54,303 nucleotides of DNA, from positions 1 through 54,303 of the forward strand of contig JAWOHG010000069.1 of assembly GCA_046485245.1 (NCBI GenBank). Direction: 5' to 3'. Positions 1 through 54,303 of the stretch are shown here, in pieces (within the stretch, counting starts at the first letter, position 1; the number at the start of each line of letters is the position of its first letter). Origin of the DNA: a bacterium (GTDB taxonomy: Bacteria; Hydrothermota; Tepidihabitantia; Tepidihabitantales; Tepidihabitantaceae). The notes beneath the pieces were generated by a model. The model was not told where the DNA came from, made no database searches, and saw nothing but the letters and a program-made list of their open reading frames with translations. The translations under genes and the position numbers were made by a program.

Positions 1-1
1 C

Positions 2-268
2 ACCAGAGAGCTGATCGAGCGCCAGCAGAGCATACTCTCTCACTTGCTGGACGCGCAGCGCAGCCTGCGTCAGCGGGGACACAAGGAGGAGCGCGAGAGC
101 GAGGCGGCAAGACCTTTCGAGGTTCGGGCGCGACCGCAGCTGCCCGATGACCGGGGTGAGCGCGACCGCATGCTGCGAGAGGAGTTGCTCAGGGCGCTCA
201 AGCAGGGATACCCCGGCGAATACGAACCGCTGATTCGAGCCTACTTCGAGCGGTTGCTGTACCAATGA
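2..268 (+). CDS. C-terminal fragment of a hypothetical protein, open to the window edge
   Basis: The frame is open from nt 2 upstream of the listed Met at 44. Its stop overlaps the next start (ATGA at 265-268). The charged Arg/Glu-rich tail ends in YFERLLYQ. No family assignment made. Confidence 0.5.
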   Translation, partial: TRELIERQQSILSHLLDAQRSLRQRGHKEERESEAARPFEVRARPQLPDDRGERDRMLREELLRALKQGYPGEYEPLIRAYFERLLYQ

Positions 269-1899
269 CCAGGGCAGTTGTTTCTGCGCTGCTGCTCGTC
301 TCGGCGTTCGCCGGAGCGCAGACCGCGCAGAGCGCACGCATGCTCGAGCAGGCCGGGATGCTCGATGCCGCATTCACCGAGTACCGCATGACCGTAGAGC
401 GAAACCCTGGCGACTTCGCCGCCTACACCGGGTTCAGGCGGGTGGCTCTGCTAACAGGACACCAGGACTCGCTGGTCCAAACTAGCCGCAGACTGGCAGT
501 CGGGCGACCCGATGTACCGGAGTACCGGATTGGTCTGCTCGAAGGCCTGCTGGCGATGCGGAGGACTGCCGAGGCTCTGACGGAGGCGCGGGGATTGGCC
601 AGCACCTGGCCGGCGCGGTTGCCTGACGTCGCAGGGGTTCTCGCAGACGGGGGCGAGCGCGAGGCCGCGGTCGACTACTACCTGCGGGCGCGTTCCCAAA
701 TCGGCGACAGCTCTGCGTACAGCGAGCAGCTGTTGTCGCTGCACGAACGTCGGGGCGATGCAGTTCGGGCTGCAGTCGAGCTCGTGCGGATTGTCAACCG
801 CAACCGGTCGGCGTTACCCGGGCTGTTGCCGTGGCTTTCTGCCCTTGCGCGCGGGGCTGCACAGGGCCGGTTGCTGGCCGAGTGCGGCCGGATCCGATGG
901 GAGCCGGAACGGGTGCGCGCGCAGGCCGAGGTGTATCTCGCCAATGCCAGGGCAGAGGAGGCTGTTCGGGTGATGCGTGCCGGTGCCGACGCGCAGTCGC
1001 TGTACCGATTCGGTCATGAGTGCGAGGCGGCGGAGCGGCTGGATGCAGCCCTGCTGGTGTTTGCCGGCCAGGACGCGAAGTCGGACCATGCCCGGGTGCT
1101 GCGGAAGATGGGTCGAGTCGATGAGGCGGCGGCCGTCCTCGCCGGGCTGGACACGCCGACGGCTAAGCTTGAATTGGGCAACCTGTACCTCTTCGCTCGG
1201 CGCGACTTCCCGGCAGCCGCGAAGGCGTTTGCGGACGTCCTGCGACGCCAGCCTGACTGCGACGACGCGCTGTACGGCTTGGCTGCGGCCGAGGTCGCGA
1301 TGGGGCGGCTGGCCGACGCGGCGGCGCGGCTGGAGCAGGTCCGGGATTCCAGCGACCGGTTCCTTCTGCTGGCAGCGCGGTTGTACCTGTACCGCCACAA
1401 ACCTGACTCGGTGCGAGCATCCGTCAGTCTGCTCGCTGCCCGGCACCCGACGAGTCCGCTGGTGAATGACGGCCTGGAGTTGGCTCTTGTCGCGGACACG
1501 ACTGACAGGGCAGAGGCTCTGATTCAGGCGATGCAGGCACTGGATGTCGGAGAGTATGATGACGCGGTCGACCGGGCCCGCCGGCTGATGGCGGGTGAGG
1601 ACGTGACGGCTGAACTGGCCCACCTGGTCGGTGCCGACGCGCTCAGCAAGGCCGGCCGGCCCAGAGGTGCGCTGGTTCTTCTGGGTGATTACCGGGCGCG
1701 ATTCGCGCAAGGCAAACTGCGGCCCAGGGTGATGTTGGAGGAGGCAGTCATCCTGCGCGACGGCCTCGGTGATGTGGTCCGATATCGGGAAGCGCTCGAT
1801 GCGCTCATCATGGCTTTCCCGGATTCCCCGTACGCTCCGGTTGCGCGTGGCCTGCTGGAGCAGGCCGTTCAGGTCGCACCAGCAGGTGGCCTCAGATGA
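265..1899 (+). CDS. Secreted TPR-repeat protein
   Basis: N-terminal signal-like segment AVVSALLLVSAFAGAQT, followed by repeated Ala/Leu-rich helical pairs typical of TPR. ATGA coupling to the upstream ORF. Confidence 0.75.
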   Translation: MTRAVVSALLLVSAFAGAQTAQSARMLEQAGMLDAAFTEYRMTVERNPGDFAAYTGFRRVALLTGHQDSLVQTSRRLAVGRPDVPEYRIGLLEGLLAMRRTAEALTEARGLASTWPARLPDVAGVLADGGEREAAVDYYLRARSQIGDSSAYSEQLLSLHERRGDAVRAAVELVRIVNRNRSALPGLLPWLSALARGAAQGRLLAECGRIRWEPERVRAQAEVYLANARAEEAVRVMRAGADAQSLYRFGHECEAAERLDAALLVFAGQDAKSDHARVLRKMGRVDEAAAVLAGLDTPTAKLELGNLYLFARRDFPAAAKAFADVLRRQPDCDDALYGLAAAEVAMGRLADAAARLEQVRDSSDRFLLLAARLYLYRHKPDSVRASVSLLAARHPTSPLVNDGLELALVADTTDRAEALIQAMQALDVGEYDDAVDRARRLMAGEDVTAELAHLVGADALSKAGRPRGALVLLGDYRARFAQGKLRPRVMLEEAVILRDGLGDVVRYREALDALIMAFPDSPYAPVARGLLEQAVQVAPAGGLR

Positions 1900-1975
1900 C
1901 GCGGGCCCGCCCTTGCGGAGTTCGGCGACGTGGTTAGAATGAGGTACTAGAGGACCGTGGTCCTCAAATACGGCA

Positions 1976-3175
1976 ATGACGACACCGAGCGATCAGAGCG
2001 CAGCTCAGGCTGACACAGCCGGAGCCGACGTAGGCGATAGCCTGACGGCGCTGCTTGAGGCAGAGGGCCGGCTTGGCCCGACTGAACTCGTCCGTGTCTT
2101 TGGCGAGGTCCTTGACGACCTTGAGCGCGCACACGCGGATGCTCGGCTGCACCGGGACATCACCAGCGCACGCATTGTCCGGCAGGACGGTCGATTCGTG
2201 CTGACCGGCTATGGTGCGGGCAAGCTGGGCAACGTGCGCTACATGGCACCGGAGCGCTGCCAGGGGGCTGTCGCGGACGCCCGGTCGGACATATACTCGC
2301 TGGGTGTTGCACTGTACGAGGCGGCAACGGGTCGATTGCCCTTCGAGAGTGAGCTCAGGCACGAGTGCATCGATGCGCAGGTGAACCGGCCGCCCGACCC
2401 ACCGCGGCTGGTCAACTCAGACATTTCGCCTGAGCTCGAGCGTGTCATCCTGAGGGCCCTCAGTAAGAACCCTGCAGGCCGGTACCAGACAGCGAGCGAG
2501 TTCCGCGCGGCCCTGATCCAGGCGGTCGGTGCACCGGTTTCAATTCGCCAGGAAGCGGCCGAACGCGAAGCACCGTGGGTTGAGTCGACGGGTTCGGCTG
2601 AGCCGGAGCTGCGGCGCCGGTTCAGGCTTGGCGTTCTCGTCGTGCCGGCGGCACTTCTCGTGGCCGCGGCTGCGTTCTTCTTTCTCCGGGGAGGACAGAT
2701 GCTTGGGGGGAGCCGCATGCCTGGTCTGTTGGGCATACCGGTCGCGGCGGCTGAGTCAAGATTGGCGAGGCTGAACGTGGGCGGCGTGGCTGTCGAAGAG
2801 GTACCGGATACCCTGCCGGCTGGTACCGTCGTGGGCCAGGATCCCGGGCAGGGGCAGACGGTCAGCCCGTCGACGGCCGTGGTGCTGCAAGTCAGCTCAG
2901 GCAGCGCCGGGTTCCCGGACCTGATTGGTGTCGATGCAGACGATGCGATAGCTCGCGTGCGGCGCCTGGGAATGGAGCCGGCGGTCGAGACCATTCATTC
3001 TGATGCGCACGCGACCGGCAAAGTCGTTTCGACCCGGCCCCGGGCAGGGGAAGTCGTGGAGACTGCCGGGCGGGTCACGGTCGTCGTGTCAGCAGGTCGA
3101 GCAACGTGCCCGAAGTGCGGCGCACGCCGGGAGCCGCAGGCAAGATTCTGCACGAAGTGTGGGTTCAAATTCTGA
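1976..3175 (+). CDS. Ser/Thr-kinase-like pseudokinase (C-lobe only) with TM segment, two PASTA domains and a C-terminal zinc ribbon
   Basis: Kinase-like motifs: HRDITSARIV (HRD loop lacking the Lys and Asn), GYG in place of DFG, and YMAPE (APE motif). There is no GxGxxG or VAIK region, and an in-frame stop at 1940-1942 blocks any N-terminal extension. TM segment LGVLVVPAALLVAAAAFFFL. Two PASTA-like modules. C-terminal CPKCGx9FCTKCG. Confidence 0.85.
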   Translation: MTTPSDQSAAQADTAGADVGDSLTALLEAEGRLGPTELVRVFGEVLDDLERAHADARLHRDITSARIVRQDGRFVLTGYGAGKLGNVRYMAPERCQGAVADARSDIYSLGVALYEAATGRLPFESELRHECIDAQVNRPPDPPRLVNSDISPELERVILRALSKNPAGRYQTASEFRAALIQAVGAPVSIRQEAAEREAPWVESTGSAEPELRRRFRLGVLVVPAALLVAAAAFFFLRGGQMLGGSRMPGLLGIPVAAAESRLARLNVGGVAVEEVPDTLPAGTVVGQDPGQGQTVSPSTAVVLQVSSGSAGFPDLIGVDADDAIARVRRLGMEPAVETIHSDAHATGKVVSTRPRAGEVVETAGRVTVVVSAGRATCPKCGARREPQARFCTKCGFKF

Positions 3176-3176
3176 C

Positions 3177-4220
3177 ATGACCGTCCTCAAGTCCCTGAGC
3201 TCGATGCGGATCGTCCTCGGTCTGCTGGTACTGTCTCTGCTTGCCGGGTCTGCGTTCGCAGACCAGCGCTGTGCGGCCTGCGGTACCACTAACAGCGACG
3301 ATGCCCAGTTCTGCAAGAACTGCGGAGCACGGCTTGAGGGTAAGCCGGCCGCAGAACCACGGGCGGCGAGACTCACGGCAAGTGCAGTCGTGAGACCGGA
3401 AGGCGTGGAGATCACCTCAGTGCCGACCGGCGCCAGGGTCGAGATCGACGGTGTGGCGCGCGGGACGACCCCGCTCGAGTTGCGCGACCTGGCAGCAGGT
3501 CGGCACGAGTACCGGGTCAGTCTACGGGGGTACCGGGTTCAGACCGGCAGCTTCACCATCACCAACCTGACCGGTACCATCGTCGTTTCGACTGAGCCGG
3601 CCGGCGCCCAAGTGTTTCTTGACGGTACGCAGATGGGACAGGCGGTGGAGGGTGGACTGCCCCTGTCGCGCGTGCCGTACGGGCGGCACAGCGTGAAGGC
3701 ACAGCTTGAAGGCTACAATGATGTCACGAAGATTGTCGACCTCAAGACGCCCGGACCTTACGCTGTCACGCTGCGGTTGGGCTGGGGTAAGGGTTTCTTG
3801 AGCGTCAGGTCGGAGCCGGACAGCGCCAGGCTTGCGGTCGAGAGCAAACCTGTCGGCGCGACGCCGTACTTCGCGGAGCTCGCGCCCAACCGGTACGTCC
3901 TCACTCTTGTCAAGCGGGGGTATGCCGATTGGATCGGCTATGCCGAGGTGTACCAGGCTGAGACCGCGAATGTCCGCGTGACGCTGGAGAAGCTCAAGAC
4001 CCGCAAGCTGCCGTTCCTCATCGCCGGGGCTGTCGGGATTGTCGCCGGGGGTGCGTCGGCGTACATGGGTGAGCAGTCGTATGCCCAGTACCAAGACGCC
4101 ACGAGCGCTGATTCTGCGCGGCACTATCGCCAGGCGACCGAGCGGTGGGACTTAATGCGCAACGTGGCGCTGGGGGGCGGGGCTGCCCTCAGTGTGACAT
4201 GGCTGTTGGTGAGGTGGTAG
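3177..4220 (+). CDS. Zinc-ribbon and PEGA-domain membrane protein
   Basis: Start moved from 3003 to the in-frame ATG at 3177, one nt after the upstream stop, which begins a signal peptide MTVLKSLSSMRIVLGLLVLSLLAGSAFA. CAACGx10FCKNCG zinc ribbon. Several PEGA-like repeats (for example SVPTGARVEIDGVARGTTPLEL). Two C-terminal TM helices. Confidence 0.8.
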   Translation: MTVLKSLSSMRIVLGLLVLSLLAGSAFADQRCAACGTTNSDDAQFCKNCGARLEGKPAAEPRAARLTASAVVRPEGVEITSVPTGARVEIDGVARGTTPLELRDLAAGRHEYRVSLRGYRVQTGSFTITNLTGTIVVSTEPAGAQVFLDGTQMGQAVEGGLPLSRVPYGRHSVKAQLEGYNDVTKIVDLKTPGPYAVTLRLGWGKGFLSVRSEPDSARLAVESKPVGATPYFAELAPNRYVLTLVKRGYADWIGYAEVYQAETANVRVTLEKLKTRKLPFLIAGAVGIVAGGASAYMGEQSYAQYQDATSADSARHYRQATERWDLMRNVALGGGAALSVTWLLVRW

Positions 4221-4224
4221 TCCA

Positions 4225-6567
4225 GTGAGAGCCGTACGATTCGGCCTCGCCCTGCTGCTGGCCGTGTCGGGGATCATCCTCACTTGCCGGAAGTGGGACA
4301 ACCCGCTTGACCCCACCGACAACCAGCCGCCCGACTTGCCGACACAGCCGTTGCCCGACAGCGGCGCGGTCGGGCAGGACACGGGTATCACGCTGGGCTG
4401 GGTTTGCGCGGACCCGGACTCCTTCGACACGCTGAGCTACATCATCTACGTCGGCACCGAGCCCGCCCCGCCGATGCGGGACAGCGGTCTTGCTGAGGCC
4501 AGGTACAAGCCAACGGGGCTGGCCTGGCAGACGCGGTACTACTGGCGCGTGACCGCGCTGGACAACCGGGGCGGCCGCACCGAGGGCGCGGTCTGGAACT
4601 TCACCGTGGCCGCTTTGAACCACCCGCCGGCGGCTCCCAATTCCCCTGTTCCGGAAAGCGGGGCGACCGAGTTGAGTGTCAGGCCCGTACTGCGATGGCG
4701 GGCATCGGACCCGGACCCGGGCGACAGTCTGGAATTCGACCTCTACATAGGGACAGCAAACCCGCCGCCGCCGGTCGAATCCGGCCTGGCCGACACCTTC
4801 TATTCACCGGCTGGTCTGAAGTACGACTCGACCTACTACTGGCGTGTGGTTTGTCGCGACCAGCGCGGCGCGGAGACGTCGGGCCCGGTGTGGCGCTTCC
4901 GCACCATGACCAGGATGACAGTGGACGCACCCCTGACCGGTGAGCGGCTCAGGATGTTGAGTGCATACGTGATCAGGTGGAGCGGCGGGCCGAGGCCGGG
5001 CGTTTCGGGCGGCCGGCCCCAGCGCAGGTCACCAGGCGCGGCGCGCGTCGACGCGGTCGATTCGTCCGTAGTGTTCTACAGCACGAACGGCGGAAGCTCT
5101 TGGGTAAGGCTGGGACGGCCAACGGTCGGCGGTCAGTACTCGTGGCAGGTGCCGGGAACGGCGACAACCGCGGCGCGCGTGCAGGTGAGGGCCTTCGCCG
5201 CGGGAGACACGATGCTGGGCAACACCGGCAACTTCACTATCTATGATACCTTGCCGCCTTCAGCCTTGACCGTTACCGCACCCGTCGCCTGGAGCCGTTG
5301 GACGCTGGGCGGTAGCTACCACGTCACTTGGACGGGCGGAACCGACGGGATGGACTCGTGCGTGGTCTTTTACTCGACGAACGCGGGCGCGTCCTGGCTG
5401 CGGCAGGGGAGCACCAAGCAGGCGGGCCGGTTCATATGGACGTTGCTCGGGCCGGCTTCGGCGCAGGCAAGGGTCAGGGTCGTCGCGCACTGCCGGGCCG
5501 ACACCTCGGCCGGGGTCAGCGACGTGTTCCAGACGCTCGAATCGCCGTACCCGGACTCGCTGCTGGCGACGCTCGCGGTCGGGGCCGGGCCGGTGGCGCT
5601 CTGCTACGATTCGATCGACCAGCGCGTGTTCTGTGCGAACCACGACTCGGCCAGCATCAGCATCATCAGCGGGCAATCCAACACCGTTATAGCGACGATC
5701 CCTGTGGGGCCGGCGCCCAATGCGCTCATCTGGACACCGATATCGAACAAGGTCTACTGCACCACCGATTCGGGCAAGGTAGTCGCAGTTCGCGGTGCCA
5801 CGAACGCCGTTGCCCGGACCCTGGACGTGGGCCGGCGACCAGTAGCGCTGTGCTGGAACCGGTTGCAGAACCGGGTCTACGTGGCGAACGCCGGGGACAG
5901 CACCGTCTCGGTCATCGACTGCGCAACCGACTCGGTCATCGCGAGCGTGGTCGTGCGCCAGGGGCCACGGGCGCTCGCTTGGAACCCGAACACGAACCGC
6001 GTCTACGTGTCCGACTCGAGCCCGGCCGTGGTCTCGGTCATCGACTGCGCGTCCAACCAGGTCGTCGCGGACGTCGCGGTGAGTTCATCCCCGTACGCGT
6101 TGCTCGTCGACGAGCCAAACAACATAGTCTGGGCCGCGGGGCGGTCGGGCAACGCGCTGTGCCCGATCGACGGCGCAACGAACCAGCCGTTGTCGCCGGT
6201 GACGGTCGGCCGCGAACCGTGGGCACTGGCGTGGAACGCGGCGCGCGGCCGCATCTACTCTCTGAACTCGGCGGACAACAACATCAGCATAGTCGATGCC
6301 GGTACCCGGCAGGTAGTCCTGGGCCTGCCGGTCGGCAACCAGCCGCGCTCGGCCGCGTTCGCGCGAACCGCCGGGAAGCTCTACGTCGTCAACTACGCGG
6401 CAAACTCGGTGACAATTGTCGACGGCGTTCGGGACCAGATTGTGAGATTCCTTGGTGTGGACCGCGGTCCCGTTGCTGTCTGCTGGAACAGCGGGTCGAA
6501 CAAGATCTACACGGCCAATTCCACAGCCGGCACGGTGAGTATTATCGTGCCGCGCGGCTCGCGCTAG
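4225..6567 (+). CDS. Lipoprotein with FN3-like modules and a YVTN-type beta-propeller
   Basis: GTG start with GAGGTGG 8 nt upstream. Lipobox-like ILTC. Two repeated modules with YYWRV motifs (FN3-like). The C-terminal half holds about ten repeats of the type VGxxPxALxWNxxxNRVYVAN (YVTN family). Confidence 0.85.
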   Translation: MRAVRFGLALLLAVSGIILTCRKWDNPLDPTDNQPPDLPTQPLPDSGAVGQDTGITLGWVCADPDSFDTLSYIIYVGTEPAPPMRDSGLAEARYKPTGLAWQTRYYWRVTALDNRGGRTEGAVWNFTVAALNHPPAAPNSPVPESGATELSVRPVLRWRASDPDPGDSLEFDLYIGTANPPPPVESGLADTFYSPAGLKYDSTYYWRVVCRDQRGAETSGPVWRFRTMTRMTVDAPLTGERLRMLSAYVIRWSGGPRPGVSGGRPQRRSPGAARVDAVDSSVVFYSTNGGSSWVRLGRPTVGGQYSWQVPGTATTAARVQVRAFAAGDTMLGNTGNFTIYDTLPPSALTVTAPVAWSRWTLGGSYHVTWTGGTDGMDSCVVFYSTNAGASWLRQGSTKQAGRFIWTLLGPASAQARVRVVAHCRADTSAGVSDVFQTLESPYPDSLLATLAVGAGPVALCYDSIDQRVFCANHDSASISIISGQSNTVIATIPVGPAPNALIWTPISNKVYCTTDSGKVVAVRGATNAVARTLDVGRRPVALCWNRLQNRVYVANAGDSTVSVIDCATDSVIASVVVRQGPRALAWNPNTNRVYVSDSSPAVVSVIDCASNQVVADVAVSSSPYALLVDEPNNIVWAAGRSGNALCPIDGATNQPLSPVTVGREPWALAWNAARGRIYSLNSADNNISIVDAGTRQVVLGLPVGNQPRSAAFARTAGKLYVVNYAANSVTIVDGVRDQIVRFLGVDRGPVAVCWNSGSNKIYTANSTAGTVSIIVPRGSR

Positions 6568-6631
6568 CTCAAACGGGACTTTGTCGGTGCGACCCCGACC
6601 CACTGCGGGTCGTGTCGGACTCGGGCTGGTT

Positions 6632-8722
6632 TCAGTTCTGGGGCGCCGGCGGGGTCTGGCCGAACAGGGGGTAGAGCCGGATGCGCGTGTCTTCGTCGAC
6701 CGCGCTAAAGCGCTTGAACTGCATCGAGTTCGACGCCCGCCCCTGCGTTATGGAGCGCAGGCTTGTCGTATATCCGAAGGTGCGGGCGAGCGGCACCTCC
6801 GCGGTGACTATCTGGTATCCCTTGACCGGTTCCATCCGAGTGACGCGCCCGGACCGGGCGGTGATGTCGTTTAGGACAGCGCCGACAAACGCATCCGGCG
6901 TCACTACTTCAAGTTCCATTATCGGCTCGAGGAACGTCGGCCGCGCGGCGAGGAAGGCGTCGCGGAACGCGCCGGACGCCGCCACCTTGAAATCGACGTC
7001 ATTGCTGTCTTCCTGGTGCCAGGCTGCGTCGACGACGCGGGCGCAGATGTCTATGGCCTGGTAGCCGGCGAGGACCCCAGACTCGAAGCTGTCGCGGATC
7101 GCCTGCTCGATGGGCTGGACGAACTGGCGCGGCAGCGTGCCCGGGGCAAGCTCGTTGACAATCTTGTTGCCCTCGGCCGACGGCCCGAGCGATAGCTTCA
7201 CCACGGCGAAGTGGCCGTGGCCGCCGGCTTGCCGGACGAACCGGCCCTCGGCCGAGGCCGATCTCGTTACTGTCTCGCGGTAGGACACCTGCGGTTTGCC
7301 CGAGTGCACGCCGACCTTGTACTCGCGCTGGAGCCGGTCGAGCAGGATGTCGAGGTGCAGTTCGCCCATACCGGAGAGTATCAACTGGCCGGTCTCGGCG
7401 TCGGTCCGGGTCTTGAAGGTGGGGTCTTCCAGCGCGAGCGTTGCTATGGCATCGGCGAGCTTGTCGTCATCCGCCTTCGTTTTGGGTTCGATGGCCAGGA
7501 AGACGACCGGGTCGGGGAACTGCATTGCCTCAAAGGCAATCGGGTGCGACAAGTCGGCGAGGGTCTGGCCGGTGCGGCTTTCCTTCAGACCGACGACGGC
7601 GCCGATCTCGCCGGCCGAGAGCGACTCGACCTCCTGCTGGCGGTTGGCGTGCATGATGAGCAGCTTGGTCATGCGTACCCGCTTCATCTCCGGGATGCAC
7701 ATCACGACCTCGCCCTCGCGGACGGCGCCCGAATAGACGCGGATGTAGGAGAGCATCCCGCGGTGCTGGTCGGCGGCGAGCTTGAACACCAGGGCCGAGA
7801 AGGGGCCGTGCACATCGGCCTTGCGGGTTTCCTCCTTGCCGGTCTTCGGGTTGGTGCCGGCGACCGGCGGCAGGTCGAGCGGCGAAGGCAGGTAGTCGAC
7901 AATGCCGTCCAGCAGTTTCTGGACGCCCTTGTGGCGGAACGCGCTGCCGCAGAACACCGGGACGAGGCGCAGGGCGATCGTGCCGCGGCGCAGGGCCGCC
8001 TTCAGGTCTGCGGCGACGATGGGTTCACCGCTGACGTACTTACCGATGAGCGGTTCGTCGAAGGTGGTCAGCACGTCGATCAGTTCGGCGCGCGCCTGCG
8101 CAGTCGGTTCGACGAGGTCGTCCGGCACGGGAATCTCGGCCGGGGTCGCGCCGAGGTCGTCGTCGTTCCAGGCAAAGGCCCGGCCCTCGACCACATCGAC
8201 GATGCCTCGGAACGTGTCCTCGTTGCCGATGGGCAACTGGACCCGCACGGCGGTCTGTTCGAACTTCTCCTTCAGCGTGCGGACGACGCGGTCGTAGTCG
8301 GCCCCGGACCGGTCGAGTTTGTTGACGAAGGCGATGCGCGGGACGCGGTAGCGGTCGGCTTGGCGCCAGACGGTCTCGGACTGGGGTTCGACCCCGCCGA
8401 CCCCGCAGAAGACGATGACCGCGCCGTCGAGCACCTTGAGCGAGCGCTGGACCTCCATCGTGAAGTCGACGTGGCCGGGCGTGTCGATGATGTTGATGCG
8501 GTGGTCGAGCCAGGTGACAGTCGTGGCGGCCGCGGTGATGGTGATGCCGCGCTCGCGCTCCTGGACCATCCAGTCCATCTGCGTGTTGCCGTCGTCGATG
8601 TCGCCCATCCGATGGATGCGCCCGGTATAGAACAGGATGCGTTCGGTCGTCGTGGTTTTGCCGGCATCGATATGCGCGGCAATCCCGATGTTTCGGGTCT
8701 TGTCCATCAGCGGCAGGCTCAT
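6632..8722 (-). CDS. fusA: Elongation factor G, stand-alone paralogue-type context
   Basis: [32 protein letters not shown] and NKLDR GTPase motifs, full EF-G length (696 aa). Start set to the ATG at 8722 ([13 protein letters not shown]). The 186 upstream codons of the 882-aa track ORF are Arg/Ala-rich and overlap the divergent gene. Confidence 0.95.
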
Positions 8723-8730
8723 AGGTTCAG

Positions 8731-8758
8731 ATGGTATTGGGCGGCGCTGGCAAGTCAA
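8731..8758 (-). promoter_or_regulatory. Sigma70-like promoter of fusA: TTGACT-16-TACCAT, 8 nt before the ATG
   Basis: Read on the minus strand: cTTGACTtgccagcgccgcccaaTACCATctgaacctATG. No Shine-Dalgarno sequence fits in the 8 nt. Confidence 0.6.
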
Positions 8759-8769
8759 GGCGGCGGCCG

Positions 8770-8797
8770 TTGACCGCGTAGCGTCACCGTCTACTAT
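8770..8797 (+). promoter_or_regulatory. Sigma70-like promoter: TTGACC-16-TACTAT, 6 nt before ATG 8804 (leaderless geometry)
   Basis: gTTGACCgcgtagcgtcaccgtcTACTATcgtgtgATG. With standard -10 to +1 spacing the expected +1 falls on the A of the ATG. Confidence 0.65.
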
Positions 8798-8803
8798 CGT
8801 GTG

Positions 8804-9724
8804 ATGGCTTCCGAACCCGACGGGCCTGCTTTCTGCGCCACTGCTGCGCGCATCTGGCGGGCGGTGGCCGCGCCCGATCCGGGCGGGCCGTTCGCCAATG
8901 TCGAGGGCGGCAGCGTAGAGCAGCAGCGCGACCGCCGGCTGCAGCTTCACCACGTCGCCAACTACGCGGCGGCGCTGACACTGCTGGGCGAGTCGCCCGG
9001 CTCGGCGCGCCTCCTTGAGCTGGGCTGCGGCAGCGGCGCGCTCAGCCGGGGCCTGGCCCGTTCGATGCCGCCGGGCTGGACCCTCACCGCGGTCGACTAT
9101 TCGGCAGCACACGTGCAGAGGGCACAGCGGCACGCGGTCGCGGCTAACCTGGAGTTCAGGCAGCTCGACCTTCGTGCTATCGAACCCGTGGAGGTCAGCG
9201 ACTTCGATGCAGTCCTGATGCTCGAGGTCATCGAACACCTCACGCCGCTCGAGGCGGCGCAACTGCTCGGTCGGCTTCACGCCGGCCTTAGGGCGGGCGG
9301 CAGGCTGGTGTTCAGCACGCTCGACCGGTCACCGTTCCCACGGCCGTGCTCGGGCTACGGCCCGCACCGGGTTGAGTACTCCTGCGCAACTTTGCTCGAG
9401 CGGCTCGCGGACCCGACGTTCAATCCCTTTGAACGATGGCGGCTGTACCGGCTTGTATCGGCAGACATCACGGCCGCGGCGGTGCGGAGCGAGAACCAGG
9501 GCGGGTATCTCGCCAACCGCGTCGCGGCCGGGCTGGAGCGGTTTCCGTTGACCCGGCTGGCGTTGCGCTGGGCGGTTGGCCTCGGGTACCGGCTGTATTC
9601 GATGCTGCCCGCGGCCGGGTTCGACATCCACGCGGCAATTGGCGATATCGACCTTGTCGATGACATCTCGGGCCGGTTCGACCGGCAGTCGTTCGGCATC
9701 GTAGCAGTGCTGGAAAAGGCGTGA
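8804..9724 (+). CDS. Class I SAM-dependent methyltransferase
   Basis: [12 protein letters not shown] (motif I), [19 protein letters not shown]. The ATG at 8804 is preferred over the GTG at 8801 because of the promoter geometry. Confidence 0.8.
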
Positions 9725-9778
9725 GGCGCCCTGTGTCGACGGTGGCTCTCTTCCAGGGCAAGGAGAAGGAGGTGCATC

Positions 9779-10834
9779 GTGCAACCTGAGCGGCGACAAG
9801 CAGCTGAAGTCAAGGCCCCGTTCCGGGCCGTAAGCTACGAGCGCGGGAGGCTGAGCGTGCTTGACCAGACCCTGCTGCCGGCCAGGGTGCGTCGCGTGAA
9901 CCCGCGCAGCGCATCCGAAGTTGTCCGGCTCATCCGGCGGCTGGCCGTGCGCGGTGCGCCGCTCATCGGGGTCGCCGCTGCATATGGTGTTGTGGTCGAG
10001 GCCCGGCGGCTGAGCGACAGCGCGCTCGTGCGGGGTCTTGACCGTGCCTGCGCACACCTGGCGAGCGCGCGGCCGACCGCGGTGAACCTCGGCTGGGCAG
10101 TGAGGCGGATGCGGGCTGTGCTGGAGCGGGGCGGGACCGCCGCGCAGCTCAGGGCAGGGCTGCTGGTCGAGGCGCGGTCAATCGAAGCCGAGGAGCTCGG
10201 CAACTCCCGCGCCATTGCCCGGTTCGGGGCGCGGCTCCTCGGCAGGGGCGCGACAGTGCTGACCATCTGCAACACCGGCTCGCTGGCCGGGCCGGGCCTG
10301 GGCACGGCGCTGGGTATCGTGCTGCGGGCCCACATCGACGGCAAGCGGCCCGAGGTGTTCGCCTGCGAGACGCGGCCGCTGCTGCAGGGTGCGCGCCTGA
10401 CTACACTGGAGCTGCAGCGGGCCGGCGTCCCGGTTCGGCTGATTGCGGACAGCGCGGCGGCGTCGGTTGTCGAGCGTTGCGATATCGTCATCGCCGGTGC
10501 CGACCGCATCGCGCTCAACGGCGACACGGCCAACAAGGTCGGCACGCGGATGCTCGCGGTCCTGGCGCGCGCTGCGGGCCGGCCGCTGGTCATCGCGGCG
10601 CCGAGTTCCACGTTTGACCCGCAGACGCCGGACGGTCGACGCATCCCGATCGAGGAGCGCGCCCCGGACGAGGTGCGCCGGTTCGGCCGATGCCGGGTGG
10701 CGCCGGCCGCGGTGCCGGTCTACAACCCGGCGTTCGATATCACCCCGGCCCGGCTCATCAGCGCAATCGTGACCGAGCGCGGCATTGCCCGCCCGCCGCT
10801 GGGTCGTTCGTTGCGCAGACTCCTCGGCGGCTAG
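9779..10834 (+). CDS. mtnA: S-methyl-5-thioribose-1-phosphate isomerase (eIF-2B alpha/beta/delta family)
   Basis: LDQTLLP, VRGAPLIGVAAAYG, TICNTGSLA, GADRIALNGDTANKVGT and YNPAFDITPA motifs. GTG start preceded by AAGGAGG 6 nt upstream. Confidence 0.9.
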   Translation: MQPERRQAAEVKAPFRAVSYERGRLSVLDQTLLPARVRRVNPRSASEVVRLIRRLAVRGAPLIGVAAAYGVVVEARRLSDSALVRGLDRACAHLASARPTAVNLGWAVRRMRAVLERGGTAAQLRAGLLVEARSIEAEELGNSRAIARFGARLLGRGATVLTICNTGSLAGPGLGTALGIVLRAHIDGKRPEVFACETRPLLQGARLTTLELQRAGVPVRLIADSAAASVVERCDIVIAGADRIALNGDTANKVGTRMLAVLARAAGRPLVIAAPSSTFDPQTPDGRRIPIEERAPDEVRRFGRCRVAPAAVPVYNPAFDITPARLISAIVTERGIARPPLGRSLRRLLGG

Positions 10835-10849
10835 TCTGCGCCGAAAACA

Positions 10850-10879
10850 CGGCAGGCCCGGCCGAGGCCGGGCCTGCCG
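10850..10879. terminator. Bidirectional GC-rich hairpin between convergent mtnA and the PPIase gene
   Basis: CGGCAGGCCCGGCC-GA-GGCCGGGCCTGCCG, perfect 14-nt inverted arms. On the minus strand it is followed by GTGTTTT. Confidence 0.65.
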
Positions 10880-10891
10880 TCGATTCGCTTA

Positions 10892-11599
10892 CTAGTTCGT
10901 GGAGACGGTGACCTGTTCCATCACGACCGGGTTGACCGGCCGGTCCTGGCCGCCGGTCTTGACCCCGCCGATCTTCTCCATCACGTCCATACCCTCGACT
11001 ATCTGGCCGATGACGGTGTAGTTGCCGTCGAGCATCGGCAGGGGAGCGAGGCAGAGGTAGAACTGGCTGCCCGAGGATTCTTTGCGCGGGTTGACCTGGT
11101 CGCCGGTGCGGGCCATCGCCAGCGCGCCCTTGTCGTGCTTGCGCTTGATTTCGGCCGGAACGGTGTAGCCCGGGCCGCCGGTGCCGTCACCCTTGGGGTC
11201 GCCGCCCTGCACCACGAAGCCGGGCACGATGCGGTGGAAGGTCAGGCCGTTGTAGAACCCCTTGATGGCGTTATTGGCGACATTGGTGACGTTCTTGGGC
11301 GCGTCCTCGGTGTAGAACTTCACCTTCATCGTGCCGTAGTCCCGGACCTTGATGGTGATGAACAGGTCCTTGGGCAAGTTGGTGGCGACGAGCGTGTCTT
11401 TCAAGGTGCCTGCCTTTCCTGGAGCGGTCGGGGCTGCGGCCGGTGCCGCGGCCGGTTCGGGTGTCGATTGGGGCGCAGTCGTGTCGGGCGTCACGGCGGC
11501 GGTCGTTTCAGCGGGAGCGGCCGCCGGTTCGGCCGGCTTGGGGGCGCCGCCGCACGCCAGAACGAGCAATGCCGCCGCACAGATGATGAGCTTACGCAT
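10892..11599 (-). CDS. Cyclophilin-type peptidyl-prolyl isomerase, lipoprotein with Ala/Pro/Thr-rich linker
   Basis: FHRIVPGFVVQGGDP and GSQFYLC motifs. Lipobox LVLACGG. GGAGG lies 5 nt upstream of the ATG. Confidence 0.9.
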   Translation of the reverse strand: MRKLIICAAALLVLACGGAPKPAEPAAAPAETTAAVTPDTTAPQSTPEPAAAPAAAPTAPGKAGTLKDTLVATNLPKDLFITIKVRDYGTMKVKFYTEDAPKNVTNVANNAIKGFYNGLTFHRIVPGFVVQGGDPKGDGTGGPGYTVPAEIKRKHDKGALAMARTGDQVNPRKESSGSQFYLCLAPLPMLDGNYTVIGQIVEGMDVMEKIGGVKTGGQDRPVNPVVMEQVTVSTN

Positions 11600-11636
11600 C
11601 AGAGCCTCCTGGTGAGTTGGGTTCGAATCCGGTCAA

Positions 11637-12773
11637 CTAGTAGCCCCAGCGGCGGGTCCGCCTGGCCCAGACCTCGCCGTAGGCGAGCGTGAAACCGAGC
11701 CGCCCGGCAGTCTCCTCAAGCGAAGGCGTGTCGCGGAAGAGGACCTCCGCGGCGACGTCGATGCTGCCGAACTTCGGAATGGCAAAACCGGTGCCGGCCG
11801 AGACGCCGTGCTCGGTCACGGCCGCGCCGTTGCCGGCCGCGTAGTACCAGGTGCTGTTGGAGTAGCCGAGCCGCACCGGGTGCTCAGGCGCGATGCTGAA
11901 CTCGACGCCGGCTGACAGGCGCAGGGCGTCGCGGAACCCGAGGCCGTGGGTCGAGTCTGAGTCGGTGATGGTCGCGCCGGACCACGGCCGCAGCGCCGCG
12001 CCCAGAGACAGGCCGAGCCGCTCGATGGGCCGGACCTTCACCGCGGCTCCGCCGGACAACGGTAGGGCGAGCCGGTAGGTGCGGTCGGAGTCGCCGACCA
12101 CGCCATGGACCTTCTTGAACCGGCGCGCGGTCAGCTCGATGCCCGGTTCGAAGTAAGCGCCGGCAGATACCGGTCCCAGTTCGAGCCCGAGCCCGGCGCG
12201 CACTGTCCCGGCGCGGTAGTCGGTCTCGACCGTGTCGGTCGAGGTGTAGCCGTTGGTGACCTCGTACAGCCAGTGCTCGCGCGAGCCGCCGATGAGGTAG
12301 TTGTACTCGATGCCGACGGCTACCGTTTTCCAGAACGACTTGGCCACCCCGGCGTGAAGGGAGTAGATGCCGCCCCGGCCGGTGACGTGGCGCCGATAGA
12401 GCGTGTCGCCGAGCGAGTCGGACCAGACGTCGAAGTCCTGGTTAAAACGCTCCTCGACACCGAACAGCACCCGGAACCCCGCCGTGACCGGCACCGCGCC
12501 GGAAAGGCCGGTGGGCCGGGCCCCGATGATGCCGCGCGTGTTGCCGTCCTGGGTTCCGAGTGCGCCCGAGACCACGCCGCCGAAACGCAGGGTCGTCCGG
12601 TCGAGCTTCACGACTGCACCGGGGTTGAGGCCGGTCAGGGCCGCGTGCCCGCCCTGGGCCTGCTGCCCGGCGTCGGGCGGCGAAAGGGCTTCACCCAGGC
12701 CGCGCGGGTTGAAAAAGGACTGGGCTGCCGCGAGCGCGCACCAGAGCAGGCCGGCGACCAGCGCGCGCTTCAC
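11637..12773 (-). CDS. Putative outer-membrane beta-barrel protein of unknown function
   Basis: Start moved to the GTG at 12773 (VKRALVAGLLWCALAAAQS signal peptide), which overlaps the upstream stop as GTGA. Alternating hydrophobic beta-strand pattern and aromatic C-terminus (RRWGY). Confidence 0.6.
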   Translation of the reverse strand: MKRALVAGLLWCALAAAQSFFNPRGLGEALSPPDAGQQAQGGHAALTGLNPGAVVKLDRTTLRFGGVVSGALGTQDGNTRGIIGARPTGLSGAVPVTAGFRVLFGVEERFNQDFDVWSDSLGDTLYRRHVTGRGGIYSLHAGVAKSFWKTVAVGIEYNYLIGGSREHWLYEVTNGYTSTDTVETDYRAGTVRAGLGLELGPVSAGAYFEPGIELTARRFKKVHGVVGDSDRTYRLALPLSGGAAVKVRPIERLGLSLGAALRPWSGATITDSDSTHGLGFRDALRLSAGVEFSIAPEHPVRLGYSNSTWYYAAGNGAAVTEHGVSAGTGFAIPKFGSIDVAAEVLFRDTPSLEETAGRLGFTLAYGEVWARRTRRWGY

Positions 12774-13912
12774 CGGAACCGGTCTCCCGGCGGCATCACG
12801 TATTGGATGCGCAGTTGCGGCGAGTTCGGGCCGGAGCGGGGAACGCGCAGGTGGAAGAACCTGGCCCACTCCGGGTCGGCCTTCAGCAGCAAGCCGAAAT
12901 TGGAGTCGCAGTGGACGCCGGTCGAGTCGCGATAGGTCGTCCAGAACTGGACGAGGCTCCGCAGGTCGAGGCTGACAGTGGTGTCGGAATCGGCCGGCGG
13001 TACGTAGTAGACAATCCTTGCCGCGGTTTCGACGAACCTCGCGCTGCCGCCGCGGCCCGCAAATGACTGGGTCAGGCGGTGCGCGCCGAAGGCCAGCGTG
13101 TCGGACCGGCGATGCCGGGTCTGGGGCCGGAAACGCAGCTCGGCCTGCGTGATGGTCGCCGCGGCCGGTATCGAGTCGAGGTTGAACAGCACCTGGCTGC
13201 GCAGCGCCAGTCCGGCCCCGACCAGCAGGTCGGTGGGCGCGGCCGATATTCGCACCGTGTCGACGATGAGGCCGGTGGCGAGGGCGAGGTACTCCAGTTC
13301 GGTCTTGCCGTCGGTGTAGGTAACGAGGATGCGCGGACCCTTGGTGGCGCTCGACTGCGACTGGACCATCGCGAACCCGGTGTCGAGCGCGAAAAGGACG
13401 ATGCCGTTATCGCGCACCGCGGCGCGCTGCTCCTCGGTCAGGGTCCGGTAGGCCAGGTCGACGACGATGCTGTCCGGCCCGGTCGTGTCGGCGCCGATGT
13501 CCACGCGCCAGTAGTCGCCGCCGACGTTGGCCCAGTGGTTGGTAGAGTCGGCCATCAGCCAGGACACGCCGTACTCGTTCCAGGACGTCGAACAAGGCCG
13601 GCAGACGAACGGGACCCGGGCGCTGTCGTTGGTGTGCAGGACCAGCTCGACCGAAGCAATCGAGTCGAGATTGAGCGTTTCGGGAATGGAGAAGCGCAGG
13701 ATCACCCGGCTCACGAACGCGGTGTCCCGGCCGAAGTAGAGCTCGGTGGCTTCGCCCAACTGCACGTACCGGGCATAGCCCACGGCCGTGTCGGGCAGCA
13801 GGGTGAGCGCGCTGTCACCGGGCACGCGGTCGCCGACCTCGCCGAACCCGACCGGCAGGGTGTTGCAGGCCGCGAGCAACAGGCAGAGCAGGGCCGCGCC
13901 GGCGCGCATCAC
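12770..13912 (-). CDS. Lipoprotein with two DNRLRE-like (carbohydrate-binding-like) modules
   Basis: Lipobox LLLAACN. Two repeated modules of the type 'SRVILRFSIP...SVELVLH...SWNEYGVSW' and 'SQVLFNLDSIP...AELRFRP'. The family call is by resemblance only. Confidence 0.55.
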   Translation of the reverse strand: MMRAGAALLCLLLAACNTLPVGFGEVGDRVPGDSALTLLPDTAVGYARYVQLGEATELYFGRDTAFVSRVILRFSIPETLNLDSIASVELVLHTNDSARVPFVCRPCSTSWNEYGVSWLMADSTNHWANVGGDYWRVDIGADTTGPDSIVVDLAYRTLTEEQRAAVRDNGIVLFALDTGFAMVQSQSSATKGPRILVTYTDGKTELEYLALATGLIVDTVRISAAPTDLLVGAGLALRSQVLFNLDSIPAAATITQAELRFRPQTRHRRSDTLAFGAHRLTQSFAGRGGSARFVETAARIVYYVPPADSDTTVSLDLRSLVQFWTTYRDSTGVHCDSNFGLLLKADPEWARFFHLRVPRSGPNSPQLRIQYVMPPGDRFR

Positions 13913-14904
13913 GCCGCCGCCTCGACTCGGGCGAACCGCTCGCGGATGTGCCCGGTCAGGTTGCCGGTGGCGGCCTCGGTGGCCGTGTGCAGGGCGTTCT
14001 TGATGGCCTGGGCAGTGGACCGGCCGTGCGCGCAGATGACGGTGCCGTTCACCCCGAGCATCAGCGCGCCGCCCTGGCGCTCGTAGTCGAGCCGGTTGAT
14101 GAACTCGTGCAGGACCGGCTTCGAGAACCAGCGGCGCATCCGGTACTTCGACTTGGAGTCGAGGTAGCCGTCGAGCATCGCCGAAAGCACCTCGCCCATC
14201 GCCTCGGTGTACTTCAGCAGGATGTTGCCGACAAAGCCGTCGCAGACGGCCACGTCGACCGCGCCCTGAAGCAGGTCGTTGCCTTCGATGTTGCCGGTGA
14301 AGTTCAGCTCGGATTCCTTCAGCAGTTTGGACGCCGCGGCGGTCAGGTCGTTGCCCTTGGAATCCTCGCGCCCGATGTTGAGGATGCCCACCGACGGGTT
14401 GGCCTTGCGGAACAGATAGGCAGCCGCGGTCGTGCCCATCAGGGCGAACTGGAAGAGCTGCAGCGGTTTGGTGTCGACATTGGCCCCGACGTCCAGCACC
14501 AGCGTGCTGCCCTTGCTTGTCGGGAACACGACGCCCAGGGTGGGGCGGTGCACGCCGGGAATCACGCCCAGCGTGGTCAGGGCGTAGGCCATCACCGCGC
14601 CGGTGTTGCCGGCGCTGACCATCGCGCTGACCTCGCCCGATTTAAGCAGGTTCATGCAGACCGCCATCGAGCTGTCGCGCTTGCGCTTGACGACCTCGTA
14701 GGGCGACTCGTGCATCCCGACGGTCTGGGCCGCCGGCACGAGGCTGACCCGGTCGGGCAGTCGGCCGTGGGCGCTGGCGACCATCTGCTCCTGGCCGACC
14801 AGCGTCACCTCGAGTTCGGGCGATTCTTCGATCGCCGCGATGGCGCCGTCGACCTCGACACGCGGAGCGTTGTCGGAGCCCATAGCGTCGAGCGCTATCT
14901 TCAT
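13909..14904 (-). CDS. plsX: Phosphate acyltransferase PlsX
   Basis: MKIALDAMGSDNAP N-terminus, GNTGA and CDGFVGN motifs. Sits directly downstream of rpmF, the classic arrangement. Confidence 0.95.
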   Translation of the reverse strand: MKIALDAMGSDNAPRVEVDGAIAAIEESPELEVTLVGQEQMVASAHGRLPDRVSLVPAAQTVGMHESPYEVVKRKRDSSMAVCMNLLKSGEVSAMVSAGNTGAVMAYALTTLGVIPGVHRPTLGVVFPTSKGSTLVLDVGANVDTKPLQLFQFALMGTTAAAYLFRKANPSVGILNIGREDSKGNDLTAAASKLLKESELNFTGNIEGNDLLQGAVDVAVCDGFVGNILLKYTEAMGEVLSAMLDGYLDSKSKYRMRRWFSKPVLHEFINRLDYERQGGALMLGVNGTVICAHGRSTAQAIKNALHTATEAATGNLTGHIRERFARVEAAA

Positions 14905-14955
14905 CGAATCCTTTGCCGGTGGCGGATCAGGTCAGGGGACCGGGCGACGCGGGCG

Positions 14956-15147
14956 TCACTCCTTCTTCGACTTCTCGATGAACAGGACTTCCCTGCCGGC
15001 GTAGTAGCCGCAATGCGGGCAGACGCGGTGGGGCAGTTTCGGCTCGTGGCAGTGCGGGCAGTCGACCACGGTCGGCGCGGTCAACTTCCAGTGCGTGCGG
15101 CGTTTGCGGCCGCGCTGCTTCGAGTGCCTTCTCTTTGGTAGTGGCAT
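14956..15147 (-). CDS. rpmF: 50S ribosomal protein L32
   Basis: MPLPKRRHSKQRGRKRRTHWKL, plus CPHC...CPHCG zinc-ribbon motif. GGAGG upstream. Confidence 0.95.
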   Translation of the reverse strand: MPLPKRRHSKQRGRKRRTHWKLTAPTVVDCPHCHEPKLPHRVCPHCGYYAGREVLFIEKSKKE

Positions 15148-15179
15148 TAATCCTCCGGATTTCGATACTTAGCCCGTCG

Positions 15180-15207
15180 ATTCTAGCGGGGCGAGGGGGA
15201 CTGTCAA
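15180..15207 (-). promoter_or_regulatory. Sigma70 promoter of rpmF-plsX: TTGACA-16-TAGAAT
   Basis: Minus strand: gTTGACAgtccccctcgccccgcTAGAATcgacgggctaagtatcgaaatccGGAGGattaATG. This one is a leadered, SD-containing mRNA. Confidence 0.7.
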
Positions 15208-15231
15208 CACCGCGAGGGTGCACGGCGGGAG

Positions 15232-15287
15232 TAAGGGGCGGGGAACGAGGAACGGGGGACGGGGAACAGGGGTCGGGGGTCAGGTTC
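15232..15287. repeat. Heptanucleotide array, 8 units of CGGGGAA type
   Basis: TAAGGGG CGGGGAA CGAGGAA CGGGGGA CGGGGAA CAGGGGT CGGGGGT CAGGTTC in one register, immediately upstream of the rpmF -35 box. Confidence 0.75.
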
Positions 15288-15607
15288 GAAGCAGGCTGTC
15301 GAACGCCTCGCGAGCGGGGGTTTGACGCTACATGTAGAGGGGGGAGTGACTTCCGGGGTCAATCTGTAGTTCAGAAGGCGGGCCAACGAGGCGGAAGTCA
15401 GGGGTTTGAGCGTGCGGCCAAGCGTCGGTGTCAGGGGCTGTTTCAGCCCGGAGTCCAGTTAGAGTGTCAGTTGCGGGCAGAAGCGACCGGCAAAACTGCA
15501 CTTGAGCCGACGCGCGACGGTGGCGACCAGCCGAGGTCGGACCGAGTCGACGAACGACGGGTGCAGGGGCGGACGAATGCAGGGTGTCCTGTTGGAAGCC
15601 GAAGGCC

Positions 15608-15671
15608 GTCAGCCGTGAGCGGAGGCGAGAGATTCCTCCAATCGCGCCTGCGTCGCTCCGTCGGAATGACA
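15608..15671 (+). repeat. Conserved 64-nt intergenic module (copy 1 of 2)
   Basis: GTCAGCCGTGAGC...GAGATTCCTCCAATCGCGCCTGCGTCGCTCCGTCGGAATGACA. The 43-nt core from GAGATTCC differs at one position from 45340-45382. Flanked by GCYGTRA-type heptads at 15605-15620 and 15681-15710. Confidence 0.8.
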
Positions 15672-15727
15672 CCCTGTCTTGCCGTCAGCGTCAGCTGTAA
15701 GCTGTCGGCCGCGCACTGCGTGCCGGC

Positions 15728-17068
15728 CTAGTATTGCGTCAGGTACTTGTCGATTTCCCAGGGCGTTACCTGGAGGCGCGCTTCGTCGCACTCGCGGCGC
15801 TTGGCCTCGAGGAACCGCTCGGCGATGTGGGGGCCGAGCGCGGCCTGAACAGTCCTGTCTTTCTCGAATTCGTCGAGCGCCTCGGAGAGCGACCCGGGCA
15901 GGGAGGTGATGGCGCTGCGGCGGCGCTGGGCCGCGTCGAGGAGGTAGAGGTTCTCCTCGGTCGGGGCCGGCGGCTCGAGCTTGCGGCGGATGCCGTCGAG
16001 CCCGCAGCGCAGCATCACCGCGAAGGCGAGGTAGGGGTTGCAGGACGGGTCGGGGCAGCGCAGTTCGGCGCGCACGGTCTCGGACCGGCCGGGCGCGACC
16101 TGCGGTATGCGGATGAGCGCCGAGCGGTTGACCCGGCCCCAGGAGATGTAGACCGGGGCCTCGTACCCGGGCACGAGGCGCTTGTAGGAGTTGACCAGCG
16201 GTGCGAGGACCGCGCACATCCCGCGGGCGTGCGCGAGCTGGCCGGCGATGAACTGGCGGGCGACCGTGGACAGGCCGTTTTCGCCGCGCGGGTCGCCGAA
16301 GACGTTGCGGCCGGTGCGAATGGAGAAGAGGCTCTGGTTGGTGTGCATCCCCGATCCGTTGATGCCGAAGACCGGCTTGGGCATGAAGGTGGCGAGCAGG
16401 TGGTGGCGCGCGGCCACGGTCTTGAGCGTTAGCTTGAAGGTGACTGTGTTGTCGGCGGCGCGCAGGGCATCGTCGTAGCGGAAGTTGATTTCGTGCTGGC
16501 CGACCGCGACCTCGTGGTGGGACGCCTCGACGCGCATCCCGAATTCCTGGAGCGCGTTGACCATGTCCTTGCGGACGTGGTAGGCCTCGTCGGTGTGGTA
16601 GTCGAAGTAGCCGGCGCGGTCGTGGGGCAGGGTCTGGCACTGGCCGTCGAGCTTGAAGAGGAAGAACTCGCACTCGGGGGCGGTGATGTACCGGTAGCCC
16701 ATCGCCTCGGCCTCGTGCAGTGCCTCGGTGAGGACGTGCCGCGGGTCGCCCTCGAACGGCTTGCCGCCGGCCAGTACGTCGCATATGACGCGGGCGGTGG
16801 CGTTCTCGCCGCGCTCCCAGGGAATGACGTTGAAGGTGGCGAGGTCGGGCCGCAGGTACATGTCGCTCTCGGCGATGCGGGCGAAGCCTTCGACCGACGA
16901 GCCGTCGAACCAGACGCCGCCGCGCAGAAGGTCTTCGAGCTGGCTTGCGGGCACGGTGACGCTCTTGATGGTCCCCCAGATGTCGGTGAACTGGAGGTTG
17001 ATGAATCGGATGCGCTCGCGCTTGACCAGGCTGCGGACTGCTTCGGTCGCGGTCTTTCTCGATGCCAT
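15728..17068 (-). CDS. glnA: Glutamine synthetase, type I
   Basis: Start set at the ATG at 17068 (MASRKTATEAV) with GGAGG upstream. Motifs FDGSS, NGSGMHTNQSLF and NRSALIRIP. 446 aa. Confidence 0.92.
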   Translation of the reverse strand: MASRKTATEAVRSLVKRERIRFINLQFTDIWGTIKSVTVPASQLEDLLRGGVWFDGSSVEGFARIAESDMYLRPDLATFNVIPWERGENATARVICDVLAGGKPFEGDPRHVLTEALHEAEAMGYRYITAPECEFFLFKLDGQCQTLPHDRAGYFDYHTDEAYHVRKDMVNALQEFGMRVEASHHEVAVGQHEINFRYDDALRAADNTVTFKLTLKTVAARHHLLATFMPKPVFGINGSGMHTNQSLFSIRTGRNVFGDPRGENGLSTVARQFIAGQLAHARGMCAVLAPLVNSYKRLVPGYEAPVYISWGRVNRSALIRIPQVAPGRSETVRAELRCPDPSCNPYLAFAVMLRCGLDGIRRKLEPPAPTEENLYLLDAAQRRRSAITSLPGSLSEALDEFEKDRTVQAALGPHIAERFLEAKRRECDEARLQVTPWEIDKYLTQY

Positions 17069-17106
17069 CGGTGTGCCTCCGTTGCGGATCGTTTTCGCCA
17101 CGGCCA

Positions 17107-17134
17107 AAGTTAGCGCCCGGCGGCGCGGCGTCAA
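17107..17134 (-). promoter_or_regulatory. Sigma70-like promoter of the minus-strand glnA: TTGACG-16-TAACTT
   Basis: Minus strand: cTTGACGccgcgccgccgggcgcTAACTTtgg...GGAGGcacaccgATG. Confidence 0.5.
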
Positions 17135-17157
17135 GCCCGGGGGCGCGCTCGGGCCTG

Positions 17158-17186
17158 TTGACTTTGCCGGGCGAATCGGCAAGCTT
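17158..17186 (+). promoter_or_regulatory. Promoter-like TTGACT-17-AAGCTT, 6 nt before GTG 17193 (leaderless geometry)
   Basis: gTTGACTttgccgggcgaatcggcAAGCTTaaagtcGTG. The -10 box is weak, matching the consensus only at A2 and T6. Confidence 0.45.
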
Positions 17187-17192
17187 AAAGTC

Positions 17193-18572
17193 GTGGAACG
17201 CATTACTAGGACAATTACCGAGAAGAAGGTCAGGTTCATCGACCTGAAGTACCCCGACCTGCTGGGCCGGCTGCACCACGTGACCCTGCCGATTGAACGG
17301 CTGGAGTCGGCGGTGGCGGACGGGGTCGGGTTCGACAGCTCGTCCGTGCCGGGATTCCGCGTGGTGGAGTCCGGGGACATGGTGCTGAAGCCGGACCTGG
17401 ACAGTGCGTTCATCGACCCGTTCTGCGAGATCCCGACGGTGTCGTGTTTCGCCGGGATGCACGACCCGCTGACCGGCGAGCCGTACGAGCGCGACCCGCG
17501 CCTGGTGCTTGAGCGCGCAGTGGCCGAGCTGAAGCGGGTCGCCAAGGCGCCCGAGGTGCGCATCCTGCCCGAGTTCGAGTTCTACCTGTTCAACAACGTG
17601 TCGTTCGCCAACGACGCGACCTCGTCGGTCTACCGCATCGAGAGCGACGAGCTGCGCCACGACGACCGGACCGGCCTGTCGCTTTACAAGGGCGTGGCCT
17701 ACGAGGTGGCGCCGCCGTTCGACCGCTCCTCCGAGTTCCGGTCCGAGCTGGCCGAGCTGATGGCCGCCTGCGGCCTGCCGGTGAAGTACCACCACCACGA
17801 GGGCGGCCGCTACTCGCAGGTCGAGGTCGAGCCGATGTTCATCCCGGTGGAGCGGGCCGGCGACGCGATAATGCTGACCAAGTACCTCATCCGCAACCTG
17901 GCTTTCCGGCGGGGCAAGACCGCGACGTTCATGCCCAAGCCGCTGCACGGCGAGCCGGGTTCCGGGCTCCACCTGCACATTTACATGGCCGACGGCGAGC
18001 GGTCGCTGTTTGCCGACAAGTCCGGCCCGGTCGGGCTGTCGGCCCTGGCCGCGCACTTCATCGGCGGGATAATGGACCACGCGCCGAGCCTGTGCGCGCT
18101 GACCAACCCGAGCACCAATTCCTACCGCCGGCTCACGCCTGGGTTCGAGGCGCCGGTGCTGGTGTTTTTCTCGGTCGCCAACCGCACCGCGGCCATCCGC
18201 ATCCCGGGCTATTCGGTCGCGTCGGGCAAGATGGCCATCGAGTACCGCATCCCGGACGCGACCGCGAACCCGTACCTCGGCCTGGCCGGCATCCTGATGG
18301 CCGGGCGCGACGGCATCGCGCGCAAGACCGACCCGGGACAGCCGCTGGTCGGCCGCATCGAGAGCCGGGACGAGTCGGCCGGGGCGAAGCAGCTGCCCGC
18401 CTCGCTGGCCGCGGCGCTGGGCGAGTTGCGCGTCGACCACGACTACCTGACCGTCGCCGACGTTTTCAGCCCGGCGCTGCTCGAGCGCTGGGTCGAGATG
18501 AAGATCGTCGAGGTGGACGCCGTGGCCAAGCGGCCCCACCCGTGGGAATACGAGCTGTATTATGGGTGTTAG
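17193..18572 (+). CDS. Glutamine synthetase family (type I) paralogue
   Basis: The first plausible start is the GTG at 17193 (VERITRTITEKKVRFIDLKY). Motifs FDSSS, PGSGLHLHIY and ANRTAAIRIP. 459 aa. Divergent from the other glnA. Confidence 0.85.
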   Translation: MERITRTITEKKVRFIDLKYPDLLGRLHHVTLPIERLESAVADGVGFDSSSVPGFRVVESGDMVLKPDLDSAFIDPFCEIPTVSCFAGMHDPLTGEPYERDPRLVLERAVAELKRVAKAPEVRILPEFEFYLFNNVSFANDATSSVYRIESDELRHDDRTGLSLYKGVAYEVAPPFDRSSEFRSELAELMAACGLPVKYHHHEGGRYSQVEVEPMFIPVERAGDAIMLTKYLIRNLAFRRGKTATFMPKPLHGEPGSGLHLHIYMADGERSLFADKSGPVGLSALAAHFIGGIMDHAPSLCALTNPSTNSYRRLTPGFEAPVLVFFSVANRTAAIRIPGYSVASGKMAIEYRIPDATANPYLGLAGILMAGRDGIARKTDPGQPLVGRIESRDESAGAKQLPASLAAALGELRVDHDYLTVADVFSPALLERWVEMKIVEVDAVAKRPHPWEYELYYGC

Positions 18573-19476
18573 GCTCGGCCCGCACGGGACCTTCGCGCAG
18601 TTGCTGGAGTCGGCGCGGTCGCGGGGTGCGCGGCGCTGCGTCGTGGCCTGCGCCGAGGACTGCGCGACGGTCGAGGCGCTGGTCGAGGCCGGGCGCGAGG
18701 GCATTGCGCGGGGCGTGCTGTACGGCGACCGCGAGCGCATCGCGACCATCTGCACGAGCCTGAGGGCGGAGTGCTCGCCGTTCGAGGTGCACCACGTGGA
18801 CGGGCAGGAGGCGGCCGTGGCCGCGGCGGTGCAGGACGTGGCGCAGGGCGGCGGATTCCTGATGAAGGGCCAGGTCGAGTCCGCCGTGTTCCTGCGCGGC
18901 GTGCTGGACGAGGCCAACGGCCTGCGCGGGGACCGGATACTGTCGCACGTCGCCTACCTCGAACTGCCGGCCTACCACAAGGCGCTGGCCATCACCGACG
19001 GCGGCATCAACGCCGAGCTGGACCTCAAGCGCAAGATCGACATCGTCCGCAACGCCATCGACCTGTCGCGCTTTCTCGGCAACCCGAAGCCCAACGTCGC
19101 CCTTCTGTCGGCGGTCGAGCGCATCAAGCTGAACATGGCCGAGACCCTGGACTGGGCGATAATCACGCGGATGGCCGAGCAGGGCGAGTTCGGCGAGGCC
19201 GTGGTCGAGGGCCCGGTCGCGGTCGACGTCGCGCTATCCCGGCACGCGGCGCAGATAAAGAAGGTCGTGTCGGCCGTGGCCGGCGACGTCGACATCCTCG
19301 TCGTGCCGAGCATGGCCACGGGCAACATCCTGGCCAAGGGGCTGCAGTACCTCGGCGGTGCCAAGGCCTGCGGCATCGTGGTCGGGGCGCGGCGGCCCAT
19401 CGTGATGCTGTCGCGCGCCGACACGCCCGAGACGAAGCTGTACTCGATGGCCCTTGGGAACATAGCATCATTATGA
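18562..19476 (+). CDS. ptb: Phosphate butyryl/acetyl-transferase family enzyme
   Basis: FLMKGQV, LSHV, ITDGGIN, VAGDVDILVVP and LSRADTPETKL motifs. Overlaps the GS paralogue by 11 nt. Confidence 0.8.
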   Translation: MGVRLGPHGTFAQLLESARSRGARRCVVACAEDCATVEALVEAGREGIARGVLYGDRERIATICTSLRAECSPFEVHHVDGQEAAVAAAVQDVAQGGGFLMKGQVESAVFLRGVLDEANGLRGDRILSHVAYLELPAYHKALAITDGGINAELDLKRKIDIVRNAIDLSRFLGNPKPNVALLSAVERIKLNMAETLDWAIITRMAEQGEFGEAVVEGPVAVDVALSRHAAQIKKVVSAVAGDVDILVVPSMATGNILAKGLQYLGGAKACGIVVGARRPIVMLSRADTPETKLYSMALGNIASL

Positions 19477-19847
19477 AACAACCAGTCAATACCGATAGCG
19501 CGCCGAAGCCGGTCGGGCCCTACAGCCAGGCCGTCAAGGTCGGCGGGCTCATCTTCACGTCGGGCCAGATACCGATTGACCCGGCCAGCGGCACTCTGGT
19601 CGAGGGCATCGAAGCGGCCACCGAACGCGTGATGCAGAACCTCGACACGGTTCTGAAGGCGGGCGGGTCGAGCTTGCAGAAGGCGGTCAAGACGACCATC
19701 TTCCTTACCGACATGGGCCAGTTCGCCAAGGTCAACGAGGTCTATTCGCGTTTCTTCCAGCCGCCGTTCCCGGCCCGCTCGACCGTCCAGGTCGCGGCCC
19801 TGCCCAAGGGCGTGGCGGTCGAAATCGAGGTCGTGGCTGAAGCCTAG
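19473..19847 (+). CDS. ridA: RidA/YjgF family reactive-intermediate deaminase
   Basis: PKPVGPYSQAV, FTSGQIP and ARSTVQVAALPKGVAVEIEVVA motifs. ATGA overlap with ptb. 124 aa. Confidence 0.9.
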   Translation: MKQPVNTDSAPKPVGPYSQAVKVGGLIFTSGQIPIDPASGTLVEGIEAATERVMQNLDTVLKAGGSSLQKAVKTTIFLTDMGQFAKVNEVYSRFFQPPFPARSTVQVAALPKGVAVEIEVVAEA

Positions 19848-19863
19848 TCCTTTCCTCCTGCTG

Positions 19864-20829
19864 TTGTTCTGCGCCCGGGCGGCACTGGGCGAAGGCGCGG
19901 GTTTGGACGCGCTGCGCGCGGCCGGGGACCGGCTGTACCGGCAGGACTATGCCGCCGCCTGCAGCATCGCCGCGGGCCGGTTCGAGCACGACCGCGACGA
20001 CCCGACCGGCCTGCTGATCCAGGCGAACGCGGTGCGCACCCTCATCTACGACTCGGGTGACCCGGCCCTCTCCGACTCTTTCTACGGGCTGTGCGGCCGG
20101 CTCGACGCGGCGTGCCGGGCGCGCCTGGCACGCCGGCCGGGCGACGCCTGGGTGCGGTTCTGCCTGGGTACGGGGCTGCTGAACCAGGCCGAGATGCTGG
20201 GCTGGCAGCAGCAGTACCTCTCGGCGCTGGTGAAGACCGCGGCAGTCCCGGGCCTGCTGAACCGCGCGCTGGCCCTGGACCCGGACCTGGTCGACTGCCG
20301 GCTCGGGCTGGGGATGGTCGAGTTTTTCAAGGCACAATCCCGGCGCTACACGTTGGGCGTGGCCTTGTTCGGGTCGGCGAGCGTCGCGGCCCGGGAGGTG
20401 ACGCGCACGGCGGGGGGCGGCGGCGCGCTGGTGAACGCGGCCTGGTTCGCGCTCGCGTTCATGGCCAAGGAGGATGGCCGACCGGCCGAGGCGGTGCGGC
20501 GTTGCGACGTGCTGCTGCTCAAGTACCCGGGCAACCGCGTCGCCCTGCGCCTTCTGCGCGACGCGCTGTACGAGGCCGGCGACCACGTTCGCACCATCGA
20601 CGTCGGGGCTGAGGTCGAGCGTTCGATTCGCGCCTCCTACCCCGACAACCTCTACGGGTTGACCGAGAACTGGCTCAAGTGCGGCAAGGCCCGGCTGAAG
20701 CTCGGGCAGAAGGCCGCGGCCGCGGCCGATTTCCGGCGCATCATAAGCTACGAGCACCGGCAGGACCGCGTGCCCTGGCTGCGTAACTACGTGGCCGAGG
20801 CGCGCGGGTTGCTGAAGAAGACGCAGTGA
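19864..20829 (+). CDS. Hypothetical helical-repeat (TPR-like) protein
   Basis: Long ORF with good codon-position GC pattern in an operon context. The TTG start is uncertain, and a hydrophobic PFLLLLFCARAAL stretch suggests the true start may lie slightly upstream. Confidence 0.5.
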   Translation: MFCARAALGEGAGLDALRAAGDRLYRQDYAAACSIAAGRFEHDRDDPTGLLIQANAVRTLIYDSGDPALSDSFYGLCGRLDAACRARLARRPGDAWVRFCLGTGLLNQAEMLGWQQQYLSALVKTAAVPGLLNRALALDPDLVDCRLGLGMVEFFKAQSRRYTLGVALFGSASVAAREVTRTAGGGGALVNAAWFALAFMAKEDGRPAEAVRRCDVLLLKYPGNRVALRLLRDALYEAGDHVRTIDVGAEVERSIRASYPDNLYGLTENWLKCGKARLKLGQKAAAAADFRRIISYEHRQDRVPWLRNYVAEARGLLKKTQ

Positions 20830-21281
20830 GCCGTTCGCCGGTCGTGATTGTCGGGGTCGGCAATACCCTGCGCGGCGACGACGCGGTCGGACCGATAGTC
20901 ATCGAGCGGCTGGGTGAGGTGGCGGGCGCGCAGCTGTTCGACGCCGGGCCGGCGCCGGAGAACTTCCTCGACCCGGTCACCGAACTGGCGCCGGACCGTA
21001 TCCTGTTCGTAGATGCCTGTGATTTCCGCGCCGCGCCGGGCGAGTTCCGGGTGTTCGAGATGCCCGATATCGAGCGGCTCTCGGCCGGGCTGGTTTCGAC
21101 CCACACGCTGCCCCTGACCATGACAGCGCAGCTCTTCACGGCTGGCGGAGCGAGGGTTAGCCTGCTGGGCATCCAGCCCCGCTCGCTTGAGTTCGGAGCC
21201 CCGCTGTCCGGGCCGGTCGTGCAGGCCCTGCCCGCGGTCCTCGCCGCGGTGCGCGCGTGGGTTGCCGGCCCGGCTACCTGA
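20826..21281 (+). CDS. Hydrogenase maturation endopeptidase (HyaD/HybD/FrhD family)
   Basis: VGVGNTLRGDDAVGP N-terminal motif, LFVDACD, and STHTLPL near the C-terminus. 151 aa. GTGA overlap with the upstream gene. Confidence 0.8.
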   Translation: MSRSPVVIVGVGNTLRGDDAVGPIVIERLGEVAGAQLFDAGPAPENFLDPVTELAPDRILFVDACDFRAAPGEFRVFEMPDIERLSAGLVSTHTLPLTMTAQLFTAGGARVSLLGIQPRSLEFGAPLSGPVVQALPAVLAAVRAWVAGPAT

Positions 21282-22584
21282 CCCGGTTACCGAGCGTGTA
21301 GAGCTTGCGGCCGCGGCGCTTGATTGCGTTGCGGGCGTCGAGTACCAGCCGGCTCTCCCGGAACACCATGTCGTAGTCAAAGCAGGTGTGGTCGGTCAGG
21401 ACCAGCACGAGGTCGGCCCGGCGCAGCGCCGCGCGCGTCAGGGGCACGGATTTGCGGGGCCGGCCGTTGACCGTTATCTGCGGGACGTAGGGGTCGTGGT
21501 AGTCGATGCGCCCGACCTTCTTCTGGAGCAGTTCCATCACCTTGATGGCCGGCGAGTGACGGGTGTCCTCGACGTTCTTCTTGAACGCGGCGCCGAGCAC
21601 GAGCAGGCGTGAGCGGGACGCGGCCTTGCCGTTGGTGCCCAGCGCCTCAAGCGCCCGGTCGGCGACGAAGAAGGGCATGTTCTCGTTGGTCTGGGCCGCC
21701 AGTTCGATGAAGTTGGAGTGGAAGTCGTACTCGCGGGCCTTCCAGGCGAGGTAGTACGGGTCGATGAGGATGCAATGCCCGCCGATGCCCGGTCCGGGGT
21801 AGAAGGGCATGTAGCCGAAGGGTTTGGACGAGGCCGCGCCGATGACCTCCCAGACGTCGATGCCGCCCATCCGCTCACACATTTGGGCCAGCTCGTTGAC
21901 CAGCGCGATGTTGACGCTGCGAAAGATGTTCTCGAGAAGCTTGGACATCTCGGCCGCGCGCGGGGAGGAGACCGGTACGACCTTCTCCACGAACTGGGCA
22001 TAGAACAGCGCGGTGAGCTTCGTGCATTCCTTCGTGACGCCGCCGACCACGACCGGCGTGGTCTGGGTCGTGAACTTGTGGTTGCCCGGGTCGATGCGCT
22101 CCGGGGCGAAGCTCAGGAAATAGTCCTTGCCGACCGTCAGCCCGGTGGCGTCGAGGATGGGCTGGAGCACTTTCTCGGTCGTCTCGGGGTAGGTGGTCGA
22201 GCGCAGGACAACGAGCTGGCCGCGCTTCAGGTACTTGGCGACGAGCCGTCCCGAATCGACGATGAAGCTCACGTCGGGGTCCTTGGACGCAGTGAACGGC
22301 GTGGGCACGCAGACGTTGATGATGTCGCAGCGGGCGCAGGCCTTGTAGTCGGTCGTGGCCTCGAGTCGGCCGGTGTGGACGACCTCGGCGATGTCCTCGG
22401 ACGGCACGTCGCCGATGAAACTGCGGCAGTCGCGCACTGCCTTGACCTTCTGCTCGTCGACGTCGATGCCGACGACGCTATAGCCGGCCCGCGCCATCTC
22501 GACGGCCAGGGGCAGGCCGACATAGCCGATGCCGATGACCGCGACCCGGGCGTTGCGCTTGACTATCTTCTGCTCAAGTGTCAT
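21274..22584 (-). CDS. UDP-sugar (nucleotide-sugar) dehydrogenase family
   Basis: Start at the ATG at 22584 (MTLEQKIVKRNARVAVIGIGYVGLPLA, a Rossmann GxGxxG) with GGAG upstream. GGHC catalytic Cys motif (PGIGGHCILID). 436 aa. The 170 upstream track codons are Arg/Pro-rich artefact. Confidence 0.9.
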   Translation of the reverse strand: MTLEQKIVKRNARVAVIGIGYVGLPLAVEMARAGYSVVGIDVDEQKVKAVRDCRSFIGDVPSEDIAEVVHTGRLEATTDYKACARCDIINVCVPTPFTASKDPDVSFIVDSGRLVAKYLKRGQLVVLRSTTYPETTEKVLQPILDATGLTVGKDYFLSFAPERIDPGNHKFTTQTTPVVVGGVTKECTKLTALFYAQFVEKVVPVSSPRAAEMSKLLENIFRSVNIALVNELAQMCERMGGIDVWEVIGAASSKPFGYMPFYPGPGIGGHCILIDPYYLAWKAREYDFHSNFIELAAQTNENMPFFVADRALEALGTNGKAASRSRLLVLGAAFKKNVEDTRHSPAIKVMELLQKKVGRIDYHDPYVPQITVNGRPRKSVPLTRAALRRADLVLVLTDHTCFDYDMVFRESRLVLDARNAIKRRGRKLYTLGNRVR

Positions 22585-22610
22585 CTCAGCTCCTCTGTTA
22601 TCAATGGTGG

Positions 22611-24152
22611 CTACCAGGTCGTGCGGTCGAGGCTGCGGTACTGGACCGCTTCGGTAATGTGACCCGGCTCGATTCGTTCGGCACCGGCCAGGTCGGCAAT
22701 CGTGCGGGCGACCTTCAGCACGCGGTGGTAGGCACGCGCCGAGAGGCCGAGCCGGTCGATGGCGGTCTTCAGCAGTTCGTGGCTGCGCTCGTCGACTGCG
22801 CAGTACCGGCGGATGAGCGCCGGGGAAAGCTGGGCATTGCAGTAGGCGGGCCGGCGGCCGGGCGAGTCCTTCAGCCGTTCGAGCTGGACTGCGCGCGCCC
22901 GGTCCACCCGGGCTGCGATGGCCGCCGAGCTCTCGCCGTCGGCTCGGCGGGCGATGTCCTCGTACTTCAGGGCCGGGATCTCGACGTGGATGTCGATGCG
23001 GTCGAGCAGCGGTCCGGAGATCCGGCCGCGGTAGCGGCGGATCTTGTGGTAGCTGCAGGTGCAGGCGTGGCGCGGGTCGCCGTTGAAGCCGCACGGGCAG
23101 GGGTTCATCGCGCAGATGAGCATGAAGCGCGCCGGGAAGGTAAAGGTGCTGCGGGCACGGCCGATGGTGACCTCGCTGTCTTCGAGCGGCTGGCGCAGCG
23201 CCTCGAGCACGTCGCGGTGGAACTCGGGCAGTTCGTCGAGGAAGAGCACGCCGTTGTGTGCGAGAGACGCCTCGCCCGGCCTCGGCACCGCGCCGCCGCC
23301 GATCATGCCGGCGTCGGAGATGCTGTGGTGGGGCGAGCGGAACGGCCGGTTGGCGACGATCGGCCGGTCCGGGGCGAGGAGGCCGCAGACCGAGTGGATG
23401 CGCGTCGTTTCGAGCGCCTCGTCGAGCGAAATCGGGGGCAGTATCGTAGGCAGGCGGCGGGCGAGCATCGTCTTGCCCGAGCCGGGCGGGCCGATCATCA
23501 GGAGGTTGTGGCCGCCGGCCGCCGCGACTTCCAGCGCGCGCTTGGCGTGTTCGTGGCCGTGGACCTCGGCGAAGTCGACGTCGTGCTGCGCGGCCCGGCG
23601 GAACAGCGCCGCGGCGTCGACGCGCGTCGGCTCGATGGCCGCCGTGCCTTTCAGGAAAGCGAGCGTCTGACCGAAGGTATCGGCGCCGATTACCGGCAGG
23701 CCGGGCACGATGGCCGCCTCGGCCGCGTTGGCCCGCGGCAGGATGATGCCGCGCAGGCCGGCGGTCCGGCAGGCGAGGGCCATTGCCACCGCGCCGCGCA
23801 CCGGCCGCAGCCCGCCGTCGAGCGAGAGTTCGCCGAGTATCGCCCAGCCGTCCAGCGCCTCCGGGGCGAGGCCGCCGGCAGCGGCGACGATGCCGACTGC
23901 CACCGGCAGGTCGAAGGCCGCGCCTTCCTTCTTGATGTCGGCCGGCGCGAGGTTCACGGTGATGCGCCGACTTGGGAAGTGGATGCCGGAGTTGCGGACC
24001 GCGGCCTGGACTCGGTGCTGAGATTCCTTCACCGCGGCGTCAGGCAGGCCGACAATGGTGAACGCGGGCAGGCCGAGGGCGATGTCGGCCTCGACCGACA
24101 CGATGAACGCGTCGACCCCGACCACCGCGCAGGAGGTGATGCGCGACAGCAC
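22611..24152 (-). CDS. comM: YifB/ComM family Mg-chelatase-like AAA+ ATPase
   Basis: N-terminal Lon-like domain (LGLPAFTIVGLPDAAVKESQHRV), Walker A GPPGSGKT, FLDELPEF, and C-terminal RAYHRVLKVARTIADL. The GTG start shares one nt with the yraN stop (TAGTG). Confidence 0.92.
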   Translation of the reverse strand: MLSRITSCAVVGVDAFIVSVEADIALGLPAFTIVGLPDAAVKESQHRVQAAVRNSGIHFPSRRITVNLAPADIKKEGAAFDLPVAVGIVAAAGGLAPEALDGWAILGELSLDGGLRPVRGAVAMALACRTAGLRGIILPRANAAEAAIVPGLPVIGADTFGQTLAFLKGTAAIEPTRVDAAALFRRAAQHDVDFAEVHGHEHAKRALEVAAAGGHNLLMIGPPGSGKTMLARRLPTILPPISLDEALETTRIHSVCGLLAPDRPIVANRPFRSPHHSISDAGMIGGGAVPRPGEASLAHNGVLFLDELPEFHRDVLEALRQPLEDSEVTIGRARSTFTFPARFMLICAMNPCPCGFNGDPRHACTCSYHKIRRYRGRISGPLLDRIDIHVEIPALKYEDIARRADGESSAAIAARVDRARAVQLERLKDSPGRRPAYCNAQLSPALIRRYCAVDERSHELLKTAIDRLGLSARAYHRVLKVARTIADLAGAERIEPGHITEAVQYRSLDRTTW

Positions 24153-24502
24153 TAGAACGCGCCCTTGATGTGCTCGACGGTGCCGGGCTCGGAGTCAAAC
24201 CGGACGCTGAGCACGTCGAAACGCACCGGGCAGTCGCCGAGTGCGTGCCCGGCGATGTACTCTTCGGCGAGCCGGCGCAGGCGGGCCTGCTTCTGCGGTC
24301 CGACCGCCTCGTAAGGCTGGCCGAAGCGCTCGCCGCTACGTGCCTTCACTTCGACGAACACGAGCGTGTCGCGGTCGCGGCAGACCAGGTCGATCTCGCC
24401 CGACCGCGTTCGCCAGTTGCGGTCGATGACCCGGAATCCCCGGCGCTGCAGGAAGCGGCGGGCGATGGTCTCACCTCTGCTGCCGACCTGTTGCCGGTTC
24501 AC
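24152..24502 (-). CDS. yraN: YraN family (UPF0102) endonuclease-like protein
   Basis: GEIDLV...LVFVEVKAR motif. 116 aa. 4-nt overlap with rnhB. Confidence 0.85.
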   Translation of the reverse strand: MNRQQVGSRGETIARRFLQRRGFRVIDRNWRTRSGEIDLVCRDRDTLVFVEVKARSGERFGQPYEAVGPQKQARLRRLAEEYIAGHALGDCPVRFDVLSVRFDSEPGTVEHIKGAF

Positions 24503-25104
24503 GTCGCCGCCGGTTCGGGTGCGACCGGCCTGAAGGTCATCCTGTGAATCGGGGAGGGGCCGAGCCGCCTGAGGGCGCCGAGGTGTTCGGCGGTGCCGTA
24601 GCCCTTGTTCCGCGCGAAACCGTAACCGGGGAAAGTCTGCTCGAAGCGGCGCATCAGTTCGTCGCGGAAGACCTTGGCGATTATCGAGGCGCAGGCGATG
24701 GTAAGGCTCAGGCTGTCGCCGCGCACGACACCCTCGCAGGGCAGGTCGAGGCCGGGCACGGGCCAGCCGTCGGCGATGACGAGGTCGGGAACGATGCCGA
24801 GCCCGGTTACGGCGCGGCGCATTGCCAGGAACGTCGCCTGGCGGATGTCAAACCGGTCGACTGCACGGTGGTTGGCTGCGCCCAGCGAAACGGCGACGGC
24901 CCGCCGGCGGATTGCGTCGGCGAGCCGCTCGCGGGTACGTGCGGTCAGCTTCTTGGAGTCGTCGGCGCCGGGTATGTCACAGTCGCGGGGCAGCACCACG
25001 GCACCGGCCACGACCGGCCCGGCCAGCGCGCCCCTGCCGACTTCGTCAAGGCCGCAGACGAGACTGTTACTCCGCCACAGCTTTCGGTCGAGGTTTGTCC
25101 TCAA
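24499..25104 (-). CDS. rnhB: Ribonuclease HII
   Basis: GLDEVGRGALAGPVVAGAV, DSKKL and GYGFARNKGYGT motifs. The start is uncertain. I chose the in-frame TTG at 25104, inside the rplS tail, with a CTG at 25080 as alternative. The track start at 25428 would overlap all of rplS. Confidence 0.8.
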   Translation of the reverse strand: MRTNLDRKLWRSNSLVCGLDEVGRGALAGPVVAGAVVLPRDCDIPGADDSKKLTARTRERLADAIRRRAVAVSLGAANHRAVDRFDIRQATFLAMRRAVTGLGIVPDLVIADGWPVPGLDLPCEGVVRGDSLSLTIACASIIAKVFRDELMRRFEQTFPGYGFARNKGYGTAEHLGALRRLGPSPIHRMTFRPVAPEPAAT

Positions 25105-25459
25105 TCTTGCGCTCTTTGAGCATCGTTCCGCGACCGGTCCGGTCCCGCAGGTAGTAGAGCTTTGCCCGGCGGACGCGGGAGTGGCGCTTGACCTCGACCT
25201 TGGATATGGCCGGGCTAAGGTAGGGGAAGATACGCTCGATGCCGTAGCCGCGGCTGACCTTGCGGACAGTGAAGCTCCTGTTGGCGCTGGCGCCGCGGAT
25301 ACCGATGATGGTGCCCTCGAACTGCTGGATGCGTTCCTTGTCGCCTTCGACGATGCGGACGTGGACGTTGACCAGGTCTCCGGTGCGGAGCTGGGGCAAC
25401 TGCGCGGCCTGGCGCTTGGCGAGCACATGTTTCTGGGCGTGTTCAGCTTTCTTGGCCAT
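25067..25459 (-). CDS. rplS: 50S ribosomal protein L19
   Basis: GDLVNVHVRIVEGDKERIQQFEG and RRAKLYYLR motifs. Confidence 0.95.
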   Translation of the reverse strand: MAKKAEHAQKHVLAKRQAAQLPQLRTGDLVNVHVRIVEGDKERIQQFEGTIIGIRGASANRSFTVRKVSRGYGIERIFPYLSPAISKVEVKRHSRVRRAKLYYLRDRTGRGTMLKERKIEDKPRPKAVAE

Positions 25460-26189
25460 TGGCTGTCTCCTTTTCGAACTCGGCGCAGAGCAGCTCCCGT
25501 TCGGGTTCGCTGAGAACCTCGTCGTGCAGGAGCTCGGGCCGGCGCCGGGCGGTGATCTTGAGTGCCTGCTCGCGGCGCCAGCGCGTCACCTCGGCGTGGT
25601 CGCCCTCAAGCAGGACTTCGGGAACGGACCGGCCCTCGAACTCGCGGGGCCGGGTGTACCACGGCGCGTCGAGCAGCGCCGTGGCTGAGAATGAATCGGT
25701 GGCGACCGACTCCTCGTGTTCGACCGCGCCAGGCAGGAGCCGGGCCACGGCCTCGATGACCGCTACCGCGGCCGCCTCGCCGCCGGCGAGTATGAAATCG
25801 CCGAGTGACAACTCGTCGTCGCACCGCGCGGCTACGCGCTCGTCCACGCCCTTGTAACGGCCGCAGACGAACACCAGGTGTTCAAGACCGCTGTACTCGG
25901 CCGCGACCGCCTGCGTGAACTGCCGGCCGCGTGGGGTCAGGAGCACGACCCGCGACCCGGCCCGGCGCACGCTGTCGATAGCCGCGGCGAGCGGTTCGGG
26001 CTTGAGCACCATGCCGGCGCCGCCGCCGAAGGGGTAGTCGTCGACGGTGCGGTGGGCGTCGGTTGTGAAGTCCCTGGGGTTGACGACCGCTACCGCAAGC
26101 TCACCCGATTGCCGCACGACCCGGGTCGGGCCGCAGTCGAGCGGCCCGGCGAAGTACTCCGGGAACAGCGACACCACGTGGACTTGCAT
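25443..26189 (-). CDS. trmD: tRNA (guanine37-N1)-methyltransferase
   Basis: MQVHVVSLFPEYF, DDYPFGGGAGMV, GRYKGVDERV and LSLGDFILAGGE motifs. Confidence 0.95.
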   Translation of the reverse strand: MQVHVVSLFPEYFAGPLDCGPTRVVRQSGELAVAVVNPRDFTTDAHRTVDDYPFGGGAGMVLKPEPLAAAIDSVRRAGSRVVLLTPRGRQFTQAVAAEYSGLEHLVFVCGRYKGVDERVAARCDDELSLGDFILAGGEAAAVAVIEAVARLLPGAVEHEESVATDSFSATALLDAPWYTRPREFEGRSVPEVLLEGDHAEVTRWRREQALKITARRRPELLHDEVLSEPERELLCAEFEKETANGQES

Positions 26190-26214
26190 GCGTGCGGTTG
26201 TCGGCGGGCCAGTG

Positions 26215-26445
26215 TTACTCGAGGATCTCGAGTTGGGCGCGCTTGCCGATCTTCATCGCGGCGGCCGCGATGATCATCCGCACGGCCTTGGCAGTGCGGC
26301 CTTCCTTGCCGATGACCTTGCCCAAATCGCCCTGGCCCACACGCAGTTCGTAAATCAGCGTCTTCTCGCCGGCGATTTCGTGCACGACGACCTGTTCGGG
26401 ATGGTCAACTAGTGCTTTCGCGATGTACTCGATGAGTTCTTTCAT
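26215..26445 (-). CDS. KH-domain RNA-binding protein (YlqC/UPF0109-like)
   Basis: 76 aa with [15 protein letters not shown] (GxxG KH motif). Lies between rpsP and trmD, as in many bacteria. Confidence 0.85.
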
Positions 26446-26459
26446 CTCAGGCTCCTCTT

Positions 26460-26840
26460 TCAGGCGGTCGGTTCGGCGGCGCCAGCCTCAGGTGCCACGG
26501 GCGGCTCGGGTTCGGGTACCGGCTCGGTCGGCACCTCGGGTACCGGTTCGACGGCCGGTGCAACGGCGACCTCGGCGGTCGGCTCGGTTACGACGGCCGG
26601 GGTCGGGCCTTCCTTGCGGCGGCGCCTGATGAGACTGAGCACGGTGCTCGAGGGTGTGGCCCCGACGCCAATCCAGTGGTCGGCGCGCTCGAGGTCGATC
26701 CACAGGTCCTTGTTGCGCGGGTTGTAGTTGCCGACGGACTCGATGTACTTGCCATCGCGTGCCTTGCGCGAATCGATGACGACGATGCGGTAGGTCGGGC
26801 GATGTCGCAGACCCATGCGCCGTAGACGAATCTTTACCAA
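26460..26840 (-). CDS. rpsP: 30S ribosomal protein S16 with Pro/Glu/Ala-rich C-terminal extension
   Basis: The TTG start at 26840 ([20 protein letters not shown]) has AAGGAG 7 nt upstream. The track start at 26876 adds 12 non-conserved residues. Confidence 0.9.
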
Positions 26841-26865
26841 AACAATGCTCCTTTTTGAGTGGGTT

Positions 26866-26893
26866 ACTGTAGCCAAACCTCGGCAGATGTCAA
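26866..26893 (-). promoter_or_regulatory. Sigma70 promoter of the rpsP operon: TTGACA-16-TACAGT
   Basis: Minus strand: taatATTGACAtctgccgaggtttggcTACAGTaacccactcaaAAAGGAGcattgttTTG. Confidence 0.65.
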
Positions 26894-26951
26894 TATTACG
26901 CGCCCTTGCCCGACTCGGGCCGGGCAGGGAACTGGAGTGTGCCGCCGGCCG

Positions 26952-28046
26952 TCAGGCGCCGGGCAGTTCGTTTGGCTTCTTTCCGCCTTCAGGGGCCAGG
27001 GCCAGCTTGTCCTCGACCCGGGCCAGGAGCCTGTCCGCGCTCTCGAACTTGCCGTGGGCGTGGCCGATGTGGGTGCCGAGTTGGTCGAACTCCGCGCGGA
27101 ACCGGCCCAGGTCGGCTTCCAGCCGGCCGAGGTGGTCGAGGATTTCCTGCGCCCGGCGCTCGACCTGCATCCCGCGCAGGCCGAAGACAATCGCCTGTAA
27201 ATATGCATAGAGCGACCCGGGCGAAACCGGTATGACGCGTCGGGCGATGGCGTAAGTGTTCAGGCTTTCTTCGTCGCCTTCCTCACGGATGACCATCTCG
27301 TAGTAGACGTTCTCAGCCGGGATGTACATCATCGCGAAGTCGAAGGTGCCTTCGTCGGGCAGGATGTACTTCTTCGCGATGGTGTCGATGTGCTTCTTCA
27401 CGTCGGCGAGGAACTTGCGGCGCTGGGTCCGGCGTTCGGCGTCGTCGGTGACAGCCAGCAGTCGTTGGAAGTTCTCCAGCGGGAACTTGGCGTCCAGCGG
27501 CACCAGCCGGCTGCCGAGTGTCACGACGGCGTCGACGATCTCGCCGGTCTTGAACCGGTACTGCATCTGGTAGTTGTGTGGCACGACCTGCTGGAGCAGG
27601 TTGCCCAGGAACAGCTCGCCGACCACGCCCCGGAGTTTGGGCGCGCGCAGTATGTCCTGCAGGCTCGAGATGTTCTTGCCGACATCCAGTATCTGCTGGG
27701 AGGCGCGCGACAGGTCGCCCATCGTGGCCGACACGTCGCGAATGACCTTCACCGCCGAGTCCAGGCGCTGGCCGACCTGGCCGGTGGTTTCGCTCAAGTT
27801 GCGCTCGATGCCGCTCAGGCGCTGGTTGAGCTGGAAGTTGATGTCGGTCGTCTGCTGGCTCAGGAGGCGGTTGGTGCTCGACAGCGACTCGGAAGTCTCG
27901 CGCCGCAGCCCGTCGAGTTGCTGCTGCATGATTGTCATCGCGTCGCCGCTCGGACCGCGCTGCTTGGACTGGTTCAAGAGCATCAGGATGAGGATCGCGA
28001 TGACCACGACGACGAGGACAAGGATGATGGGAGTTCCCGGTGCCAT
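26952..28046 (-). CDS. rmuC: DNA recombination protein RmuC
   Basis: N-terminal TM helix, long coiled-coil region, and a conserved C-terminal block (DFAMMYIPAENVYYE, VIPVSPGSLYAYLQAI). Confidence 0.9.
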   Translation of the reverse strand: MAPGTPIILVLVVVVIAILILMLLNQSKQRGPSGDAMTIMQQQLDGLRRETSESLSSTNRLLSQQTTDINFQLNQRLSGIERNLSETTGQVGQRLDSAVKVIRDVSATMGDLSRASQQILDVGKNISSLQDILRAPKLRGVVGELFLGNLLQQVVPHNYQMQYRFKTGEIVDAVVTLGSRLVPLDAKFPLENFQRLLAVTDDAERRTQRRKFLADVKKHIDTIAKKYILPDEGTFDFAMMYIPAENVYYEMVIREEGDEESLNTYAIARRVIPVSPGSLYAYLQAIVFGLRGMQVERRAQEILDHLGRLEADLGRFRAEFDQLGTHIGHAHGKFESADRLLARVEDKLALAPEGGKKPNELPGA

Positions 28047-28054
28047 AGTAAGTA

Positions 28055-28083
28055 AGTCTACCGCAGACCGGCGGTGGAATCAA
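28055..28083 (-). promoter_or_regulatory. Promoter of rmuC: TTGATT-17-TAGACT, 8 nt before the ATG
   Basis: Minus strand: gTTGATTccaccgccggtctgcggTAGACTtacttactATG. No SD sequence. Confidence 0.55.
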
Positions 28084-28149
28084 CCTGGGCAGATGGTTGC
28101 CGGGCGCGGGCAGAGGAACGAGCACGCTTCGCCGATGTGGGCACGGGCG

Positions 28150-28177
28150 TTGACAGCCGGTGTCTTGCGGCTAGGAT
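28150..28177 (+). promoter_or_regulatory. Strong promoter-like element TTGACA-16-TAGGAT with no start codon nearby
   Basis: cgTTGACAgccggtgtcttgcggcTAGGATtgcgg. The next start codon accepted by the ORF track is the GTG at 28272, about 90 nt downstream. Confidence 0.5.
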
Positions 28178-28271
28178 TGCGGCCGAACTCCCCAAATCGA
28201 GTCAAAGTGAATCAACCGGCGCGCGGGTCGAATAGAAGAGTGACACCAGTGGCGAGTGTCAGCATAACCAC

Positions 28272-29012
28272 GTGGGGCCGGGCTTGAGCCAGGTCCTGTT
28301 GTTGGTGTTACTGCTCGTGGCGGGGCAGGCGCGCGCCGACTCGTTGCTTGAGCGTGCCGAGTACTTCCTGCTCAACCGTCACCTGTCTCATTCGTACCTG
28401 GATTCCTGCCGTCATAGCCTCGACCTTGCCCGACCGGCACTGAAGAATACTGAAGCGTTCCGCGAAATGCGCGTACGCTACTGCGTCCAGCGGGGCGACG
28501 ATACTGCCGGCACCGGGCCGAAGATGTACTGGTTCAGGCAGGCCCAGGCCGAGGCGCGTGAGTTGCTGGCCCAGAACCCGCGCAGCGCCGCGGGGCATCT
28601 CTGGTACGGCACGGTGCTGGTTCGCTACAGCCAGGTGCAGGGCATCGCGGCATCCGCGCCGCAATTGCCGGAAATCCGCCGCCAGTTCGAGACGGCACTG
28701 CGCTGCGACAGCAACTACGCGCTAGCCTGGTATGCGCTGGGGCGGTTCTTTCACGAGGTGCCGAGGTTCGTTGGCGGCAGCCTGTCGCGGGCCGAGTCCT
28801 GTTATGTCCGCGGCCTGCAATGCGACCCGCACCTGACACTGCTGAGGGCGAGCTATGCTCAACTGCTGGCCGCGACCAAACGCAAGAGCGCAGCGCTCGC
28901 CCAGGCCCGAGCGGTGCTCTCCGAGAAGGCGCCGTCCAACCCGGGCGAGCATCGGCTCTACGACGTTCCCCGCACGCAGGCGCTCATCCGGCAGCTGGGT
29001 GGCCGGCGCTAG
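28272..29012 (+). CDS. Secreted helical-repeat protein, paralogue of 41489-42199
   Basis: Signal peptide LLLVLLLVAGQARA. Blocks shared with the 41489 product: YxLNRHLxxxxLDS, ALxWYALGRxxxExPxxxGGSxxxAE, and DPHLTxxR. Confidence 0.65.
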   Translation: MGPGLSQVLLLVLLLVAGQARADSLLERAEYFLLNRHLSHSYLDSCRHSLDLARPALKNTEAFREMRVRYCVQRGDDTAGTGPKMYWFRQAQAEARELLAQNPRSAAGHLWYGTVLVRYSQVQGIAASAPQLPEIRRQFETALRCDSNYALAWYALGRFFHEVPRFVGGSLSRAESCYVRGLQCDPHLTLLRASYAQLLAATKRKSAALAQARAVLSEKAPSNPGEHRLYDVPRTQALIRQLGGRR

Positions 29013-29061
29013 CCCTCAAACCCGGGCTTCCCTTGAGTTCTTCCATTCGCTACAATCGCGT

Positions 29062-29964
29062 GTGAGCGGTCGTGCGACGAAGTCACGATTCGGCGGCGTG
29101 ATGCGCCCGGCGCACCACGTCGTCGAGCGCACGTCGGTGATGGGCCTGGTCGAGCGGCTGTATGCCGCGTCGCCGCCTCTGCGCCGGGCCGTGTACCGGT
29201 TTTGGTATCACTTCACGGCGCGGTTCGACCGACGCAACGTCGCGCGGTTCGCGAACTACGGCTACGCCGAGGTCGACCCGGGCGCCCGGGCGCTCGCCCT
29301 GGAATCGGCCGACGAGCCGGACCGGCTATGCATCCAGCTGTACCACCACGTGGCCGCTGCGGTCGACCTGGCCGGTCGTGATGTGCTGGAAATCGGGTCG
29401 GGCCGGGGCGGCGGCGCCGACTACATCGCCCGTTACCTGAAGCCGCGCTCGACCGTGGGGGTCGACACGAACGTCAGGGCGATACAGGCGTCGCGGCGGC
29501 ACTACCGTGTGCCGGGTCTGCGGTTCGGCCGCGGGGACAGCGAATCTCTGCCGTTCGCGGCCGAGTCGTTTGACGCCGTGGTCAACGTCGAGTCGTCGCA
29601 TTGTTACGGCTCTGTGATGAGGTTCCTGTCCGAGGTTCGGCGCGTCCTCCGGCCGGGGGGGTACCTGTTGCTGGCCGACTTCCGCGCGAACAGTGCCGCG
29701 GGCCGGATGCGTCAGCAGTTCGAGGCGGCCGGCTTCGTCGTGGAGCGCGAGACAGGCATCACGCCCAATGTCTTTCGGGCGTTGGAGTTGGATAACGAGC
29801 GCAAGCTCGACCTGATACACAAACACGTGCCGACCCTGTTCCGCGCCGTGTTCTGCCAGTTTGCTGCGACCAGCGGCACGCCGACCTGGGAGAAATTCCG
29901 GCTCGGGCGCTGGGAGTACCTGAGTTTCGTTCTGCGCAAGCCGGGCATCTCCTCGTCCGGCTGA
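29062..29964 (+). CDS. Class I SAM-dependent methyltransferase
   Basis: VLEIGSGRGGGA (motif I), FDAVVNVESSHCY and PGGYLLLADF. The start is uncertain: GTG 29062 lies 5 nt after a TACAAT box, with ATG 29101 as alternative. Confidence 0.8.
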   Translation: MSGRATKSRFGGVMRPAHHVVERTSVMGLVERLYAASPPLRRAVYRFWYHFTARFDRRNVARFANYGYAEVDPGARALALESADEPDRLCIQLYHHVAAAVDLAGRDVLEIGSGRGGGADYIARYLKPRSTVGVDTNVRAIQASRRHYRVPGLRFGRGDSESLPFAAESFDAVVNVESSHCYGSVMRFLSEVRRVLRPGGYLLLADFRANSAAGRMRQQFEAAGFVVERETGITPNVFRALELDNERKLDLIHKHVPTLFRAVFCQFAATSGTPTWEKFRLGRWEYLSFVLRKPGISSSG

Positions 29965-29981
29965 TACCCCAAAACAACAGT

Positions 29982-30011
29982 GGCCCGGGGCAGGGCGACC
30001 TGCCCCGGGCC
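29982..30011. terminator. Bidirectional GC-rich hairpin between convergent genes
   Basis: GGCCCGGGGCAGG-GCGA-CCTGCCCCGGGCC, perfect 13-bp stem with a 4-nt loop. On the minus strand it is followed by ACTGTTGTTTTGGGG. Confidence 0.7.
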
Positions 30012-30025
30012 TTGACGTTCGGCGG

Positions 30026-32575
30026 CTAGCGGCTGACCACGAGCCGGGCTGGCTCAAGGTCAGCGCTGCGTACGAGGTAGACCCCGGTCGCCAAGCCGGA
30101 CAGGTCCAGCAACTGGTTGGACTGGCCGGCCGGCAGGCGCCATGAGCGCGCAGTTCGCCCGGCCGCGTCGAACAGGCGGAACTGCTTGTCGCGCCCGAGC
30201 GGGGAAGAGAGCGACAACCGAGCCGTCCCGCGTGCAACCGCGGGCAGGACCGAGAGCCGAGGCGCGCCGGGGCGCACCGGCCGCTGCTCGGCCGCGCCCT
30301 GCGGCGAGAAGTCGAGCAGGGTGACCCAGTCCGGGCCGGGCATCGCCACGACCGCGGTGCGTGTCGCCGGACAGTAGTCGAAGGTCTTCGGCCCGGCGGG
30401 CAGGGGCACGGCCGAGCCTTGGCGATGCACGTGACCGGGCACGGTCGACGTGCCCGTGGTCAGCACGACCGGCTCGCCGGTTTCGTCAAACGTCACCTCG
30501 TTGACCGAGCCGTAGGACGTGTAGTAGCGGGTGCTCACGGTCCGGCCCGAGTCGGCGGTGACGATGGTGACCGTTTTGGCCGAGAGGTTGCCGATGCCGA
30601 ACCAATCATTGACCGGGTCATAGGCCACGCAGGCCGGGTACTGGCCGCAGGCGTACGTGCCGATGACCGAGGAGTTGGACCCGTCGACGTGCATCAGAGA
30701 GAAGTTGTTGCTGAAGTAGTTCGAGACGACCGCGCGCAGCCCGGTCGCGTCAAAGGCGATGCGCAGGGGGAAGTCGCCCACATTCAGGGTGGCGACGACC
30801 GAGTAGGTATGCGCATCGATGACCCGCACCACGTCTTCGAAGGATACCGCGACGAGCACCCATCGGCCGTCGGGCGAGCAGGCCACGCCCGATGCGATGC
30901 CCTGAGCGCCCCAGACCACGCCTATCTCGCCGCAGGGTACGGCCGTCACCAACTGGCTGGCCGCGCCGTCGAGCCGGACGATGCCTACGGTGTTGCCCGA
31001 GATGTTGCCGATGTATGCGAATGAATCGGTGGGCGCCAGCGCGAGCGACCACGGCCCCCCGGGGCACTGGACAGTCGTCGCTGTCGTGCCCGAGACGAGG
31101 TCGATGACCGAGACCGTCTCGCCGACATTGGCGGTAACGCCCCAGCGCGAGTCGCTGGTAACGGCAACTTCCTGGGGCCGGTCGGCGCAGGCGATGGTCG
31201 TGTCGAGCGTGCCCGAGGCGACGTCGATGACGCCGAGGTTGTCGGACAGGACGTTGCTGGCCAGCGCCTTGGAGCCGTCGGGCGCAATTGCGAGGCGGTG
31301 CGGGCAGTCGCCTTCGGGATCCTTGCCGGCGTTGGTGGTGCCGCGGTACATTGATGGGCCGGGCGTGGTGTAGTCGTAGAAGTACAGGCCTTCGTGGCGG
31401 TGCGGGTCGTAGCCGACTGCGCGATTGCCAGTGGGCGATACCGCGCCGACCGACTGGGAGTTGCCGATGGCCTGGCCGAGCACGGTCTCGGTGGCGAAGT
31501 CAACGAGGGACCAGTTGTACTGGCCGCTGATGGCGCGGGTGTGGTCGGGCGACACGCCGATCCAGAACGCCGTGTAGGTGTTGGAGAAGAGCACGTAGTT
31601 GCCGGTGCTGAACTTGACCAGCGCGCTCTGGTTGCCGCTTACCCCGAGGTAGCACTTGGAGCCGTCGCCATTCATCGCGGCTTCGAAGGTCATCAGGGTC
31701 AAGCCGGGCAGCGTGACCGATGCATCGACCGCGCGGGTGGCGATGTCGACACGGCGGGCGATGCAGCCGGAAGAGGACTCGGCAACGACCAGCGCCTTCA
31801 GACCGTCGCCCGAGAGTTCGACGAATCGGCATTTGCCGACGCCCGTGACGGTGTCGTCGAACGCGCCGGTGGCGGTGTTGATGAAGAAGAGCGTGTCGGC
31901 GTAGTTGGGGGCGATGATGTGGCCGCCGTCGGGCGTGAGGGCGAACTCCGAGAAGGTGAACGCGTTGCGGCCGTTCTCCGAGTTCCAGGAGTAGGTGGAC
32001 AGGAACACGGGGAAGTTCGGGATGGTGCGTACCCGGGACAGCGATTGCAGGTCGTAGACCTCGCAGGTGTTGGAGATGTCACAGGCGACGTAAACGTAGC
32101 GGCCGTCGGGCGAGGGCACCACGACCCACGGCTGGCCGCCGGACGGCAGCCTCGCCGCGACTGAGTAGTCGCGCGTGCGGATGATGACGACGCTGTCGAC
32201 GAAGCCGAGCGTGACCAGCACGAAGCTGTCGGAGATGGCGATGCCGCCCGGGTAGTCGCCGACCGTGAACGTTGTTTCCTGTGCCATCGTGGCCCAGTCG
32301 AACACGGTGATATTGTCGGTGCCGCGGTTGGTGTGCCAGACCTGCGAGCCGTCGGGCGTGAACGCGCTGAACCCGAGGTAGTCGCCTTCGGGCGCTCGAC
32401 CCGGGTCGACGTCGGTCTGCTCGTAGTCGGCGGCAACGGGCAACAGGTCGGCGAGCACTCGACCAACCGCGTCGATGCGGTTGAGTGCGGGCGGCTCGGT
32501 GCCGGTGCTGACGGCATTCGGCCCGTACTGGCCGAGTGCCAGCGAGAACAGGGCAAGCAGTGCGATGTGTTTCAA
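30026..32575 (-). CDS. Secreted multi-blade beta-propeller (YVTN-like) protein with T9SS C-terminal sorting domain
   Basis: TTG start with GGAG upstream. Signal peptide MKHIALLALFSLALGQ. Repeated propeller motifs. C-terminal roughly 80 aa fit a T9SS type-A CTD pattern (RLSLSSPLG...FRLFDAAGR...GVYLVR...LVVSR). Confidence 0.85.
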   Translation of the reverse strand: MKHIALLALFSLALGQYGPNAVSTGTEPPALNRIDAVGRVLADLLPVAADYEQTDVDPGRAPEGDYLGFSAFTPDGSQVWHTNRGTDNITVFDWATMAQETTFTVGDYPGGIAISDSFVLVTLGFVDSVVIIRTRDYSVAARLPSGGQPWVVVPSPDGRYVYVACDISNTCEVYDLQSLSRVRTIPNFPVFLSTYSWNSENGRNAFTFSEFALTPDGGHIIAPNYADTLFFINTATGAFDDTVTGVGKCRFVELSGDGLKALVVAESSSGCIARRVDIATRAVDASVTLPGLTLMTFEAAMNGDGSKCYLGVSGNQSALVKFSTGNYVLFSNTYTAFWIGVSPDHTRAISGQYNWSLVDFATETVLGQAIGNSQSVGAVSPTGNRAVGYDPHRHEGLYFYDYTTPGPSMYRGTTNAGKDPEGDCPHRLAIAPDGSKALASNVLSDNLGVIDVASGTLDTTIACADRPQEVAVTSDSRWGVTANVGETVSVIDLVSGTTATTVQCPGGPWSLALAPTDSFAYIGNISGNTVGIVRLDGAASQLVTAVPCGEIGVVWGAQGIASGVACSPDGRWVLVAVSFEDVVRVIDAHTYSVVATLNVGDFPLRIAFDATGLRAVVSNYFSNNFSLMHVDGSNSSVIGTYACGQYPACVAYDPVNDWFGIGNLSAKTVTIVTADSGRTVSTRYYTSYGSVNEVTFDETGEPVVLTTGTSTVPGHVHRQGSAVPLPAGPKTFDYCPATRTAVVAMPGPDWVTLLDFSPQGAAEQRPVRPGAPRLSVLPAVARGTARLSLSSPLGRDKQFRLFDAAGRTARSWRLPAGQSNQLLDLSGLATGVYLVRSADLEPARLVVSR

Positions 32576-32584
32576 CGGTGACTC

Positions 32585-34075
32585 CTAGCGTGAGAGGACT
32601 ATTCGGACTGAAGCCGGGCCGTCGGCAGTGACGGCGCGGCAGATGTAAGTGCCGGGTGAAACTCGGCGGCCCGTCTCGTCGCGGCCGTCCCAGAGGAGCG
32701 GGACGAGGGGCGAGGGATGGGGGGCGAGGGTGCGGACGAGGCGGCCGGAGACGTCGAGTATGGAGAGCGATCGAGTGGTCGAGTGGTCAAGTGAGAGGCA
32801 TACAGAGGAGCGGAACGGGTTAGGCGAGGCGGACAGGCGAGAGGCGGGCTGGACCACCTTCGACTCGGCAATGCCGACCGGGCCCAGGTAGGCGCGCAGG
32901 AGCGTGCCCGGCCCGGCGACGACCATCACGTTGCCGTGGGTGAGGACTGGGCCGCTGTAGTAGCAGTAACTGATGTCGTCGTGCCACAGCGTGTCGAGGT
33001 CGGGCGTGAGCGCCCAGATTCCACCTGAACCGGTCGAGGTGCTGACTGTGGCGAAGACGTTGCCCACCTCGTCGACCGTGATGCGCGGCGTGATGTCGGC
33101 AGATGCGAGCGGCGGCGAGGAGTCGAGCAGAACACCGGTGTGGCTGTCCAGGCGCAGGATGCGTGTTCCTTGCGGTAGATACAGGCTCTGGTCGCGGCCG
33201 ATGCCGTAGTTCTGCCAGGTCGAGCCGCCATAGCCGGGCGCGGTCCAGAGCTCGACGAACCCAGAGTCGGTGAGCTGCCAGCAGTAGAACAGCCCGCCGT
33301 CGCGCTGGCCATAGATTCGGCGTTCCTCACCGATGACAAACGGCAGTTCCTGGTCGCCGTCGCCGGGCAGTTCGGGCGTCCGCCAAAGCGTCTGACCGGT
33401 GTTGGCCGAGATGGCGATGAGGTACTTGGGCCGGTTGATGCCGAGGCCTTCCCACGCAAACACGAAGGTGTCGGTCATCGCGATCCACTCGGCACCGGTG
33501 TTGGGCACGGGGCGCGGGTTGGTCCAGACCGTATCGCCGGTCAGGCGGTCCAGCCGGGCAATGCCGCGTTCGGCGCATGGCGTGATGGGGTCGCCGTTCT
33601 CGGCGAACACGGCGCACCAGACGATGCCCAGCGGCGCGGTCCAGCGCGACTGCCAGAGGATGTCGCCAGTAGCGATGTCGGTGCAGAATATCGAGTCGTG
33701 ACCGGACTCGCGGAAGTTGCGCGAGTAGAGCCGGCCGTGGCTTGCGCCCATCGGGATGAACTTGCCGTCGGGCCGGTATAGCCTCGTCCAGACCGTGTCG
33801 CCGGTCCAGAGGTCGTGGCAGACGAGCGTCGCGGTGAACGGGCTGAAGGTGTAGCGGGTCGTGACAACATAGTCATGCCACACGTACACCTGCATCCCGA
33901 GGTTCGAGGGCAGGGTCTGAGCTTCCCAGAGCACCTGGCGGCTGGCCGGGCCGTAGCGCAACCTCGCCCAGCCGTTGTGTTCGTTGTTGCCGCCGACCGT
34001 GGTCCAGTCCTGCCCTGATGCAGCGGCCAGCAGCGCAAGTGTCAACAAGCCGACTCTCAATGTTCCTCCAGTCAA
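32585..34075 (-). CDS. PQQ-like beta-propeller repeat protein with T9SS CTD (tandem paralogue 3)
   Basis: Signal peptide. Repeated motifs DxxTGDxxW, LYCxD and GDTVWT. CTD: NPFRSSVCLSLDHSTTRSLSILDVSGRLVRTL...GTYICR. Confidence 0.85.
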   Translation of the reverse strand: MTGGTLRVGLLTLALLAAASGQDWTTVGGNNEHNGWARLRYGPASRQVLWEAQTLPSNLGMQVYVWHDYVVTTRYTFSPFTATLVCHDLWTGDTVWTRLYRPDGKFIPMGASHGRLYSRNFRESGHDSIFCTDIATGDILWQSRWTAPLGIVWCAVFAENGDPITPCAERGIARLDRLTGDTVWTNPRPVPNTGAEWIAMTDTFVFAWEGLGINRPKYLIAISANTGQTLWRTPELPGDGDQELPFVIGEERRIYGQRDGGLFYCWQLTDSGFVELWTAPGYGGSTWQNYGIGRDQSLYLPQGTRILRLDSHTGVLLDSSPPLASADITPRITVDEVGNVFATVSTSTGSGGIWALTPDLDTLWHDDISYCYYSGPVLTHGNVMVVAGPGTLLRAYLGPVGIAESKVVQPASRLSASPNPFRSSVCLSLDHSTTRSLSILDVSGRLVRTLAPHPSPLVPLLWDGRDETGRRVSPGTYICRAVTADGPASVRIVLSR

Positions 34076-35539
34076 TCAGCGACAGACAGTGATGCGGACA
34101 GATTCGGTCAAGCTGCCGGTTTCGGCGCGAACGAGATACACGCCGGCCGGGACCGCGCGGCAGTCCCAGTCGAACCGGCCGGGGCCCGGCAGCTCGGTCG
34201 CACTCACCAGCGCACCGGTGATGTCGCGAATCGTGATGCGCGCGGCCGGCCCTGACCAGCGGATTGGCGCAACGTTGCGGACGATGCCGGGCGCCCTGAG
34301 TTGGCGCGCGGGTGTGCGGGAGCGTGCCTCGGCCACTGCCGGTGCCGGGGCGTAGACCCGCAGTTCGGTGCCGTCACCAGCTACGGCCAGGATGCCGCCC
34401 GGACCGATGGCCGGGCCCGAGGTGTTGACTCGCCGGATGGGTTCGAACCAGTTCGGGCGCAGGTCAGGCGAGAAGCAGTACAGCCCGCCCGCGTCCTGGC
34501 CTGTGGCCAGGAATACCTGGCCAGCCGCATCGACGGCCAGCCGGACGTTGAACAGCACGCCCGAGGTGTCCTGCACGAAGTCCGAGGAATCCATAACTGC
34601 ACCGGTGCTTGGATTCAGCCGGATGATGCGGCCGTACGATGCGGCGTAGATTGTCGAGTCGGGCCCGACCGCGAAGTGGGAGAACGGCGAGAAGAACTCA
34701 CCTTCGCCCGAGATGGGCGCGACCCAGAGTGTGCGCAGGCTGTCGCCATCGTCGCGGATGGCGGTCACGTTGTCTCCGACCTTGTGCGCGTAGATGGTGC
34801 CGTCCGGCCCGACCATCGGCGCGGCCTGGGCCATTGGCCCGCCGGGGTGCGTGTCCTCGATGCGGATGGTGTCCTTGAGCCGGCCGTCGGACAGGCGGAA
34901 CGCGGCCAGGCGCAGCGTGCCCATGTCACCCCACCACGCGTAGGCGGTGGACTCGTACACGCAGATGTCGGTCGAGCCGGTCACGGGCCAGAGCCGGTAG
35001 GTGGTCCAGACCGTGTCGCCGTCGGTGTGGTCGAGGCGGGCAATCCTGAAGTCTGAGGCGTTGACCAACAGGTCGCCGTTCTCGGCAAAGGTCACGCTCT
35101 CGCTTATGCTCATCTCAACCGTCATCCGTCCGCGCCAGACAATCTCGCCGTTCTCGGCATCAAGGCAGTAGAGCGTGTCGTGGCGGCTCTCCTGGAAGTT
35201 GATTGCGTATACCCGGTTGTCGCGCAGCCCGATGGGCACGGATCGGCTGTTGGCGCCGGGGAAGTCGCGTGTCCAAAGTGTCTCGCCGGTGAAGAGGTCG
35301 TGGCAGACGATGGGCGCGTAGTCGATGGACTGGAACCGCATCGTCACCAGCTTGTCGGCGCTGATGAATACCGGCAGGCCGAACCAGCCAGACTGCGTGC
35401 CGGACCACAAAAGGTCAGGCCCGCCCGGTGCGTACTCGTCGGACAGGCCGGTCCGGGCCGGGTTGCCGCCTGAGGTTATCCACTCGCCGGCCGGGGCGGT
35501 GGCGGCCAGTAAGCTGAACAGAACCAGCAACTTGCGCAT
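34076..35539 (-). CDS. PQQ-like beta-propeller repeat protein with T9SS-like CTD (tandem paralogue 2)
   Basis: Collinear with its neighbours (IVCHDL, LYCLD, ESVTFAE.GDL, GDTVWTT, EDTHPGG, GDNVTAI, FSPDLRP). GGAG SD sequence. CTD-like tail ITIRDITGALV...GVYLVRAE. Confidence 0.85.
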   Translation of the reverse strand: MRKLLVLFSLLAATAPAGEWITSGGNPARTGLSDEYAPGGPDLLWSGTQSGWFGLPVFISADKLVTMRFQSIDYAPIVCHDLFTGETLWTRDFPGANSRSVPIGLRDNRVYAINFQESRHDTLYCLDAENGEIVWRGRMTVEMSISESVTFAENGDLLVNASDFRIARLDHTDGDTVWTTYRLWPVTGSTDICVYESTAYAWWGDMGTLRLAAFRLSDGRLKDTIRIEDTHPGGPMAQAAPMVGPDGTIYAHKVGDNVTAIRDDGDSLRTLWVAPISGEGEFFSPFSHFAVGPDSTIYAASYGRIIRLNPSTGAVMDSSDFVQDTSGVLFNVRLAVDAAGQVFLATGQDAGGLYCFSPDLRPNWFEPIRRVNTSGPAIGPGGILAVAGDGTELRVYAPAPAVAEARSRTPARQLRAPGIVRNVAPIRWSGPAARITIRDITGALVSATELPGPGRFDWDCRAVPAGVYLVRAETGSLTESVRITVCR

Positions 35540-35548
35540 AGATACTCC

Positions 35549-37024
35549 TTACTGCTTCACAACCAGTTGAGTTGCGGTGACACCGGGCGCGCGGCATAGG
35601 TATGCGCCGGCCGGCAGTACCCGGCCCGCGTCGTCGCGGCCGTCCCAGGGGATGGGGGCGTGGGACGAGGTGCGAGGGGTGAGGGAACGAACGAGGCGGC
35701 CGGAGACGTCGAGTACCTGAAGTGGTCGAGTGGTCGAGTGGTCGAGTGAGAAGTGGACAAGAGAGCGGAACGGGTTGGGCCAGGCGCGGATTGCGGTTCG
35801 GCCGACGATCGCTTGTTCGGTGACCGCGTTCGGTGAATCGTAGACCTTCAGCAGGGTGCCGCCGCCGGCAATGGCGAGGAATCCGAAGTCGCTGATGGCC
35901 GGGTTCGAAGTACTGACGTTGAAGATGGAGTCGCACGCGATCGGCCGGAGGTCGGGCGAAAATACGTGCAGCGCACCGCCGGCGTAGCCGCCGTTGGTCG
36001 CGTACACCAGGCCGTCGGCGCCGACCGCCAAGTGGGCCGCAAAGACGGCGGTCGGGTCCTTGATGACCGGGCTTGAGTCGGTCGCCGCACCGGTCTGGGG
36101 GTCGAGCCGGACGACACGGCCGTCCGACAGGGCGTACACCGAGGAATCGGGTCCGCAGGCGAGCTGGGCCCACATCGCGGCCGGGTCCTCGCTCACCTCG
36201 TGAACCCAGCGGACGTGCAGGCTGTCGCCGTGGTCTTCGATGGCCGTCACGTTGTCGCCGCAGCGGTGGGCGTAGAGCACGCCGTCCGGCCCGGCGATGA
36301 TGTTGCCGTAGGGCGCGGTGCCGCCCGGGTGGGTATCCTCGACCAGGGCCGAGTCGAGCTTGCGGCCTGTGGCCAGGTCGAATGCATAGACCTTCAGGTT
36401 GCCGCCGACCAGGGCGCCACCGAACCCGTAGAATCGGTCGCCCGACACGGTCAGGTCGGCCGAGCCGGACACCGGCCAGACACGCGGCGTGGTCCAGACC
36501 GTGCTGCCGTCGGTGCGGTCTATGCGGGCAGTCTGGAACCCATCGCAACTCACGATGAGGTCGCCGTCCTCGGCAAAGGTCACGCTTTCGGAGAGGTACA
36601 TGTGGGCTTGGAGTGCCGCGGTCCAGAGCGTCGTGCCGCTGTCTGAGTCCAGGCAGTAGAGCGTGTCCGGGTAGGGACTGGTCAGTTCAACAGCGTAGAC
36701 CTGGTTGTCGCGGAATCCGACCGGCAGGGACCGCCCGCCCGGCGCACCGAGGTCGCGGGACCAAAGGTGGTAGCCGGACACGAGGTCGTGGCAGACGATT
36801 GGGCCGTTGGTGAAGTCGTAGCGGTAGGTGACCAGTTTGTAGTCACAGATGTAGACCTGCTGGCCGTACGAGCTGTAGGCGCTGCTGTCCCAGAGCACCC
36901 GGTCCAGGTAGGAGGTGGCGGTCGTCAGGGCCATCCCGGCCCGTCCCGCGTTTCCCCCGCCCGTGGTCCAGTCGGCGAGGGCCACAGCAGAGAGCAGGCA
37001 CAACAGCAGGGTAGTGCACTTCAT
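35549..37024 (-). CDS. PQQ-like beta-propeller repeat protein with T9SS CTD (tandem paralogue 1, operon-first)
   Basis: Signal peptide MKCTTLLLCLLSAVALA. Same collinear motifs as paralogues 2 and 3. CTD: NPFRSLVHFSLDHSTTRPLQVLDVSGRLVRSL...GAYLCR. Confidence 0.85.
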   Translation of the reverse strand: MKCTTLLLCLLSAVALADWTTGGGNAGRAGMALTTATSYLDRVLWDSSAYSSYGQQVYICDYKLVTYRYDFTNGPIVCHDLVSGYHLWSRDLGAPGGRSLPVGFRDNQVYAVELTSPYPDTLYCLDSDSGTTLWTAALQAHMYLSESVTFAEDGDLIVSCDGFQTARIDRTDGSTVWTTPRVWPVSGSADLTVSGDRFYGFGGALVGGNLKVYAFDLATGRKLDSALVEDTHPGGTAPYGNIIAGPDGVLYAHRCGDNVTAIEDHGDSLHVRWVHEVSEDPAAMWAQLACGPDSSVYALSDGRVVRLDPQTGAATDSSPVIKDPTAVFAAHLAVGADGLVYATNGGYAGGALHVFSPDLRPIACDSIFNVSTSNPAISDFGFLAIAGGGTLLKVYDSPNAVTEQAIVGRTAIRAWPNPFRSLVHFSLDHSTTRPLQVLDVSGRLVRSLTPRTSSHAPIPWDGRDDAGRVLPAGAYLCRAPGVTATQLVVKQ

Positions 37025-37030
37025 CGCGCA

Positions 37031-37058
37031 ATTGTAGACCGGGAGGCGGGCGGGTCAA
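37031..37058 (-). promoter_or_regulatory. Promoter TTGACC-16-TACAAT, 6 nt before ATG 37024 (leaderless geometry)
   Basis: Minus strand: gTTGACCcgcccgcctcccggtcTACAATtgcgcgATGaag. Same geometry as the promoter at 8770-8797. Confidence 0.65.
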
Positions 37059-37086
37059 CGCCGCACGATGCCTCGTGACATTTCGC

Positions 37087-37116
37087 TTGACATTGATATT
37101 TCGGCAAGCAAACTAT
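37087..37116 (+). promoter_or_regulatory. Promoter/operator module TTGACA-N17/18-(A)AACTAT, 4-5 nt before GTG 37121
   Basis: cTTGACAttgatatttcggcaagcAAACTATcattGTG. 33 of 43 positions are identical to 43514-43556. Confidence 0.55.
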
Positions 37117-37120
37117 CATT

Positions 37121-39433
37121 GTGATTGATGATTCATCGGGGTCGACAAACCAGTCGGCGCGGGCCGGCCTGCTGGCGCCGCTCGGCCGGCTGTGCGCCCG
37201 CCGGCCCTGGCTGGTCATTGCCGCGGTCGTGCTCGTGACTGCCGTGGTGTCGCCGTTCATTGCCCGCATGCGAATCGAGACGAACCTGGCGCGGCTGCTG
37301 CCCGAGGACGACCCGGGCCGGCAGGCCACGGCGACCGTGGACCGGGAGTTCGGCGGGTCGGACATCGCCGTTGTCATCGTCGAGCCGGGCGACGTGTTCC
37401 GGCCGCAGGTGCTGGAGGCGCTCGACAGCCTGGCCGGGGCGATTGCCGGGATCCCGGGCGTCACCGAAGTGCAGAGTTTGACCACCCTGCAGGACGTCAG
37501 CGGGCAGGGCGACGACGTGCTCATCCGGGCCGTGGTCGAGTCCATCCCGCACGATGCCGCGGCGATGCGCTCGCTGCGTGAGTCGGTGCTGGCCGACAAG
37601 CGGTACCGCGGCGTGCTGGTGTCGGCCGACGGCGGTTCGGCGCTGCTCGTGGCGCGGCTGGCCCCGGTCAACGACCCGGCCGTGACCGCCCGGGAACTCG
37701 AGCGGGTCGTGCAGGCGTCGAGCCTCGGCCCGGTGTCGTCGATGGCCGGCTCGGCCGTGCAGATGATGTACGTGCAGGATTGGCTGATGAGCGACCTGGT
37801 GCGGCTGCTGCCGGTCGTCGTCCTGGTCCTGGTTCTCGTGCTGGCGCTGATGTTCCGCAGCGCCTACGGTGTCCTGCTGCCGCTTTCGGGCGTGCTGCTC
37901 GCGCTGGCCTGGACGATGGGGCTGGCCGGCGCCTGCGGCCAGCAGTTGACCCTGCCGATGGCGCTGCTGCCGCCGGTGCTGGTCTCGGTGGGCAGCGCCT
38001 ACGGCATCCACATTGTCGAGCGCTGGAACCACGAGCGCAGGCAGGGTAGGAGCGGACGCGAGGCGGTGGTCACCGCGGTCGGCAAGACGGGCCTGCCCGT
38101 GTTCATGGCGACGGCGACGACCGCGGCCGGGTTTGCGTCCAACGCGTTCATGCCCATCGGGGCAATCCGCGGCTTCGCGATATTCTCCAGCGTCGGGGTG
38201 CTGCTGTCGTTCGTGCTGGCCGTGACGTACATCCCGGCGGTGCTCGCGCTGCTGCCGGCGCGTGCCGGCCTGTCGAGACAGAAGGCCGAGTCGGCCGGGC
38301 GCAGGGTGCGTGTCCTGGGCAGGGTCGCGGGCGGACTGGCAAGCCGGCGCGGTCTTGTCCTGGCCGTGACTGGCGCGGTCGTCGCGGCCGGACTCCTGCT
38401 GGCCCTGCGCGTGCAGCCCCAGACCGATTTCATCAGCTATTTCAGGAAGGGCTCGGTACCGGTGCGCGCGGCGCGGGTCGTGAATGAGCGGTTCGGCGGC
38501 GCCTACCAGTTCGAGTTCGTGGTCGAGGGCGACATAGCGGACCCGGGCCTGCTCGGCCGGGTGGAGCGGTTCGAGCGAGGGCTGGAGGCTGTCCCCAACG
38601 TCTCCAGCGTCTTCTCGGTCGCGGACGTGGTGCGGTCCACGAACAGGGCGTTCAATTCCGGCGCGGCCGAGTTCGACCGCCTGCCCGCCTCGCGAGAAGA
38701 AATAGCGCAATACCTGTTCGTGCTGTCGATGTCCGGGTCGGACTTCCTCGCCTCGTACGTCACGCCCGACTACCAACTTGCGCGAATCTCGGCGCGGTTC
38801 GGGCGACAGGAGAGCCGCGACATCGGTGTGGCGATGAAGGCGGTCGACAGCCTGAAGCGCGAGGTGTTCCTGCCCTCCGACAAGGTGTCGGTCGGCGGGA
38901 TGCCGATGGCCATCTTCGCGCTTGACCGGGCCATCCAGCGCAACCAGCTCATCAGCATCATCGCGGCGATGCTCGCGGTGTTCCTCCTGGTGGCCATAAG
39001 CTTTCGGTCCCTGCGGCTCGGCCTCGCGGCGCTCCTGCCGCTGGCCCTGACGCTCGCCATCTCGTTCGGGGTGATGGGCGCGACCGGGACCAACGTCGAC
39101 CTGGTGACGGCGATGCTTGGTTCCATCGCCATCGGCGTCGGCATCGACTATTCCTGCCACCTCATCGCCCGGTACCGCGAGGAGTCCGAGACCGGCGGTC
39201 CGGGCGGCGCGGCCCTGCGCGCGGTCGCGGGGTCAGGGCCGGGCATCGTCGCGAACGCGCTGGCGGTCGGGCTGGGCTTCGCGGTGCTCGCACTTTCTTC
39301 GCTTTCGATAATCCAGAAGTTCGGAATACTGGTCGCCGGCACGATGCTGCTATCGAGCGCCGGCGCCCTGCTGGTGCTGCCGGTCGTGCTCTCGATGAGA
39401 CGGCCTCGCGGCGTCGGCCCAAGGAGCAATTGA
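37121..39433 (+). CDS. RND-superfamily exporter (COG1033 / MMPL-HpnN-like, two 6-TM bundles)
   Basis: 770 aa. Two repeats, each a periplasmic loop followed by a TM bundle, with SSD-like segments (LPLSGVLLALAWTMG; IAIGVGIDYSCHLIARY). Confidence 0.88.
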   Translation: MIDDSSGSTNQSARAGLLAPLGRLCARRPWLVIAAVVLVTAVVSPFIARMRIETNLARLLPEDDPGRQATATVDREFGGSDIAVVIVEPGDVFRPQVLEALDSLAGAIAGIPGVTEVQSLTTLQDVSGQGDDVLIRAVVESIPHDAAAMRSLRESVLADKRYRGVLVSADGGSALLVARLAPVNDPAVTARELERVVQASSLGPVSSMAGSAVQMMYVQDWLMSDLVRLLPVVVLVLVLVLALMFRSAYGVLLPLSGVLLALAWTMGLAGACGQQLTLPMALLPPVLVSVGSAYGIHIVERWNHERRQGRSGREAVVTAVGKTGLPVFMATATTAAGFASNAFMPIGAIRGFAIFSSVGVLLSFVLAVTYIPAVLALLPARAGLSRQKAESAGRRVRVLGRVAGGLASRRGLVLAVTGAVVAAGLLLALRVQPQTDFISYFRKGSVPVRAARVVNERFGGAYQFEFVVEGDIADPGLLGRVERFERGLEAVPNVSSVFSVADVVRSTNRAFNSGAAEFDRLPASREEIAQYLFVLSMSGSDFLASYVTPDYQLARISARFGRQESRDIGVAMKAVDSLKREVFLPSDKVSVGGMPMAIFALDRAIQRNQLISIIAAMLAVFLLVAISFRSLRLGLAALLPLALTLAISFGVMGATGTNVDLVTAMLGSIAIGVGIDYSCHLIARYREESETGGPGGAALRAVAGSGPGIVANALAVGLGFAVLALSSLSIIQKFGILVAGTMLLSSAGALLVLPVVLSMRRPRGVGPRSN

Positions 39434-40164
39434 TGAGACACTTCACACTCGCGCTGTTCTGCGCGGCCGGGCTCGCCGCAGGCGGCGAGGCGCTGTCCGG
39501 TCAGCAGATACTCGACCGGGTCCGCGATGCCACGACCGCGACCGACCGCCGGGCCCGGGCGACGATGACCATCACCGACCGCAACGCGCGGGTCCAGGCC
39601 CGAAGCCTGCGGATGGTGATGAAGGGTAACGAGAAGCTCTTGATGACTTTCGAGTCGCCGGCCGACCTGAAGGGCGTGTCGTTCCTGTCGACCTCGCCCG
39701 AGAACATGTGGATATACCTGCCGGCGCAGGGCCGGGTGCGCCGCGTTGCCGGGGCGATGGCGGACCAGGGACTGGGCGGCTCGGACTTCTCCTACAGCGA
39801 GATGGCCAACATCTCGTTCGCGGACCAGGGCAAGGTCGAAGGCCTCAAGGACACGATTGTCGCGGGCAAGGCGGCTTGGGTGGTCGCGACCCGCGACGCC
39901 GACGGCGTGGTCAGCCGGCTCGCGGTCGACCGGGACAGGTTCCTGCCGCTGGAGATGACCCGGCTCGACCGCTCGGGCAAGCCGTCCAAGCGGGTCCTTT
40001 TCGGCGACTTCGTCCAGTCGGGCGAGAGCTGGGTGCCGCGGCTCGTGACCGTGCGCGACCTGGCCCGGGGCAGCCGCACCGAGCTCAAGCTGACCGACGT
40101 GAAGCTCAACACCGGCATCAAGGACAACCTGTTCACCGAGGCGAACCTGAAGAAGGGGGCGTGA
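39433..40164 (+). CDS. LolA-like outer-membrane lipoprotein-sorting family protein
   Basis: The ATG at 39433 has AGGAG 7 nt upstream and a 1-nt overlap with the RND stop (TGATG). Signal peptide present. Size and beta-rich pattern match the LolA-like partners of COG1033 exporters. Confidence 0.75.
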   Translation: MRHFTLALFCAAGLAAGGEALSGQQILDRVRDATTATDRRARATMTITDRNARVQARSLRMVMKGNEKLLMTFESPADLKGVSFLSTSPENMWIYLPAQGRVRRVAGAMADQGLGGSDFSYSEMANISFADQGKVEGLKDTIVAGKAAWVVATRDADGVVSRLAVDRDRFLPLEMTRLDRSGKPSKRVLFGDFVQSGESWVPRLVTVRDLARGSRTELKLTDVKLNTGIKDNLFTEANLKKGA

Positions 40165-40165
40165 G

Positions 40166-41467
40166 ATGACTCAGGCGGGAGTCGCGCTGCTCGCGCTGCT
40201 GGCCGCGGGACCGGACGGCGAGGTCAGCTCCCGCATCCAGTTGCGCCTGGGGGCGCTGGACAGTGCGGCGGTGAGCTGGTTCGAGACGCGGGCCGTTCTC
40301 GGTTACTCGCCGGACCTCGGCGAGCGGGTGCGGGGCCGATTCGGGTTCGAGTTGCGGGCCGACGGCCTGGCCGCAATCGGCAGCTATGCCGACCTGGCCG
40401 AAGCGGATAAGCGCGAGCCGGTGTCGCTGCTCGTCAACGAAGCCTGGCTTCAGTTCCCCGATGCCCTGCCCGGCCTGAGCCTGACTCTCGGGCGGCAGAA
40501 GGTCCACTGGGGCACCGGGGACGGGGTCAGTCCGACCGACAACCTCTGCGCGCCGGACTACTCCGACCCACTGGTCTGGGACGCGCGCCGGCCGGCCTGG
40601 CTGGCGCTGGCCGAGTATGCGCCGGTGCAGGCCTTCGGCATCGAGGCGGCAATCAAGCCGGTGTTCGAGCCGGCGCTCAGCACGACGTCGCGGTGGTTCA
40701 GCGTGAAGATGCTGCCGAGCGTCGACGAGTTGCGCGAGGGCATCAGGCTGGGCCTCATCGGCAACGGCTACGACACGGCGACCGCGCGGTACGTGGCCGG
40801 GCTGTACAACATCAGCATCGCGGAACGGCTCGACCTGCCCGCCAACAGCCTCGAGAACTTCACCGGCGGGGTTAGGGCCAAAACCCACTTCGGCAGTATC
40901 GACCTGTCGGCCAGCGTCCTGCGCGGCTGGGGGTTCCTGCCCGGCTATTCGCCGGTCGTTAGCATCGACAGCTTCGACTACAGCTTCACCCTGGTCGGCA
41001 GCTTCCCACGCCGGACCGTGGTCGGGGCCGACTTCGCGGCCGACCTTGCCGGCGTGGGCCTGCGCGCCGAGGCGGCCTGGTCGCTCTACGACGACAGCCT
41101 GCCCGAGGATGAACTGGAGCTGATTGCCGGGGCCGACTACTCGGTCGCCGGGTTTTACCTCAACGCCCAGTACCTGCGTGGCGGGTTCCCGCTGGCCCTG
41201 GCCGCGGGCGCGTCCGGCGCCGGCAAGGACTTTGTCCTCGGCGCGGTCGAGCGCGAGTTCCTCGACACCCGGCTCAAGGTGCGGCTGGGCGGCGCGGTCG
41301 ACCTGCGCGACGCCTCCTGGGCCTTCCAGCCGGTCCTGACCGTCAGGCCGGTGTCGGTCGCCGAAGTCGAGTTCGGCGCGATGCTGTTCGGGGGAGAGGC
41401 CGGCTCGGCCTTCGCCCCGCTCGGGGACAACGATATGGCCTTTCTCGGCGCACGGTTCCGGTTCTAG
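40166..41467 (+). CDS. Outer-membrane beta-barrel protein (DUF1302-like)
   Basis: Signal peptide. TLGRQKVHWGTGDG motif resembling the DUF1302 hallmark. Alternating strand pattern. C-terminal FLGARFRF ends in Phe, a typical beta-signal. Confidence 0.6.
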   Translation: MTQAGVALLALLAAGPDGEVSSRIQLRLGALDSAAVSWFETRAVLGYSPDLGERVRGRFGFELRADGLAAIGSYADLAEADKREPVSLLVNEAWLQFPDALPGLSLTLGRQKVHWGTGDGVSPTDNLCAPDYSDPLVWDARRPAWLALAEYAPVQAFGIEAAIKPVFEPALSTTSRWFSVKMLPSVDELREGIRLGLIGNGYDTATARYVAGLYNISIAERLDLPANSLENFTGGVRAKTHFGSIDLSASVLRGWGFLPGYSPVVSIDSFDYSFTLVGSFPRRTVVGADFAADLAGVGLRAEAAWSLYDDSLPEDELELIAGADYSVAGFYLNAQYLRGGFPLALAAGASGAGKDFVLGAVEREFLDTRLKVRLGGAVDLRDASWAFQPVLTVRPVSVAEVEFGAMLFGGEAGSAFAPLGDNDMAFLGARFRF

Positions 41468-41488
41468 CGATGGCGTGAGGCGAGAACC

Positions 41489-42199
41489 GTGACAGCATTC
41501 GGCATCCTGGCGCTGGTGACCGCGCTCCAGCCGCCCGCAGTCCACGCCGAGTCGCTCTACCTGAACCGCCACCTCGGGCCCGGCCTGCTGGACAGCGCCT
41601 GGACCCTCGTGGCGGATGCGCGAGCGCAGTCGCCGGCCGACCCGGCCTTGCTTGCGCTCTTGGCGCAGATGTGCGTCGAGCGCGGGGACCGTTCGGTCAA
41701 CACGGCCGGTAAACTGGCCTGGTATGACCGGGCCGCGGCCGTGGCCGACAGCCTGCGCATCGCCCGGCCTGACCTGCCGGCCGGGCACTTCTGGTGGGCC
41801 ACTGCGCGCGGCAGCGCCGGCCGCGTGCGCGGAGTGGTCAACTCGCTCGGCCTGCTCGGCCCGATACGCGCGGCATTCGAGCGGAGCGTCGAACTGGACT
41901 CGGGGTTCGCGTTGGGCTGGTACGCCTTGGGCAGGCTCTACCTCGAACTGCCGCCCGTGGCCGGGGGCAGCGCGGCCAAAGCCGAGCGCTTCCTGCGCGG
42001 AGCGCTCGCGGCCGACCCGCACCTCACCATCGCCCGGCTTGGCCTGGCCGAGGCCCTTGTCCGGCTCGGGCGCAAAGCTGAGGCGCGCGAGGAACTCGGG
42101 CGCGTACTCGGAGAGACCGCGCCGTCTCACCCGGCCGAGTTCGTGCTGTCCGACCGGCCCGCGGCAGAGGAGATGTTGCGGAGGATGGGAAGGAAGTGA
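41489..42199 (+). CDS. Secreted helical-repeat protein, paralogue of 28272-29012
   Basis: Signal peptide ILALVTALQPPAVHA. Conserved blocks shared with the 28272 product (see that entry). Confidence 0.65.
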   Translation: MTAFGILALVTALQPPAVHAESLYLNRHLGPGLLDSAWTLVADARAQSPADPALLALLAQMCVERGDRSVNTAGKLAWYDRAAAVADSLRIARPDLPAGHFWWATARGSAGRVRGVVNSLGLLGPIRAAFERSVELDSGFALGWYALGRLYLELPPVAGGSAAKAERFLRGALAADPHLTIARLGLAEALVRLGRKAEAREELGRVLGETAPSHPAEFVLSDRPAAEEMLRRMGRK

Positions 42200-42222
42200 A
42201 GAGAGGAGAAGGACGAGGGCGC

Positions 42223-42474
42223 GATGTCAGACGTGAGATGTCAGAGACCAGAGGTCAGAGGTGTCGGGCGAATGCAGAAATCAGAAGGCAGAATGGTGAA
42301 TGCAGAGTGCCCTACCTGAGCGAATGACTAATTCCAAAGGACGAATGACTAATCGAGCGCGGAATGGACGAAGAGCAAGGTCAGACCTTGGACTCTAGAC
42401 ATTCGACAGTAGGAATTCGGAATTGCCCACTTTCCACTGCATAGTCCTTTGGCCTTGATACTTGATTGCTTGCC
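42223..42474. repeat. 36-unit degenerate heptanucleotide array in a single register
   Basis: Reading in steps of 7 from 42223 gives GATGTCA GACGTGA GATGTCA GAGACCA GAGGTCA GAGGTGT CGGGCGA ATGCAGA AATCAGA AGGCAGA ATGGTGA ATGCAGA ... GACCTTG GACTCTA GACATTC GACAGTA GGAATTC GGAATTG CCCACTT TCCACTG CATAGTC CTTTGGC CTTGATA CTTGATT GCTTGCC. Confidence 0.85.
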
Positions 42475-42490
42475 CTCGCGGCGACGGCAC

Positions 42491-42518
42491 TTGACGGGCG
42501 GCGTGACGCGCTCATAAT
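42491..42518 (+). promoter_or_regulatory. Promoter of marR: TTGACG-16-CATAAT, 5 nt before ATG 42524 (leaderless geometry)
   Basis: cTTGACGggcggcgtgacgcgctCATAATggccaATG. Confidence 0.65.
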
Positions 42519-42523
42519 GGCCA

Positions 42524-42997
42524 ATGCCTACTAAGCAGGAGAGTTTCTACCTCGCCAAGCTCGAGTGGCTCGGGCCGATACTCGTGCGCGGCCTGCGCCT
42601 GATGCCGGCGGTCGAGGGGATGGAACGGGAGTTCTCCTTCTCCCAGACGCTCATCCTGATGATGCTGCTCACCCAGCAGAGCGTGAAGATGAAGGAGCTC
42701 GCCCGCCTGCTCGGGCTTTCCCGGGCCAACGCGACCGGGCTGGTGGACCGGCTGGAGGCACGCGGCCTGGTCGAGCGGCGGCACTCGACCGAGGACCGGC
42801 GGGTCGTGCACGTCAGCCTCACGCGCAAGGGCCAGCAGACTGCGCGCAAGCTCAATGAGGCCCGGCGCACGGGCCTCGCCCAGATGATGCGCCGCGTCCC
42901 GTCCAAGAACCTCTCCGTGTTCATCGAGACCCTCGAGCAGATGGCGATGGGCCTGGCCGAGACCCAGTCCGACCTGCTCCTGCCGCCCAAGAGCTGA
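42524..42997 (+). CDS. MarR family transcriptional regulator
   Basis: 157 aa. Winged-helix block LTQQSVKMKELARLLGLSRANATGLVDRLEARGLVERRHSTEDRRVVHVSLTRKG. Confidence 0.9.
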   Translation: MPTKQESFYLAKLEWLGPILVRGLRLMPAVEGMEREFSFSQTLILMMLLTQQSVKMKELARLLGLSRANATGLVDRLEARGLVERRHSTEDRRVVHVSLTRKGQQTARKLNEARRTGLAQMMRRVPSKNLSVFIETLEQMAMGLAETQSDLLLPPKS

Positions 42998-43004
42998 CGG
43001 CGCG

Positions 43005-43456
43005 GCGATTGTCGATTGACGGGCAGCCCCTCTCGCTACGCTCAGGGCGACTCGGCGTCGGATTGTCGATTGTCGATAGCCCGGCGGCGCACAGCTCACA
43101 GCTTACAGCCTACGGCTCACGGCAGGGCACATCTGACATCTGGTTTCTGACATCTCACCTCTGACCTCGCGTCCGCGATTCTGCACTCCCCATTCTGCCT
43201 TCTGACTTCTACATTCGCCCGCAGCGCAAGCGCACAGCTTGGGGCCGCAAACCACGGGACAGTCCCGTCGCCCCGGTCCGCTAGGTACAATCCCGGGTTT
43301 GCTCGGCTCACGGTTCACTCGCATCGCTTTGACATTTGGCCTTTGGCCTTTGGCTTTTGACTTAGTCCGGTGCCCGCTTCTGCATTCCCCATTCTGCCTT
43401 CTGACTTCTGCATTCGCCCGGCGATCCCTCGTCGGCGTCGGGATGACACCCCGCGG
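43005..43456 (+). repeat. Composite intergenic repeat R1 (long copy)
   Basis: 43005-43095 matches 44569-44659 at 90 of 91 nt. 43061-43221 reads as 23 heptads in one register. A second ANNCAGA-type block (reverse orientation) lies at 43377-43420. The end ...GGCGATCCCTCGTCGGCGTCGGGATGACACCCCGCGG matches the end of R2. Confidence 0.85.
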
Positions 43457-43514
43457 TACTTGAAATGGCGGCCTCGACTCTGCACACCCCCCTGCCTGCG
43501 TCCCAGTTTTCTTC

Positions 43515-43544
43515 TTGACATTGGTATTTCGTAGTCCAAACTAT
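43515..43544 (+). promoter_or_regulatory. Promoter/operator module TTGACA-N17/18-(A)AACTAT, 4-5 nt before GTG 43549
   Basis: cTTGACAttggtatttcgtagtccAAACTATttatGTG. Shares CTTGACATTGRTATTTCG, CAAACTAT and TGTGAYTGA with 37086-37128. Confidence 0.55.
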
Positions 43545-43548
43545 TTAT

Positions 43549-44583
43549 GTGACTGACATTCGACAGGCCAGCGCTACGCCCGGCCGGCTGGTCGCGGTGA
43601 CCGGGGCGGCCGGGCACCTGGGCAACGTGCTGGTGCGCCGGCTGGTCGAGGCGGGCCGGCCGGTGCGGGCGGTGGTGGCGCCGTTCGACGACCGGGGCGC
43701 GCTCGCCGGGCTGCCGGTCGAGTTCGCGGCGGCGGACGTACGCGACCCGGCCGCGCTCGAGCGGGCGTTCGCCGGGGCCGACACGGTGTTCCACCTGGCC
43801 GGGGTCATCACCATCCAGTCGGGCCAGGCGCGGTTGCTCGAGGCGGTCAACGTCGCGGGCACGCGCAACGCGATCGCTGCCTGCCGGGCCGCCGGGGTGC
43901 GCCGACTGGTCTACTCCAGCTCGGTCCACGCGTTACCCGAGCCACCGCACGGCCTGGCGGTGTGCGAGACGGGCGAGTTCCGGCCGGATGCCGTGCTCGG
44001 CGACTATGCCCGGTCCAAGGCGCGGGCCAGCATCGAGGTCAGGCGCGCGGCGCTGGACGGGCTCGACGCCGTGATGGTGTTCCCGTCGGGCATCATCGGG
44101 CCGCACGACTGGCGGCCGTCCGAGATGGGCCGGCTGTTCATCGCCTATGCCCGCGGCAGGATGCGGGCCGTGGTCGACGGTGGTTATGACTTCGTGGACG
44201 TGCGCGACGTGGCCGACGCGCTAATCAGCGCGGCCGAGCGCGGGCGCAGGGGAGAAGGGTACCTCGTGTCGGGGCATCGCATCACGGTGCGCGGCCTGTT
44301 CCGCCTGCTGGGCGAGTTCACCGGCGTGCGGCCGCCGCGGCTCAAGGTGCCGTTCCCGCTCGCGCGCGCCGGCGCGGCGCTGGCGCCGCTGTGGGCTCGA
44401 CTCACCCGTTCCAGCCCCCTGTTCACACCCTACTCGCTCGCGGTCCTGCGCTCTAACTGCGTGATGAACCGGTCCAAGGCCGAGCACGAATTCGGTTTCA
44501 GGCCGCGCCCACTGCGCGATACCGTGCTCGATACACTGGGTTGGTTCCGCTCGGTTGGGATGCTTGCTGCGATTGTCGAATGA
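43549..44583 (+). CDS. NAD(P)-dependent epimerase/dehydratase (extended SDR family)
   Basis: VTGAAGHLGNVLVRRL Rossmann motif and YARSK (YxxxK). 344 aa. The last five codons and the stop lie inside repeat R2. Confidence 0.88.
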   Translation: MTDIRQASATPGRLVAVTGAAGHLGNVLVRRLVEAGRPVRAVVAPFDDRGALAGLPVEFAAADVRDPAALERAFAGADTVFHLAGVITIQSGQARLLEAVNVAGTRNAIAACRAAGVRRLVYSSSVHALPEPPHGLAVCETGEFRPDAVLGDYARSKARASIEVRRAALDGLDAVMVFPSGIIGPHDWRPSEMGRLFIAYARGRMRAVVDGGYDFVDVRDVADALISAAERGRRGEGYLVSGHRITVRGLFRLLGEFTGVRPPRLKVPFPLARAGAALAPLWARLTRSSPLFTPYSLAVLRSNCVMNRSKAEHEFGFRPRPLRDTVLDTLGWFRSVGMLAAIVE

Positions 44584-44828
44584 CGGGCAGCCCCTCTCGC
44601 TACGCTCAGGGCGACTCGGCGTCGGATTGTCGATTGTCGATAGCCCGGCGGCGCACAGCCGACGGCCAATAGCTGACAGCTTACAGCTCGCGGCTCGCAG
44701 CAGGGCACCTCTGACATCTGGTCTCTGACATCTCACGTCTGACCTCGCGTCCCCGATTCTGCATTCAGTATTCTGCGTTCTGAATTCACCCGGCGATCCC
44801 TCCTCGGCGTCGGGATGACACCTCGCGG
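44569..44828 (+). repeat. Composite intergenic repeat R2 (short copy)
   Basis: Collinear with R1. 44625-44792 reads as 24 heptads in one register. Relative to R1 it has two more NNACAGC-type units and one fewer TCTGNNT-type unit. Confidence 0.85.
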
Positions 44829-44852
44829 CCGCGAACCGCGCGCCGCGTGCGC

Positions 44853-45002
44853 CTACGCGTGGTGCAGGACCCGGCCCGGGGTGCAGTCGGGACAGAAGTC
44901 GGACCGGCTCGTGTGGACCTCGAGGCAGTCCTCGCAGCACGGCCTGCCGCAATCGTCACATACGCAGTCGGTCATCCGGCCGCAGATTGAGCATTCTGAC
45001 AT
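44853..45002 (-). CDS. 49-aa Cys-rich zinc-finger microprotein
   Basis: The ATG at 45002 has GGAGG 7 nt upstream and its own TTGATT-16-TATAAT promoter. Sequence MSECSICGRMTDCVCDDCGRPCCEDCLEVHTSRSDFCPDCTPGRVLHHA (10 Cys; pattern CxxC-x7-CxxC-x3-CCxxC-x3-H-x8-CxxC). The track ORF begins 11 codons upstream. Confidence 0.7.
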   Translation of the reverse strand: MSECSICGRMTDCVCDDCGRPCCEDCLEVHTSRSDFCPDCTPGRVLHHA

Positions 45003-45055
45003 CTGACAACCTCCTGTGCGCCAGCGGGCGCGCATCTCACCAGTCTCTCGGGAAA

Positions 45056-45083
45056 ATTATACAGGAATTTCGGGATTAATCAA
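45056..45083 (-). promoter_or_regulatory. Near-consensus sigma70 promoter TTGATT-16-TATAAT for the zinc-finger microprotein
   Basis: Minus strand: cTTGATTaatcccgaaattcctgTATAATtttcccgag..., giving a leader of about 45 nt that ends caGGAGGttgtcagATG. Confidence 0.7.
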
Positions 45084-45100
45084 GACCGCCCGGCGGGAGA

Positions 45101-45233
45101 CGGTCAGGGGTCAGGGGACAGGGTTCGGGGATCAGCGTCCTGCCGTAAGCCGTGAGCTGTGAGCTGTAAGCTGGAAGGGGTCAGGGTTCAGGGTCCTGCC
45201 GTCAGCCGTAGGCTGTGAGCCGTGAGTCGTCAG
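45101..45233. repeat. 19-unit heptanucleotide array with a higher-order G-block/C-block structure
   Basis: CGGTCAG GGGTCAG GGGACAG GGTTCGG GGATCAG CGTCCTG CCGTAAG CCGTGAG CTGTGAG CTGTAAG CTGGAAG GGGTCAG GGTTCAG GGTCCTG CCGTCAG CCGTAGG CTGTGAG CCGTGAG TCGTCAG. Confidence 0.85.
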
Positions 45234-45323
45234 CAGTCCAGTCACCGCGAGCGCAGCGTGGCGGTCTTCCTCAGAAGATTGCCACGGCCGCCAAAGCGGC
45301 CTCGCAATGACCAACCTCCTGAT

Positions 45324-45420
45324 GTCAGCCGCGAGCCGGGAGATTCCTCCAATCGCGCCTGCGGCGCTCCGTCGGAATGACAAGTGGGGTGGCGCTGGAC
45401 GGCGCTCCGTCGGAATGACA
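45324..45420 (+). repeat. Conserved intergenic module (copy 2) plus partial tandem copy
   Basis: The 43-nt core at 45340-45382 matches 15629-15671 at all but one position. GGCGCTCCGTCGGAATGACA is repeated at 45401-45420. Confidence 0.8.
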
Positions 45421-45475
45421 GGCCGCCAACCGGCGCGCGGGGCTGCACGTTCTTGTGGCGCTGAGGCGCGGGGGA

Positions 45476-45484
45476 TGGTAGAAT
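45476..45484 (+). promoter_or_regulatory. Extended -10 promoter TGgTAGAAT, 8 nt before ATG 45493
   Basis: gaTGgTAGAATgcgctacaATGtcg. No SD sequence. Near-leaderless geometry for the first gene of the EPS operon. Confidence 0.55.
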
Positions 45485-45492
45485 GCGCTACA

Positions 45493-47355
45493 ATGTCGAG
45501 TTTGCATATCCGAAGGACAATTGGCGTCGCCGCGGCACTGCTGCTGGCAGTCGCCTGCACGGGGCGGGGCAAGCAGACCGGGGCCGCGAGCTCAGGCGAT
45601 GCGCTGGTATACCCGCGGGTGCTGTTTCTGACCACGGGCTCGGACGGCCTGGGGCAACTGCCGTCCGGCGCCAACATCTGCCTTGAGGCTTTCAACGGGC
45701 TGGGCGCGTTCGCCGAGGTCGCGGACAAGTCGGTGCTGCTGGAACGCGCGCGGCTGGATTCGGTGCGCATCATCGTCGCGCCGACCATCGCGGGGTACCA
45801 CGATGGTGACCGGCTGTTTTCGCTGTCGTTCCTCGACAGCGCCGGGATGGCGAACCTGGCCGAGTGGGTGCGCTCGGGCGGCATCCTCATCGCGGGCGAG
45901 AACATCGGCCGCAACACGGTCGAGGGCGAGGACCGCGCGATTTCGGGCGGGGTCGTGGAGGCTTCGGAGTGGCCGCTGGCCGAGGTGTTCGGCTACTCGA
46001 TGCGCGAGGTGAACCTGACCGGGTTCCGGATGGTGAAGGACTCGGCCGCAGGCCTGCTCGACGGTTACCGGGATGACCTCACGCGGACGCTCGAGGGCGA
46101 CTGGCTGCTGGTGCCGGCGGAGTCGGCCGGCGGCTTCCGCACGCTCGCACGCTGGACCGACGGCAGCACCAGCTACCCGGCCGTGACCGCCAACCCGTGC
46201 GGCCGGGGTTGGGGCATACTGGTGCCGCACTTCCTGCTGCTGCAGCCTTCGATTGACGGCGGGGCCGGCGACGCATCCGCGATTGCCGGGTTCTGGCGCG
46301 GGGTGTTCGCGCTGGCATTGGGCGACGGGCCGGCGGTGTGCTTCAACCCGTGGCCCGGGCCGTATCGCAGCGCGCTGGCCGTGACCTTGAACGAGGCGGG
46401 CGGGGACAGCGCTGTCCCGGGGCCGAAGGCGATGCTGGCCGAGCTGCTGCGCACCGGCGGCATGGACCGCGTCACGGTGTTCGCGACGGGCCTGGTGCCG
46501 GGACCGGTGCTCGACTACCTGAAGGGCGACGGCCGGGTGGAGCTGGCCAGCCTGAGCTTCCGCCACCCGCGGTTCTCGGACCTGGACTACTGCCGCACGC
46601 TGTGGGAACTGGCCCGGTTCGAGGACCACGTGCGCCGGCCGGTGCGGGGTTTCCGTTTCCCGTTCAGCAACCGCACCGCGGCCGGGATGTTTATCCTGAG
46701 CCGGCGCGGCTACAAGTACGAGTCGTCGATACACGTCGATCACGCGACCGGGTACGCCGGCGCGCTGTTTCCCTACAACATCCCGACCTGGGTCCAGGAC
46801 CAGTACTGCCTGGTCACCTCGATGCTGGAGCTGTCGCCGACCGTGGAGGACTGGAGCTACTTCGGCGCCGGGGCGCTGGCGTCGAGCTATCCCAAGGCGG
46901 TGCAGGAGCGGGACGCGCAGCGGTTCGGGGCGCGTCTGCAGGCAGCCTGGCGTGACCTGGTGCGCGCGCGGCGGGGGATGATGGTGCTGAGCCTGCACGC
47001 GCTGTACTCCGGACACTCCCCGACGACGCTGGCGCCGGCAATGGCGTTCCTGGCCGAGGCGGCCGGGGCGGGCGACGTTTGGCTGGCCGGGCTGGAGGAC
47101 ATCGCGGACTGGTGGAATGCGCGGCGCAACGTCGACATACGCGTTCAGGCGAAGCAAGACCGCACCGTGGTGAGTCTAACCAATCGTAACCCGGAACCGG
47201 TGCGCGGCCTGACCATACGGCTGGACGACCCGGCCCTCAATGCAACCGCGCGGGGAGTGACCCTGCGCCGTCTGGAGCGAACCGAGGATGACGGGGTTTT
47301 TGTCTATTTGACGTTCGACCTCGTGACTGACGGCGAGGTGGAGGTTCACCGATGA
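45493..47355 (+). CDS. Lipoprotein of the EPS locus, with a GATase1-like N-terminal fold and a degenerate NodB-like C-terminal region (tentative)
   Basis: Start moved to the ATG at 45493 (MSSLHIRRTIGVAAALLLAVAC lipobox). The upstream 62 track codons run through the conserved repeat module. C-terminal FRHPRF and FRFPFSN resemble NodB motifs, but no TFDDG is present. Confidence 0.7.
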   Translation: MSSLHIRRTIGVAAALLLAVACTGRGKQTGAASSGDALVYPRVLFLTTGSDGLGQLPSGANICLEAFNGLGAFAEVADKSVLLERARLDSVRIIVAPTIAGYHDGDRLFSLSFLDSAGMANLAEWVRSGGILIAGENIGRNTVEGEDRAISGGVVEASEWPLAEVFGYSMREVNLTGFRMVKDSAAGLLDGYRDDLTRTLEGDWLLVPAESAGGFRTLARWTDGSTSYPAVTANPCGRGWGILVPHFLLLQPSIDGGAGDASAIAGFWRGVFALALGDGPAVCFNPWPGPYRSALAVTLNEAGGDSAVPGPKAMLAELLRTGGMDRVTVFATGLVPGPVLDYLKGDGRVELASLSFRHPRFSDLDYCRTLWELARFEDHVRRPVRGFRFPFSNRTAAGMFILSRRGYKYESSIHVDHATGYAGALFPYNIPTWVQDQYCLVTSMLELSPTVEDWSYFGAGALASSYPKAVQERDAQRFGARLQAAWRDLVRARRGMMVLSLHALYSGHSPTTLAPAMAFLAEAAGAGDVWLAGLEDIADWWNARRNVDIRVQAKQDRTVVSLTNRNPEPVRGLTIRLDDPALNATARGVTLRRLERTEDDGVFVYLTFDLVTDGEVEVHR

Positions 47356-48026
47356 CACCTGACGGAGTCAACCCGCGCCGGCGCATCGCGGCGGCATTGC
47401 TCGCATCGTTCGGCCTGCTCGCGGTCGGCTGCGCCGACCTCACGTACGACGCGACGCCGCCGTACGTGGCCGTGCTGTACCCGGTCAGCTGGAGCACTTT
47501 CGGGCAGGACACCATCGACATCCAGGCCGACGCGTACGACAACCGCAAGCTCGAGCGCGTGGTGTTCTATGCCGACGGGGAGAGCATCGCCGCGGTCGCG
47601 GCCGCGCCGTTTACTGCGCGCTGGTACCCCGATACGCTCGGCGGCCACACGGTCCACTGCGTGGCCTGGGACGAGGCCGGCAACGAGGCGCACACGCAGC
47701 CGGTCATCGTCACCATCGCCTCGTCCGCCCCCTTGCCCGACCGCGAGCCGCCCTATGTCGCGCTGGTGCGGCCGGCGTCGTGGTCGGTGGTGACCGACAC
47801 CGCCCGCGTCGAGGCCATCGCGTCGGATAACCGGGGAGTGAGCGAGGTGGCGTTTTTCCTGAACGGCGACCCGCTGGCCGTGGTGCAGTCCGCGCCCTGG
47901 ATTCACTACTGGGACAGCCGTTCGGTCCCCAACGGCTACCACACCATCTACGCGTTCGCGTCGGACTCGAGCGGCAACCGGGCGTATTCCGTGGTCATCA
48001 CGGTCGACGTCCGGAACGCGCGTTAG
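47352..48026 (+). CDS. Lipoprotein with two Ig-like (Big-type) domains
   Basis: ATGA coupling. Lipobox LLAVGC. Two repeats: PPYVAxxxPxSWS...DNRxxxxVxFxxxG...A.D..GN. Confidence 0.75.
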   Translation: MTPDGVNPRRRIAAALLASFGLLAVGCADLTYDATPPYVAVLYPVSWSTFGQDTIDIQADAYDNRKLERVVFYADGESIAAVAAAPFTARWYPDTLGGHTVHCVAWDEAGNEAHTQPVIVTIASSAPLPDREPPYVALVRPASWSVVTDTARVEAIASDNRGVSEVAFFLNGDPLAVVQSAPWIHYWDSRSVPNGYHTIYAFASDSSGNRAYSVVITVDVRNAR

Positions 48027-48041
48027 CGGCCGCCGGGACTG

Positions 48042-49499
48042 ATGGCCCTGCGCGTCGCGGTCGACCTGCTGGCAATCTACTTCGGGCTGGACGTCCTGCT
48101 GAACATCGCTTTCCTCGTCGTGTTCCTCGTGGTGTTTCGCCGGCCGTCGCCGGCCGCGCCAGCGCCCAAGCCGGGCGCCGGCGCCGGCGTCGCGATACTG
48201 GTGCCGGCGCACAACGAGGCCGCGACCGTGGTCGAGAGCGTGTGCTCGCTGCTCGCTCTGGACTACCCGGAGTACGAGGTGATTGTCATCAACGACGGGT
48301 CGACCGACTCGACGCTCGATGCGCTTGTCCGGGCCTTTGACCTGCGGCCCGATGCGACCGTCTACACCGACGTGCTCGGCACGGCGCCGGTGCGGCAGGT
48401 TTTCGTCTCGGGTTCGGATTCGCGGCTGCGGGCCGTGGACAAGCTTAACTCGGGCAAGGCCGACTCGCTCAACGTCGGGCTCGCCCTCACCGCAATGCCC
48501 CTGGTCGTGACGCTGGACTCCGACTCGCTGCTCGCGCCGTCGGCTTTGGGCCGGCTGGCCGGGCTGTTCCGCTCGCGCAACGCCGCCGCGGCGGGCGGGC
48601 TGATAACCGCGGCCAACGGCGCGCAGGTCGAGTTCGGCCGCGTCGTGACCGCGCACCTGCCGCGGCAGGCGCTGGTGATGTTCCAGTTGGTAGAGTACCT
48701 GATGTCTTACACGGTCGGCCGCATCGCGCAGTCCGCGGCCGGCGCCCTGATGGTGCTGTCGGGCGCGTTCACGATGTTCGACCGGAAGCTGCTGCTTGAG
48801 TGCGGCGGCTTCTTGACCCGCAACAACCGGCACGCCTACATCCGGGGCATCACGCGCGGCCGGCCGGCCGGTACCGTCTGCGAGGACATGGAGGTCATCG
48901 TGCGCCTGCACCGTTATACCCGTGAGCAGAAGCTGCGCCGGCCGGTCGTGTTCGATCCGTGGCCGGTGGCGTGGACCGAGGTGCCGTCGACGCTCGGGCA
49001 ACTGGCCCGGCAGCGCAACCGGTGGCAGCGCGGCCTGCTCGAGTCGCTGGTCCTGCACCGGTCGATGTGGTTTGAGCCGGCCTACGGCGCGGCCGGGCTG
49101 CTGGGCGTGCCGTACCAGTTGCTGTACGTGGCCATCGCGCCGCTGGCCCAGGTTGCCGGGCTGGCCCTGCTGGTGTGGCTGGCCGTGTCGGGCGAGGCTA
49201 ACGCGTGGTGGCTTTTGGGCGCGCTCGGGGCGACCGCGCTGGGCGGCGGGGTCATCGCCGCGCTCGTAACGACCGCGGTCGAGCGCCGGTTCGCGCACCA
49301 GTCGGCGGTGAACCTCGAGGCGATGCGCTACCGTTCGTTTTGGGACTGGCTGCGGCTGGTGGCGTACGCGATGGTCAGCGGGCCGGTGTACGGGCCGCTG
49401 CGGGCCGCGTTCCAGCTCTGGGGCACGTGGGACTGGCTCGTGGGCCAGAAGTCGTGGTACAAGTTCGAGCGCACCGGGTTCGGCAAGGCGGCGCCGTGA
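48042..49499 (+). CDS. Processive family-2 glycosyltransferase (PgaC/IcaA/NodC-like synthase)
   Basis: ILVPAHNE, VIVINDGSTD, GKADSLN, LDSDS (D,D,D signature), CEDMEV and QRNRWQRG (QxxRW) motifs. N- and C-terminal TM helices. Confidence 0.9.
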   Translation: MALRVAVDLLAIYFGLDVLLNIAFLVVFLVVFRRPSPAAPAPKPGAGAGVAILVPAHNEAATVVESVCSLLALDYPEYEVIVINDGSTDSTLDALVRAFDLRPDATVYTDVLGTAPVRQVFVSGSDSRLRAVDKLNSGKADSLNVGLALTAMPLVVTLDSDSLLAPSALGRLAGLFRSRNAAAAGGLITAANGAQVEFGRVVTAHLPRQALVMFQLVEYLMSYTVGRIAQSAAGALMVLSGAFTMFDRKLLLECGGFLTRNNRHAYIRGITRGRPAGTVCEDMEVIVRLHRYTREQKLRRPVVFDPWPVAWTEVPSTLGQLARQRNRWQRGLLESLVLHRSMWFEPAYGAAGLLGVPYQLLYVAIAPLAQVAGLALLVWLAVSGEANAWWLLGALGATALGGGVIAALVTTAVERRFAHQSAVNLEAMRYRSFWDWLRLVAYAMVSGPVYGPLRAAFQLWGTWDWLVGQKSWYKFERTGFGKAAP

Positions 49500-51262
49500 T
49501 AGCGCTGCTGCTTGCATTGCTGGCGGTCGAGCCGATAAGCATCGCCGAGGTGCACCGGCTGGTCGAGGCCGGGCAGGCCGGGGACGCGCTCGAGCGCATC
49601 ACGGCCACGGCACAGGCCAACCCGACCGACATTCCACTGCAGAAGGCTTTGGCACTGGTCCTGCGTTCGGTCGGCTCAACCGACTCGGCCGTGGCAATCT
49701 ACGACCGGCTGCTCGAGGTTGACCCGGCTGACGACGACGCGCGCGCCGGCCGGGAGATTGCGCTGTCGATGAGGCCGGCGCCGGCCGAGCCGATTATCAG
49801 AGTGGCCGAGGTGCACGAACTGGTGAACGCCGGCCGGGCCGGCGAGGCCAGGGAGCGCATCGAGGCGGCCGCGCGCGCCAACCCGTCCGACCGGGATTTG
49901 CGCAAGGCGCTCGCGCTCGTCCTGCGCAGCGTGGGCGAGCTGGATTCGGCCATCGCGGTGTACGACCGCCTGCTGGTCGAGGACAAGGCCGACGACGACA
50001 CGCGGCTGGGCAAGGCAATCACGCTGTCGTGGCAGGACCGGCTGGACGCGGCACAGGCGACCTACGCCGAGGTCGGCCCGCAGAGCCAGCAGTATTTCGA
50101 GGCGCTCGTGGGCAAGGCCCAGGTCGCGGCGTGGTCGGGCCGGCACTCCGACGCGCTGCGCTGGCTGGAGGAGGCCGAGGCACTGGACCCTTCGAGCCGC
50201 ATAGTGCAGCAGCGCCGGGCCCAGGTGCTGTCGTGGTCCGGGGACCACGCGGCGGCAATCCGGCTGTACGAGCGCCTGGTCGAGCAGTCGCCGGACAACG
50301 CCGACCTGTGGTTCGGGCTCGGGCAGAACTACGAGTGGACCGAGCGGCCGGCAGCGGCGCGGCGCTGCTACCAGCGGGCGCTGGAGCTTGCGCCCGGCCG
50401 CAAGGAGTTTGTCGAGGCGGCCACGCGCGCTGCGGCGGCCTCTTCGCCGCGCGTGCGGGTCGAGGCCGCGAGCGCTTCCGACTTCGACGGCGACGTGCAG
50501 GGGACATACCGCGACTACCGGTTCCGTTACGAACACCGGTCCTGGGACCGGCTCGTCCCGAGCGCGGCGGTGTCGTTGTCGAGCAACCGGCGGGGCGCGC
50601 TGGGCCGGGACTACCTGCTGGTGCGCGGCGCCGTGCTGTGGCGGCCGCTTTCGTGGCTGCGGGTGACGGGCCAGGCGCAGGGCGACGCGCTGCAGTTCGG
50701 GCTCAAAGCGGCCACGCTGGGCTGGGAAGCGGACCGGGCCTGGCTGTCGTGGTCGGGCGAGGCGGGCCGCGTGCTGTTCGAGCCGGCGCAGGACCTCGGC
50801 GCGCTATCGAGCTGGACCGCGCTCGCGGCGCGGCCCCTGCCGCGGCTGCGGCTGGACGCCCGGGCCGCGCGTCTGCGGGTCACGCGCGACGGCAACGTCA
50901 AGACCGCGCTGTCGGCCGGGGCCGGGTTTGACGTCGTGGCAAAACCGCGGCTCACGGTCAGCTACAACTTCAGCTACGACGACTTCGCCGTGAAGTCGCC
51001 GCTGTACTACTCGCCGCAGGACCTGGTCACCAACACGCTCGGCGCCGGCATCCGGCTGCGCCGGGACCGCTGGGGCGTGTCGGCCGACGCGGCCGGCGGC
51101 CTGAACGCCGACGACGAGTGGGTCGCTCGGGCCAACGCCGCGTTCGACTGGGAATTCGTGCGCCGGACAACCGTTGCGCTGGACGCGGGCTTCGCGCGGA
51201 CCGCGGGCAGGGGGCAGTATGTCTACGGCAGTGTCGGGCTGTCGGTCAGCCGGGCATTCTAG
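49496..51262 (+). CDS. TPR-plus-beta-barrel outer-membrane export protein (PgaA/BcsC/PelB-like architecture)
   Basis: The GTG at 49496 overlaps the GT2 stop (GTGA). N-terminal TPR region with an internal roughly 80-aa duplication. The C-terminal half has a beta-strand pattern and ends LSVSRAF. Confidence 0.75.
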   Translation: MIALLLALLAVEPISIAEVHRLVEAGQAGDALERITATAQANPTDIPLQKALALVLRSVGSTDSAVAIYDRLLEVDPADDDARAGREIALSMRPAPAEPIIRVAEVHELVNAGRAGEARERIEAAARANPSDRDLRKALALVLRSVGELDSAIAVYDRLLVEDKADDDTRLGKAITLSWQDRLDAAQATYAEVGPQSQQYFEALVGKAQVAAWSGRHSDALRWLEEAEALDPSSRIVQQRRAQVLSWSGDHAAAIRLYERLVEQSPDNADLWFGLGQNYEWTERPAAARRCYQRALELAPGRKEFVEAATRAAAASSPRVRVEAASASDFDGDVQGTYRDYRFRYEHRSWDRLVPSAAVSLSSNRRGALGRDYLLVRGAVLWRPLSWLRVTGQAQGDALQFGLKAATLGWEADRAWLSWSGEAGRVLFEPAQDLGALSSWTALAARPLPRLRLDARAARLRVTRDGNVKTALSAGAGFDVVAKPRLTVSYNFSYDDFAVKSPLYYSPQDLVTNTLGAGIRLRRDRWGVSADAAGGLNADDEWVARANAAFDWEFVRRTTVALDAGFARTAGRGQYVYGSVGLSVSRAF

Positions 51263-51263
51263 G

Positions 51264-54200
51264 ATGCGCGGCAAGTATCTTGTCATCGGCCTGCTGCTGG
51301 CCGGGCTCGGGGTGCTGGTCGTCGTGCTGGCGCGGGTCGAGCACCGCCTGTCCCGGCCCCGGGTCGTGAGCGTTGCCGAGGCCCCCTTGCCCGACGTCGA
51401 CATCAGGGCGACGCGCGAGGAGATCGAGGCGGCCGCGGCCCGGGCGCAGGTGCTGTTCCGGTCCAGCGGCGACGAGTTCGAGCGGCTGGCCGTGACGAGC
51501 AACGCGCGCGGGGAGAAGACCGAGTCGTGGCAGAAGCTCTTCGTCGTGGGCGTGAACCTCGGGGCGGCGCTGCCCGGGCATTACCCGACCGAGTTCGGCG
51601 CGACCCGCGCGGATTACGAGCGCTGGCTGGAGCAGATGGGCGAGGCCGGGTTCAATGTCGTGCGGGCCTACACCATCCTGCCGCCCGAGTTCTACGAGGC
51701 GCTGGCCCGGCACAATTTCAGCAACTCGGAGCGGCCGGTGTACCTGCTGCAGGGCATCTGGGCCGAGGCGCCGGAATCGCTGGACCTGTTCGACCCGGCC
51801 TACACCCGCGCGCTCAAGGCCGAGATACGCGACGCGGTCGACGCCGTGGCCGGCCGGGCGGTGCGCGAGCCCCGAGCCGGGCACGCCTCGGGCGCGTGGT
51901 CGGCCGACGTGTCGGCTTTCACCCTCGGTTACCTGTTCGGCCGCGAATGGGAGCCGGACGTGGTCGAGGCCACCGACACGACGCACCGCTCGACGCGCCG
52001 CTACAACGGCGTGATGTTCAGCGTGCCGGAGGGCAGCCCGACCGAGGTCTGGCTGGCCGGGATGCTGGACTACCTGTGCCAGTACGAGGCAATCACCTAT
52101 GGGACGCAGCGGCCGACCGCGTTCGTGAGCTGGCTGCCCATCGACCCGCTGTACCACTCGTCCGAGCACTCGGGGAAGGGGCTGGTGTACGCCTTCGACA
52201 ACGACGTCGTGACGCTGGACCCGATGAGGATCCACACCACGCCCGCGCTGCGGGCCGGGCAGTTCGCCGCCTACCACGTGTACCCGTACTACCCGGACTT
52301 CGTGTTCCTCGAGCCGAAGTACCGCGAGTACCGCAACGCGCGCGGCGAGCCGGACAACTACGCGGGCTACGTCGCCGACCTCAAGCGGCACCACGCGGGC
52401 GTGCCCCTGCTCGTCGCCGAGTTCAGCGTGCCGTCTTCGCGCGGCAACTCGCACCGCAACTGGTTCGGGATGGACCACGGCGGGCACGACGAGGCCGAGC
52501 AGGCGCGCATCAACCTGGCGATGCTGCGCGCCATCCACGACGAGGGCTGCGCGGGCGGGGTGGTGTTCGCCTGGCTCGACGAGTGGTTCAAGCGCAACTG
52601 GCTGGTCGACGAGTTCGCGGTGCCGGCCGACCGCGTGCGGCTATGGCACAACGTGCAGAACCCGGAGCAGTGCTACGGGATGGTGAAGTTCGGGCGCGAG
52701 CTGGTGACAGTCGACGGCGAGACCGGCGACTGGACGGGCAAGCCGGTCGCGCGCGGCGCGGGCGCGGTGCGCGCGCTGTGGCTGTCGTCGGACGAGGAGT
52801 ACTGCTACCTGCGGCTGGACCTCGAGCAATCGCCGGACTGGCAGAAGCAGTCAGTCGGTATCGCGGTCGACACCTACGACCCGAAGCTGGGCTCGACCCG
52901 GCTCGGCCCGGCCGGGCCGGACTGCGCCAACGGCGTCGAGTTCCTGGTGATGCTGCGCGACACCGCCGACGCCGAGGTGCTGGTCGATTCGGGCTACTCG
53001 GTGTTCTCCGACCCACAGGAGCCCTGGCGGCGGACCCTGCGCACGGAGGCGAACCGGGAGGGCCGATTCGTCACCCAGCGGTTGATGAACAACCACGTCC
53101 GCTTCACGGCGCTGGGCGAGAGCATCCCCCCGGTCGAGACCGAGTTCGGCCGGCTGAGATGGGGCCGGTCAGACTTCAGTTCGCTGGCCGACTGGTACGA
53201 GCGAAACGGGACAGTAGAGCTGCGCATCCCGTGGACGCTCTTCAACGTGTCGGACCCGTCGAGCCACCAGGTCCTGCAGGACGACCCGGCCCTGGACGGC
53301 ATCCAGTCGGTCACGACCAGCGGGTTCGCGCTGTCCGCGTTCATCGTGGACGGCGAGCGGCCGGGCGACCGGCTCGTCGCGGCGCTGCCCCCGGCCAAGG
53401 GTGGCAGGCTGCAGTTCACGCGCCGGTGGCGCTGGCCGGGCTGGGATACGCCGCAGTACACCGAGCGGCTCAAGCGCAGTTACCACGACTTCGCGGCCGG
53501 GCTGGGCCAGGCGCTGGCCGACTCGCCGACGCGGCAGTCGAGCCTTGACCGGCTGTCGGGCAAGCCCGCCCCCGTGACTGCTGCCCGGATTGCGTCTTTC
53601 CGGGGTGACGCGCCGGGCGCGGTGTCGGTCACGTTCGACGACGGCTCCTACGACCAGTACACGTACGCCGCGCCGGTGCTCGACCGTTACGGGCTGAAGG
53701 CTAACTTCGGGCTGGTCGCGGACTGGACCGGGGCGGACGCGGACTGGCACGCAGAAGAGGACGGCATACCCATCAAGCGGCTGGGGATTCCCGAAGCGAA
53801 AGAACTGCTCGCGCGCGGGCACCGTATCTCGGGCCACGGCGGGTGCCACGACCCGGACCTGCCGCGGCTTGACCCGGCGCGGGCCGCGCAGGACGCGCTC
53901 AACTGCGCGGCGGCGCTGGAACGCGCGCTGGGCGAGCCGCCGCGCGCTTTCCACTACCCGTACAGCGCGGTCAGCCCGCAACTCGCCGCGGCGGTGCGCG
54001 CGGCCGGGTTCTGGTTCGCTCGCACCGCGGGCGAGCGATACAACCTCCCGGCCGGGTTCGACCGCTACCGGCTCAACAGCTTCGCGTTCTACAACGATAC
54101 GCTGCCGGGCCTGCGCGAGTTTGTCCGGATTCTCGATAGCGGGCAGGGCAAGTGGACCGTGCTGCTGCACCACCGCATCCTCGGACCCGACTCCAAGGAA

Positions 54201-54303
54201 CTCGAGGCGATGGCGCGGCACGGCGTGGTTCACACGTACTCGGTGACGCCGCTCACTTTCGGACGCCAGGTGCGGCTGGTCCGCAACAGCCGGGCCTGGG
54301 TCG
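51264..54303 (+). CDS. Membrane-anchored bifunctional glycoside-hydrolase-like / polysaccharide deacetylase (3' end beyond window)
   Basis: Not in the ORF track because no stop is reached. The ATG lies 2 nt after the upstream stop, and the frame stays open for 1013 codons to the window edge. TM helix YLVIGLLLAGLGVLVVVLA. TIM-barrel GH-A-like region (FVVGVNLG..., PLLVAEFSVPSS). C-terminal NodB domain (VSVTFDDGSYDQY, GHRISGHGGCH, FHYPYS). Confidence 0.85.
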   Translation, partial: MRGKYLVIGLLLAGLGVLVVVLARVEHRLSRPRVVSVAEAPLPDVDIRATREEIEAAAARAQVLFRSSGDEFERLAVTSNARGEKTESWQKLFVVGVNLGAALPGHYPTEFGATRADYERWLEQMGEAGFNVVRAYTILPPEFYEALARHNFSNSERPVYLLQGIWAEAPESLDLFDPAYTRALKAEIRDAVDAVAGRAVREPRAGHASGAWSADVSAFTLGYLFGREWEPDVVEATDTTHRSTRRYNGVMFSVPEGSPTEVWLAGMLDYLCQYEAITYGTQRPTAFVSWLPIDPLYHSSEHSGKGLVYAFDNDVVTLDPMRIHTTPALRAGQFAAYHVYPYYPDFVFLEPKYREYRNARGEPDNYAGYVADLKRHHAGVPLLVAEFSVPSSRGNSHRNWFGMDHGGHDEAEQARINLAMLRAIHDEGCAGGVVFAWLDEWFKRNWLVDEFAVPADRVRLWHNVQNPEQCYGMVKFGRELVTVDGETGDWTGKPVARGAGAVRALWLSSDEEYCYLRLDLEQSPDWQKQSVGIAVDTYDPKLGSTRLGPAGPDCANGVEFLVMLRDTADAEVLVDSGYSVFSDPQEPWRRTLRTEANREGRFVTQRLMNNHVRFTALGESIPPVETEFGRLRWGRSDFSSLADWYERNGTVELRIPWTLFNVSDPSSHQVLQDDPALDGIQSVTTSGFALSAFIVDGERPGDRLVAALPPAKGGRLQFTRRWRWPGWDTPQYTERLKRSYHDFAAGLGQALADSPTRQSSLDRLSGKPAPVTAARIASFRGDAPGAVSVTFDDGSYDQYTYAAPVLDRYGLKANFGLVADWTGADADWHAEEDGIPIKRLGIPEAKELLARGHRISGHGGCHDPDLPRLDPARAAQDALNCAAALERALGEPPRAFHYPYSAVSPQLAAAVRAAGFWFARTAGERYNLPAGFDRYRLNSFAFYNDTLPGLREFVRILDSGQGKWTVLLHHRILGPDSKELEAMARHGVVHTYSVTPLTFGRQVRLVRNSRAWV

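Follow-up and report, generated by a model that had tools for sequence, protein, structure and literature searches.

How does the gap between two bacterial genes come to be filled with seven-base repeats, and does the gene that follows make any use of them? The question is raised by a 324-nt spacer (42200..42523) in a 54,303-nt stretch of DNA from an uncultured bacterium, here called the window, where it lies between the stop codon of a TPR gene (41489-42199, + strand) and the start codon of marR (42524-42997, + strand). The marR homologues carry the name candidate division WOR-3, and the GC content of the spacer is 54% vs 68% for the genome. An earlier note had divided positions 42223-42474 into 36 consecutive heptanucleotides and had proposed local tandem duplication followed by drift as their origin, with a regulator-binding or architectural array, or a structured RNA, among the candidate functions. 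Here, the spacer is compared with the rest of the window and with relatives graded by the identity of their marR, including MAG GCA_965649315.1 (L130, 99%) and three relatives at 95% (L002-L004).

Periodicity and modules of the marR spacer

The spacer is genuinely built of seven-base repeats, and their coherence is local only. Lag-7 identity across 42223-42474 is 0.502, compared with 0.252 +/- 0.028 in 1000 dinucleotide shuffles (z = 8.9), and the period-7 signal reported earlier thus exceeds what the shuffles give. Harmonics are seen at lag 14 (z = 5.7) and lag 21 (z = 4.4), while no other lag from 1 to 28 rises above z = 3. The unit families and their coordinates, checked against the sequence, are as the earlier note described them, and at least four of seven bases are common to both neighbours in 19 of the 35 unit-to-unit transitions. 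TRF at a score of 30 makes a single call in the spacer (42226-42262, period 7), and the longest perfect period-7 tract measures 14 nt. The absence of a codon-position GC signal in 42187-42524 marks the spacer as non-coding, in agreement with the earlier call.

The claim of a single register without slips, on the other hand, did not survive. Since any sequence can be divided into sevens, a count of 36 units is informative only if the phase is maintained, and same-phase enrichment falls from z = 12 at distances of 7-21 nt to z = 2 at 22-49 nt and to about zero beyond 50 nt. The middle third is non-periodic (column composition in 42307-42390 not significant, p = 0.22), and the transitions at 42314, 42321, 42356, 42363, 42377, 42384, 42426, 42440 and 42468 have 0-2 of seven bases in common. 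By direct reading, the TCAGA core stands in phase 3 in block 1 and in phase 1 in block 2, and the second block (module B) is offset by 5 nt from the first (module A) in the TCTG register. The register also slips at the junction of these two modules, where even L130, a 99% relative, carries a 1-nt indel. For block 1, three copies of a 14-mer are the better description.

The spacer is instead modular. Module A (42214..42263, - strand) reads CACC TCTGACC TCTGGTC TCTGACA TCTCACG TCTGACA TCGCG, effectively the 14-mer x3, and module B (42265..42306, - strand) reads TCTGCAT TCACCAT TCTGCCT TCTGATT TCTGCAT TCGCCCG; the two correspond to the blocks that the earlier note had written as GANGTCA x6 and ANNCAGA x5, respectively. 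Inverted copies of module A are present at 44706-44755 (92%) and 43128-43177 (86%), and those of module B at 43379-43420 (95%), 43180-43221 (90%) and 44758-44787 (87%). The copies of both modules, which lie in two other spacers within 3 kb, keep the order of the variant heptamers, which rules out independent drift in place. The order of the modules themselves is B-A at marR and A-B elsewhere. Neither module contains a stem (folding z = +0.47 and +0.60) or terminal inverted repeats. Module A is missing from the orthologous spacer in L002-L004 and found in L130, and within module B the window and L130 differ by an indel of 28 nt (4x7).

Further to the right, a 21-nt (3x7) tandem duplication (42321..42355, + strand; CGAATGACTAATTCCAAAGGA / CGAATGACTAATCG) is doubled in the window and L130 and single in L002-L004; it is the only 21-nt unit in the spacer, repeated 1.7 times. 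The right-hand module (42363..42473, + strand) is made up of AAGGTCAGACC, GACNNNN x4, GGAATTS x2, YCCACTK x2, CTTTGGC and CTTGATW x2. Its 3' end is common to the orthologous spacer of the 95% relatives, and 42420-42522 matches the orthologous L002:9388-9490 at 80.6%. The stretch 42314-42473 also aligns, at about 75%, with L002:11607-11773, a non-orthologous locus that adjoins a Zn-ribbon gene. Together with the dispersed module copies, this match indicates that the spacer was largely assembled from pre-formed modules. The proposal of local tandem duplication and drift stands in part, in that duplications in multiples of 7 nt do occur (the 21-nt unit and the 28-nt indel); as the origin of the whole array it fails, given the dispersed inverted copies at 86-95% and the match of 42314-42473 to another locus of L002.

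The marR core promoter (42491..42518, + strand; TTGACG-16-CATAAT) lies outside the repeat, the array being upstream of the -35 box and not within the -35/-10 spacer. This promoter (TTGAC...CATAAT) and the start codon are kept in all relatives, whether array-bearing or array-less. As the start codon lies 5 nt 3' of the -10 box, the marR mRNA is probably leaderless. A terminator scan found none, and the minimum free energy of the spacer gives no fold beyond shuffles on either strand (z = -1.08 on +, +0.15 on -). Rfam returned nothing at the gathering threshold for the whole window or at E <= 1 for 41.9-45.5 kb, and ARAGORN found no tRNA and no tmRNA. The folding scores and the zero Rfam matches speak against the structured RNA suggested earlier.

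Arrays in the window and in relatives

Four consecutive spacers at 42.2-45.3 kb are period-7 (z = 5.3-8.5), and a weaker signal (z = 3) at 15.1-15.4 kb brings the total to five array-bearing spacers in 54 kb of genome; about 40 other low-coding segments of the window show no period-7. At least eight unit families occur within 3 kb. The clustering in four consecutive spacers is left unexplained by a view of the arrays as neutral repeats.

Downstream of the marR stop lies a composite repeat (43002..43230, + strand) of GATTGTC units split by a GC-rich mini-element of ~43 nt, a CACAGCT-type array, module A and module B. It is a direct repeat of 44566-44787 (84-89%), and its content is polymorphic among L130 and the further relatives L131, L002 and L132. 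As the composite includes the 3' coding end of the epimerase gene (GCGATTGTCGA), a chunk of spacer with a coding piece appears to have been pasted into another spacer. The second composite copy (44566..44828, + strand) starts in the final 18 nt of the epimerase gene (43549-44583), whose stop codon it provides; the L130 copy has an extra mini-element within module A, for a net gain of 34 nt. The ~43-nt mini-element has GATTGTCGA(T) on both flanks, together with one extra GATTGTC unit, and an empty site for it is found in L131. In L130 and L131, module A is interrupted by a related mini-element that folds into two small hairpins (z = -2.7).

Three further regions carry arrays. At 43327..43456 (+ strand), a CTTTGGC-type array (43327-43359) comes first, then a second copy of module B (43379-43420), and then a tail that is rich in GC (GGCGATCCCTCGTCGGCGTCGGGATGACAC). 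At 45102..45238 (+ strand), in the divergent region flanked by the Zn-ribbon gene (44853-45035, - strand) and a gene at 45307 (+ strand), GGTCAGG-type and AGCTGTG/AGCCGTG-type heptamer arrays form a ~70-nt composite present twice, with a G-quadruplex-type motif at 45107 and 97.5% identity to L130. A G-rich heptamer array (15214..15301, + strand; GGGGCGG GGAACGA GGAACGG GGGACGG GGAACAG GGGTCGG GGGTCAG) sits in the 580-nt spacer from the glutamine synthetase gene to rpmF, and CACAGCT-type and GGGATGACAC-type pieces are found at 15600-15700. In the 95% relatives, the glutamine synthetase/rpmF spacer is 438 nt long and of other composition, with the promoter-proximal 75 nt identical. Downstream of genes in the window, the pyrimidine-rich strand of the arrays tends to be the sense strand, for which a neutral view gives no explanation.

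The relatives provide a graded series. The marR-upstream spacer measures 79 nt in the 87% relatives, where the same promoter is present without arrays, 213 nt in the 95% relatives and 324 nt in the window. Arrays are present in L130 and L002-L005, and relatives with at least 94% marR identity are array-bearing; no arrays were found in ~70 kb of sequence from WOR-3 relatives whose marR identity is 59-87%. The contigs of the clade at or above 94% are array-dense, and that of L130 terminates in arrays. A one-off relic, which the earlier note had kept in view, is excluded by the arrays in other spacers of the window and in these relatives. Mis-assembly is excluded by L130, which has 42214-42523 at 2.3% mismatches; three independent Logan assemblies also contain the right part of the spacer. 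Plasmid and phage sequences gave no BLAST match to the spacer, and an exact-match query with the marR protein of the window returned no record. A metagenome scan with the core of module A (TCTGGTNTCTGACATCTCAC) gave three matches and zero heptamer arrays, the matching contigs having 43-55% GC and no BLAST similarity to the window; since these matches are unrelated to the window, the clade is not represented in the scanned metagenomes.

The arrays change quickly. Indels and module swaps distinguish the 95-99% relatives, and arrays differ between strains whose genes share 99.5-99.8% identity. Between the window and L130, 7/309 array sites differ vs 3/503 third-codon sites of marR and epimerase (Fisher p = 0.049; p = 0.003 against all gene sites), and between the window and L002 the divergence is 20% in the array vs 18-28% at third positions. 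On these sequence comparisons, the arrays appear to diverge at or above the synonymous rate, although the elevated divergence could reflect gene conversion among paralogous copies and not absent selection.

Heptanucleotide repeats in other bacteria

The spacer belongs to the broad class of intergenic heptanucleotide LSSR or STRR-like repeats, which are head-to-tail 7-nt units, non-coding, dispersed and strain-variable. The STRR of heterocystous cyanobacteria have the consensus heptamers CCCCAGT (STRR1), TTGGTCA (STRR2) and CAACAGT (STRR3), and none of these occurs in tandem in the window. The analogy with STRR (Mazel et al. 1990, as cited in PMC4692102) that the earlier note drew is a fair one, given that both are heptanucleotide tandems with intergenic dispersal, several families per genome and no established function; STRR, however, are cyanobacterial with near-perfect units, whereas the window comes from a non-cyanobacterial, GC-rich host and its units are degenerate.

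Heptanucleotide LSSR, as the work of Mrazek, Guo & Shah 2007 is reported in PMC4679880 and PMC4692102, are the commonest class of long SSR in many bacteria, intergenic and hypervariable among close relatives. The same sources describe many units per genome, a sporadic phylogeny that includes GC-rich Burkholderia and Xanthomonas, and polymerase slippage as the proposed origin. In sequence totalling 842 kb that surrounds heptamer arrays of many phyla, we counted non-seeded tandem repeats with period 7 (n = 176), period 6 (n = 19) and period 8 (n = 12). Compared with LSSR, the units of the window are far more degenerate, with perfect period-7 tracts of at most 14 nt, and its arrays are concatenated multi-family mosaics, whole degenerate modules of which have been copied between loci. 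No earlier report of heptanucleotide LSSR in phylum WOR-3 was found in the literature searched.

The view that GC-rich lineages offer no described equivalent is contradicted by the published arrays of Xanthomonas, Burkholderia and Geobacter metallireducens. Rehm et al. 2015 (PMC4692102) describe GGGAATC at 186 and 183 intergenic loci of Xanthomonas, with extensive variation in length and sequence at the same locus among close relatives and some inverted pairs, as well as GGGGA(C/T)T in Nostoc. Xanthomonas has one dominant family and the window many, and nowhere does the window contain GGGAATC in tandem. The window arrays at 45107 and 15254 fit the quadruplex motif G3+N1-7 x4, whereas the marR spacer lacks G-tracts; the motif is absent from 42223-42474 and occurs in the window only at 15254, 32700, 36935 (minus strand) and 45107.

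In Geobacter metallireducens, Aklujkar et al. 2009 (PMC2700814) report GGACCGG x4 (49 copies) and MTYCTGA x5 (16 sites, mostly paired), annotated as putative global regulator sites, a role that is predicted only. Like the window modules, these elements are multicopy, made of four to five heptamers and matched whole by BLAST. Read from another starting base, the MTYCTGA tandem becomes TCTGACT or TTCTGAN, which is the core found in modules A and B. Tandem pairs of MTYCTGA are absent from the window, which has single matches within copies of module B (42281 on the minus strand, 43199, 43398) and a common TCTG/CTGA core. The MTYCTGA x5 (class-3) sites mostly form inverted pairs, an architecture that we also find for (GGTCAGA)n...(TCTGACC)n in many phyla, with a polarity of 39:1, whereas the window modules have no local inverted partner. 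Inverted pairs as bidirectional terminators of convergent genes were considered and rejected, 17/39 pairs lying between co-directional genes and one between convergent genes. The closeness of the cross-phylum TCTGAC arrays to start codons proved an artefact, in that stops of the array in all three frames define the start of the longest ORF, and on home-made ORF calls these arrays have no orientation bias relative to genes.

The TAACTGA direct repeats of marine Beggiatoaceae, some Cyanobacteria and Bacteroidetes (MacGregor 2015, PMC4679880) share with the window arrays the intergenic heptamer tandem and the CTGA core, and their distribution across phyla is likewise sporadic. They are near-perfect and oriented, and they cover the ribosome-binding site immediately before the start codon, whereas the window arrays, in both orientations, precede the -35 box or follow stop codons. 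TAACTGA itself occurs once in the window and never in tandem. REP, BIME and REPIN elements and the small dispersed repeats (SDR) of Nostoc, which Elhai and colleagues reportedly described in 2008 (a paper cited in PMC3116915), are modular, dispersed, strain-variable and intergenic, as are the window modules. The nesting of the ~43-nt mini-element in heptamer arrays resembles SDR nesting in Nostoc repeats, but the heptamer modules lack the palindromic stem of REP, BIME and REPIN.

Origin and meaning of the arrays

We consider it probable that the spacer is a non-coding, fast-evolving patchwork of heptanucleotide-periodic modules, a neutral or selfish filler derived from duplication in multiples of seven and from ectopic recombination. 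An ancestral gap of ~80 nt upstream of marR would have grown by two routes, namely tandem duplication and deletion in multiples of 7 nt, and the transfer of ready-made modules from one spacer to another, through ectopic recombination or gene conversion for which the arrays themselves served as anchors. In this way, repeat DNA would have come to separate the upstream MMPL/LolA-like/TPR operon from the marR core promoter, which is itself unchanged. With no detectable constraint on its sequence, the repeat DNA most likely plays no role specific to marR, and at most incidental effects are to be expected; the locus reveals no new mechanism of marR regulation. Slippage and recombination as the generating processes are suggested by the comparison of sequences, as is neutrality, which draws on two or three pairwise comparisons. 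Slippage does not explain the period of 7, and with a longest perfect tract of 14 nt the present arrays are too degenerate for it.

Function at the level of DNA or RNA would be the obvious alternative. The arrays could be tandem sites for an architectural or regulatory protein, three units making two helical turns, that modulates marR and neighbouring promoters. We hold this to be unlikely, even though an array lies directly upstream of the marR -35 box and others lie in the promoter regions of epimerase, the Zn-ribbon/45307 pair and rpmF, the behaviour of the recO promoter in Nostoc is altered once heptamer repeats are deleted, and Aklujkar et al. (PMC2700814) took the Geobacter arrays for putative regulator sites. 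The regulator-binding or architectural array of the earlier note is difficult to reconcile with the 87% relatives, which have the same marR and promoter behind a 79-nt array-less spacer, and with a divergence at or above the synonymous rate. Moreover, at least eight unit families in 3 kb offer no single candidate site, the arrays occur in both orientations and in every type of intergenic context, and the register between blocks is not kept even in the 99% relative. A similarly low probability attaches to arrays that act when transcribed as 3' or 5' UTR, serving as unstructured platforms for Rho utilisation, for binding of cold-shock protein, S1 or CsrA-type proteins, or as sponges. The modules are indeed unstructured, S1, Csp or CsrA binding has been suggested for the TAACTGA repeats by MacGregor (PMC4679880), and C/T-rich, G-poor (rut-like) tracts lie on the sense strand of the upstream gene at 43087-43420, 44650-44790, 15235-15279 and 42426-42474, the first three of which follow marR, the epimerase gene and glutamine synthetase by direct reading. 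However, modules A and B (42214-42306) follow the TPR gene in the opposite, purine-rich orientation, a set of 125 TCTGAC arrays drawn from many phyla has 39 sense vs 41 antisense among those downstream of genes on crude gene calls, and sequence constraint is absent.

Mobility is the other property that the dispersed copies bring to mind. Modules of 86-95% identity in both orientations, their polymorphic presence among 95-99% relatives, the flanks (GATTGTCGA(T)) and the L131 empty site of the ~43-nt mini-element, and the splitting of module A in L130 and L131 by its two-hairpin relative (z = -2.7) would suit non-autonomous MITE, REP or BIME-type elements mobilised in trans by a transposase from another part of the genome. 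We regard this as quite unlikely, since modules A and B have neither terminal inverted repeats nor a hairpin, their order varies, the epimerase coding piece in the pasted segment points to recombination and not to transposition of a defined element, and Pfam finds no transposase, RAYT or reverse transcriptase among ~30 ORFs scanned in the window. Very unlikely, in our estimate, is an active lineage-specific process that, in place of passive slippage, seeds and spreads 7-nt arrays, for which a tiny mobile element or a template-switching polymerase would be candidates. The insertion and excision of such an element would leave target duplications of 7-10 nt, and the 43-nt mini-element with its GATTGTCGA(T) flanks and extra GATTGTC unit would be a case in point. 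Chance, biased composition or mis-assembly is essentially refuted by z = 8.9 against dinucleotide shuffles, by the recovery of the spacer in an independent MAG and by that of its right part in the Logan assemblies. On its side stand the TRF score of 30, reached by block 1 only, and the behaviour of L130, which departs from the window exactly at array borders (42214 and about 45238) and has its contig ends within arrays; these last two observations indicate that assemblers struggle with array regions.

Several other identities were tried and rejected. A marR operator does not agree with arrays in unrelated spacers or with their absence upstream of the orthologous marR in the 87% relatives. A phase-variable contingency SSR is at odds with the longest perfect tract of 14 nt and with an array outside the -35/-10 spacer. 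Iterons or a replication origin would call for direct repeats of 17-22 bp by rep or dnaA, while the spacer has one 21-nt unit x1.7, no rep or dnaA gene is found near it, and no lasting reversal is seen in the cumulative GC skew.

In the literature, intergenic heptanucleotide repeats go back to 1990. Should an active process prove to be at work after all, the WOR-3 clade would be a way into the question of why heptamers are so common among the long SSRs of bacteria, and such a process might also lie behind the 39:1 polarity that the (GGTCAGA)n...(TCTGACC)n pairs show across phyla. For annotators and MAG assemblers, the array spacers are a warning, being hotspots of recombination and mis-joins. 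With the preferred reading of a neutral or selfish patchwork, what is new is that phylum WOR-3 joins the hosts of heptanucleotide repeats, and that its 99%, 95% and 87% relatives show the same spacers growing from 79 to 324 nt, with gain and loss of modules, indels of 21 and 28 nt, and exchange between spacers that includes a coding piece now providing the epimerase stop. Such graded, near-identical strains make the dynamics of these arrays reconstructible.

Periodicity and register of the marR-upstream spacer

Between the end of the TPR-repeat gene (42199, plus strand) and the start of marR (42524, plus strand; Pfam MarR, 3.7e-17), whose promoter TTGACG-16-CATAAT lies at 42491-42518 on the same strand, an earlier note had described 42223-42474 as 36 consecutive heptanucleotide units in a single register without slip. 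The flanks, the sequence and the named unit families are present as described there. The period of seven also exceeds that of composition-matched shuffles: lag-7 identity is 0.502, whereas 1000 shuffles that preserve dinucleotides give 0.252 ± 0.028 (z = 8.9). Harmonics stand at lags 14 and 21 (z = 5.7 and 4.4), and all remaining lags from 1 to 28 have z of at most 3. In the spacer, a tandem-repeat finder (TRF) at relaxed score picks up the period-7 block 42226-42262 and nothing else.

The uninterrupted register does not hold. Since any sequence can be divided in sevens, such a claim is informative solely if phase is preserved, and here same-phase identity is strong at 7-21 nt (z = 12), slight at 22-49 nt (z = 2) and not enriched beyond 50 nt; in the middle third (42307-42390) register-specific composition is not significant (p = 0.22). 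The motif TCAGA (TCTGA on the other strand), common to the first two blocks, GANGTCA x6 and ANNCAGA x5, differs in phase between them. On the minus strand, where these blocks read as modules A (42214-42263) and B (42265-42306), the TCTG starts of B and A are 47 nt apart, or 6x7+5 in direct reading, and a 1-nt indel falls exactly at the A/B junction in L130, a locus from the MAG GCA_965649315.1. Cut in sevens, 42223-42474 gives 35 unit-to-unit transitions, 19 with at least four of seven bases in common and nine with only 0-2. Perfect period-7 tracts reach 14 nt at most, and block 1 is itself a 14-mer repeated three times, its odd units conserved (GAKGTCA) and its even units variable.

A sliding lag-7 scan of the whole window with a z-score per segment found four consecutive spacers to be strongly period-7 (42187-42524, 42983-43593, 44505-44875 and 44952-45601; z = 5.3-8.5) and the glutamine synthetase-rpmF spacer (15.1-15.4 kb) weakly so (z = 3), with no period-7 in some 40 further low-coding segments. 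L130 reproduces 42214-42523 with 2.3% mismatches, so the spacer is not an assembly artefact; the array is thus neither a one-off nor mis-assembled, two outcomes that the earlier note had entertained. The match between L130 and the window breaks off precisely where arrays begin or end (~42214 and ~45238; L130:1-60 and L130:2975 onward), both L130 contig ends lie within arrays, and this divergence may be either real rearrangement at repeats or a mis-join or break in the MAG. The window's gene order up to the Zn-ribbon gene (44853-45035, minus strand) is backed by the relatives L002, L003 and L005. L130 carries a peptidase S8 gene where the window has the gene at 45307.

Other observations concern the wider window. 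Two PQQ-repeat paralogues carry 8-nt tandem repeats, perfect or near-perfect, in their C-terminal (T9SS-type) domains: AGTGGTCG x3.5 (35721-35748) and TCGAGTGG x2.9 (32771-32793), which encode SLDHSTTR there. A short way downstream within these genes, weakly period-7 G-rich stretches (32682-32748, 35634-35707) are likewise coding. Two divergent glutamine synthetase genes stand back to back at 15728-18572; their mechanical long ORFs overlap by ~800 nt (15728-17563, minus; 16728-18572, plus), and gene calls at the locus L135 place the true starts ~120 nt apart.

Growth of the spacer among relatives

The relatives compared are fetched contigs encoding close marR homologues, whose source name is 'candidate division WOR-3'. 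Nucleotide identity of marR is 99.8% in L130, and protein identity is 95% in four independent Logan assemblies (L002-L005), with 96% in L131, 94% in L132, 87% in L001 and L006, 67% in L134 and 59% in L133. From 79 nt in the 87% relatives, the TPR-to-marR spacer rises to 213 nt in the 95% relatives and to 324 nt in both the window and L130; the TTGAC...CATAAT promoter and start-codon position are kept across all these lengths. Modules A and B and a 21-nt (3x7) tandem duplication are gains of the window over L002, from which it also differs in the middle module. At a threshold of 0.55, ~70 kb sampled from WOR-3 relatives whose marR is 59-87% identical yielded no arrays except for a single marginal segment of 57 nt; the expansion is therefore recent and restricted to the clade with 68% GC.

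Third positions in the window and L130 differ at 0 of 158 sites in marR and 3 of 345 in the epimerase gene (43549-44583, plus strand). Together these make 3 of 503 third-codon sites, whereas the marR-upstream array has 7 differences in 309 sites (Fisher p = 0.049; with all gene sites as the reference, p = 0.003). In the module B that follows marR the two differ by a 28-nt (4x7) indel, the orthologous module A is only ~90% identical, a different module A holds a net +34-nt GC-rich mini-element in L130, and the remaining marR-to-epimerase spacer is rearranged. In the comparison with L002, divergence is 20% for the promoter-proximal array and 18-28% for third positions. The glutamine synthetase-rpmF spacer, 580 nt long in the window, measures 438 nt in the 95% relatives, the 75 nt proximal to the rpmF promoter being identical, rpmF differing at 2 of 192 sites and the remaining spacer being remodelled.

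A gap of 5 nt separates the marR -10 box CATAAT from the ATG (42513-42526; GTG at the same place in the 87% relatives), so the marR mRNA is probably leaderless; the arrangement is conserved across the WOR-3 relatives, L001, L006, L133 and L134 included. The region downstream of marR is variable: UbiA follows directly in L001 (4377-5451), a 3.7-kb insert with FMN_bind, ThsB_TIR (defence-like), DUF2188 and Kelch genes follows in L006 (10475-15115), and the epimerase gene follows in the 95-99% clade (window 42998 onward) and in the 59% relative L133.

Copied modules and probable exchange between spacers

Inverted copies of module A lie at 44706-44755 (92%) and 43128-43177 (86%), those of module B at 43379-43420 (95%), 43180-43221 (90%) and 44758-44787 (87%), and the post-marR composite of ~230 nt (43002-43230) directly repeats the post-epimerase 44566-44787 (84-89%). 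The copies keep one order of variant heptamers (for example TCTGACA TCTGGTY TCTGACA TCTCACS TCTGACC TCGCG), a common succession indicating that they derive from each other and not from independent slippage and drift. The earlier proposal of local duplication followed by drift is borne out by the 21-nt duplication, a multiple of seven, but not by modules A and B. The module order is B-A at marR, read on the minus strand, and A-B at the other loci. The right half (42314-42473) is ~75% identical to L002:11607-11773, a different locus adjoining a small Zn-ribbon gene, and the orthologous L002 spacer aligns solely to 42420-42522 (80.6%). Also present in the vicinity are the heptamer families CACAGCT/AGCCGTG, GGTCAGG, CTTTGGC, GATTGTC and a G-rich GGGRNNG type. 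Arrays at 15254-15279 and 45107-45130 match the canonical G-quadruplex motif (G3+N1-7 x4), as do G-rich heptamer repeats of Xanthomonas and Nostoc; the marR-upstream array itself does not fit it.

The source of the GATTGTC units is the epimerase gene's own 3' coding end, which in L002 reads ...GCG GCG ATT GTC GAT AGC... and encodes AAIVDS. In the window a GC-rich element of ~43 nt is inserted at this end, with GATTGTCGA(T) on either side and one additional GATTGTC, so that the repeat or mini-element provides the last codons and new stop of the NAD-dependent epimerase (44566-44583). The C-terminus is AAIVE* in the window and AAIVDSSAANG* in L002, and the protein is called at 344 aa and 334 aa, respectively, the called start sites differing as well. 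The same segment, coding piece included, is also present after the marR stop, where L131 has an 'empty' version, GGCGATTGTCGATAGCCCG, and L002 and L132 lack it wholly, which argues that part of one spacer was pasted into another. A CACAGCT-type array bounds the segment on the right at both loci, and such a pattern would be expected, we infer, from gene conversion anchored in arrays. The mini-element (…GACGGGCAGCCCCTCTCGCTACGCTCAGGGCGACTCGGCGTCG), nested in GATTGTC units, occurs at 43021-43065 and 44584-44628 in the window. In L130 (2427-2468) and L131, module A is interrupted by a related 42-nt variant that folds into a pair of small hairpins (z = -2.7). The mini-element looks like a tiny mobile element targeting heptamer arrays.

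Known heptanucleotide repeats and the nature of the arrays

The statement that no equivalent had been described in a GC-rich lineage was wrong, arrays of Xanthomonas, Burkholderia and Geobacter having been published. As far as Mrazek et al. (2007) is relayed in PMC4679880 and PMC4692102, heptanucleotides are the most abundant long simple-sequence repeat (LSSR) class in most genomes, Burkholderia, Actinobacteria and Xanthomonas are among the richest, and an origin by polymerase footprint and slippage was proposed. Other examples are GGGAATC-type loci, 186 and 183 in two Xanthomonas species (Rehm et al., 2015, PMC4692102), GGACCGG x4 (49 copies) and MTYCTGA x5 (16 sites, mostly paired) in Geobacter metallireducens (Aklujkar et al., 2009, PMC2700814), and TAACTGA repeats (MacGregor, 2015, PMC4679880). 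None of STRR1-3, TAACTGA, GGGAATC, GGACCGG or MTYCTGA occurs in tandem here, which places the locus in the broad class and in none of the named families.

One genome-collection scan with TCTGACNTCTNNNNTCTGACNTCT returned at least 120 stretches, where ~17 chance matches would be expected collection-wide at equal base frequencies. Nearly all matches listed (L007-L126) are visible (TCTGACY)n arrays of 4-24 units, from at least ten phyla (Acidobacteriota, Verrucomicrobiota, Cyanobacteria, Bacteroidota, Deltaproteobacteria, Planctomycetota, Chloroflexota, Nitrospirota, Actinomycetota and Firmicutes are listed). In their flanks (842 kb), TRF found 176 non-seeded tandem repeats of period 7, with dozens of unit sequences, against 19, 12 and 16 of periods 6, 8 and 9, in genomes chosen for already having one heptamer array. 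The scan fits the published picture of a widespread heptamer phenomenon. Among the matches listed, an inverted (NNTCAGA)>=3 partner lay within 150 nt of 39 of 125 arrays on the 5' side and of one on the 3' side, compared with 20 of 625 control windows. The pairs are thus almost always (GGTCAGA)n-loop-(TCTGACC)n; their loops are 0-88 nt, and co-directional genes flank most of the pairs.

Several identities can be set aside. The marR-upstream spacer matched no Rfam family, folded no better than shuffles and showed no intrinsic terminator and no plasmid or phage similarity, and the searched sequence held no tRNA. A marR operator is rejected because arrays also occur in unrelated spacers and are missing upstream of the orthologous marR in the 87% relatives; a contingency locus is rejected, there being no long perfect tract and the array lying outside the -35/-10 spacer; and an iteron array is likewise rejected.

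On balance, the arrays are rather probably non-coding, fast-evolving, LSSR/STRR-like heptanucleotide DNA, made by 7n duplication and deletion together with ectopic recombination and without a specific role for marR. Duplication and deletion in 7-nt multiples would generate the arrays, ectopic recombination among dispersed arrays would reshuffle them. The repeat DNA is inserted in the gap that separates the upstream operon's end from a marR promoter left untouched. That they are protein-binding DNA appears unlikely. An unstructured, for example rut-like, RNA platform is similarly improbable. In the window, the strand rich in pyrimidines is sense after marR, the epimerase gene and glutamine synthetase; after the TPR gene it is not. 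MITE-like mobilisation is just as doubtful an explanation; the Pfam matches of ~30 scanned window ORFs include no transposase, RAYT or reverse transcriptase.

Overall, the phenomenon reported in the earlier note is real and locally striking, while its regularity and novelty were overstated. The worth of the locus lies in a strain series that exposes the growth and movement of such arrays.

Follow-up and report, generated by a model that had tools for sequence, protein, structure and literature searches.

Why should two neighbouring intergenic regions carry a nearly identical stretch of DNA, and then differ from one another by whole heptads? This was the question posed by R1 and R2, two composite repeats that a sequence-only reading had picked out behind a marR-family gene and at the end of an SDR/epimerase-family gene. 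Both lie in a 54,303-nt stretch of DNA, the whole of which we analysed and refer to as the window, from a host that EF-G assigns to candidate division WOR-3. Our answer is that R1 and R2 are probably two cases of a lineage-wide WOR-3 patchwork of intergenic repeats, in which slippage-prone heptad arrays with small, possibly mobile elements nested inside them are reshaped by ectopic gene conversion or template switching.

The anatomy of R1 and R2

The original description stood up to measurement in all that could be checked. From 43005 and 44569 the two copies are one base apart over 91 nt (GATTGAC in one, GAATGAC in the other), a stretch we call the head, and they keep a common 7-nt register for 23 units from 43061 and 24 units from 44625. 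There are five NNAC(A/G)GC units in R1 and seven in R2, and the TCTG-type units of R1 outnumber those of R2 by one. The claim that copy number changes by whole units is borne out by indels that are all of 7 or 14 nt; aligned with gaps, the tails show 137 matches, 18 mismatches and gaps of exactly 14 and 7 nt. R1 does have an extra segment, 155 nt long (43222-43376) with the TTTGGCC run in it, followed by a second TCTGC block. This insert has no second copy among the window and the related sequences compared, and a near-identical strain, L001, differs there. The SDR reading frame (end at 44583) has its final codons and TGA stop inside R2, so that one copy supplies a protein C-terminus, as had been proposed; the tail it encodes is an unconserved protein end. 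One detail needed correcting: R1 does follow the marR stop, starting 8 nt downstream and not directly at it.

The core of the near-identical head is an element of 40 nt, E1, nested in a mini-array of GATTGTC units. A link in register between E1 and the heptads is ruled out by that length and by the spacing of the flanking GATTGTC units, which at 54 nt is not a multiple of 7. A 24-mer from the head core is expected to find 0 matches in shuffled sequence. Coordinates are collected in Table 1.

Table 1. Repeats, nested elements and neighbouring genes in the window
Feature	Position	Strand	Remarks
G-rich heptad array	15223-15293	+	GGGGACG / GGGGTCA type; inside a 580-nt intergenic region
E4, second full copy	15622-15671	+	94% identity to 45333-45382; inverted CAGC-type heptads on both sides (15588-15620, 15680-15711)
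R0	42214-42306	-	inverted CTGAC block (42214-42263) and inverted TCTGC block (42265-42306); nhmmer hits
marR-family gene	42524-42997	+	R0 and R1, with mutually inverted blocks, on its two sides; Pfam MarR in orthologues
R1	43005-43456	+	between marR stop (42997) and conserved SDR promoter region (about 43494-43548)
R1, 5' heptads of E1	43007-43020	+	GATTGTC GATTGAC, n = 2
R1, E1	43021-43060	+	GGGCAGCCCCTCTCGCTACGCTCAGGGCGACTCGGCGTCG; small-element family of WOR-3 metagenome contigs; nhmmer E = 5e-11
R1, 3' heptads of E1	43061-43081	+	GATTGTC GATTGTC GATAGCC; probably R2-derived along with E1
R1, CAGC-type block	43082-43128	+	5 NNACRGC units and CAGGGC linker; orthologue is the array directly after the L002 marR stop
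R1, CTGAC-type block	43129-43165	+	
R1, TCTGC-type block, first copy	43180-43221	+	
R1-specific insert	43222-43376	+	includes TTTGGCC array (43327-43361)
R1, TCTGC-type block, second copy	43377-43420	+	
R1, E3	43421-43456	+	short E-like element GCGATCCCTCGTCGGCGTCGGGATGACAC...; 3' end common to R1 and R2
SDR/epimerase-family gene	43549-44583	+	final codons A-I-V-E-stop read from the first R2 heptads
R2	44569-44828	+	overlaps SDR gene 3' end
R2, 5' heptads	44571-44584	+	SDR stop TGA at 44581-44583
R2, E1	44585-44624	+	
R2, GATTGTC x2 and GATAGCC	44625-44645	+	
R2, CAGC block	44646-44706	+	7 units
R2, CTGAC block	44707-44743	+	
R2, TCTGC block	44756-44792	+	
R2, E3	44793-44828	+	
R3	45087-45240	-	G-rich GGTCAGG-type heptads (45102-45136, 45178-45197) alternating with inverted CAGC-type blocks (45137-45177, 45198-45240)
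Cluster of small hairpin-type elements	45278-45420	+	E6 45278-45312; E4 45333-45382; partial E4 45395-45420, ending ...CGTCGGAATGACA

A patchwork beyond the two copies

R1 and R2 are parts of a patchwork of degenerate heptanucleotide arrays that occupies several intergenic regions of the contig, in both orientations. TRF reports period-7 arrays at 43061-43168, 43327-43415, 44625-44787 and 45102-45238. Over the whole window there are 6-7 period-7 segments, as against 0-3 for periods 4-12, and every period-7 segment falls in the non-coding DNA that makes up ~17% of the sequence. The array units are of the types GATTGTC, NNACRGC, TCTGACN, TCTGCNN, GGGGTCA and TTTGGCC; those of R1 and R2 are degenerate, with neighbouring units 70-85% alike.

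The blocks also turn up reversed, as the sequence-only reading had noticed: CTGAC and TCTGC inverted in R0, CAGC inverted in R3 (45137-45240). R0 begins 15 nt past the stop of a TPR gene (41489-42199), is 86-95% complementary to 43128-43221, 43379-43420 and 44706-44755, and, compared with R1 and R2, has its two blocks in swapped order. A small Cys-rich gene has a promoter-like site, and R3 sits close upstream of it. In this neighbourhood the 5' end of the 45307 ORF is likely a spurious call arising from the repeats.

Outside the contig, nhmmer finds comparable heptad blocks in other WOR-3 contigs, and the Mbh/Mrp operon spacers of two related loci, L017 and L031, carry heptad arrays. For strain comparison at the L017 locus, L031 and L032 offered no information, being 99.994% identical. 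In three more WOR-3 relatives (L028-L030) the EF-G neighbourhoods have no heptad arrays, a result that says nothing on distribution because the corresponding part of the window is also without them.

Relatives and the direction of copying

Two outgroups proved instructive. L002, with 83% SDR identity, has heptad arrays at both sites and E1 at neither; R1 is partly present there, in a marR-SDR spacer of 208 nt. L012, at 79% identity, has no R1 at all, a spacer of 61 nt, and the conserved SDR promoter without any array. The CAGC arrays at the two L002 sites are orthologous to those inside the window's R1 and R2, with a one-heptad difference between the R1 block and its L002 counterpart. In L002 the native end of the SDR gene reads GCGATTGTCGATAGC and the head is missing at both loci. 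The empty site is GCG ATTGTCG ATAGC; the filled site in the window is GCG ATTGTCG [AATGAC GGGCAG...GGCGTCGG] ATTGTCG ATTGTCG ATAGC. The first R2 heptad, in other words, belonged to the SDR gene before E1 arrived. The R1 head of the window terminates in GATAGCCCGGCGGCGC, which is native to the R2 site of L002 and missing from its R1 site; since the R1 head has these R2-native flanks, it was copied from R2 to R1. Gene conversion or other recent copying had been one of the explanations offered for the near-identical head, and it gains from this direction of copying, from the absence of the head in L002, and from a divergence of 1/91 in the head and 18/155 in the tail (Fisher p = 0.002).

Turnover of heptads is visible in the relatives too. 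L007 differs from L002 by one added heptad, TGGACTC, and orthologous sites can hold different unit types, AAGGACN in L002 and GGTCAGG / GCTGTGA in the window. Array identity between the window and L002 is 0.82-0.84, compared with 0.66-0.74 at 4-fold sites, in a comparison that is short and of low complexity. In a relative's assemblies from 10 samples (Logan), those that span each region give R1 as 208 nt and R2 as 220 nt throughout, and the sole heptad indel of the set is located outside R1 and R2.

The closest comparison comes from L001 (GCA_965649315.1), an independent assembly that is 99.5-99.8% identical to the window in coding sequence. Its head agrees with the window's at both sites, down to the one-base difference; the flanks are identical, and so are the first ~190 nt of R1. 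Past that point its R1 is rearranged, with a different tail. The CTGAC block of its R2 has, in place of the window's 8 nt (CTCTGACA), a 42-nt stretch (net +34 nt) that contains an E-family element. This is not a clean insertion and has no target-site duplication, so the mobility of E elements may be merely gene conversion. Arrays differ between the two strains by 2.2% substitutions, with equal unit counts in the shared parts; this figure and the L002 identities point to substitution at close to the neutral rate. The head shows 0 changes in 182 nt, where the rate of the neighbouring intergenic DNA predicts ~4 (P = 0.017). Synteny with L001 stops at about 45233, the end of R3, and that with L002 and L012 breaks there too.

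A small element found elsewhere

E1 is the window's variant of a family with the consensus GAGAGACCC..GCTCAGGGCGACTCGGCGTCGG and element lengths of 40-65 nt. The 3' 22-mer of E1 is identical at 14 other JGI metagenomic loci, 12 of them distinct and apparently non-orthologous, with a GC content of 59-68%; one of these loci could be placed as WOR-3. Directly 3' of the 22-mer nearly all have short tandem units, be they TTNGCAG-type heptads, AATCTGTGG 9-mers or ATTGTCG, and the R tail is present at 0/12 of the distinct loci. That copies might always abut stop codons does not hold: E1 relatives and heptad arrays are also found upstream of genes, within operons, and in the gaps of divergent as well as convergent gene pairs, and R0 has its blocks inverted after another stop.

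A 21-mer of the head, scanned against GTDB representative genomes, found no copy, its sole match being a chance one within coding sequence of Deinococcus, which places the species outside those representatives. Viral contigs scanned with the E1 22-mer and the CTGAC block gave no match. By Pfam, no enzyme able to move E elements is encoded among the 20 window proteins, and these proteins include no transposase or RAYT; nor is there a RAYT in the called genes of related loci. The IS256-type transposase near E1 in L026 is a separate element that ends 175 nt away.

A head that is unchanged between strains, and a 22-mer that is identical across species, together indicate some constraint on E1, which a purely neutral model would not explain. 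The suggestion that the head is under constraint, or mobile, is to this extent supported in part. We entertain only tentatively, and with more doubt than belief, a bolder proposal: that the E family would be a new class of tiny (40-65 nt), non-palindromic, non-autonomous WOR-3 mobile elements that target or seed short-period tandem arrays, and that with the heptads it would form a lineage-wide system driving ectopic recombination, rewriting intergenic regions between strains 99.5% identical in coding sequence, moving stop codons into gene ends and marking synteny breakpoints.

RNA, terminators and structure

The sequence-only reading had placed both copies in terminator or 3'-UTR positions, and this part of it found no support. 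Between 41900 and 45600 there are 0 terminator-like sites, compared with 1.6 expected in shuffles, so that nothing there answers to an intrinsic terminator (GC-rich hairpin plus T-run). Folding of the head, E3, E4, the whole of R1 and the whole of R2 gave stabilities not above those of shuffled sequence (z = +1.01 for R1, +0.44 for R2 and -0.1 to +0.7 for the head); the only significant hairpin among the elements folded was the ATTGC..GCAAT hairpin of E6 (z = -2.7). R1 and R2 contain no inverted repeats >=10 nt and no terminal inverted repeats. Rfam at gathering score found no match in the whole window, and at relaxed E-values only chance-level matches in the region and 7 related loci; the window has no tRNA or tmRNA. 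A consensus fold of 13 E1-family copies showed no covariation, and no structure beyond six invariant pairs, in an alignment whose 3' half is invariant because that half was the search pattern. We have no evidence of a sequence-specific RNA function for R1 or R2.

Weighing the alternatives

Could a single local duplication have sufficed, in which one ~260-nt segment was copied between neighbouring intergenic regions and then drifted, with no wider family? The 54-kb contig does hold just two copies of the head, collinear and 1.5 kb apart, and the GTDB representatives hold none. One event, however, leaves unexplained the 1% divergence in the head and 12% in the tail. Nor does it account for blocks that are also inverted and reordered at R0 and R3, for a family of head cores at 12 other distinct metagenomic loci, for similar heptad blocks in other WOR-3 contigs, or for outgroup arrays that predate the head at both sites. 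We consider this reading unlikely and largely refuted. A functional RNA element, with R1 and R2 acting in the marR and SDR transcripts to terminate them, to stabilise them from the 3' UTR or to bind protein in sponge-like fashion, strikes us as improbable too. R0, R1 and R2 all start <=15 nt from a stop codon (n = 3), and the Mbh/Mrp arrays sit in operon spacers. REP/BIME elements in operon spacers stabilise the upstream mRNA. The heptamer repeats of Xanthomonas are likewise enriched <=50 bp from stop codons and mostly transcribed (PMC4692102), a likeness of placement that could mean function. Against this stand the failed searches for terminators, folds, inverted repeats and Rfam families; the orientation of R0, which follows a same-strand stop but is reversed, so that its RNA would be the complement; the absence of R1 from L012; and the replacement of the R1 tail between strains 99.5% identical in coding sequence. 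We also doubt, quite strongly, that the heptads are protein-binding arrays at the DNA level, that is, iterated operator-like or nucleoid-protein sites regulating neighbouring promoters. Heptamer direct repeats can bind regulators, as with SARP, at the ctxAB promoter and, by proposal, in Nostoc (sources include bioRxiv 10.1101/2022.06.06.494920). R1 sits close upstream of the conserved SDR promoter, as R3 does of its promoter-like site, and arrays stay at the same intergenic positions while their unit type changes, which hints at a site-specific cause. Yet the units are degenerate, with several unrelated types side by side; orientation and block order vary; orthologous sites in L002 and the window have wholly different units; L012 has the same promoter with no array; and the arrays lie outside the conserved promoter/operator stretch.

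It is very unlikely that R as a whole is a discrete, non-autonomous, MITE-like transposable element that inserts as a unit beside stop codons. The ends of R1 and R2 do coincide, both starting GCGATTGTCGA and both ending ...GGGATGACACCYCGCGG, and the window lineage has R while L002 and L012 do not. There are, however, no terminal inverted repeats and no target-site duplication at the R1 head, and the L001 element replaces 8 nt without duplication, which together argue against a MITE. The 7-nt ATTGTCG repeat that flanks E1 in R2 is indistinguishable from the array's own unit, and so not separable as a target duplication. The internal CAGC arrays, moreover, are orthologous to arrays already at both L002 sites, none of the 12 other E1 loci has the R tail, and R0 has the same blocks in a different order. 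As for a collapsed or chimeric short-read assembly having made the duplicate head or the structure of R1, we give this almost no credence. Such repeats are hard to assemble, and the synteny breaks of L001, L002 and L012 exactly at the end of the R3 array could reflect a chimeric join in the window contig. But the independent L001 assembly agrees on the head at both loci, its single-base difference, its flanks and the start of R1, and the ten Logan assemblies of the relative are concordant on both lengths.

A proposed history

The reading we prefer, a recombining patchwork of arrays and nested elements, has two layers. The first would be the degenerate heptanucleotide arrays, gaining and losing whole units, probably by replication slippage; the second, the small conserved non-heptad elements of the E family nested within them, with E1 as the 40-nt head core. 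The common ancestor with L002 would already have had a GATTGTC/CAGC array after the SDR gene and a CAGC array after marR. In the window lineage the GATTGTC array at the 3' end of the SDR gene then appears to have taken in E1, which gave the gene a new TGA stop and the protein a shorter tail. The order of these two steps is read directly from the outgroups; the mechanisms are what we infer. CAGC-CTGAC-TCTGC-E3 composites would next have taken up both sites, and are now about 12% diverged. More recently a patch of ~88 nt, E1 together with its R2-native heptad flanks, was probably copied from R2 to R1, likely by template switching or ectopic gene conversion with the CAGC heptads common to both sites as the primer. 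These processes go on between strains, with the R1 tail swapped and an extra E-family element gained in the R2 of one strain. R1 and R2 behave as roughly neutral, recombination-prone filler, able to remodel gene 3' ends incidentally.

Comparison with known repeats

R1 and R2 are of the same general kind as repeats known from cyanobacteria and Xanthomonas, namely STRR-type heptanucleotides and REP/BIME-like mosaics. STRRs, short tandemly repeated repetitive heptanucleotides, were reportedly described in cyanobacteria by Mazel et al. in 1990; their units are CCCCAGT, TTGGTCA and CAACAGT, and their hosts heterocystous cyanobacteria. The 'long simple sequence repeats' (LSSRs) of Mrazek et al. 2007 are summarised in PMC4679880 and PMC4692102. 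The window's arrays resemble STRRs and LSSRs in their head-to-tail, mostly intergenic 7-nt units (dispersed through the genome in STRRs and LSSRs), in several unit families per genome, in an over-represented period of 7 and in copy number that changes by whole units; such repeats are typical of larger, high-GC or non-pathogen genomes. They differ in unit sequence (GATTGTC, NNACRGC, TCTGACN, TCTGCNN and TTTGGCC, none of the three STRR units), in a far greater degeneracy between neighbours, in joining unit types in one register to form composites that are themselves duplicated, and in having an uncultured WOR-3 host. Unit sequences and host together rule out the cyanobacterial STRR in the strict sense. 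Our literature search found no report linking WOR-3 with heptamer repeats. Phase-variable contingency repeats are ruled out by the degenerate units, the constant R1 and R2 lengths in the relative, and the equal unit counts of window and L001 in their shared parts.

Elhai et al. are said to have described, in 2008, small dispersed repeats of Nostoc punctiforme, SDR1-8, of 21-27 nt. These are tiny non-coding elements nested in other repeats, tandem heptamers included, that are present or absent among close relatives and have no associated transposase. The E elements show comparable nesting, with E1 in a GATTGTC array and absent in L002, and an E-family element in the CTGAC block of L001 only. 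At 40-65 nt they are longer, and both polymorphisms here resemble patch replacement or gene conversion more than clean insertion.

The G-rich heptamers GGGNATC / GGGGAYT found in Xanthomonas and Nostoc (Rehm et al. 2015, PMC4692102) are also over-represented in non-coding DNA and variable in unit number, and are frequently located between co-oriented genes, <=50 bp past a stop codon. Two window arrays, 45102-45197 and 15223-15293 (GGGGTCA / GGGGACA / GGGGACG), share their G-tracts. The units of R1 and R2 have none and cannot form G-quadruplexes, which rules out this class for them; they show no four-unit preference, and they contain nested non-heptad elements. REPs are imperfect palindromes of 20-40 bp with an 8-9 bp stem starting AT, a 4-5 nt loop and a terminal GTAG/CGTC tag, and in Neisseria the CGTC-1 units are interspersed with repeats of other families (Di Nocera et al. 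2013, PMC3733652). Like REP/BIME, the elements here are short, extragenic and set in mosaic intergenic regions downstream of genes and in operon spacers, and E6, with E3 and E4 when reverse-complemented, reads NGTC followed by a stem beginning AT. But E1 is not palindromic, stems are of about 5 bp with long loops, no RAYT was seen among the proteins and called genes covered, and most of R1 and R2 consists of tandem heptads, a feature absent from REP/BIME mosaics. With folds equal to shuffles and no inverted repeat >=10 nt, the REP class is ruled out for E1, the head, R1 and R2. Related hairpin strings searched for in the literature as literal sequence retrieved no paper. The TAACTGA direct repeats of marine Beggiatoaceae (MacGregor 2015, PMC4679880), for which a regulatory role has been proposed, are likewise heptamers concentrated in intergenic DNA, with a patchy phylogenetic distribution. 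They repeat a single unit exactly and mostly precede start codons by a few nucleotides, whereas the window arrays are degenerate, of several types, and mostly after stop codons or far from start codons.

What the locus offers

The window thus provides a dated, stepwise case from an uncultured phylum, with arrays at fixed positions, gain and loss of whole heptads, and a small conserved element entering an array. It also illustrates patch copying from array to array, tail swaps between near-identical strains, and a C-terminus re-specified as a by-product. At a practical level, such regions are likely sources of spurious ORF calls, contig breaks and chimeric joins in MAGs. Among long simple repeats, heptanucleotide arrays are the commonest class in many bacterial genomes that are large and GC-rich, and their origin and function have been in question ever since the cyanobacterial STRRs were described. 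If what we see here is true genome-wide, WOR-3 would be a useful lineage in which to ask whether such arrays are recombination substrates, landing pads for tiny mobile elements, or regulatory.

Anatomy of the two composites

R1, which follows marR, and R2, at the 3′ end of an SDR/epimerase-family gene (the SDR gene), are real and as the sequence-only reading described them, and their similarity greatly exceeds chance. The first 91 nt (the head, from 43005 and 44569) are identical but for one base, GATTGAC against GAATGAC, and a common 7-nt register then runs for 23 units from 43061 and 24 from 44625. CAGC units (NNAC(A/G)GC) number five in R1 and seven in R2, whereas R1 exceeds R2 by one TCTG-type unit. 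Whole heptads separate the copies, as had been proposed: the gapped alignment of the tails gives 137 matches, 18 mismatches and two gaps of exactly 14 and 7 nt. The extra segment of R1 is 155 nt long, holds the TTTGGCC run and is followed by a second TCTGC block. R2 does supply the SDR C-terminus, with the last codons and stop GCG ATT GTC GAA TGA and an ORF end at 44583. R1, placed immediately after the marR stop in that reading, starts 8 nt past it.

The head is laid out as GATTGTC GAWTGAC, a 40-nt non-heptad core that we call E1 (GGGCAGCCCCTCTCGCTACGCTCAGGGCGACTCGGCGTCG), and GATTGTC GATTGTC GATAGCC. The same head, with the same single-base difference, occurs at both loci in a syntenic relative, L001, from an independent assembly (GCA_965649315.1), so the duplication is no assembly artefact.

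The window is an entire 54,303-nt contig of an NCBI MAG. The contig has a GC content of 68%, and the nearest proteins to its EF-G are named candidate division WOR-3 (68-72% identity). Locally the order is TPR gene, R0, marR, R1, SDR/epimerase, R2, a small Cys-rich gene (minus strand) and R3. R1 and R2 are not isolated, as their blocks recur as reverse complements in R0 and R3. Period-7 array segments number 6-7 in the window, against 0-3 for periods 4-12, and every one is non-coding. These intergenic arrays are modular, occur in both orientations and change length by whole units. Most of the small elements (E3, E4, partial E4 and E6) share the ending ...CGTCGG(G/A)ATGAC.

Arrays, small elements and neighbouring features, in the window unless a relative's locus is named
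Feature	Position	Remark
R0	42214-42306	reverse complement of CTGAC and TCTGC blocks, order swapped; 15 nt past TPR stop
R1	43005-43456	
Extra segment of R1	43222-43376	
R2	44569-44828	
Inverted CAGC-type blocks in R3	45137-45240	interleaved with G-rich GGTCAGG heptads
Second array-rich region	15.2-15.7 kb	
E3		small non-heptad element; common 3′ end of R1 and R2
E4, two copies	45333-45382; 15622-15671	
Partial E4	45395-45420	
E6	45278-45312	hairpin
Inverted repeats around marR	42214-42306 (R0); 43128-43221 (R1)	~93 nt, 86-95% complementary, ~820-860 nt apart
Inverted CAGC arrays around Cys-rich gene	44646-44706 (R2); 45137-45240 (R3)	
G-tract heptads	45102-45197; 15223-15293	at least 4 G-runs; GGGGTCA GGGGACA GGGTTCG GGGATCA; GGGGACG GGGAACA GGGGTCG
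AAGGACN/GTCCTTN sites	42307-42460; L002 9110-9260, 11440-11600; L012 11020-11140, 11900-12170	long imperfect palindromes round centres such as CAAGGTCAGACCTTG
Conserved stretch before SDR gene	43494-43560; L002 9896-9965; L012 9950-10012	TTCTTGACATTGGTATTTCGTAGTCCAAACTATTTATGTGACTGACATT; in all relatives
Cys-rich ORF	44853-45035, minus; L002 11199-11348	...CVCDDCGRPCCEDCLEVH...CPDC...
Promoter-like site upstream of Cys-rich ORF	45083-45056	strong; TTGATT-16-TATAAT
5′ part of 682-aa ORF	45307-45480	starts inside E6, E4 and partial E4
Promoter-like site near 5′ part of 682-aa ORF	~45453-45484	TTGTGG...TAGAAT
PQQ beta-propeller paralogues	32585-34075; 35549-37024	minus
Their T9SS-type C-terminal sorting domains	32634-32831; 35589-35786	...NPFRS...LDVSGRLVR...WDGRD...
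Heptad runs filling intergenic regions	L020 11290-11720; L025 3340-3560; L031 11212-11330	other WOR-3 contigs
IS256-family (Mutator-type) transposase element	L026 778-2135	GTCTGCAAA(A/T)TG-like termini; 175 nt from E1 copy
End of synteny	~45233 (R3 array end); L001 2970-6297; L002 11600-11746; L012 12176-12571	

History of the two sites

Three syntenic relatives, by SDR protein identity, were available: L001 (99%; NCBI), L002-L011 (83%; ten Logan samples) and L012 (79%; a JGI metagenome). In L012 the marR-SDR spacer is 61 nt and holds the conserved promoter region alone, so R1 is dispensable. L002 carries a CAGC-type array immediately 3′ of the marR stop, and its SDR gene ends ...GCG ATT GTC GAT AGC TCA GCG GCC AAC GGC TGA, continuing into a GATTGTC/CAGC array; arrays at both sites therefore predate the L002 split. 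E1, the CTGAC block and the TCTGC block are absent from both L002 sites, and comparison with L002 and L012 shows that E1 later entered the mini-array of GATTGTC units at the 3′ end of the SDR gene. The empty site (L002) reads GCG ATTGTCG ATAGC, and the filled site in the window GCG ATTGTCG (AATGAC...GGCGTCGG) ATTGTCG ATTGTCG ATAGC; the present SDR TGA stop came with E1.

The R1 head contains a sequence native to the R2 site, GATAGCCCGGCGGCGC, and this argues that a patch of ~88 nt was copied from R2 to R1, with the join in shared CAGC heptads. Divergence between the copies is 1/91 in the head and 18/155 in the tail (p = 0.002). Together with the R2-native flanks this supports the earlier suggestion of gene conversion or mobility, and it fits two ages, an older spread of a CAGC-CTGAC-TCTGC-E3 composite and then a recent patch copy.

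Turnover between near-identical strains

Between the window and L001 the marR coding sequence has 1 difference in 474 nt, the SDR coding sequence 5 in 1035 nt and the heads none in 182 nt; substitutions reach 2.3% in R0 and 2.2% in R2. R1 is identical for about its first 190 nt and then becomes a different mosaic, in L001 another set of CAGC/CTGAC/TCTGC blocks together with heptads of the G-rich-complement type. In R2, L001 has an E1-related stretch of 42 nt (CCGGCGACCCTTCGCCAAGCCTCAGGGCGACACTCCGTGTCG) in place of the window's 8 nt (CTCTGACA), with no target duplication at that stretch. Blocks and one E-family element (a relative of E1) thus differ between strains 99.5% identical in coding sequence.

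Beyond R3, where synteny stops, an FMN_bind gene comes next in all three relatives and, in L001, a peptidase S8 gene after it; the window lacks both, its genes there are unrelated, and the downstream 3.3 kb of L001 matches nowhere in the window. The break reflects either genuine rearrangement at the array or chimeric joining of the MAG contig.

Hypermutable contingency loci would vary within a population, but R1 (208 nt) and R2 (220 nt) are constant in every L002-population sample spanning each region, and on this ground we rejected the idea. The sole indel there is one extra whole heptad, in another array of L007, and variation lies much below strain-level turnover. At the scale of strains the arrays change mainly by block replacement.

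The E family elsewhere

No copy of the head occurs among GTDB representative genomes; the single match was a chance one in coding sequence. Scanning JGI metagenomes for the 22-mer GCTCAGGGCGACTCGGCGTCGG gave 14 loci (12 distinct) whose GC content is 59-68%. At each, a 40-65-nt element terminates on its 3′ side in the 22-mer; its consensus is GAGAGACCC(T/A)YTCG(A/C)CT..GCTCAGGGCGACTCGGCGTCGG. Short tandem units follow directly at nearly all loci (TTNGCAG-type heptads, AATCTGTGG 9-mers in L018, ATTGTCG in L023), and the 5′ side often bears the same unit type. Of these copies, that in L023 is most closely related to the window's E1. Upstream, at 15-25 nt, there is often a GC hairpin with a co-varying stem, plus GCGAGT. 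The loci also bear heptad arrays of CAGC-, TCTGC- and CTGAC-like types, some in spacers of an Mbh/Mrp operon. For the hydrogenase large subunit of L017, the best-matching named proteins are from WOR-3. A rule that every copy abuts a stop codon fails: copies lie past stop codons, in convergent and in divergent intergenic regions and, in L023, in the gap from a promoter-like site to a start codon. Viral contigs held no copies of the 22-mer or the CTGAC block.

On other WOR-3 contigs whole intergenic regions are heptad runs (AAATCCC, AGTTNCC, AAGTCCA, TTCTGCA), broken by short GC hairpins with compensating stem changes (CGCGttcCGCG, CGCTctgAGCG, GCGGCttcGCCGC+GAGT). Their arms are often inverted pairs, including inside an Mbh/Mrp operon. 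The IS256-family element in L026 appears simply adjacent to E1 rather than part of it.

Structure and constraint

The proposed terminator or 3′-UTR role is not supported. No terminator-like site was found, Rfam gave no match, R1 and R2 contain no inverted repeats of at least 10 nt, and neither the head nor either composite folds better than shuffles (head z -0.1 to +0.7 for the plus strand, +1.7 for the minus strand; R2 +0.44; R1 +1.01). R0 has the opposite orientation and also lies 3′ of a plus-strand stop, which argues against a strand-specific RNA role. With indels of 7 and 14 nt, no reading frame can be conserved. Orthologous arrays of the window and L002 are 0.82-0.84 identical, against 0.66-0.74 at 4-fold sites; these stretches are short and of low complexity, and any sign of purifying selection in the comparison is weak at most. 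The 3′ half of E1 is invariant across species and the head is unchanged between strains (P = 0.017), which indicate some constraint on E1.

Genes and arrays nearby

The GTG start annotated for the SDR gene (43549) falls within the conserved stretch that is probably its promoter and a MarR operator, and the L002 gene is called 16 codons later (window 43597), so the window start may be mis-called. The Cys-rich ORF is 90% identical to L002 in DNA, far above its surroundings, and has no Pfam family in related loci. For the 682-aa ORF, the called ATG (45307) falls within repeat elements, one of which has an intergenic twin at 15622-15671; the real start probably lies farther along the gene, with the called N-terminus spurious. 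Its protein has no Pfam domain. The T9SS-type domains of the PQQ paralogues contain 8-nt tandem repeats (TCGAGTGG x2.9, AGTGGTCG x3.5) and, within coding sequence, a G-rich period-7 stretch that the L012 orthologue shares (7984-8045).

Recombination across the R0/R1 or R2/R3 arms would invert single genes; we saw no sign of such inversion. At the R3 site, GGTCAGG/GCTGTGA arrays in the window stand against AAGGACG arrays in L002, the position retained and the unit type swapped. The GGA-rich arms of the AAGGACN palindromes resemble CsrA/Rsm-type binding motifs.

Mechanism and known systems

E1 is nested in an array and absent from the outgroup, and the R1 head carries R2-native flanks. Units would be gained and lost through replication slippage, as proposed for heptamer excess (Mrazek et al. 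2007, as summarised in PMC4679880). Patch copying and tail replacement may stem from template switching or ectopic gene conversion among dispersed arrays with common units, and E elements could spread by riding such conversions or through some mobilising activity.

We read R1 and R2 as belonging to a known kind of bacterial repeat, not a new system. They fit the generic definition of heptanucleotide arrays. Among the closest likenesses are Elhai's small dispersed repeats, reportedly nested in heptamer arrays, and cyanobacterial STRRs and heptanucleotide long simple sequence repeats, although R1 and R2 fall outside the STRR sequence definition. Beggiatoaceae TAACTGA repeats (PMC4679880) and REP/BIME mosaics (PMC3733652) are also close, and Xanthomonas/Nostoc GGGNATC repeats are likewise intergenic and near stop codons (PMC4692102). 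The window's G-tract heptads resemble the G-quadruplex-forming GGGNATC/GGGGAYT repeats of Xanthomonas and Nostoc; R1 and R2 themselves were rejected as G-quadruplex repeats. E1 is neither a REP, lacking the required palindrome, nor a MITE. We found no report of such heptad repeats in WOR-3. The chief interest lies in the E-family element, conserved and embedded in tandem arrays across WOR-3, and in the strain-level turnover that it reveals.
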